NCBI RefSeq assembly: GCF_003044035.1
Contig: NZ_NVQC01000012.1
Coordinates: forward strand, 1-32,000
Direction: 5' to 3'
Source of the DNA: Candidatus Methylomirabilis limnetica
Lineage (GTDB): Bacteria > Methylomirabilota > Methylomirabilia > Methylomirabilales > Methylomirabilaceae
Length of the DNA stretch: 32,000 nt
The notes beneath the pieces were generated by a model, which did not search any database, had not been told where the DNA came from, and saw only the letters and a program-made list of their open reading frames with translations. How positions within the stretch are numbered: position 1 is the stretch's first letter; the number at the start of each line of letters is the position of its first letter. The position numbers and the translations under genes were made by a program. Of the stretch, positions 1-32,000 are shown piece after piece.

Positions 1-163
1 GCTTGCAGGTGACGGCGACGTTCTGCTTGAAGACGCCAGAGGCGGGATCGGCAGCTCGTCGGATCTCGTGAGCGCCATGGCAATCGGTGCAGGTTGCGGC
101 AGTGAGATTGCCTTTCTGTAGGATGGCCAAACAGGAGACAGGACAGGGGGCGGTGCGAAGCAT
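1..163 (-). CDS. possible c-type cytochrome fragment (partial, runs off the 5' window edge)
   Basis: The minus-strand frame from ATG (comp. 161-163) reads MLRTAPCPVSCLAILQKGNLTAATCTDCHGAHEIRRAADPASGVFKQNVAVTCK. It has a CxxCH haem-binding motif (comp. ~77-91) and a second Cys where a further CxxCH could begin at the window edge. An alternative frame is also open here. Confidence 0.25.
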   Translation of the reverse strand, partial: MLRTAPCPVSCLAILQKGNLTAATCTDCHGAHEIRRAADPASGVFKQNVAVTCK

Positions 164-581
164 CGCGAATCAGGTATTTGATGTTTTCCCCTACAGCGCC
201 ACGGTAACCCAGGTAATGATATTGTGACAAGAGGCAGTTGAACAGCGCATAATCCTCCGATTTGAGGCTTACAACCGTGATCCGAAGGGGAATCAATGCC
301 TTGAGACTGTCGCTGATCCCTTCCTTTCGATATGGAACAGATGGATAAGAAGGACGGGACGTAAAAGTAAGTTTCCCCTGGCGGGGAGGCAACACAATAG
401 AGCCAGCTCGCTCCAGTTTCAGCAGGAGGCTGCGGCAGGCCATGTCTTTGTATTGCCCTGTGGGACTTTGCCAGTTCCACAACCTGCAAATCTCCAAAGA
501 GAGGCGGGTGCGGTGCCAGTCGGGGGTGGCAGTAAGCAGCTGTCGGATTTGCTGGACATTTACGGTCATGGATTGTTCCAT
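126..581 (-). pseudogene. DUF4338-like protein, N-terminal ~150 aa only (truncated)
   Basis: This minus-strand ORF from ATG at comp. 579-581 is missing from the ORF track because no stop occurs before the window edge. The translation reads ...RTRLSLEICRLWNWQSPTGQYKDMACRSLLLKLERAGSIVLPP...YALFNCLLSQYHYLGYRGAVGENIKYLIRDASHRPLSCLLFG. This matches my recollection of the DUF4338 pattern. Similarity stops right after LLFG (~126), where the expected AAWK..RD..IGW continuation is absent. Confidence 0.5.
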
Positions 582-730
582 GCCGTGGAATATCACATAA
601 AAAAACGCGTGAGTCCAGCAAAAATGAAGGGGTTCATGAAACTTTTTTAAGGGGTATTCCGTCAGGAAGAAATCACACCTGTTTTATTACTCCATGCTCA
701 GTAGCGGCAAATTATGTGCCGAACAGTATT

Positions 731-1016
731 GGGACAGACACTATTTATTGAAATTCTTTCTTGATCTTCCCCTCTGCAACACGTGTCTTACTCGTCCAGT
801 TTCCTGCGCACCTCCCAGATGAACCCGCCTCTTCGCGGTGGCCGCTCTGTCATCGTGCGCATTCGAATCTCTGTCGTTCTGAAAGACCGCATGGCGATCA
901 TTCCCTCGTTACCTCACATGATACTGGTGGCCGGATGCAACGGTTTGGGTAATCCGTAGTATGCACGATCATGACCGTAAACACCACGAATCGTCACGAT
1001 AAATAGTGTCTGTCCC
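731..1016 (+). mobile_element. TIR-bounded ~286-nt non-coding element, copy 1 (full length)
   Basis: The left end is GGGACAGACACTATTTAT (731-748) and the right end is ATAAATAGTGTCTGTCCC (999-1016), which are inverted repeats. The interior aligns along its length with the copies at 2393, 3488 and 4948. Confidence 0.75.
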
Positions 1017-1079
1017 TATTTTCACGAATCGTCACGATAAATAGTGTCTGTCCCTATTTTAGGTGTCTGTCCCTATTTT
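985..1079 (+). repeat. tandem reiteration of the element right end (38 nt x2 plus a 16-nt third end)
   Basis: cacgaatcgtcacgataaatagtgtctgtccctatttt occurs at 985-1022 and again, identically, at 1023-1060. It is followed by agg and tgtctgtccctatttt (1064-1079). Confidence 0.9.
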
Positions 1080-1122
1080 CTATTTCTGTTTTACCGTCAA
1101 CGGGCGCTGCGATGGCGGCGGA

Positions 1123-2358
1123 TTACTTGCGATTTGATCCAGCGACCAGCCGGTATTCGACCAGGCGGCATTCCAGCGTGCCGTTATAGAGCGGAATCTT
1201 GCGCGAGGGCGCGAGACGGATCGCCTTCATCAGCGCCAATTCGCCGCACAGCACGTACGCCCGCCATCCCGGAAAATTGCGCTTGAGCGTGTCAGCGAAC
1301 GCCGCATATAACGCCGGCAGGTCTTCGTCCGTGCCCAGCCGCACGCCATACGGCGGATTCGTGATGATCAGACCTTCCGCGGTCGGCGCCGTTGCGGTGA
1401 GCGCGTCGGCCAGGCGCAATTCGATCAAGGCGCCCAATCCCAGCCCGGCGACATTGACCCGTGCGGCGGTGATAGCCGGCGGCGAGATGTCCGATCCGTA
1501 CAGTTGCAGGACCGCCGCCGCGCGGCCCGCCTCACCCCTGCGGGCGGCGTCTTCCTGCGCCGCCTGCCACGCTTCGGCGTTGAACCATGCCAGGCGCCGG
1601 AACCCGAACACGCGGCTGAATCCCGGCGCCATGTCGCAGGCCATCATCGCGGCTTCGATCAGGATCGTGCCGCTGCCGCAAAACGGGTCGACTAGGGGCA
1701 GCGCAGCGTTCCATCCGGCGAGCTTGAGCAATCCCGCAGCCAGGTTTTCGCGAAGAGGGGCTTCCAATGCGTCCTGGCGATAGCCGCGCTTGAACAGCGC
1801 CTCGCCGGACGTGTCGAGATAAAACGTGCACGTATCGGCGGTGAGGAAAGCATGGATGCGCACATCCGGGGCCGCCGTATCGACACTCGTCCGCTCGCCA
1901 ACCGCAGTCCGGAAGCGATCGCAGACGGCGTCCTTGATTTTCAGCGTGATGAAGTCCAGGCTGGTCAACGGCGACCGGCTCGCGGTGACATGGACGCGGA
2001 TGGTGTTGGCGACCGCGAACCACTGCGGCCACCGCAAGCGCAATGCCGCATCGTAGATATCCTGCTGGTCGCGATAGCGGCCGACTCCCACTTGCCAGAG
2101 CACGCGACTGGCAAGCCTGCTCCACAGGTTGATCGTGTACACCAGGTCGAGCCTGCCTTCGAACGCGACGCCGCCGTCGGTGGCGCGCGCACTCTTCGCG
2201 CCCAGTTTCTCCAGTTCCACCGCAAGCCCTGCTTCCAGTCCGCGCGGGCAGGTGGCAAAAAAGCACTCTTCGCCGGTGGCGGCCCCGCGTAGCGGCGCCC
2301 ACGCGGGTTGCGCCTTCGAATCCCGGGCTGAATACCTAGAATGGCTTGAGGACGACAA
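1123..2358 (-). CDS. THUMP-domain class I SAM-dependent RNA (N2-guanine/N6-adenine type) methyltransferase
   Basis: 411-aa ORF. It has an FFATCPRGLE...LGA THUMP-type N-terminus, SAM motif I DPFCGSGTILIEAA and catalytic motif IV NPPYG. The start is TTG at 2358 and there is no in-frame ATG nearby, so the start is uncertain. Confidence 0.85.
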   Translation of the reverse strand: MSSSSHSRYSARDSKAQPAWAPLRGAATGEECFFATCPRGLEAGLAVELEKLGAKSARATDGGVAFEGRLDLVYTINLWSRLASRVLWQVGVGRYRDQQDIYDAALRLRWPQWFAVANTIRVHVTASRSPLTSLDFITLKIKDAVCDRFRTAVGERTSVDTAAPDVRIHAFLTADTCTFYLDTSGEALFKRGYRQDALEAPLRENLAAGLLKLAGWNAALPLVDPFCGSGTILIEAAMMACDMAPGFSRVFGFRRLAWFNAEAWQAAQEDAARRGEAGRAAAVLQLYGSDISPPAITAARVNVAGLGLGALIELRLADALTATAPTAEGLIITNPPYGVRLGTDEDLPALYAAFADTLKRNFPGWRAYVLCGELALMKAIRLAPSRKIPLYNGTLECRLVEYRLVAGSNRK

Positions 2359-2392
2359 GGATCACCACCATAAAAAGAATCGTCAAAGTAGC

Positions 2393-2589
2393 GATGAACC
2401 CGCCTCTTCGCGGTGGCCGCTCTGTCATCGTACGCATTCTAATCGCTGTCGTTCCAAAAGACCCTTGGCGATCATTCCCTCGTTGCCTCACATGGTACGG
2501 GTGGCCGGGTGCAACGGTTCAGGTAACCCGTGGCATGCACGATCATGACCGCGAACACCACGAATCGTTGCGATAATAGTGTCTGTCCC
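2393..2589 (+). mobile_element. TIR-element copy 2 (5'-truncated, right end intact)
   Basis: It aligns to copy 1 from gatgaacccgcctcttcgcgg (copy 1 position ~818) to the right end aatagtgtctgtccc (ends 2589). The left ~87 nt, including the left TIR, are missing. Confidence 0.75.
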
Positions 2590-2669
2590 TATTTAAATCG
2601 CAGATGCCACCGGCGCAGACCGGAATAGCAAATGATGGCACTACGGCAGCCGCTGTGATATAAAGCCGC

Positions 2670-3416
2670 ATGCTTACGACCATGGAGCGCAAAGAACTGA
2701 TAGCACTGCAGGGTAAGAAGGAGCGCCAGAGGCGCGGGCTATTTCTCGTGGAGGGCGTAAAGCTCGTGGAAGAGCTGCTTCAGTCGAGATGGGAAGTGGA
2801 ACGTATCTTTGCCGTTGAGACGTGGAGCCCGGGACGAAAGACGCGCGCGCCAGTGGTGCGCATCGGGGACAATGAGCTGGAGCGAGTGTCGGCCATGGAG
2901 GCACCAAACCAGGTTCTTGCTGTCGTGCGCATTCCGAAAGCTGCTCCAGCACCGCCACCGGAAGGACTGGTTCTAGCGCTGGCAGGACTCCGCGATCCCG
3001 GCAACATGGGGACCGTCCTCCGGATCGCAGACTGGTTTGGCGTGTCACGAGTTATCTGCTCACTGGACTGTGCCGAGCGTTTCAATCCAAAGGTTGTCCA
3101 GGCAAGCATGGGTTCCATCTTCCGGGTACCTGTGCACCGGCAAGACCTTGCCGGATACCTTGGCGATTGCGCAAAGCACGTTGAGATCGTCGCCGCCTGC
3201 GCGGCTGGCGGTGAGAACCTGTTCGTCTTGACGCCGCGTGAGCCTGCCGTGGTGATTCTTGGCAGCGAAGGTCAAGGCATACCTGACGCCCTGATGTCGC
3301 ATGTGCGCTGCCGCATGACCATCCCGCGCGCAGGTCATGCGGAGTCGCTCAACGTCGCGGCCGCAGCCGCAGTAGTCTGCGCGGAGTGGAAGCGCGCGGC
3401 GCTATCACGCATGTAG
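2670..3416 (+). CDS. TrmH/SpoU-family RNA 2'-O-ribose methyltransferase
   Basis: 248-aa ORF with SPOUT motifs: GLRDPGNMGTVLRIADWFG, VILGSEGQGI and IPRAGHAESLNVAAAAAV. Confidence 0.85.
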   Translation: MLTTMERKELIALQGKKERQRRGLFLVEGVKLVEELLQSRWEVERIFAVETWSPGRKTRAPVVRIGDNELERVSAMEAPNQVLAVVRIPKAAPAPPPEGLVLALAGLRDPGNMGTVLRIADWFGVSRVICSLDCAERFNPKVVQASMGSIFRVPVHRQDLAGYLGDCAKHVEIVAACAAGGENLFVLTPREPAVVILGSEGQGIPDALMSHVRCRMTIPRAGHAESLNVAAAAAVVCAEWKRAALSRM

Positions 3417-3487
3417 TGCCTCAGAAGGTGTGAAGAAATACGATCGGATCTGCTGAGCTTTAACAGCCATGTGCCCGAGGCGGTCTA

Positions 3488-3705
3488 TTTTCCTGCGCAC
3501 CTCCCAGATGAACCCGTCTCTTCGCAGTAGCCGCTCTGTCATCGTGCGCCTCCGAATCGCTGTCGTTCCGAAAGGCCGCCTGGCAATAACTCCCTCGTTG
3601 CGTCACATGATACGGGTGGCCGGATGCAATGATTCGGGTAATTCGTGGCAGGCACGGGTCATGACCATAACCACCACGAATCGTTGCGATAATAGTGTCT
3701 GTCCC
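3488..3705 (+). mobile_element. TIR-element copy 3 (5'-truncated, right end intact)
   Basis: It aligns to copy 1 from tttcctgcgcacctcccagatgaaccc to aatagtgtctgtccc (ends 3705). The left TIR is absent. Confidence 0.75.
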
Positions 3706-3747
3706 TAATTTTAAAGTATCTGAGCCTGTCCCGCAAACTCTCGTTCA

Positions 3748-3826
3748 CCCTTCGACGCGCTCAGGGCGAACGGTATGGGCATTGAAAAGAAAGATGTTTT
3801 TCCATTCGTGCTGAGCCCGTCGAAGC
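3748..3826. repeat. GC-rich palindromic (REP/MITE-like) element
   Basis: Arm 1 is cccttcgacgcgctcagggcgaacgg (3748-3773). Arm 2 is ccattcgtgctgagcccgtcgaagc (3802-3826), an imperfect reverse complement of arm 1. An AT-rich ~28-nt spacer separates them. Confidence 0.5.
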
Positions 3827-3843
3827 ACAACAAGGGGTTTGTA

Positions 3844-3868
3844 GGACAGGCTCATCTGTCCCTATTTT
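3844..3868 (+). repeat. collapsed or solo ends of the TIR element
   Basis: The sequence is ggacag-gctcat-ctgtccctatttt. A left-end-like GGACAG is joined through 6 nt to a right-end CTGTCCCTATTTT, with no element interior. Confidence 0.5.
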
Positions 3869-3909
3869 CTGGAAGGTCAGCTCCGGGGCCTTCTTGCGCT
3901 TGGGCATAG

Positions 3910-4113
3910 TCAACGCTCCCGAGGCCTGATGCGATACTCCGGCGGGGACTCCCGTAAGGTCGCGCCGTTCTGTTGCCTGGCCGCTTCGCGAATCGTGCGC
4001 ATCCGATCTCGCAACGCGTCGAGCATCGCGAGTTTCTCCACTAAAGGAAGAGCGGTCAGATTCCGGCGAAGCGCCCGCTTGCTGTCGAGAATCCTTTGGA
4101 GGTCGAAGCTCAT
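3910..4113 (-). CDS. small hypothetical protein (67 aa), translationally coupled to the upstream nucleotidyltransferase-fold gene
   Basis: Its ATG overlaps the upstream stop as ATGA (4110-4113). The protein looks helical and charged (MSFDLQRILDSKRALRRNLTALPLVEKLAMLDALRDRMRTIREAA...). Confidence 0.5.
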   Translation of the reverse strand: MSFDLQRILDSKRALRRNLTALPLVEKLAMLDALRDRMRTIREAARQQNGATLRESPPEYRIRPRER

Positions 4114-4601
4114 GTCCCGCTCTGGAGGAAGGTTCTCTCAAATTCGCGCCACCGATCAACGAGTCCGTGCCGCGCCAGGATGGCCTGAAAACGTTTGGCC
4201 TCCAGCGCGTCGGCCTCGACGAACTGGAGTAGCCGCGCCTTGTCTTTGGCCCGGCCGGTCTGCAAAGCGATCGCCGCGAGATGCTCCGCCGTCAAGACCC
4301 ACGCTGCCGTGCCTTCCACGTCCACAGTCACGGCCTCGGCCAGCGCTTCTTCCACCAGCGGACCTGTGGGCGGCAGAAACTGAACGGGCCATCCGGCAAT
4401 AACGATGTATTCGCCCTCGACAACGCCGCCCCGGGCCGTGAGGTAATCGAAGATGGAGCGCGGGCTGATCAGGACCTGGCGGGGTTGTTGTTTAAACCCG
4501 ACGAAGATGTCCACGTCCAGCGTGGCCACCGGTTCGAGGTAAAACGTCGCGCCCACCGCCCCGCCAATGGCGTAGCGCTCCACGACCCTGTCGGTCTCCA
4601 T
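4110..4601 (-). CDS. putative minimal nucleotidyltransferase-fold protein (163 aa)
   Basis: The internal ATG at comp. 4599-4601 gives METDRVVERYAIGGAVGATFYLEPVATLDVDIFV, a GG-x(n)-DxD pol-beta-type NTase signature. The longer 243-aa ORF upstream of this ATG looks like read-through of GC-rich sequence. Confidence 0.6.
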   Translation of the reverse strand: METDRVVERYAIGGAVGATFYLEPVATLDVDIFVGFKQQPRQVLISPRSIFDYLTARGGVVEGEYIVIAGWPVQFLPPTGPLVEEALAEAVTVDVEGTAAWVLTAEHLAAIALQTGRAKDKARLLQFVEADALEAKRFQAILARHGLVDRWREFERTFLQSGT

Positions 4602-4692
4602 CTGATTGATGATACTGATGACGCGGGCAATGCTCACGGCAAGGTCCTTTCCGATGGCCGAAAGTGGAGCGCCCGCTGCAAGTCCGCCTCCG

Positions 4693-4830
4693 TATCCGCC
4701 GCTGTCCGGTGACGCATTCGTGGACCAGGGACTTGCGGTAGGCGACGAACACTTCGATCTGGCGCTCAATTCCACGCGCAACCTGTCGCACTTCGCCGAG
4801 CTTCTTGTCGAGATAATAGGTAATGGGCCT
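4693..4830 (-). pseudogene. hsdS: type I restriction-modification specificity subunit (HsdS) C-terminal remnant
   Basis: The frame reads ITYYLDKKLGEVRQVARGIERQIEVFVAYRKSLVHECVTGQRRI. This matches the conserved distal coiled-coil region of HsdS proteins (..yLD.K...ID.li...e.qIe.L.eyR.sLI.eaVTGk). No target-recognition domain lies upstream. Confidence 0.45.
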
Positions 4831-4947
4831 ATGCACTTCACTCAACTGCCCGCAACTGACTGCACTTGGTGCGCATCTCGCACTCAATATGTTGTGGTAA
4901 AACCGGCGTCGGTTGATTTAAGTGCATAGGCCCAATAGGTAATAATA

Positions 4948-5233
4948 GGGACAGACACTATTTATTGAAATCCTTTCTTGGTCTTCCCTCTGCAGTACGC
5001 GTTTTACTCGTCCCAGTTATCCTGCTCACTTCCCAAATGAACCCATCTCTTTGCAGCGGCCGCTCTGTCATCGTGTACCTTCGAATCGCTGTCGTTCCGA
5101 AAGACCGCCTGGTGGTCATTCCCTCATTGCGTCACATGATACGGGTGGCCGGGTGCAACGATTCGGGTAATCCGTGGTATGCGCGATCATGACCGTACAC
5201 GCCATGAATTGTCACGATAATAGTGTCTGTCCC
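4948..5233 (+). mobile_element. TIR-element copy 4 (full length, 286 nt)
   Basis: The left end is GGGACAGACACTATTTAT (4948-4965) and the right end is ATAATAGTGTCTGTCCC (ends 5233). It is the same length as copy 1. Each end sits in an AATAG-N9-CTATT mini-palindrome. Confidence 0.8.
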
Positions 5234-5239
5234 TATTTT

Positions 5240-5569
5240 ATGGAGTTCAAGAGGTTCCAGGTCAGTCTCGAGATCCCCAGGTCGCACACGCACTTCGCGC
5301 TCATGCTCCCCGGATACGGCCGGAACGTCGAAGAGGCCGTCCCTGCTCACGCGAACCCGCTCGGCGTACGCGAAGGCGAGCCCTGCACGTGACGTCGCTA
5401 GACGTTCGAGAAGCGCGTCAGGATCCCTATCCCGGAGCATCACGCCACGCTTCCCCACCGAGAAGTAGAGGAGTGCGTTGCGCCGGTCGAGTTGCAGCAG
5501 TCGGGTCTGCCACTGCCGAATCGCCTCGACGACTACTTGCTGGCGCGACTTGCTGCTCACAAGCACCAC
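5240..5569 (-). pseudogene. DUF4011-type (large helicase-associated) protein, N-terminal ~110 aa remnant
   Basis: GTG start at 5569. EAIRQWQTRLLQLDRRNALLYFSVGKRGVMLRDRDPDAL matches the DUF4011 N-terminal pattern (w..kLLDls.RNrLLnf...k...l). From codon 5237-5239 onward the ORF reads KIGTDTIIV..., which is the element right end in antisense. Confidence 0.5.
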
Positions 5570-5806
5570 CTCCGTACGCTACTCCGCCCAGTGGCTTTAC
5601 CGACACGCCTTTTGCTCACCGTGAGCAAGCCACGCCGATGGCGTCGGCGACGTCCTGCAAGAAATGAAACCCGAATCCTGACATCTGGCCGCATGCGGGG
5701 CCTGAAGGCGCCTAACGCTAGGTTTCAGCCGCACCTGGAAGCCAGAGCGAGGCGCGAGCGGAGGCTGGAAGACGTCGGCCGCAAACCCTTGTTCGACTGT
5801 GTCTGG

Positions 5807-6208
5807 CTAGGGAAAAAGGCCGAGGCGCATCCACTGCTGCCGGGCCGCGACCTGGGCCGTGCTGTTCATCCCCAAGCGCACCACTGTTGTCCTACCGCTC
5901 GGGGTGAGCCCTTCGATCTCTCCGCTCTCGGCAGCGATGCGGAAATGGTCCTCCCACTGGTCCTCCCGCGGGTGGAACAGACGGACAACCACATGGCTCT
6001 CGGGATCATTGCCGCTGACGTGCGTGGCCTTATAAAGATTGCAGGCGCGGCAGGCCAGCGCCCAATTCGCGGCAGTATCGTCGCCGCCCCGGGAGACTGG
6101 CACAATATGTTCGACTTCTAGCGGCAGGTTGAAGACGGCTTCCGGCGCGTGGCAATACTCACACCGATGGCCAGCCCGGAGCGCCACCTGCGTATAGTGC
6201 GGGTTCAT
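5807..6208 (-). CDS. HNH endonuclease (small, stand-alone)
   Basis: 133 aa. It has CEYCHAPE...EVEHIVPVSRGGDDTAANWALACRACNLYK, an HNH/zinc-ribbon motif set. Confidence 0.8.
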   Translation of the reverse strand: MNPHYTQVALRAGHRCEYCHAPEAVFNLPLEVEHIVPVSRGGDDTAANWALACRACNLYKATHVSGNDPESHVVVRLFHPREDQWEDHFRIAAESGEIEGLTPSGRTTVVRLGMNSTAQVAARQQWMRLGLFP

Positions 6209-6567
6209 CGCCCCAAGGCGTCAGCCAATGTGGCAGCTCGCGCTGCTGCTGCGTGCAACTCCGCTTCGACGAGCGCTTCCAGCTCGGTCTGCTCGTCCAT
6301 AGACAGCGTATACCCTTGGTCTCGCACGGTCCGCCAGCGCTCCATCAGTGCGGAAAGGCTCTGTTGTTGGGCTGCAGTGAAGAACCGATCCGAGCGCAGA
6401 CTTTGCACGATGACCAGCGTGCTCGTCTCGTCCGCAGATAATTGCGCTGTGAGCGCGTCTAACGCTTCCCCCACTGTTTTGCCCTCGGCGTGCTTTGTAC
6501 CAGCGATGGCACAGTAGGAAAGCTCGCCGTGCCCCGCTGGGATAGGCAAGATGGCTACCTTTGTCAT
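6205..6567 (-). CDS. hypothetical protein (120 aa) translationally coupled to the HNH endonuclease gene
   Basis: It has a 4-nt overlap with the downstream HNH gene. Coding looks coherent and there is no better ORF in this interval. Confidence 0.55.
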   Translation of the reverse strand: MTKVAILPIPAGHGELSYCAIAGTKHAEGKTVGEALDALTAQLSADETSTLVIVQSLRSDRFFTAAQQQSLSALMERWRTVRDQGYTLSMDEQTELEALVEAELHAAAARAATLADALGR

Positions 6568-6785
6568 AGTGACGACCTCCTACTGGCCATTGAAAGGCGT
6601 TCAAGCCGTACTTTCCCTTAGGCTGTAGCCTAACGGTATTGAGTGGGCTGGTCAGTCTAGCTCTGTTACAACCTGTTAACGTTAGACGAACTAGTCGAAC
6701 AGCCGCGTCTCGCGGTCATAGCGCCGGTGGCACTGCGGCTCCTCGTAGGGTGAAATAATGATAAGACAGTCGATAATGGCGCTCA

Positions 6786-6971
6786 CTATTCGGTATCCCA
6801 AGCCAGGGTCATGCCTTCCTGCGCTAGCGCTGTTCGTACGGTGTGCCGCACGAGTGCAGCGATCTCGATCGCATGGCGTGCCTCCTCTTCGGTTACTGCC
6901 TGGTCTTCACCGGGATAGCGCGCCGTGATCGCAAATGGGGTGAGTTCTTCTGCTTCATGGAGGGCTTCCAC
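6786..6971 (-). pseudogene. HEPN-domain protein, C-terminal half only
   Basis: 61 codons from GTG, with an in-frame TAG immediately upstream (comp. 6972-6974). ...ELTPFAITARYPGEDQAVTEEEARHAIEIAALV resembles the C-terminal helices of PF05168-type HEPN partners of nucleotidyltransferases. The N-terminal helices are missing. Confidence 0.5.
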
Positions 6972-6994
6972 CTACCACCTTTTGCCGAATCACT

Positions 6995-7315
6995 TCATCG
7001 GGGACGCTCATAAAGCACCTTCCCTTCCAGGGAGGCCGGGCGAGCTACGGTGCCAGGAATATCACGGTCGCGCTCGAACTCCTCAGGGGTGATGACCACT
7101 ACGTCCCGCGCAAACCCCAAACCGGCGAGCGCCCGATCCATCGCTACCATCAGTGACCGGCGACTGCCTGTCAGCGGGCATACCACCAGGAGATCGACGT
7201 CGCTTCGCTCATCAGCCGTTCCCCGCGCTTGCGAGCCAAATAGAATCACGCGGTGTGGTTTAAATTGAGCGACCAGACGATCCCTGGCTTGATTTAATAC
7301 TTGCTCGCTAATCAT
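6995..7315 (-). CDS. minimal nucleotidyltransferase (MNT-type, HEPN/MNT module)
   Basis: The internal ATG at comp. 7313-7315 follows GGGGGAG. MISEQVLNQARDRLVAQFKPHRVILFGSQARGTADERSDVDLLVV contains the GS-x(n)-DxD motif. The 160-aa track ORF is an upstream extension. Confidence 0.8.
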   Translation of the reverse strand: MISEQVLNQARDRLVAQFKPHRVILFGSQARGTADERSDVDLLVVCPLTGSRRSLMVAMDRALAGLGFARDVVVITPEEFERDRDIPGTVARPASLEGKVLYERPR

Positions 7316-7581
7316 CTCCCCCTCGCAACTTTCAGATTCCTGCGCACACGCTAACTGAGACTGCCGTAGAAGCCGAGACGAGCTCGGACGAACTCCAACT
7401 CGGCCTTCAAGGGACTCAGCCTCGCAACTGAGTCTTGTCAAGCAGGTTAAACATAGCTCGGTTGACACGGGTGTCAAGCAAAATGAAACCGTTAGAACAG
7501 CAAAGGATCAACTAGAACACACGACCCTGTGCGACGATCGGGCTTGCGGCAGACGCTGCCTTCTGGCAGAATAACGGCACG

Positions 7582-8985
7582 ATGGCAGAGACACTCCTAG
7601 ACAAGATCTGGCGCGCTCACACTGTTCGGACGCTTCCCTCGGGACAGACGCAGCTTTTCGTCGGCCTGCACCTGCTCCACGAGGTGACCAGCCCTCAGGC
7701 CTTCCAGATGGTACGCGAGGCCGGGCTCACGGTCCGCTACCCCGAGCGGACCTTTGCGACCATCGACCACATCGTTCCTACCGCCTCTCAACTCCGTCCC
7801 TTCGCCGACCCGATGGCTGAGGAGATGACCGTCCACCTGACCCGAAACTGCAAGGAGTTCGGCATCCCATTCTTTGATCTGGACAGCAGCCGGCAGGGGA
7901 TCGTCCATGTTATCGGGCCGGAGCTTGGGCTGACCCAGCCGGGCATGACCATCGCCTGTGGCGACAGCCACACCTCCACCCACGGGGCGCTGGGGGCGCT
8001 GGCGTTCGGTATCGGCACCAGCCAGGTGCGGGATATCCTGGCGACCCAATGCATAGCGATGACCAAACCTAAGATTCGGCAGATCCGGATAGAAGGTAGG
8101 CTGACGCGTGGGGTCTACGCCAAGGATGTGATCCTGGCAATCATTCGCAAGCTGGGCGTGAAAGGCGGGGTAGGTTACGCCTATGAGTACGCGGGATCGG
8201 CAATTGAAGTGATGTCGATGGAAGAGCGTCTAACTATCTGTAATATGAGCATCGAGGGCGGGGGGCGCGTCGGCTATGTGAACCCCGACGCAACCACCTT
8301 CGAGTACCTCAGGGGACGCCCCTTCGCGCCACACGGCGAGGCCTTTGACCGGGCCGTGGCCTGGTGGAGGGGCACAGCGTCGGACCCAGACGCCACCTTC
8401 GACGATGTCGTGCTCCTCCATGGCCCCTCGATCGAGCCCATGCTCACCTGGGGCATCAACCCTGGGCAATCGATAGGGGTGAGCGAGCAGATCCCGCATC
8501 CAAACGACGCGCCCGATGTGGACAGAGCCGCCTGGGCCGAGGCGCTGACCTTCATGGATCTTGAGTCCGGCCAGCCGATCGTCGGGACGCCGATCGATGT
8601 CGCCTTCATCGGCTCCTGCACCAACGGGCGCCTCTCTGACTTGCGGGTTGCGGCCGAGGTTGTCCGGGGGCGAAAGGTGGCGGGGGGGATCAGGGCCCTC
8701 GTCGTTCCAGGGTCTCAGGCGGTGGCCATGGCAGCCGAGGCCGAGGGGCTCCACGAGATCTTTCTGGCGGCCGGGTTTGCGTGGCGAAAGGCGGGCTGTT
8801 CGCTCTGTCTCGGGATGAATGAGGATAAGCTGATAGGCCGGGAGCTTTGCGCCGCTTCCAGTAACCGGAACTTCAAGGGGCGCATGGGGAGCCCCACGGG
8901 GCGGACGCTCCTTATGAGCCCGGCTATGGTGGCCGCGGCAGCCATTCAAGGGAAGATCTCGGACGTGCGGGAGATGCTGCCGTGA
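7582..8985 (+). CDS. leuC: 3-isopropylmalate dehydratase large subunit
   Basis: 467 aa with aconitase-family motifs: [30 protein letters not shown] and the Cys-containing segment GCSLCLGMN. Confidence 0.95.
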
Positions 8986-9578
8986 GACAGGACGACCTTC
9001 GACGCCGGATCGCCGGTCGCGCGATACCGCTGCCCGGCAATGATATCGACACCGACCGGATCATCCCGGCCCGCTTTCTGAAATGCATTACCTTCGAGGG
9101 ACTTGAGGCGCACGTCTTCGAGGACGACCGCCGGCAGATGCCGGACCACCCGTTCAACCAGGCTCGCTACCAGGGGGCGACGATCCTGGTTGTCGGCCAA
9201 AACTTCGGCTGCGGCTCCTCGCGGGAGCATGCGCCGGAGGCGCTCAGGCGCTGGGGGATTCGCGGCATCGTGGGTGAGTCGTTCGCCGAGATCTTCTTCG
9301 GCAATTGCACGGCGATAGGACTCCCGTGTCTGACGCTGGATGCCGAAGGCGTCGCCTGGTTAGGAGGGGTCGTGTCGCGACGCCCGGAGCAGGAGGTCTT
9401 GCTGGATGTCGAGGACCGACTGGTGCGCCTTGATGAGCGGATATTCCCTACCATGATTCCAGATGGGGTACGGAATCAACTCTTGACGGGCACCTGGAAC
9501 GCGATGGGCGTCCTGCTGGAGGCTAGAGACGAGATCGACCGGGTCGCCAGGAGCCTTCCTTACGTCAACGGCTATTGA
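8982..9578 (+). CDS. leuD: 3-isopropylmalate dehydratase small subunit
   Basis: 198 aa with a GTG start that overlaps the leuC stop by 4 nt. It has the swivel-domain motif [17 protein letters not shown]. Confidence 0.93.
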
Positions 9579-9658
9579 GAGTGGTCAGTGATCAGTGATC
9601 AGACGCCGACCACAGCGCACTAGCCACTGCCCACTGCTATACCCCTATAGGAGGCAGG

Positions 9659-10447
9659 ATGAAGCTCACGGCCAACGGTATCGACATCCACTATACGATT
9701 GAGGGAGAGGGCCCGGTGGTGACCATGAGCCACGCCCTCGGGTGCAACCTCTCGATGTGGGATGAGCAGGCTCAGGCACTCAGTGGGCGCTACCGGGTAC
9801 TCAGGTATGATACGCGAGGGCATGGCGGTAGCAGTGCGCCGCCCGGCCCCTATAGCCTAGAACAGATGGCTGACGACCTGCACGGGCTGCTCACCGGCCT
9901 TGGTATCACGCAAACACACTTCGTGGGAATCTCGATGGGCGGGATGATCGGTCAGACCTTCGCGCTGAAGTACCCGATGCTACTCCAAGGCCTGATCCTC
10001 TGCTCCACCACTAGCCGCTACCCGGCGGCCATGCGATCTACCTGGGTGGAGCGGATCCGCACTGTAGAAGCGAAAGGGATGGAGCCGACGGTTGAGCCTG
10101 CACTTCAACGCTGGTTTACCCCGTCTTTCCGGGAACGCCGGCCAGATGTGATGGAGCGCGTAAGGGTCATGCTGCGGAGCACGCCTCCGCACGGGTGTAT
10201 CGGCTGCTGCTACGCGATCCCGACGATAGACCTCACCGATCGTCTCGGTGAGGTTCGCTGTCCGGCCCTCGTCATCGCAGGTGAAGACGATCCAGGGACT
10301 CCGGTTGCAATGGCGCAGGAGATCCACGTAGCCCTCCACTCCTCCGAGCTCGCCATCCTGCGCTCCGCTTCGCACCTGGGCAACCTGGAACAGCCGGAAG
10401 CGTTCAACCGTATCCTACTCGGCTTCCTTGATAAGGCGACTGAGTAA
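9659..10447 (+). CDS. alpha/beta hydrolase, 3-oxoadipate enol-lactonase-like
   Basis: 262 aa. The RBS is AGGAGG. It has a nucleophile elbow GISMGG, an HG oxyanion region and a C-terminal SASHL histidine. Confidence 0.85.
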   Translation: MKLTANGIDIHYTIEGEGPVVTMSHALGCNLSMWDEQAQALSGRYRVLRYDTRGHGGSSAPPGPYSLEQMADDLHGLLTGLGITQTHFVGISMGGMIGQTFALKYPMLLQGLILCSTTSRYPAAMRSTWVERIRTVEAKGMEPTVEPALQRWFTPSFRERRPDVMERVRVMLRSTPPHGCIGCCYAIPTIDLTDRLGEVRCPALVIAGEDDPGTPVAMAQEIHVALHSSELAILRSASHLGNLEQPEAFNRILLGFLDKATE

Positions 10448-10518
10448 CGGAAGGTCCCGCCTGTCAGCTTCGTGAGGAGCACCGATACTCCTCTTTGCCC
10501 TGCCTGAACGAGGCCCTA

Positions 10519-10560
10519 TAAAAAACAAGAAGGAGGTCCCGCATCAGGACCTCCTTCTTG
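10519..10560 (-). terminator. rho-independent terminator of small-gene copy A (also placed to terminate the converging hydrolase gene)
   Basis: A perfect 14-bp stem, caagaaggaggtcc (10526-10539) / ggacctccttcttg (10547-10560), encloses a 7-nt loop. A T6 tract follows on the minus strand (A6 at 10520-10525). Confidence 0.7.
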
Positions 10561-10586
10561 TTAAGAACCGCCGTAGCGCCTGAGTC

Positions 10587-10874
10587 TTACTCGATTATCT
10601 CGAGGACCCGACTCGTGACATTAGTGGCAATCTGCATGAGCTCACTGCGAAGCGCCTTGCGCTCATCAAGGACCAATATTTTATCGAGGTTGCCGAAGTT
10701 GCCTATCTCAATCGTAATGATTCGCTCCACCGAAGCAGCCAAGTGGTCCCCGAAGATGTGAAACCTCGAAACCCCTGGCTGAGCAAGCCAGAACTTCTTC
10801 ATCTTATCACGCAAGAAGTTATCCAACTCCTCTTCTCGCTTTGGGTCAACTTCACACAAGATGTGATAAACCAT
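10587..10874 (-). CDS. hypothetical small protein (95 aa), tandem paralogue A
   Basis: ATG preceded by AAAGGAGAGG. It has a clean ORF and its own terminator. It is 89/95 identical to paralogue B. Confidence 0.7.
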   Translation of the reverse strand: MVYHILCEVDPKREEELDNFLRDKMKKFWLAQPGVSRFHIFGDHLAASVERIITIEIGNFGNLDKILVLDERKALRSELMQIATNVTSRVLEIIE

Positions 10875-11079
10875 TGTACCTCTCCTTTCACACCAGATTA
10901 AAGTTGCGACAGCCTGCTCATCATCCTCGCGCGCTCAGCCCCTGAAAAGGCCCAACAAAAACACAAAACCTTTGCGGAGGTACAATTGCACGAAGGACAG
11001 CTTGTTGTCAACCAAATTACGGTTGGCTTGTCTTGTCAGACCCCTCTCATGATTCCTATCGTCGCCTGAACGAGGACCT

Positions 11080-11118
11080 AAAACAAGAAGGAGGTCCCGC
11101 ATCAGGACCTCCTTCTTG
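11080..11118 (-). terminator. rho-independent terminator of small-gene copy B
   Basis: It has the same 14-bp stem (11084-11097 / 11105-11118), followed on the minus strand by TTTTAG. Confidence 0.65.
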
Positions 11119-11144
11119 TTAAGAGCCGCCGTAGCGCCTGAGTC

Positions 11145-11432
11145 TTACTCGATTATCTCGAGGACCCGACTCGTGACATTAGTTGCGATCTGCATGAGCT
11201 CACTGCGAAGCGCCTTGCGCTCATCAAGGATCAAAATCTTATCGAAGTTACCGAAGTCGCCTATCTCAATCGTAATGATTCGCTCCACCTTATTAGCCAA
11301 GTGGTCCCCGAAGACGTGAAACCTCGAAACCCCTGGCTGAGCAAGCCAGAACTTCTTCATCTTATCACGCAAGAAGTTATCCAACTCCTCTTCTCGCTTT
11401 GGGTCAACTTCACACAAGATGTGATAAACCAT
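11145..11432 (-). CDS. hypothetical small protein (95 aa), tandem paralogue B
   Basis: The ATG at comp. 11430-11432 has the same RBS as copy A. The 125-aa track ORF is an upstream extension. Confidence 0.7.
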   Translation of the reverse strand: MVYHILCEVDPKREEELDNFLRDKMKKFWLAQPGVSRFHVFGDHLANKVERIITIEIGDFGNFDKILILDERKALRSELMQIATNVTSRVLEIIE

Positions 11433-11971
11433 TGTACCTCTCCTTTCACACCAGATTAAAGTTGCGACAGCCTGCTCATCACCCCCACGCGCTCGACCTC
11501 TGAAACGGCCCAACGGAAGCACAAGACCCTTTTGTGCGGGTAGAATTGCACTAAGGGCGACTTGTTGTCAACCAAATTACGGTTGGCCTGTCTTCTCACG
11601 TTGTTCATCGGTTCCCTTAGGAGGCGTCAAAAATCAACATTTACATCCACCAAAGCAACAAACCCCCTTGTATCCCCCTTTTGTAAAGGGGGAAGTTGCT
11701 GGAGAGGTTGTGCGAGATTGCAATCTAGTTAATGCTCCCCGTAATATATTGTCGCCTTTCATCTCAAGATGTAAGGCAGGCTCATGAGCGAGGTCTCTCA
11801 CGCCGAGTTGTCGCGACTTTCCGCTTGACAGCGGGATCGAAGAACGGTATCACACTATGCCTAATCTGTGTGGGGCATCTCCGCCGTCGGCCTTGCCCTT
11901 CACCTTCCAGGGCCCGCGAGGGAGGGGCTTTTCCTATTGCTTAGCGTGGCTGTGTGTAGCTGTTTTTCACG

Positions 11972-11999
11972 TGACGTATCACACGGTTTCGGCTATATT
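11972..11999 (+). promoter_or_regulatory. candidate sigma70-type promoter for gltB
   Basis: TGACGT (11972-11977), a 16-nt spacer and TATATT (11994-11999), lying ~50 nt upstream of the gltB GTG. This rests on sequence pattern only. Confidence 0.3.
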
Positions 12000-12051
12000 C
12001 AATGATAATTATCACTGATCGACTACTTCGAAAAGGTAGAAGGAGAACTGT

Positions 12052-15000
12052 GTGACTGACCAGACGGATTCGGTGTCTGTGAACCATTACGGTGTCCCAC
12101 CTAAACAGGGCCTTTATGACCCAGCCTACGAACATGACGCCTGCGGCGTCGGCTTCGTGGTAGACATCAAGGGTCGTAAGTCCCACGCCATCATCCAGCA
12201 GTCGCTGACGATCCTGAAGAACCTGCTTCATCGTGGCGCGTGCGGCTGCGAGCCGAACACGGGCGATGGGGCAGGCATCCTCATTCAGATGCCCCACGCC
12301 TTTCTCGCCCGCGAGTGCGCCAAGATAGGGATCACCCTGCCTGCGCCGAAGCAGTACGGCGCCGGGCTAGTCTTCCTGCCCACTGACCCTTCGCAGTCCG
12401 CAAAATGCCAGGCGATCTTCGAGGAGCTGATACTGGAAGAGGGGCAGACGCTCCTGGGGTGGCGGGACGTACCGACCGACGACTCGTCGATCGGCCCCAG
12501 CGCCAAGGCCGCCGAGCCGATCTTCAAGCAGATCTTCATCGGCCGCAATCCCTCCATCAAGGACGACCTGGCGTTCGAGCGGAAGCTCTACGTGATCCGC
12601 AAGCAGGTCGAGCATGTGGTCTACGGCTCGGCCCTGCCGCAGCGGAAGCTCTTCTATGTACCAAGCCTCTCCTCAAATACGCTGATCTACAAGGGGATGC
12701 TTTCGGCGGATCAGATCGAGACGATCTTCCCGGACATCATGGACCCGGCCGTCGAATCGGCGCTGGCGCTGGTTCACCAGCGCTTCTCGACCAATACCTT
12801 CCCCTCCTGGCCGCTGGCCCACCCGTATCGATATGTGGCGCATAATGGCGAAATCAACACGCTGCGTGGCAACATCAACTGGATGCGCGCCCGCGAGGCG
12901 CTGTGCGAGTCAGAGCTACTGCCGGACCTCAAGAGGATCTTTCCGATCGTGCTGGAGGGTGGGAGCGACTCGGCGATCTTCGACAACGTCCTGGAGTTCC
13001 TCGTGATGGCCGGGCGTCCCCTGCCACACGCCGTCCTTATGATGATCCCGGAGGCCTGGAGCGGTCACGAAGCAATGGACGAAGAGCGCAAGGCCTTCTA
13101 CGAGTACCATAGCTGCCTGATGGAGCCATGGGACGGGCCGGCCTCGATTGCCTTTACCGACGGGACGGTGATCGGGGCGGTACTGGACCGGAATGGACTG
13201 CGCCCGTCGCGCTACTACGTCACGAAGGACGGCCTGGTCGTCATGGCCTCCGAGGTGGGGGTGCTGGACATCCCGCCCGAGAATGTGCTGATTAAGGAGC
13301 GCCTGCACCCCGGACGGATCTTTCTGGTGGACACCGCCCAGGGGAGGATCGTCGACGATACCGAGTTGAAGCGCGCCGTTGCCACCGAGCACCCGTATCG
13401 GGAGTGGCTTGAGGCGAACCTGGTCCCGCTGGAGGAGCTGCCGGCGCCCTCGCACGTCCATGAGCCGGATCACGAGACCGTACTGCAGCGACAGCAACTC
13501 TTCGGCTACACCCACGAAGACCTGCGCATCCTGATTGGACCAATGGCCTTGAAGGGTGAGGAGCCGGTCGGCTCTATGGGGACCGACACGCCGCTCGCCG
13601 TCCTCTCCAACCGTCCGCGTCTGCTCTATGATTATTTCCAGCAACTCTTTGCCCAGGTGACCAACCCTCCGCTGGACGCGATCAGGGAGGAGCTGGTGAC
13701 TCAGATGGCGACGACTATCGGTCCGGAACAGAACCTGCTCAAGCCGGAGCCTGAAAGCTGCCGGCAGCTCAAATTGAAGACGCCGGTCCTGGACAATGAG
13801 GAGTTGGCGCGGATCCGCTATATGGATCTACCCGGCTTCAGGTCGATCACGCTGCCGATGCTGTTCCCGGTGAACGAAGGTGGCAAGGGCCTCCAGCAGG
13901 CGCTGGAGGAGCTGTACCATAAAGCGAGCCAGGCTATTGCCGATGGCTACACCTTCCTCATCCTGTCCGATCGGGGTGTATGTAAGGAGTTGGCCCCGAT
14001 CCCGGCCCTCCTCGCTACCGCCGGCGTCCATCATTATCTGGTCCGGGAGGGAACCCGAACGCGGGTTGGGCTGGTGATCGAGAGCGGCGAGGCGCGCGAG
14101 GTCCACCATGCGGCACTGCTCATCGGGTACGGCGCGGGCGCTATCAACCCATACCTGGCCTTCGAGACCATCGATGACATGATCCGCGATGGGCTGCTGC
14201 CGGGGATAGATCACAAGAAGGCCGTCAAGCACTACATCAAGGCGCTCAACAAAGGTGTCCTGAAGGTGATCTCCAAGATGGGGATCTCCACGATCCAATC
14301 CTACCGTGGCGCCCAGATCTTCGAGGCGATCGGGCTGGATAAGGCGTTCGTGGATCGGTGCTTCACCTGGACCGCATCCAGAATCGGCGGCATCGGAATC
14401 GACGGGGTTGCCGAAGAGGTGATCCTCCGCCATCGCAAAGCCTTCCCCGACCGACCCGTCGGCCAGGCTGACCTTGAGTGGGGCGGTGAATACCAGTGGC
14501 GGCGAGACGGCGAGTACCATATCCTTAACCCTGATACGGTCTTCAAGCTGCAGCACTCCACACGAACCGGCCAGTATACCGTATTCAAGGAGTACACAGA
14601 GCTGGTGAACAACCATAGCCAGAGTCTGTGTACCCTCCGGGGGCTGTTCGAGGTCAAACGTGCTGAGCAGCCGATCCCGATCGAGGAGGTTGAGCCCGTC
14701 GAGTCGATCCTCAAGCGCTTCGCTACCGGAGCCATGTCGTACGGCTCGATCAGCCAGGAGGCCCACGAGACACTGGCCATTGCCATGAATCGGTTGGGCG
14801 CCAGGTCGAATACCGGAGAGGGGGGCGAGGATCCGGCCCGCTTCACGCCGGACCCCAACGGCGACTCGCGCCGTAGCGCCATCAAGCAAGTGGCCTCCGG
14901 CCGCTTCGGAGTCACCAGCGAATACCTGGTCAATGCTACCGACCTGCAGATCAAGATGGCGCAGGGCTCTAAGCCTGGTGAGGGCGGCCAGCTCCCCGGG

Positions 15001-16641
15001 ACAAAAGTCTACCCCTGGATCGCCAAGGTGCGGAATTCGACTCCTGGCGTAGGCCTTATCTCGCCGCCGCCGCACCACGACATCTACTCTATCGAAGACA
15101 TCAAGCAGCTCATCCATGACTTGAAGAATAGTAATCCAAGTGCGCGTATTCACGTCAAACTTGTCGCTGAAGTAGGGGTCGGGACGATCGCGGCTGGGGT
15201 CGCCAAGGCCTTCTCTGATGTGGTCCTGATCTCCGGCCACGATGGCGGTACCGGCGCCTCCTCGCTAAGCTCCATCAAGCACGCCGGCCTGCCATGGGAG
15301 CTGGGGCTTGCCGAGACCCAGCAGGTGCTGGTGATGAACAAGCTCCGGGATCGGATCAGCGTCCAGGTCGATGGTCAGATGAAGACAGGGCGCGACGTCG
15401 TCATCGCCGCGCTGCTGGGCGCCGAGGAGTATGGTTTCTCTACGGCGCCGCTGGTCGTATCGGGCTGCATCATGATGCGCGTCTGCCATCTGAACACCTG
15501 CCCGGTTGGGGTCGCCACTCAGGATCCCGAGCTCAGGAAGAACTTCTCCGGCAAGCCCGAGTATGTCGAAACCTTCTTCCGCTTCATCGCTGCCGAGGTG
15601 CGCGAGCTGATGGCGGAGCTTGGCTTCCGCACGATGGATGAGATGATCGGCCGCGTAGATAAGCTCGACATGAAGAAGGCCGTAGAGCACTGGAAGGCCA
15701 AGGGTCTGGACTACTCGTCGATCCTCTATCGCCCGGAGGTCGGGCCGGAGGTGGCCATCCGTAAGGTGCGAGAGCAGGACCATGGCCTGGAGCAGTCGCT
15801 GGACATGACCACCATCGTCCCACTCTGCCGGCCCGCGCTAGAGCGGCGTGAGCCGGTGGGCCTGCGCCTATCGATCAGGAACGTGAATCGCACGGTCGGC
15901 ACCATTCTGGGTTCCATGGTGACCAGCCGCTACGGAGGCGACGGCCTGCCGGAGGATACGATCCGGATCCACTTCGCAGGGTCGGCCGGGCAAAGCTTCG
16001 GCGCCTTCATACCCCAAGGGATCACGCTGGCCCTGGAGGGCGATAGTAACGACTTTCTTGGCAAGGGGCTGTCTGGCGGAAAGATCATCGTCTTCCCACC
16101 CCGTCAGGCGACGTTCGTCCCCGAAGAGAATATCCTGGTCGGCAACGTGGTGCTATACGGCGCAACGAAGGGTGCGGCCTATCTCCGAGGAGTTGCCGGC
16201 GAGCGGTTCGCGGTGCGCAACAGCGGCGCCCATGCGGTGGTGGAGGGTATCGGAGACCACGGCTGCGAGTACATGACGGGCGGCCGCGTCGTCGTAATCG
16301 GTCGCACCGGACGCAACTTCGCCGCAGGGATGTCCGGCGGAATAGCCTACGTCCTGGACGAAGCCGGCGACTTCAAGGCCCGGTGCAATCTTAGTATGGT
16401 CGATCTGGAAGCCTTAGATGCCGAGGAGGAGATTGAGGAGGTCAAGGCAATGTTGCGGCGCCACCTCCACTACACCGGCAGCACTGTGGCCGAGCGGATC
16501 CTTGGGAGCTGGCAGACGATGGAAGCGAAGTTCGTTAAGGTGATACCAAAAGACTACAAACGGGCGATGATGGCGATGAAACGCGCTGAGAGCGAAGGGA
16601 TCCCCTGGGAGGAGGCGGTGATGATGGGCGCCCATGGGTAA
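12052..16641 (+). CDS. gltB: glutamate synthase (GOGAT) large subunit
   Basis: 1529 aa. The GTG start follows GAAGGAG. It has the Ntn-amidotransferase Cys in [13 protein letters not shown]/Fe-S central domains and a C-terminal GXGXG beta-helix region. Confidence 0.97.
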
Positions 16642-18079
16642 GCCGACCGGTTTCATCGAGTTCAAGCGCGAGAAGCAGCCATACCGGCCCGTCGAGGAAC
16701 GGGTCCAAGACTGGCAGCAGGTGATGCTGCCGTGGCCGGTAGAGGTACTGAGGCGGCAGGGGGCGCGCTGCATGGACTGCGGCATCCCGTTCTGCCACCA
16801 GGGCTGCCCGCTGGGCAATATCATCCCAGACTGGAACGACCTGGTCTACCGCGATCGGTGGCGGGACGCCATAGAGCGCCTGCACGCCACCAACAACTTC
16901 CCGGAATTTACCGGGACCGCCTGCCCGGCGCCCTGCGAGGGATCGTGCGTCCTCGGGATCAACAACGATCCGGTCACGATCAAGGCGATTGAGCTGGCCA
17001 TCATCGATCACGCCTTCGAGGCGGGATGGATTATACCGGAGCCTCCCGCCGTACGCAGCGGGAAAAAGGTCGCAGTGGTGGGCTCTGGCCCTGCCGGGCT
17101 CGCGGCGGCCCAGCAACTCAATCGTGCCGGTCACTGGGTCACGGTCTTCGAGCGGGCCGACAGGATCGGTGGTCTCCTACGCTACGGGATTCCGGAGTTC
17201 AAACTCGAGAAGCGGGTACTGGACCGGCGGCTTGACGTGATGGCAAAGGAGGAGATTCAGTTCCGCGTCAATGCGAACATCGGGGTGAATGTGGCGGTCG
17301 AGGAGCTTCGGCGCGAGTTCGATGCTATCCTGCTCGCTGGGGGAGCTACCACGCCGCGAGACCTCGCGCTCCCGGGACGCGAACTGCGCGGGATCCACTT
17401 CGCCATGGAGTACCTGACCCTCCAGAACCGGCGCTGCGAGGGCGAGTTAATTCCTGATGAGACGTTCATCACCGCCAATGGGAAGCGAGTGGTCATTATC
17501 GGCGGTGGCGACACCGGCGCTGACTGCCTGGGAACCGCACACCGTCATGGGGCACTCTCCGTCCATCAGTTCGAGTTGCTCCCCCAGCCACCGGATACCC
17601 GCGCGCCTGATAATCCCTGGCCCCAGTGGCCGGTCATCTTCCGCACCTCTTCCGCGCACCAGGAGGGCGGCATCCGTGAATACGCGGTCTCTACCGCTAG
17701 CTTTTCCGGAGAGAACGGCCAGGTCAAGAAGCTGCACGCGCACCGGGTCGAGACGGCTACCGAAAACGGCCGGATGGCCTTCAGACCGATTCCGGGCACC
17801 GAGTTCGAGCTGGAAGTCGACATGGTCCTGCTCGCCATGGGCTTTCTGGGTCCGGAGCGCAACGGACTACTTAGCGACCTCGGCGTAAGGCTTACCGATC
17901 GCGGCAACGTCTGGCGCGACGGGAACTGGATGACCAGTGTGCCCGGCGTATTCACCGCAGGCGACATGCAGCGCGGCCAATCGCTGATCGTCTGGGCCAT
18001 CGCCGAGGGCCGGAGCGCCGCCCGCGGCATCGATCACTACCTCATGGGTCACTCCGCCCTCCCTGCTCCCATCCCCTAA
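16634..18079 (+). CDS. gltD: glutamate synthase small subunit (NAD(P)H-dependent)
   Basis: 481 aa, overlapping gltB by 8 nt. It has Cys clusters CMDCGIPFC...GCPL and dinucleotide folds [14 protein letters not shown] and [13 protein letters not shown]. Confidence 0.95.
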
Positions 18080-18371
18080 ATTCACAAAAGACGCACTCCA
18101 TTCGTACTGAGGAGGTCCTGCCTGTGAGGGCTGTGACTGCTGCGGAGCTTCCTGGCAGGAAAAGCACGCGGCAACCCGATGGGCTTCTGGTCTATTCATA
18201 CATAGAGCGTCACTACTCGGGTGTTCAGGCTGTAGGCTGTTAGTCGTTGCGCATGGACCGAATCAAGGCGCACTTCATCGGCCAGTTCAAACGCTCTGAG
18301 CTTGGTATGGTCTCGGAGGGCGCGTTCCTACAGTCTAAAAGCCTACAGTCTATCTGCCTGAGTAGTTACAT

Positions 18372-20318
18372 CTACACATTGCTTGGTGGCAGGCAGTCTG
18401 GCTCAAGATCGGTTGCCCCGCCCTGCTGGGTGAGCACGAAACCCTGCACGAGGGCGTGTTTGATCTGCGCCACCGTGTAGGGCTTGGTCAGAACCACGTC
18501 CACACCCGATTCCTCAAGCTGGGCCTGCTCCAACACATTGCCCCAGCCGGTGACCAGGATCACGGGAAGCTGGGGACAGCGAACCTTGACCGCCTGGGCG
18601 ACCTCCCACCCTGACATCCCCGGCATCCCAAGGTCAGTCATGACCATGTCGAAGCGCGTTGTCGCGAGGCGCGTGAGGCCCTCCTCGCCGCTCGTCACGG
18701 TGGCCACCGTGTGGCCCAGGACTGGCGGCGTATCGGCCAGTGCTGTCTGGACTGTGATCCGCACCCCTGCTGCCTCTGCCTGGTTCTTCCAGCGGGGTTG
18801 AGTGATCGCGATGACCTGCTCGACGATCTCGCCGAGCGACACCGGTCCGAACGCCTTCGTGTCCCTCGGGCGGGTCGCCCTGCGGATCTTCCGAACCGTC
18901 TCAGCCGCGTCGGCGATGGCCTGCTCTTGCCGCGCGAGGCTCCCCAGGAGGCGAGCGCCTCCCACCACACCCTGCAGGGCAGCCGCCACCGGCCCCCGCT
19001 CGAGGGTGAGCCGCATGAGCTGTGCTTGTCCCAGGATCTTCATCAGCCCATTATTGAGGTCGTGGGCGACCCCAGCCGCCATCTGGCCCATCGCGCGCAA
19101 CCGTTCCGTCTCGACGAGGTGGGCCTGCATCCGCTCCAACTCCTCGACCTTCTCTGCAAGCTGGATCGCGGTCACGCGCTGTGCCTCCTCCGCCTGCTTG
19201 CGCACGGTGATGTCGGTGAAAACCGCGACACTACCAGTATAATCTCCATTTTCGTCGAACATTGGACAGGGCGCAACAATCGTGTTGACCTTCCCGCCAT
19301 CCTTACGACGCCAGACAATCTCATAACTCTTCCGAACACCGGAGCGACGACCCGCCATCTGATCTCGGAGCAGCTTCTGGTTTTCTTCGTCAAAAACAAT
19401 GGAGGTCGATTTGCCGATCAACTCCTCCAATTCGTAACCCAGCATCTTACAAGCCCGTGGGTTCATGAAAGTAATCAAACCGTTCTTATCCTGGACGCCC
19501 AACCCTTCGCTCATGGTGTCCACCAACATGCGGTATTTGGCCTCGCTCTCCCGCAGCGCCTCCTCCGCCTGTTTACGTTCGGTGATATCCATGGAGATGC
19601 CGCCCAGAGCAAGGCTACCGTCCGTCTGGCGAATGGGAAACTTTGATGAGAGATAGGTGTGCTTCTGCCCGCTCTCGATAATCGTTTCTTCCTCCATGTG
19701 CGGGCTCTTGCTGGCCAGAACCGCTTCATCAACCACCCGGATTTTCTCTGCTCCCGGTAGAGGAACAAGTTGCTCGAATGTTTTGCCCAGCCAGCCCTCG
19801 CGGCCGACGCCAAAGAGTTGCTCCAGGGCTTTATTCACAAACGTATGCCGGCCCTGCCCATCCTTCATGTAGGCGAAGCCGGGGAGATGCTCCATGAAGG
19901 CTGCAAAGTTGGTCCTGCTCTCAAGGAGCTCCTCCGCCATCCGCTTGTACTCGGTGATGTCGCTCACTACGAGGTGGCACAAGGGTGACCCATCGTCGTT
20001 TTGAGCGGAGGCGGCCACCAGATGCGCCCAGAATTGCGTACCGTCTATTTTCCGCATCCGCAGATCGTAAACCTGTGGTATGCCAGTTTCAAGGAGTTGT
20101 ACGGCGTGTTGGGAGTAGATATTCTGGTCTTCGGGAAAAATGAACCGGCTGATGGGTTGCTTCACCAAATCGTCCCGGGGTATGCCCATCAGGGCCGCAG
20201 CCGTGAGGTTGGTGGCCAGGACCAGCCCCTGTTCGTTCAGGGAAACATACCCCACCGAGGCCAGATCGTAGAAGTCGAAATAACTCGCCAAGGCGGTCGA
20301 GATATTTTTGTCGCTCAA
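18372..20318 (-). CDS. PAS-domain sensor histidine kinase/response-regulator hybrid with the catalytic ATPase domain missing
   Basis: 648 aa. The TTG start follows GGGGGGAG. It has three PAS-like modules, each ending in D(I/M)TE(Y/R)K or DITVRK, then the H-box MAAGVAHDLNN. About 130 aa later comes the receiver core SGEEGL..FDMVMTDLGMPGMSG..VILVTGWG..TKP. No N, G1 or G2 boxes are visible. Confidence 0.85.
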   Translation of the reverse strand: MSDKNISTALASYFDFYDLASVGYVSLNEQGLVLATNLTAAALMGIPRDDLVKQPISRFIFPEDQNIYSQHAVQLLETGIPQVYDLRMRKIDGTQFWAHLVAASAQNDDGSPLCHLVVSDITEYKRMAEELLESRTNFAAFMEHLPGFAYMKDGQGRHTFVNKALEQLFGVGREGWLGKTFEQLVPLPGAEKIRVVDEAVLASKSPHMEEETIIESGQKHTYLSSKFPIRQTDGSLALGGISMDITERKQAEEALRESEAKYRMLVDTMSEGLGVQDKNGLITFMNPRACKMLGYELEELIGKSTSIVFDEENQKLLRDQMAGRRSGVRKSYEIVWRRKDGGKVNTIVAPCPMFDENGDYTGSVAVFTDITVRKQAEEAQRVTAIQLAEKVEELERMQAHLVETERLRAMGQMAAGVAHDLNNGLMKILGQAQLMRLTLERGPVAAALQGVVGGARLLGSLARQEQAIADAAETVRKIRRATRPRDTKAFGPVSLGEIVEQVIAITQPRWKNQAEAAGVRITVQTALADTPPVLGHTVATVTSGEEGLTRLATTRFDMVMTDLGMPGMSGWEVAQAVKVRCPQLPVILVTGWGNVLEQAQLEESGVDVVLTKPYTVAQIKHALVQGFVLTQQGGATDLEPDCLPPSNV

Positions 20319-20431
20319 GCTAAAACTCCCCCCTCATCCTCACCCAAGGAGCACACAGGGTGATCCCTGGAATAAGGCTCACGGGTATTGCCCCGATCTT
20401 CTAAACAAATTAGGTCCTTCCGGAATTCGCA

Positions 20432-20557
20432 TGGGTAGAGATCGAGTCCCACACAATGCAAAGGGATAGCCGTCTTGAAGTGACTCTTGTGTCGGAATCC
20501 ATAGACAACTGGCTTGATCGTCTGAATCTTCGCGTTGAGCCCCGGTGTGTCATACGT
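20432..20557 (-). pseudogene. transposase C-terminal remnant (ISL3-like)
   Basis: The minus-frame translation is GTYDTPGLNAKIQTIKPVVYGFRHKSHFKTAIPLHCVGLDLYP. It resembles the tN..EGlNnKIK.iKR.AYGFRn...F motif at the C-terminus of ISL3-type transposases. Stops lie upstream and no start is present. Confidence 0.35.
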
Positions 20558-21273
20558 CCCTGTCTACTCCTCAAGGGGGTCAGCATAAATTAAACACGCC
20601 CGAAACGGAGTGTACCTAGCAGATATACCTTTAGCAATAGTCTATTCGGCCTATTTATCTAGAAGCTGTCGCCATGGTCTACGCTCTAATATCCCATCGC
20701 TACAGGCCAGAGGAATACGCACAATGTCCCACTCAACATCAACTTGAGCCACCATCCATGGCCGAGGCCACGCGCCACGGTTATCGCAGGATCACCAGAT
20801 GGCTGCGTGTGAGATTGAGGCATCCGGACATCTCGCCGTGCGATGATGCCACGTACCGTGGAGTGCCCCCCAGAAAGTCAACAGGGCTTATGCCACCCGG
20901 GAGACGTGAGCGCACGGTTCACGCCAGGCGCGAGAAGTGAGAGATGGACCGAGTAGCCGACGTATAGCATGCAGCGTACATGGGCATCACAGGAATAATT
21001 AGCCGTAATGAGGGCGGTACTGGCGGGAGTGACAGCGTAGAGTACACCCACTAATCTGCACCGGCATCTGACCGCCTGGCGGATTTTAGGCGGAACCGGT
21101 GGCAGGTTTGATCGGCATGCGCGCTATTGTGCTACTACGCGCCTACTCGGGAATCAGGGGTGGGAGGATGATGGGGGAAGAGATTGGGGACGGAAGAGAG
21201 GGGAGAACTTCCCTGCGGGACTATCTCTTACTGAACCACACCCGGCTCGAATCGGCGTTGAAGAACTCTATCG

Positions 21274-21615
21274 TCATTGGCGCAGTGCCTTGGCAGGCAG
21301 ACACGGAGGATCAGGATTTGCGGATCGCTGTTTAAATAGCTCACTGATCGTTCCCCTGAGCTTCATGCATTGGCTCGCAGTGTCGTGGAATTGTTGGGCT
21401 AGCTTTGGCGAGCCCGCTTTGGTCACCTGATTCGCACCTTGAGTGGCGGCATCGGCCATCCCCCCAGAGATACAATAACGCTGAGTCAGTACTTGGGTGG
21501 TCATCCCCTTTAGTTCAGCAGATTCCACGTGGCAATTCTCGGCCGCCGCAGAGACTCCTGGCACAAAGGCGAGCAGTACGCCAAACGCGACGCCTGTGCT
21601 TACAACGATTCGCAT
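21274..21615 (-). CDS. small secreted hypothetical protein
   Basis: The internal Met gives MRIVVSTGVAFGVLLAFVPGVSAAAE, a signal-peptide-like sequence with an AxA site. The start choice within the 134-aa ORF is uncertain. Confidence 0.45.
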   Translation of the reverse strand: MRIVVSTGVAFGVLLAFVPGVSAAAENCHVESAELKGMTTQVLTQRYCISGGMADAATQGANQVTKAGSPKLAQQFHDTASQCMKLRGTISELFKQRSANPDPPCLPAKALRQ

Positions 21616-21679
21616 GGCCTTACCCCCTGCCGGATCCGATCCGGCTGCTATCTGGCCCTTAGTAGCCATTTTGTCCATC

Positions 21680-21955
21680 CTACCTCAAGGGCCATCGCGA
21701 ATGAATTCGTTCCAACCGTCGCGCCATAAAATATGCAATCCATAGACACACTACGGTAAAACCAGCACACCCTAAAAAGAAAAGCCAGTGACCGAGCAGA
21801 AAAGCAGGGATCATAATAAGCACGGGGAACACAACAGACAGGATCATGGCGAGTCGCCGAAAGTTTCGCTCCACGCTCGAGCTTAGATTCACGCTCATAG
21901 GTATCATCACCTCCGGATAAAAACTACCTTGACCTCGATCATAAGAAAACCTCAA
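21680..21955 (-). CDS. small membrane hypothetical protein (two predicted TM segments)
   Basis: It has two hydrophobic stretches, LAMILSVVFPVLIMIPAFLLG and LFFLGCAGFTVVCLWIAYF. It is adjacent to and co-oriented with the secreted-protein ORF. Confidence 0.4.
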   Translation of the reverse strand: MRFSYDRGQGSFYPEVMIPMSVNLSSSVERNFRRLAMILSVVFPVLIMIPAFLLGHWLFFLGCAGFTVVCLWIAYFMARRLERIHSRWPLR

Positions 21956-22099
21956 AGGGACCTACGCGAAGGTCAAAGTGGAGGTAGTGAGTGTTTGAAA
22001 AAGGGGGGTAGGCCCCTCTTTACGCCAACGGAGTAGTCACTATTTAGACACCGGAGGCCTGTCCAAATACAGCCAGACTTCGCAACCACCTAGACTTTT

Positions 22100-22175
22100 T
22101 GGTGGCCCCAACGGGGATCGAACCCGTGTTTCGGCCTTGAGAGGGCCACGTCCTAGGCCACTAGACGATGGGGCC
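22100..22175 (-). tRNA. tRNA-Glu (anticodon CUC), CCA encoded
   Basis: The reverse complement GGCCCCATCGTCTAGTGGCCTAGGACGTGGCCCTCTCAAGGCCGAAACACGGGTTCGATCCCCGTTGGGGCCACCA folds as a cloverleaf. It has a 7-bp acceptor stem, a GTCT/GGAC D stem, the anticodon loop CT-CTC-AA, and a GGTTCGATCC T arm. Confidence 0.93.
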
Positions 22176-22370
22176 ATGCGATCAGGCAGGGATCAAAACA
22201 GCGCTTACTATATCGGAATATGGAATCGGCGCGCAATCAAAATCTACGGGACCGCGCCATGGCGCAAGAATGCTGGGAGTACGTCACCGACTGAGGAGGG
22301 GCGTAACGACCTCGTTATCGCTCGGCCTTGGCGAAAAGGCCTTGGTCGTTGGCGGCGCCAGGGCTGAAGG

Positions 22371-24443
22371 TCACAGCCCTTCCTGCCCTCGGATGAAGTA
22401 TTCCTCGATGGCCTCTGGATCGGTCGACGAGGTCTGTTGTCCCGTCCTTCGATTCACCAAAGTCTGGTAGACCCCGTCAGGAGGGAGGAAGGGTTCGACG
22501 GGGCTGTCGCCCAGGCTCTGCCTCATGAAATCTGCCCAGATGGGCGCAGCCACTTTTCCGGCCGTCTCGTGAGAGCCGATCGAGCGACGTTGATCGTAGC
22601 CCAGCCAGATTCCCGCCACAACGCTTGGGGTATACCCGAGGAACCAGAGATCCTCTGCGGCCTGAGTAGTCCCTGTTTTCGCGGCGACGGGGCGCCCAAC
22701 ACGCTTAGCGGCCCTCCCGGTTCCACGTTCGACTACGCCCTCAAGAACCGAGGTCAGGACAAAAGCTACCTCCTCGCGCATGACCTGTTGCGGCTGGGGA
22801 AACTGCTCTTCGAGTACGATCTCGCCAGGACCCACCACGCGGCGGACGGCGAAGGGCGGCGACAAGATCCCCCGATTGGCGAACGCCTGATAGGCCGACA
22901 TCAGCTCCAAGAGGCTTACCTCTGAGACGCCTAAGGCCATCGCATACTCTCGCCTTAGCTCCGAGGTGATCCCAAGCCGATGGGCGAGATCGATGACCGG
23001 ATCGACCCCGATCGCGGCGATCAAGCGGATCGTCGGGACGTTGATCGACTCCTCGAGTGCCCGACGAAGCGTCACCGGACCCCGATATTTGCGGTCCACA
23101 TTCTCCGGAGCCCACGTCTCGCTTCGCTTCCCCGTATTGATCTCAAAGCTGATCGGAGCATCGTCGAAAATAGTCGCTGCCGTCAGCCCTCGCTCAAACG
23201 CTGCCGCATAGACGAGCGGCTTGAAAGCTGAACCGGGTTGCCGTCGTGCCTGAACTGCCCGATTGAACTGGCTCCGGCCGTAGTTTAAGCCGCCTACCAG
23301 CGCCTTAATCTCGCCGGTCCTGGCGTCGAGGGCGATAAGCGCCCCCTCCGGCACCGCGCCTCCACTCTCCTTTTGTCCGTCCTTGCGCTTGACGATCTCC
23401 GCAATACCACGGCTGATCGCCTTGACCGCTGCCCGCTGCATGCCGGCATTCAAGGTGGTGTATATTTTCAGCCCCCCCTGTCGGACGAGGATCGGGCCCA
23501 AGCGCACATCAAGCTGCTGTCGAACATAATCGACGAACCAGGGCGCTATTCCCTTCGATCGAAACATCGGATTAACCGAAATAGGCGTGAGGTCAGCCCG
23601 TCGGGCCTGGGCCTGTTTAAGCACACCCGTTGCCACCATCCGGTCCAACACGTACTTCCGGCGCGCCTTGGCGCGCTTGACATCGATCAGCGGCGAGTAC
23701 CTACCGGGCGCTCGAGGGAGTCCAGCGAGAAGCGCGGCTTCAGGAAGGGTGAGATCGGTAACGCTCTTACTGAAATAGGTCCTGGCGGCGGCTTCGACCC
23801 CATACGCCCCGTGGCCGAAGTAGATGGAATTCAGGTACATCTCCAGGATCTGGTCTTTTGTGTAGGATTGCTCGATCTCCCTGGCAAGCCCTAATTCTTT
23901 CACCTTCCGCCCGATGGTCCGCTCGTGGCTCAAGAACAGGGTCTTGGCGAGTTGCTGCGTGATGGTGCTGCCCCCTTCCTTCACGGAAGCGGACATGAGA
24001 TTTCTTACGGCTGCTCTCGCGATGCCTTTCAGGTCAAGCGCCCCATGCTCATAAAAGCGGGCGTCCTCAGCGGCGATGATAGCCTGTCGCAACTTCAGGG
24101 AAATCCGGGAGAGCGGGACAAAGGCCCGGTATTCCGGAACGATGGGACCCAATACCCTTCCTTCATCATCGTAGAGGATGCTTGGCTCGCCGGGCTGGAA
24201 GATCGGGAGCTGCAACAGGTGAGGCAGATCCTCGACTTGCGCCAAAGGCGCCCCCCATGCGGCCGTGCCGAGAGACATGAGAATGAACAGCGTCGCGGTC
24301 GCTGCCCGCCATCTTGTCCTGCGGTCACGCTCTTGCCGTAAGGAAACTGGTATCACCCCCCTACCAGGCACACCGTGAATTAAAGAAGACATTCGTGGTC
24401 CTGAGAACCCGCCTTTCCGGACTCGTTCACCTTTTCGCTGCAC
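22371..24443 (-). CDS. mrcA: class A penicillin-binding protein (PBP1A-type transglycosylase/transpeptidase)
   Basis: 690 aa. It has the GT51 motif EDARFYEHGALD, RKVKE, and transpeptidase motifs SAFK, SIN and KTGTT. The start is GTG at 24443, with an alternative ATG 17 codons downstream. Confidence 0.92.
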   Translation of the reverse strand: MQRKGERVRKGGFSGPRMSSLIHGVPGRGVIPVSLRQERDRRTRWRAATATLFILMSLGTAAWGAPLAQVEDLPHLLQLPIFQPGEPSILYDDEGRVLGPIVPEYRAFVPLSRISLKLRQAIIAAEDARFYEHGALDLKGIARAAVRNLMSASVKEGGSTITQQLAKTLFLSHERTIGRKVKELGLAREIEQSYTKDQILEMYLNSIYFGHGAYGVEAAARTYFSKSVTDLTLPEAALLAGLPRAPGRYSPLIDVKRAKARRKYVLDRMVATGVLKQAQARRADLTPISVNPMFRSKGIAPWFVDYVRQQLDVRLGPILVRQGGLKIYTTLNAGMQRAAVKAISRGIAEIVKRKDGQKESGGAVPEGALIALDARTGEIKALVGGLNYGRSQFNRAVQARRQPGSAFKPLVYAAAFERGLTAATIFDDAPISFEINTGKRSETWAPENVDRKYRGPVTLRRALEESINVPTIRLIAAIGVDPVIDLAHRLGITSELRREYAMALGVSEVSLLELMSAYQAFANRGILSPPFAVRRVVGPGEIVLEEQFPQPQQVMREEVAFVLTSVLEGVVERGTGRAAKRVGRPVAAKTGTTQAAEDLWFLGYTPSVVAGIWLGYDQRRSIGSHETAGKVAAPIWADFMRQSLGDSPVEPFLPPDGVYQTLVNRRTGQQTSSTDPEAIEEYFIRGQEGL

Positions 24444-24485
24444 ATGGTTATACTCTTAGGCTTTTGTTAATTCTCGTCGCGGGTC

Positions 24486-24710
24486 GATACCCCGCGGCTT
24501 GCCGCGAGTTCGTCATACCGGCGGACCCCGGATCGGAGTCCGGGGCAGGCACCGGTATCAAGCGGGCCCGACTGGATTCCCCCGTATCAAGTACGGGGCA
24601 GGCTCGTCAAGTACGGAATGACGGGCCAGAACAGAAGACGATACCCCGTAGCTTGCTGCGGGGTAGTTCATTTTGTCCAGCCTGCTGATGGCCACGGGGA
24701 TTCCGTGGCC
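24486..24710. repeat. cluster of GC-rich hairpin/palindromic repeat units in a divergent intergenic region
   Basis: There are two ~30-nt related units, gataccccgcggcttgccgcgagttcgtcat (24486-) and gataccccgtagcttgctgcggggtagttcat (24640-). There are nested stems ataccgg...ccggtat around ccccgga/tccgggg. Further stems are ccccgta/tacgggg and ggccacgg/ccgtggcc. The inverted ends cgtcataccg / cggaatgacg lie at ~24511 and ~24614. Confidence 0.55.
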
Positions 24711-24995
24711 CATACTGTTCGCATGGTTGCACGCAGGAAGCCACCTGAATCCATCCATATATCTCCCGCCAAACCTTGCCATACTATATCATGGAATGGC
24801 GATCCCTTGAGGAGATCCATTGGGCGCTATTTGCTCATTGACATAGACCAGTCGTCACGATACACGTGTACGCGAGGCCACATCGGACCGATGCGTGAAC
24901 CCTGCACCACCCAACATGAAACGCCTGCGGCTCTCCTTCGAACAGTCCGGAGCGGGACAGGCCCAACACAAGAGGCGATTTCTCATGGAGCAGAC

Positions 24996-25565
24996 ATGGT
25001 GAAGAAGGCGCATGCGTTAGCAGAACAGGCGTGGAAGACCCTCTCCAGCCGGCCGATCTACCAGAACAGATGGCTCTCCCTCTGCGAAGATCTCGTCGAA
25101 CTCCCTGACGGACGGACTACGATCTACGGTGTGGTGACAAGTGGCGAGTGTGCCGGCATTCTGCCCTTCCTCGACAGCCACACGGTCCTGCTAGTGAAGC
25201 AGTATCGGTACGTTGCGAAGCGGGTCACATGGGAGATGCCGACAGGTGGGGTCCATGAGGGCGAATCGATCGAGGCTGCGGCCCAGCGAGAGCTGAGTGA
25301 AGAGATCGGGTATCAGGCGGGAAGGCTCACCAGGATCAGCACCTATCACACGAGCAAGAGCGTGATGGACGAGACGGCCCACCTCTTCATCGGGGAGGAG
25401 TTGGCCAGCCTGGAGCGGCCTCCGGACGAGACGGAGTTCATCGAGGTCCGCGCCTTCCCCTTCACCGATGCCCTCCAGATGGTCCTACAGGGTGAAATCG
25501 TCGACGGGATGACGATCATCGCCATGCTCCACGCCGCCCGCCTGAGGGGCTCTAGTGTCGACTGA
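24996..25565 (+). CDS. NUDIX hydrolase (ADP-ribose pyrophosphatase-like)
   Basis: 189 aa from the ATG at 24996. The NUDIX box is GGVHEGESIEAAAQRELSEEIGY. The 315-aa track ORF extends back into the hairpin cluster and is rejected. Confidence 0.85.
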   Translation: MVKKAHALAEQAWKTLSSRPIYQNRWLSLCEDLVELPDGRTTIYGVVTSGECAGILPFLDSHTVLLVKQYRYVAKRVTWEMPTGGVHEGESIEAAAQRELSEEIGYQAGRLTRISTYHTSKSVMDETAHLFIGEELASLERPPDETEFIEVRAFPFTDALQMVLQGEIVDGMTIIAMLHAARLRGSSVD

Positions 25566-25803
25566 ACCATATGAGGCTATGTAGCATCTAAGAGGACAGA
25601 GAATATAGACGCAACCTTGAAAGCCGAGTGGTGTCGGGTTACGCTGCGCTAACCCGACCTACGGCTACGGCTAAATGCTGATATAATAGCTGTAGACACA
25701 ACCCAGATAACGGAGCGTTCGCGATGACTCGAAAGATCGCATCCGACACCTACCAAGGTCCGGGTGCCGAGTGCCCTCTATCTCAGAATTGTAGGAGCGT
25801 CTC

Positions 25804-26757
25804 ATGTTTATCAGGCATGCTCCAGACATTGCACCGTCAGAGATTACGGACTATCAGCTCTACCTCAACCGGCGGTCGTTTCTGATCGGAATAGCGGCCT
25901 TGGCGCTGGCCCCGACTAGATCGGCTCTGGCGGCTCCGCCAGCCGGCGAATCTCTCCCTGCCGCCCGCAACGAGCAGTTCACCCTCAAGGATCCCCTGAC
26001 CCCCCTTGAAAGCATCACTTCCTACAATAACTTTTATGAAATGGGTCCGAATAAGGACGATCCGGCACGGCTGGCGCATCTGCTCAAGCCGCGCCCCTGG
26101 ACGGTTCAGATCGATGGCCACGTGGCACGCCCCAGGCGCTACGACGTTGAGGAGCTGATGCGACTGTTCCCGCTGGAAGAGCGGGTATATCGCCTCCGCT
26201 GTGTCGAGGGGTGGTCGATGGTGATCCCATGGATCGGCTACCCGCTCGCTTCTCTCATCAAGCTGGTAGAACCGACGAGCAAGGCCAGGTTCGTAGAGTT
26301 CACCACACTCCACGATCCTGCGCAGTTCCCTGGGCAGCGCAAAAGCCTTTTCAACCTCTCCTCAATCGAGTGGCCATACGTGGAGGGGTTGCGGCTGGAT
26401 GAGGCGCTCCACCCGCTCACGCTGCTCACATTCGGGCTGTACGGTCAGGTGTTGCCCAACCAGGACGGCGCCCCCATTCGCATCGTCGAGCCATGGAAGT
26501 ACGGGTTCAAGAGCGCAAAGTCGATCGTGCGAATCCGCTTCGTGAGTGAGCAACCGAAGACAGCGTGGGAAAAGGCGACTCCAAAGGAATACGGGTTCTA
26601 CTCGAACGTCAACCCTGCCGTTGATCATCCACGCTGGAGCCAGGCGACTGAGAGACGCATCGGAGAGTTTCGACGGCGAAAGACGCTGATGTTCAACGGC
26701 TATGCAGACCAGGTCGCGGCGCTGTATGCCGGAATGGACCTGCAACGGAACTTCTAA
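25804..26757 (+). CDS. msrP: protein-methionine-sulfoxide reductase catalytic subunit (molybdopterin, YedY-type)
   Basis: 317 aa. It has a twin-arginine signal ([16 protein letters not shown]) and YedY-like motifs including RCVEGWS. Confidence 0.9.
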
Positions 26758-26761
26758 TCCC

Positions 26762-27433
26762 GTGTCCAGACGAGCTCGCACCAGACTGAAGAGCGCAGTG
26801 TGGGGCGTTGCGCTATTACCCCTACTGCTTCTCCTGTATCGGTTCCTTACCGATCGGCTCGGCCCCAATCCGATCTCGTACGCCACTAACCTGCTCGGCG
26901 ACACCACGCTCCGACTGCTGCTCGCCAGCCTTGCCCTGACGCCCCTTCGTATTCTGTTTGGGATCGCGTGGCAAATGAGCCTGCGGCGTCTGCTGGGATT
27001 GTTCGCGTTCTTCTACGTCTGTCTCCACTTCACCGTCTGGATCGCGGTAGACCACTTCTTCGACTGGGGGCAGCTCGCAGCCGACATCGTCAAGCGGCCC
27101 TACATCACCGTTGGCATGCTCGCCCTGACGCTACTGGTGCCGCTTGCCGGCACTTCCACATCAGGAATGGTGAAGCGTCTGGGGGGCAAGAACTGGCGGC
27201 GACTGCACAGGCTGGTCTACGTCATCGGTCTGCTCGCCGTGCTGCATTACCTGTGGCTGGCCAAGAAGGGCGTGAACGACCCGTATCTCTACGCCGGGGT
27301 GCTGGCCGTCCTGCTGAGCATTCGCCTGTGGGACTTGGCTCGACGCAAAGCTTGGTTGGGCTTTCCGACATGGCGTCGTGGAGGGAATTCTCCGACAAGG
27401 ACCGCCAATGAAATGCGTGGAACGTCTACTTAG
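26762..27433 (+). CDS. msrQ: protein-methionine-sulfoxide reductase haem-binding membrane subunit (YedZ-type)
   Basis: The GTG start lies 5 nt after the msrP stop. It has multiple TM helices with conserved His residues (LHFTVW, LHRLVY, LHYLW). The last ~35 codons are encoded by a repeat also present at 29101. Confidence 0.85.
   Translation: MSRRARTRLKSAVWGVALLPLLLLLYRFLTDRLGPNPISYATNLLGDTTLRLLLASLALTPLRILFGIAWQMSLRRLLGLFAFFYVCLHFTVWIAVDHFFDWGQLAADIVKRPYITVGMLALTLLVPLAGTSTSGMVKRLGGKNWRRLHRLVYVIGLLAVLHYLWLAKKGVNDPYLYAGVLAVLLSIRLWDLARRKAWLGFPTWRRGGNSPTRTANEMRGTST
27324..27413 (+). repeat. ~90-bp dispersed direct repeat, copy A (forms the 3' end of msrQ)
   Basis: gcctgtgggacttggctcgacgcaaagcttggttgggctttccgacatggcgtcgtggagggaattctccgacaaggaccgccaatgaaatg aligns with 29101-29190, with scattered substitutions and no indels seen. 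Confidence 0.8.
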
Positions 27434-27572
27434 GCCCGCTGAAACTCGGCCGGCTCCATGAACGACATATGCGGATCGAGGATGGATATGGTAGGTGAAC
27501 ACGCCACAAGGTGTCACCCTTGTCCCCGGACTGTTTTGTTACCTATCTCCCCGACCGCTCAGGCATCCCAAA

Positions 27573-27878
27573 TCAATGAGCCTCAGCGTAGACCTTGACT
27601 TCTCTCTCAAGACGGTCACCTAGCTCATCCTCCTCGACATCAAGGTCATACTGAGCCTGGAGCCCGATCCAGAACTCAGGTGATGTGACAAAGTAGCGGG
27701 CCAGACGCAGGGCCGTATTGGCCGTCACGCTCCGCTTTCCCAAGGTGATCTCATTGATGCGGCGTGGATCAACTCCAATATCGAGAGCCAGCCGATGCTG
27801 ACTGAGACCCAGCGGCTTTAGGAACTCCTCCTGCAGGACTTCTCCGGGGTGGATAGGTGCCATCTTCTGTTTTGCCAT
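27573..27878 (-). CDS. higA: HigA-type XRE-family HTH antitoxin (101 aa if translated from its own ATG)
   Basis: MAKQKMAPIHPGEVLQEEFLKPLGLSQHRLALDIGVDPRRINEITLGKRSVTANTALRLARYFVTSPEFWIGLQAQYDL is the canonical HigA pattern. A GAGGAG RBS lies upstream of the ATG at comp. 27876-27878. Confidence 0.8.
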   Translation of the reverse strand: MAKQKMAPIHPGEVLQEEFLKPLGLSQHRLALDIGVDPRRINEITLGKRSVTANTALRLARYFVTSPEFWIGLQAQYDLDVEEDELGDRLEREVKVYAEAH

Positions 27879-28121
27879 CCGATGTAACTCCTCGTGATAG
27901 TCCGTGATCTCCACCTCAAAAGCATCGCTACCTCGCCAGGCGAAGCAAATCCGCCATTGATCATTGATACGGATCGAATGCTGCCATGTGCGATTGCCTT
28001 TGAGCTTTTCCAAACGATTCCCGGGAGGGGACAGAAGATCTTGCAATGTAGCTCTTGTCAAGGAGGGCTGAGGCGTCTTAGGCGGCTTCGTCTGAAACGC
28101 GCGTGATACGTCGCGGTCCAC
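27879..28121 (-). CDS. higB: HigB-type (RelE/ParE superfamily) toxin with no stop codon, reading in frame into higA
   Basis: PGNRLEKLKGNRTWQHSIRINDQWRICFAWRGSDAFEVEITDYH is the canonical HigB core. The candidate GTG start is at comp. 28119-28121. After DYH the frame continues EELHRM-AKQK... without a stop. Confidence 0.6.
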
Positions 28122-28287
28122 GAGACGTAACCCTTCGCCCCGCTTGGGTCTGATGGGCGCGTAACATCTCACACAGTTTGTGAAGGTCGTAGTCGACTTC
28201 GACAAGCAACGCCTCTCGCGCGGCGCGCACCTCGGCAACTACCGGATCAACCCACGGCTCCTTGGCATCAAAGTGCTCGGTCGTCAT
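28078..28287 (-). CDS. small hypothetical protein (69 aa), coupled downstream partner of the PIN gene
   Basis: Its ATG overlaps the PIN-gene stop by 4 nt. The pattern is DPVVAEVRAAREALLVEVDYDLHKLCEMLRAHQTQAGRRV. Confidence 0.5.
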   Translation of the reverse strand: MTTEHFDAKEPWVDPVVAEVRAAREALLVEVDYDLHKLCEMLRAHQTQAGRRVTSRGPRRITRVSDEAA

Positions 28288-28766
28288 GGTTCCTCTCCCG
28301 CCATCAGCTCGTCCGGGGTACAGAGAACAGGGGGCTCAAAGCCCAGGCTGCGGCAAACTCGCTCGACGCGAGGCCGGATGAGTGCATTGGCTATGTGGGT
28401 GGCGTTCCACGTCATCAGGTAATCGATGCCCTGGGATGCGGCTATCGCAATGTGAAGTGCATCCGCCCGGGCATGTTGGGGAAGTCCCGCGTGGCGGAGA
28501 ATGTGATCGGCGATTTCCTCGGCAAGTGGACTGGTATCGACAGCTTCAATCCCATCGAGCCAAGCAAGGCGGCGCGCGGACGCTTCAGCGTCCCCCCGCG
28601 ATATCTCCACGAGCACAAGCTCAGATACGAACAGCTGGAAGGAATTGCGTCGACGGTCCCACCATTCGTGCGTCAGCTGCTGCCGGGCCGCCGTGATCAG
28701 GTCCCGGCTGGGCTGGGCGGCGAGGTAGCTAATGATCGAGGTTTCAAGGTAGATCGTGGGAACCAT
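28284..28766 (-). CDS. PIN-domain (VapC-like) nuclease
   Basis: 160 aa. It has an acidic N-terminal strand IYLETS, SELVLVEI, ADALHIAIA and the TWNATHI motif typical of PIN-fold proteins. Confidence 0.7.
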   Translation of the reverse strand: MVPTIYLETSIISYLAAQPSRDLITAARQQLTHEWWDRRRNSFQLFVSELVLVEISRGDAEASARRLAWLDGIEAVDTSPLAEEIADHILRHAGLPQHARADALHIAIAASQGIDYLMTWNATHIANALIRPRVERVCRSLGFEPPVLCTPDELMAGEEP

Positions 28767-28959
28767 GCCCCCAGCCTATCGCAAACCGTGTGTCTTGTCT
28801 ACTTTGCCCATAACCACCAGTGTGGCTGCATAACGTCCGCACTAAGCCGCGGTGGGCGCCAGAGCTGCGTCGACCTTCACCTTCGCCATCGAACGATGCG
28901 CGCTCCCGATTCCGAACCCCTGCCAGGCCCCCTTGCTCCACAAGAGCTTTCGCGTCCCG

Positions 28960-29100
28960 AAACCACCCCTGCGGCCGAGTCTCGACCGCGACGCCATTGA
29001 TGAACTGATCTATCGGACGACCGTCCTTAGGACCCGGCTCCTGCTCGATCCGCAGGCCAGGTGTGGCCTGCGGATCGGGGAAGTCCTAAGCCTCACGGTT
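28960..29100 (+). pseudogene. tyrosine recombinase/integrase internal fragment
   Basis: KPPLRPSLDRDAIDELIYRTTVLRTRLLLDPQARCGLRIGEVLSLTV resembles the integrase region containing the first catalytic Arg (..ll.l.l.tGlRisE.l.L). It ends exactly where repeat copy B starts (29101). Confidence 0.35.
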
Positions 29101-29190
29101 GCCTGTGGGACTGGGCGCGACGCAAAGCCTGGTTGGGATTTCAGGCATGGCGTCGTGGAGGCCATTCGCCGACAAGGACCGCCGATAAAA
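29101..29190 (+). repeat. ~90-bp dispersed direct repeat, copy B
   Basis: It aligns with 27324-27413 in the same orientation. Confidence 0.8.
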
Positions 29191-29346
29191 TGGGGCGGAT
29201 TAATCCCCGGCCATTTTTGCCGATGATCGCGCGATCGGGATCGATCTCCTCCCGACCTCCCTTCAGACCATTCTAGATCTCCTAGTCCATGGCTTGGTGT
29301 ATTATCAGAACGTGGCTGTTTTATATTATTGGTATATTAATAAGAT

Positions 29347-29374
29347 TTGACACGATTCTCCAGCATGGTAGCAT
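29347..29374 (+). promoter_or_regulatory. candidate sigma70 promoter of vapBC, positioned for a leaderless or near-leaderless transcript
   Basis: TTGACA (29347-29352), a 16-nt spacer and TAGCAT (29369-29374). An AT-rich tract lies upstream and the vapB ATG is at 29381. Confidence 0.4.
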
Positions 29375-29380
29375 ATAGCC

Positions 29381-29656
29381 ATGACAGTCAAACTGAAAGA
29401 TATGCGACCCGAAGGAGTAGTGACCCGGATCGGCAAGGGGGCGCGAGTCGTGATTCCAGCCGCGCTCCGTAAAGCACTCGCGCTTCACCCGGGCGACCTT
29501 GTGGTCCTTCAGGTCGAGCAGGACACGTTGCGGCTGATCCCGCTTCGGCAGGCCATTGCTGAGGCACAACACCGCGTTCGCCAGTACATCCCGGTAGGCA
29601 CTGCCCTTACCGAATCACTACTCCAGGAGCGCCGGAGAGAGGCGCAGCGTGAGTAG
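29381..29656 (+). CDS. vapB: AbrB/SpoVT-family antitoxin
   Basis: 91 aa. It has the swapped-hairpin motif RIGKGARVVIPAALRKALALHPGDLVVL. Confidence 0.8.
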   Translation: MTVKLKDMRPEGVVTRIGKGARVVIPAALRKALALHPGDLVVLQVEQDTLRLIPLRQAIAEAQHRVRQYIPVGTALTESLLQERRREAQRE

Positions 29657-30032
29657 GGTCGTCCTCGATGCCTCCGCGATCCTTACCCTGCTAAATCAGG
29701 AGGAGGGAGCGGAACGGGTCGCTCCTTTCCTGGCGGATGCTGTGATCTCGACGGTGAACCTGGCCGAGGTCGTCACGCGTCTAGCTCTTGCAGGGATGCC
29801 GGAGACCGCCATTCGGGAGGCCTTAGCCCTCCTGCCTCTTGAATCGGTGCCGTTCGACGTCGGGCAGGCCATCGATGTGGGGCTGCTCGCGCCTACGACC
29901 AAGCTCTCAGGGCTGTCGCTGGGCGATCGGGCCTGCCTGGTCCTGGCCCACCGTCTCGACGCCACTGCGGTCACAGCGGATCAGGCATGGGTGGGCATCG
30001 ACGCCGGAGTGGCTGTCGAGCTGATCCGTTGA
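29649..30032 (+). CDS. vapC: PIN-domain toxin
   Basis: 127 aa with a GTG start overlapping vapB by 8 nt. It has VVLDASAILTLL, NLAEV, LSLGDRACL and VTAD acidic-residue motifs. Confidence 0.85.
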   Translation: MSRVVLDASAILTLLNQEEGAERVAPFLADAVISTVNLAEVVTRLALAGMPETAIREALALLPLESVPFDVGQAIDVGLLAPTTKLSGLSLGDRACLVLAHRLDATAVTADQAWVGIDAGVAVELIR

Positions 30033-30149
30033 TTCGGATGTTCACGAACACAGATTGGTCCGGTGCCCTGAGTTCAACGGAAGCCTGGCCAAGGGGGAAC
30101 CTATACGGCTCCATGTCGTGCACATGCTGCCAATTGCGGATTTCGGTCC

Positions 30150-30324
30150 ATCGTGAACGCCAGGATCACTTCATCGTGAACGCGAAGATCACTCGATCGT
30201 GAACGCCGGGATCAGCCATCGTGAACACGTAGATCGGTATCGTGAACACGTAGATCGGTATCGTGAACACGCGGATCGGTATCGTGAACACGCGGATCAG
30301 TCATCGTGAACACGTAGACAACCC
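30150..30324 (+). repeat. eight tandem 21-23-bp direct repeats (ATCGTGAAC[GA]C-N4-GATC...) upstream of istA
   Basis: The units start at 30150, 30173, 30196, 30218, 30239, 30260, 30281 and 30303. Confidence 0.9.
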
Positions 30325-30422
30325 CCGGGAAATCGGCGACCCTTACTCCCATGAGCGGGTGCCGAGAGCAACAGCGACGTTGGATGGTCCAGCGCGCCAT
30401 TCCGCTCCAGGAAGGAGTGGCA

Positions 30423-31967
30423 ATGGCGACCGAGCGACTACCCATGCGTCAGATCCGAGAGATCCTCCGCCAGAAGTGGACCCTGACCCGTAGCCACCGG
30501 CAGGTGGCCTCTAGCCTCGCGGTCAGTCTTGGGACCGTGACCGGCGTCCTCCGCCGGGCAACCCACGCCGGGCTTGACTGGCCCCACGTCCAGACCCTGA
30601 CCGATGACGCCCTGGAGATCCGTCTCTACGGCGCACCAGCCACCCCCGGGGTGACCCGCCCGCTCCCCGATTGCGCCTACCTGCACACCGAACGACGCAA
30701 GCCCGGGGTGACGTTAGAACTGCTCCACCTCGAGTACCTGGAGCAGCATCCCACCGGCTACCGCTACACCCGCTTCTGCGATCTCTACCGCCGTTGGCTG
30801 GCCCGCCATCGCCTCACTATGCGCCAGGACCATCGAGCCGGCGAGAAGATCTTCGTCGATTACGCCGGGCAGAAACCGACCCTCGTCGATCCCACCACCG
30901 GCGTGGTTACCGAAGTAGAGCTCTTCGTCGGTGTCCTCGGGGCCAGCAACTACACCTACGCGGAAGCCACCCGCACCCAGCGGGTCCCCGACTGGCTCGG
31001 GAGCCATCAGCGACTCCTGGCGTTCATGGGCGGGGTGCCGAGCGCCATTGTCCCGGACCAGTTGAAGACCGGGGTCACCGTCCCTTGCCGGTACGAGCCC
31101 GGCCTGCAGAGGACCTACGAAGAGTTCGCCCAGCACTACGGCACCACGATCCTCCCCGCCCGGCCGGCGAAGCCACGGGACAAGGCGAAAATCGAAGTGG
31201 CCGTGCAGATCGCCGAACGGTGGATCCTCGCCCGACTCCGGCACGAGGCGTTCGGCTCGCTAGGAGCCCTGAACGCCCGGATCTGGGAACTGCTCACCGC
31301 CCTGAACAGCCGCCGAATGCGCTCCTACCAGGCGAGCCGCCAGGAGCTGTTCGAGCGGCTGGACCGTCCGGCGCTCCGGCCCTTGCCCCCGGCGCCCTTC
31401 GTCTACGGCGAGTGGAAACTCGCCCGCGTGAACATTGACTACCACGTGGAACTCGACGGCCACTACTACTCGGTGCCCCATGCTCTGGTGCACGAACGAG
31501 TGGACGTCCGCAGCACGGCCATGACAGTGGAGATCTTCCACCACGGCCAGCGAGTGGCCGCCCATGTCCGCAGCATTTCCCGCGGGCGGCACACCACCCT
31601 TACCGCTCACATGCCCAAGGCCCACCAGCAGCACCGGGAGTGGAGTCCCTCTCGGCTCATCGCGTGGGCCGAGACCGTCGGGCCGCAGACCGCCGCCCTG
31701 GTCGAGGCCATCCTGGCGAGCCGCCCCCACCCGGAGCAGGGCTACCGGTCGTGTCTGGGGATCCTGCGCCTCGCGCGGCGAGATGGGCCCCTGCGGCTCG
31801 AGGCGGCGTGTACCCGGGCACTCGCAGTGGGCGCGCGCTCCTACCGGCACGTCGATGCGATCTTGAAGCACGGACTCGACCGTTCTCCAGTGCCGGACGC
31901 CGGTTCAGTCCCCACTGCCCGCCCGGTCATCCACGACCAGTTGCGCGGGCCCACCTACTATCAGTGA
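30423..31967 (+). CDS. istA: IS21-family transposase IstA
   Basis: The ATG at 30423 follows GGAAGGAG. It has an N-terminal HTH (MRQIREILRQKW..SHRQVASSLAVSLGTV) and a DDE region (VDYAG...V.D..K...E) with the characteristic IstA C-terminal domain. Confidence 0.9.
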   Translation: MATERLPMRQIREILRQKWTLTRSHRQVASSLAVSLGTVTGVLRRATHAGLDWPHVQTLTDDALEIRLYGAPATPGVTRPLPDCAYLHTERRKPGVTLELLHLEYLEQHPTGYRYTRFCDLYRRWLARHRLTMRQDHRAGEKIFVDYAGQKPTLVDPTTGVVTEVELFVGVLGASNYTYAEATRTQRVPDWLGSHQRLLAFMGGVPSAIVPDQLKTGVTVPCRYEPGLQRTYEEFAQHYGTTILPARPAKPRDKAKIEVAVQIAERWILARLRHEAFGSLGALNARIWELLTALNSRRMRSYQASRQELFERLDRPALRPLPPAPFVYGEWKLARVNIDYHVELDGHYYSVPHALVHERVDVRSTAMTVEIFHHGQRVAAHVRSISRGRHTTLTAHMPKAHQQHREWSPSRLIAWAETVGPQTAALVEAILASRPHPEQGYRSCLGILRLARRDGPLRLEAACTRALAVGARSYRHVDAILKHGLDRSPVPDAGSVPTARPVIHDQLRGPTYYQ

Positions 31968-31992
31968 ACCGATACACAGACAGGAGAGAGAC

Positions 31993-32000
31993 ATGCTCAG
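31993..32000 (+). CDS. istB: probable start of istB (ATP-binding helper), truncated by the window end
   Basis: An ATG lies 25 nt after the istA stop and is preceded by AGGAGAG. Only 8 nt are visible, so the call rests on IS21 gene order. Confidence 0.35.

Follow-up and report, generated by a model that had tools for sequence, protein, structure and literature searches.

The window, a stretch of 32,000 nucleotides of Candidatus Methylomirabilis limnetica DNA, carries four copies of one repeat within 4.5 kb, all in the + orientation, with genes of both strands lying between them. A THUMP/RlmL-like gene on the minus strand (1123-2220) and a SpoU/TrmH gene on the plus strand (2670-3416) were both confirmed, as reported in the preliminary description, while the minus-strand pair located between the third and the fourth copy (3910-4113 and 4110-4637), previously called nucleotidyltransferases, gave no Pfam match. 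A NTP_transf_2/HEPN pair does occur in the window at 6786-7477, but it lies outside the array. The only DDE-type gene of the window, a TnsB-like gene at 30351-31967, is associated with end repeats of its own, different from those described here.

Each copy was found within 1-3 nt of its original placement, and both the coordinates and the alignment with a 746-nt master element, described below, bore out that two copies are full-length and that the left end is missing from the other two. Copy 1 (729-1018, or 731-1016 without the TA/TT of the inverted repeat) is about 290 nt long and aligns with master positions 3-145 and 595-746; its left inverted repeat, TTGGGACAGACACTATT, occupies 729-745 with one mismatch and the right one 1002-1018. 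Tandem partial repeats of its right end follow directly on the 3' side in the + orientation (1019-1079), where 1023-1060 exactly repeats 985-1022 and a third partial unit of 19 nt (1061-1079) ends in GTCTGTCCCTATTTT. Copy 2 (2392-2592; master 90-145 and 601-746) is left-truncated, with the right inverted repeat at 2575-2591, and lies within the intergenic space that separates the divergently oriented THUMP/RlmL-like and TrmH-like genes. Copy 3 (3489-3707; master 73-145 and 601-745) is also left-truncated and its right inverted repeat lies at 3691-3707. Copy 4 (4946-5236, or 4948-5233 without the TA; 291 nt; master 1-145 and 601-746) is full length and bears two perfect inverted repeats at 4946-4962 and 5219-5235. 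A solitary partial end motif, CATCTGTCCCTATTTT, was also detected on the + strand at 3853-3868, at the edge of a different palindromic repeat of about 150 nt (3712-3870).

The repeat is bounded by terminal inverted repeats, as originally noted, but these extend over at least 17 nt (TAGGGACAGACACTATT / AATAGTGTCTGTCCCTA) and are accompanied by further conserved bases outside them, ...GGATATA beside the left repeat and TATTTTCC beside the right one; the fixed flank reads TATTTT / GGATATA. In copy 4 the left border reads ...TAATA followed by GGGACAG and the right border CTGTCCC followed by TATTTT, with TA on both sides. Allowing up to three mismatches, the window contains nine occurrences of the 16-nt end motif TGTCTGTCCCTATTTT, against a chance expectation of about 0.09, and none of 100 shuffles reached nine.

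A search for an autonomous partner carrying the same ends, as suggested in the preliminary description, identified the master element on a related Methylomirabilis-type contig (L047:4861-5606, 746 nt), which shows perfect 17-nt inverted ends TAGGGACAGACACTATT. The element contains an intact gene (L047:4917-5594) encoding a 225-aa HUH/Y1 transposase, whose stop codon falls within the downstream repeat. The protein matched the Pfam family Y1_Tnp (E 5.9e-16) and its best NCBIfam model was the REP-associated tyrosine transposase (NF047646, E 8.7e-21), with a score of 74.3 bits that lies under the curated cutoff of 80 but above the 23.4 bits of the IS200 model. Residues H60-x-H62, Y119 and N123 were invariant in the alignment of the transposase homologues. 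The AlphaFold model (pLDDT 83.7) showed E. coli RAYT as the best PDB match (4ER8, E 4e-8), followed by IS608/ISDra2 TnpA; sequence searches of PDB chains with the transposase returned no match, and the link to the RAYT structure is one of fold comparison only.

L047, L102 and L107 all show the gene order thiI, transposase, NMO, whereas in L106 thiI was confirmed on one side of the transposase gene and the other neighbour carries no annotation; the homologues at the thiI locus share 87-91% protein identity with the L047 protein. Judged from these loci, the transposase gene appears to be single-copy and to occupy one syntenic locus in four genomes. The 32-kb window itself contains no transposase gene of the Y1 type, the intact genes coming from related genomes. 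The 17-nt inverted repeats occur on both sides of the Y1 gene in L047, L102, L104, L069 and L092, and homologues from other lineages and phyla are likewise enclosed by these ends, namely Manganitrophaceae L104 (perfect), Scalindua L103, L069 and L092. The 17-nt end is nearly invariant around homologues in at least three further lineages. In Verrucomicrobia-like contigs, longer Y1 genes are preceded by a single end motif at a distance of about 40 nt.

Comparison with the master element revealed the origin of the repeat interior. All copies of about 290 nt, the truncated window copies included, consist of master positions 1-145 joined to 601-746 at an identical junction. The missing segment measures 455 nt, which is not a multiple of 3, and includes the HUH and Tyr motifs. 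The four window copies carry on their minus strand the remnants of the Y1 transposase, approximately residues 1-49 and 181-221, with stops and the frameshifting deletion. In copy 1 the N-terminal remnant spans 816-956 and contains an in-frame stop, while the C-terminal one spans 756-868; in copy 4 residues 1-49 are found at 5034-5180, again with an in-frame stop, and residues 183-221 at 4973-5089, reading RIVAPGHPYHVTQ*GN and ...TMTERPL...GRPRK respectively. The earlier statement that the repeat is non-coding thus stands in so far as no protein is encoded now, but the unconserved frames conceal decayed transposase sequence. Since every copy shares one junction, a single internal deletion was made once and then spread. 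On the basis of sequence comparison, the element of about 290 nt is a MITE-like internal-deletion derivative of a TIR-flanked Y1 transposase gene of the RAYT/TIRYT type. The window copies are 84-90% identical among themselves and up to 92% identical to copies at other loci; the mean divergence of copies is about 12%, and activity of the family may therefore have ceased.

The repeat is also widespread outside the window, as the preliminary description had anticipated. Within the metagenome loci retrieved, and defining sites by their flanking sequence, copies were found at no fewer than about 55 distinct sites (59 flank-defined clusters). The same loci contained 199 end-motif matches, occurring as solitary ends, 53- or 115-nt doublets, elements of about 290 nt and tandem partial ends. 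The other non-autonomous forms bearing these ends, the 53-nt doublet (L059) and the 115-nt element (L007, L009, L061), fold as long hairpins. Six contigs of one Ca. Methylomirabilis MAG contained the exact 20-mer of the right end, which in most cases lay at the end of the contig. Of 16 contigs read that encode the exact TrmH protein of the window, 13 were under 2 kb, and the short TrmH contigs retrieved begin or terminate inside the repeats.

The one-orientation layout proved to be real and non-random, as neighbouring copies in the retrieved loci were co-oriented in 14 of 15 adjacent pairs from distinct sites and in 16 of 18 when same-contig pairs were added. At L042 five ends, belonging to other element types with the same end, point one way within 3.6 kb. 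GC skew, balanced for gene strand, agreed with copy orientation in only 11 of 19 loci. Retention of the right end, true of both truncated window copies, was only a weak trend once ascertainment bias was removed (6 versus 2 among truncated copies outside the search-pattern selection). TA flanks most copies on both sides and likewise the gene-bearing unit, and therefore may belong to the repeat. A search for an empty insertion site found none.

Taken together, these data indicate with good confidence that a 746-nt TIRtron, consisting of a Y1/HUH gene of the RAYT/TIRYT type between 17-nt TIRs, gave rise to the four repeats as non-autonomous, MITE-like derivatives, which multiplied in Ca. Methylomirabilis genomes. 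One ancestral TIRtron would have lost 455 nt from the middle of its gene, HUH and catalytic-Tyr motifs included, while retaining both ends, and the resulting derivative would then have multiplied to many intergenic sites in these genomes. From the distribution of the copies we infer that they moved. By analogy with the processing of REPs by E. coli TnpA-REP and of its own ends by IS608 TnpA, the single-copy transposase might recognise the ends on single-stranded DNA, cut and rejoin them, and so move or copy the miniatures in trans. The window copies would be old insertions, as suggested by their mutual identity, and the two left-truncated ones dead fossils. Co-orientation and clustering could arise if the enzyme used only one of the strands at replication forks and reinserted the element nearby. 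We put forward only tentatively, as a possibility that is rather less than even, that this pattern, in these copies and in the other element types with the same end, may be the genomic footprint of a RAYT/TIRYT enzyme, single-copy and seemingly domesticated, whose mobilisation is strand-specific and coupled to the replication fork.

Alternatively, the repeats might be structured-RNA genes or regulatory modules (sRNAs, or hairpins that stabilise or terminate transcripts) maintained by selection, their orientation reflecting transcription. The full copy does fold better than shuffled sequences on both strands (z -3.8 and -3.3), although the inverted ends alone would give such a signal, and the copies are intergenic like many REP/MITE elements acting on mRNA (PMC3733652). 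Among 28 full copies, the covariation term was -0.98 kcal/mol and a double change occurred in only 5 of 53 pairs, so that compensatory change was essentially absent. Conservation along the element was flat at about 0.87-0.97 per 15-nt bin, the search-pattern end being left out. The copies matched no Rfam model, whether at the gathering threshold or at E<=1, promoter- and terminator-like sites were not in excess, genes flank the copies in all four arrangements, and the interior is decayed coding sequence. The structured-RNA family entertained in the preliminary description is therefore very improbable.

Were the repeat an ordinary MITE mobilised by a DDE transposase, for instance of the IS630/Tc1-like type that duplicates a TA target, this would account for the TA on both sides of the full copies and for inverted ends of 17 nt or more, a length usual in classical MITEs, and the similarity to Y1 would then be incidental. 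However, TA and the further flanks are conserved around the Y1 gene itself in L047 and L104, with other bases in Scalindua L103, and the entire interior of the element corresponds to Y1-gene sequence. Moreover, about 0.7 Mb of motif-selected loci contained no DDE transposase with these ends, and the different end repeats of the TnsB-like gene also argue against this possibility, to which we assign a similarly slight chance.

The array had originally been considered closer to an integron- or VCR-like arrangement, with the repeats serving as recombination sites through which single-gene cassettes are captured and ordered. The single orientation, the one or two genes per interval and the existence of a trmH orthologue (84% nucleotide identity) with a different neighbourhood and no repeats would agree with it, but no integrase and no tyrosine or serine recombinase was found anywhere in the window, the repeats are transposon derivatives of about 290 nt in place of attC hairpins of 60-140 nt, and the genes on the two strands are RNA methyltransferases of the housekeeping type. 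In addition, dozens of unrelated loci carry the same element singly, and divergence among the window copies equals their divergence from copies elsewhere. This interpretation is hence extremely unlikely. Local segmental duplication of one copy plus its flanks, to which clustering in one orientation and a further locus (L080/L035/L052) with two copies and similar flanks might point, has a negligible probability and was refuted for the window, where the flanks of the four copies are unrelated, the copies are closer to those of other loci than to each other, and the two truncated copies begin at different points (master position 90 in copy 2, 73 in copy 3).

The derivation of the repeats from a TIRtron removes a false lead, the array being neither a new cassette-capture system nor a new RNA, and places a repeat that breaks Methylomirabilis assemblies in the little-studied class of TIR-flanked RAYT-like transposases. 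Knowledge of the repeat helps NC10 genome assembly and binning. It also has some value for the origin of REPs and REPINs, as the link from gene to miniature can be read from the ends, the one junction and the remnants. Co-orientation provides a cheap testable prediction on DNA movement by the TIRYT enzyme class: should the orientation switch at the origin and terminus, this would be direct genomic evidence of TIRYT/RAYT cargo passing through lagging-strand single-stranded DNA, as in IS608. If the fork-coupled model were true, the gene-remnant miniature would represent an intermediate caught in the act between an IS200-like transposon and REPIN-type repeats.

Among known systems, integrons combine IntI, attI and Pc with promoterless one-ORF cassettes that carry attC and face one direction, in contrast with the recombinase-free window and its genes on both strands. 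Classical MITEs such as Correia/NEMIS, RUP and Nezha resemble the repeat in size (70-300 nt), in inverted ends of 15-30 nt, in the lack of coding capacity, in intergenic location and in their origin from an autonomous element by internal deletion; here, however, a Y1 tyrosine transposase, and not a DDE enzyme, presumably does the mobilising. A target-site duplication flanks each insertion of a classical MITE; none could be demonstrated here. The IS200/IS605 elements share the Y1 HUH superfamily, the fold of IS608/ISDra2 TnpA and a small single-gene organization, and for them and the miniature PATEs an orientation bias is the expected mark of single-strand transposition at replication forks. 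Their ends form subterminal hairpins and carry no terminal inverted repeats, whereas the present element is bounded by genuine 17-nt inverted repeats and lacks hairpins at its ends, and the IS200/IS605 elements occur in several identical gene-bearing copies, unlike the apparently single-copy, syntenic gene found here. They insert 3' of a fixed tetra- or pentanucleotide; the fixed flank seen here is possibly part of the element.

The REPIN-RAYT systems (Bertels & Rainey 2011, PMC3116915; Bertels et al. 2017, PMC5581495) combine a transposase gene that is single-copy and vertically inherited at one conserved site, as the present gene may be, with many short, intergenic, non-autonomous repeats that bear its flanking sequence, as also seen here, and their inverted doublets form long hairpins, as do the 53- and 115-nt forms. 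REPs are imperfect palindromes of 20-40 nt with a 5' GT[AG]G foot, whereas the ends described here have neither feature and, folded singly as DNA, gave z values between -0.23 and +0.37 against shuffles. Further differences are the protein score under the NCBIfam RAYT cutoff and a main repeat that, with its gene remnants and a 256-nt spacer, is much longer than a REPIN.

The closest likeness is with TIRtrons/TIRYT, in which RAYT-like genes lie between TIRs and the TIR families include single repeats, dimers and groups (Di Nocera et al. 2013, PMC3733652); they correspond to TnpA-Y1 subclass 2.1, which lacks REP hairpins (Quentin et al. 2018, PMC6006769). The NC10 phylum and the present repeat sequence were not found in the literature searched, and a term search of PMC3733652 returned no mention of truncated or gene-remnant copies. 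As in TIRtrons, a RAYT-like Y1/HUH gene is enclosed by terminal inverted repeats and not by GTAG hairpin REPs, the gene runs into the downstream repeat, copies of the repeat are scattered singly, in dimers and in groups, and the protein exceeds canonical RAYTs in length owing to a C-terminal extension. The motif GGGGWSAS is present in most, not all, published TIRs (PMC3733652, PMC6006769); the present ends read (T/A/C)AGGGACAG or CGGGACAG and start with GGGACAG, agreeing at 7 of 8 positions with only the first G absent. The repeat therefore belongs to a kind of bacterial repeat already described, in this case from Candidatus Methylomirabilis, and differs from TIRtrons/TIRYT in that its main non-autonomous form is an internal-deletion derivative of about 290 nt retaining both gene ends.

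Sequence reading and the repeat finder agreed on four copies of a repeat of about 290 nt in the window, all on the plus strand, as the preliminary description had claimed. Copies 1 (731-1016; 729-1018 including the TA/TT of the repeat) and 4 (4948-5233; 4946-5236 including TA/TT) were full length, and copies 2 (2392-2592) and 3 (3489-3707) lacked the left part. A four-way alignment returned a core common to all four copies with an invariant right end, and the 16-nt end motif occurred 9 times in the window versus 0.09 expected by chance. Directly after copy 1, tandem partial repeats of its own right end were observed at 1023-1079, and short degenerate units occur outside both ends. The intervening genes consisted of a THUMP/RlmL-like methyltransferase gene on the minus strand, a SpoU/TrmH methyltransferase gene on the plus strand and two small minus-strand ORFs. 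Since the latter gave no Pfam match, the nucleotidyltransferase label assigned to them earlier was not confirmed.

The window repeats are miniature derivatives, now decayed, of a transposase unit of the RAYT (REP-associated tyrosine transposase) type flanked by terminal inverted repeats (TIRs), the transposase of such a unit being designated TIRYT. The autonomous partner with the same TIRs, envisaged in the preliminary description, was retrieved by translated search from a related Methylomirabilis-type contig (L047:4861-5606) as an intact 746-nt Y1 transposase unit with perfect inverted repeats, whose 225-aa ORF has its stop codon within the downstream repeat. When this master unit was aligned to all the sequences gathered, every copy of about 290 nt, truncated window copies included, corresponded to master positions 1-145 joined to 601-746. 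The deletion junction was identical in all of them, indicating that a single deletion event made the miniature element, with amplification occurring later. The missing 455 nt hold the HUH and tyrosine motifs, and the copies are thus non-autonomous. The minus strand of each window copy retained the first 49 or so and the last 40 or so transposase residues, broken by stops, as in the copy 4 remnants RIVAPGHPYHVTQ*GN and TMTERPL...GRPRK. The earlier statement that the element is non-coding therefore stood in so far as stops interrupt all the window copies, but not in full, transposase remnants being still readable on the minus strand. A single genomic copy of the TIRYT gene would most likely move the miniature repeats in trans.

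The transposase gene was found in the order thiI - gene - NMO in L047 and in two further loci (L102 and L107), with homologues sharing 87-91% identity with the L047 protein; in L106, thiI was confirmed beside the transposase gene, the gene on the other side having no annotation. It appears to be one gene passed on vertically, as has been described for RAYTs (PMC5581495). In L047, the transposase unit and the NMO gene are separated by an extra short HTH-like ORF (5614-5862, 82 aa), which is missing from the syntenic L102 and L107 and may represent a piece of a different insertion. Homologues flanked by the same 17-nt ends were also detected in a Manganitrophaceae genome, with a perfect match, and in Scalindua japonica. 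Verrucomicrobia-like contigs carried longer (331-aa) Y1_Tnp genes (L023:10023-11072, also L051, L060 and L099; L005:1-254) with the 19-nt motif present once, about 40 nt before the start, and not seen again downstream; the end motif is conserved there even without a visible inverted pair.

The L047 protein matched Pfam Y1_Tnp (E 5.9e-16), and its top NCBIfam model was the REP-associated tyrosine transposase with 74.3 bits, just below the cutoff of 80; the IS200 model scored 23.4 bits. Residues H60-x-H62, Y119 and N123 were invariant in homologue alignments. Sequence and profile searches against PDB chains returned no match, and a fold search was therefore required. The AlphaFold model (pLDDT 83.7) gave as best match 4ER8, the E. 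coli RAYT in complex with a REP hairpin (E 4e-8), followed by IS608 and ISDra2 TnpA. At a threshold of E<=1e-20, the family counts at least 7,955 proteins, and it ranges over Nitrospirota, Scalindua, Omnitrophica and Desulfobacterota.

The exact right-end 20-mer matched six contigs of one Candidatus Methylomirabilis MAG, in most cases at the contig termini, as well as contigs binned to other phyla. One ENA contig (L010) showed the exact window TrmH protein and an identical four-copy layout, and many contigs of about 1 kb with the same exact protein stop inside the repeats; contigs ending in this way are typical where assemblies break at a multi-copy repeat. Scanning metagenomes with a 19-mer of the end gave 86 loci, across which the 17-nt end AATAGTGTCTGTCCCTA and its complement bound several different interiors, namely a 53-nt doublet, a 115-nt element, the element of about 290 nt and units of about 740 nt encoding a Y1 transposase (L069, L092). 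In several loci, the 115-nt or 53-nt element was located directly upstream of DUF123 (GIY-YIG-like) genes or fragments (L009:253-751 and 3893-4090; L007:6506-6730; L059:2723-2948).

Other readings of the repeats were considered. A DDE-type MITE with TA duplication is unlikely, as the TA, together with additional flanking bases, is also conserved around the unit that bears the gene. Local duplication, which the preliminary description had named as a possible refutation, was ruled out by the flanks of the window copies, which differ from each other, and by closer matches elsewhere, identity among the window copies being 84-90%, against up to 92% with copies in other loci. The integron-like array proposed earlier was rejected, since no recombinase occurs within the window, the genes between the repeats lie on both strands and the repeats are transposon derivatives. 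The structured-RNA proposal was likewise abandoned, the copies having no Rfam match at either the gathering threshold or E<=1, consensus folding of 28 copies showing no covariation and conservation being flat along the element. A promoter and terminator scan gave nothing above shuffles. Retention of the right end was discarded as a mechanistic clue because the search pattern itself had picked that end; among copies not picked by it, our own tally was 6 right versus 2 left ends, which is not significant. The search for empty sites among the fetched loci returned self-matches and one poor alignment only, and the closest orthologous trmH locus (L108, 84% nucleotide identity) had other neighbours and no repeats, with no boundary readable.

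One unusual feature of these transposon derivatives is that the copies are clustered and co-oriented. Within single loci, 14/15 pairs of neighbouring distinct insertion sites were co-oriented, a count made after excluding one split copy and a single locus whose flanks are duplicated; including same-contig pairs from separate loci, the value was 16/18 (two-sided binomial p about 1e-3). Elements of other types that share the end were likewise co-oriented, as in L042 with five ends in one direction. With Y1 enzymes of the IS608 type, orientation is coupled to the replication fork (PMC6006769). Raw GC skew fitted element orientation in 17 of the 18 loci with |z|>2 (17 negative, 1 positive; own tally), a signal that is mostly due to gene strand. 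With genes split by strand, the residual pooled skew was only about -0.011 and 11/19 loci agreed; coding-strand bias relative to the element was weak (109 vs 128 kb). A replication-strand link as the cause of the co-orientation is only a suggestion.

Several further features were recorded in the window. Left of copy 1, a truncated DruA/DUF4338-like ORF (117-569, minus; PF14236, E 2.9e-7) directly joins a different minus-strand frame (about 1-120) that holds a CxxCH haem-binding motif, and the region looks rearranged or pseudogenised. The DruA/DUF4338 fragment was rejected as a partner, being a truncated gene outside the element that never recurs with the motif. Directly after copy 3, a separate palindromic repeat of about 150 nt (3712-3870) has its own inverted ends (GAGCCTGTCC... 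/ ...GGACAGGCTC), terminates in CATCTGTCCCTATTTT, a partial TIRYT-element end, and has an 88% copy at L096:5538-5668. A 131-nt MITE-like unit with 33-nt inverted repeats (4814-4944, 82% complementary) lies directly against copy 4 on its left side, with no further copy among the fetched loci. At 10522-11600, a tandem duplication of about 558 nt with pairs of small ORFs is 95% identical over 300 nt, plus a 68-nt segment at 85%, each unit opening with a 39-nt near-palindrome (AACAAGAAGGAGGTCC...GGACCTCCTTCTTGTT). A 92-nt segment from the 3' end of a ferric-reductase/MsrQ-like gene occurs as a direct repeat (27324-27415 and 29101-29192, 88%) on either side of a small toxin-antitoxin islet (HigB-like and HTH, 27573-28238; PIN, 28284-28766), as if an insertion had duplicated the end of the gene. 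Immediately upstream of a TnsB/Mu-type transposase gene (30351-31967; rve and Mu-transpos_C_2), 21-23-nt direct repeats (ATCGTGAACAC...) form an array, and the whole region (30136-31967) probably represents one end of a Tn7-like or Mu-like transposon. Adjoining it, a small ORF and a PIN-domain gene (about 29380-30032) look like a VapBC-type pair, the domain scan having covered the PIN gene only.

As regards known systems, a single end has neither a hairpin nor a GT[AG]G foot and is therefore not a canonical REP. Quentin et al. equated TIRYTs with subclass 2.1, where REP-like hairpins were not found (PMC6006769). Literature searches on the end motif, or on Methylomirabilis with RAYT or MITE, gave nothing relevant. 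A term search of PMC3733652, from which the word "truncated" is absent, brought up no description of an abundant internal-deletion derivative with both gene ends. TIRtrons encode TIRYTs, that is RAYT-like genes between terminal inverted repeats; their repeat families are found singly, as dimers or in groups, and GGGGWSAS is common to many of these repeats (PMC3733652). The ends described here begin with GGGACAG, matching 7/8 positions of that motif, and we have filed the window repeats under the TIRtron/TIRYT class as a new member.
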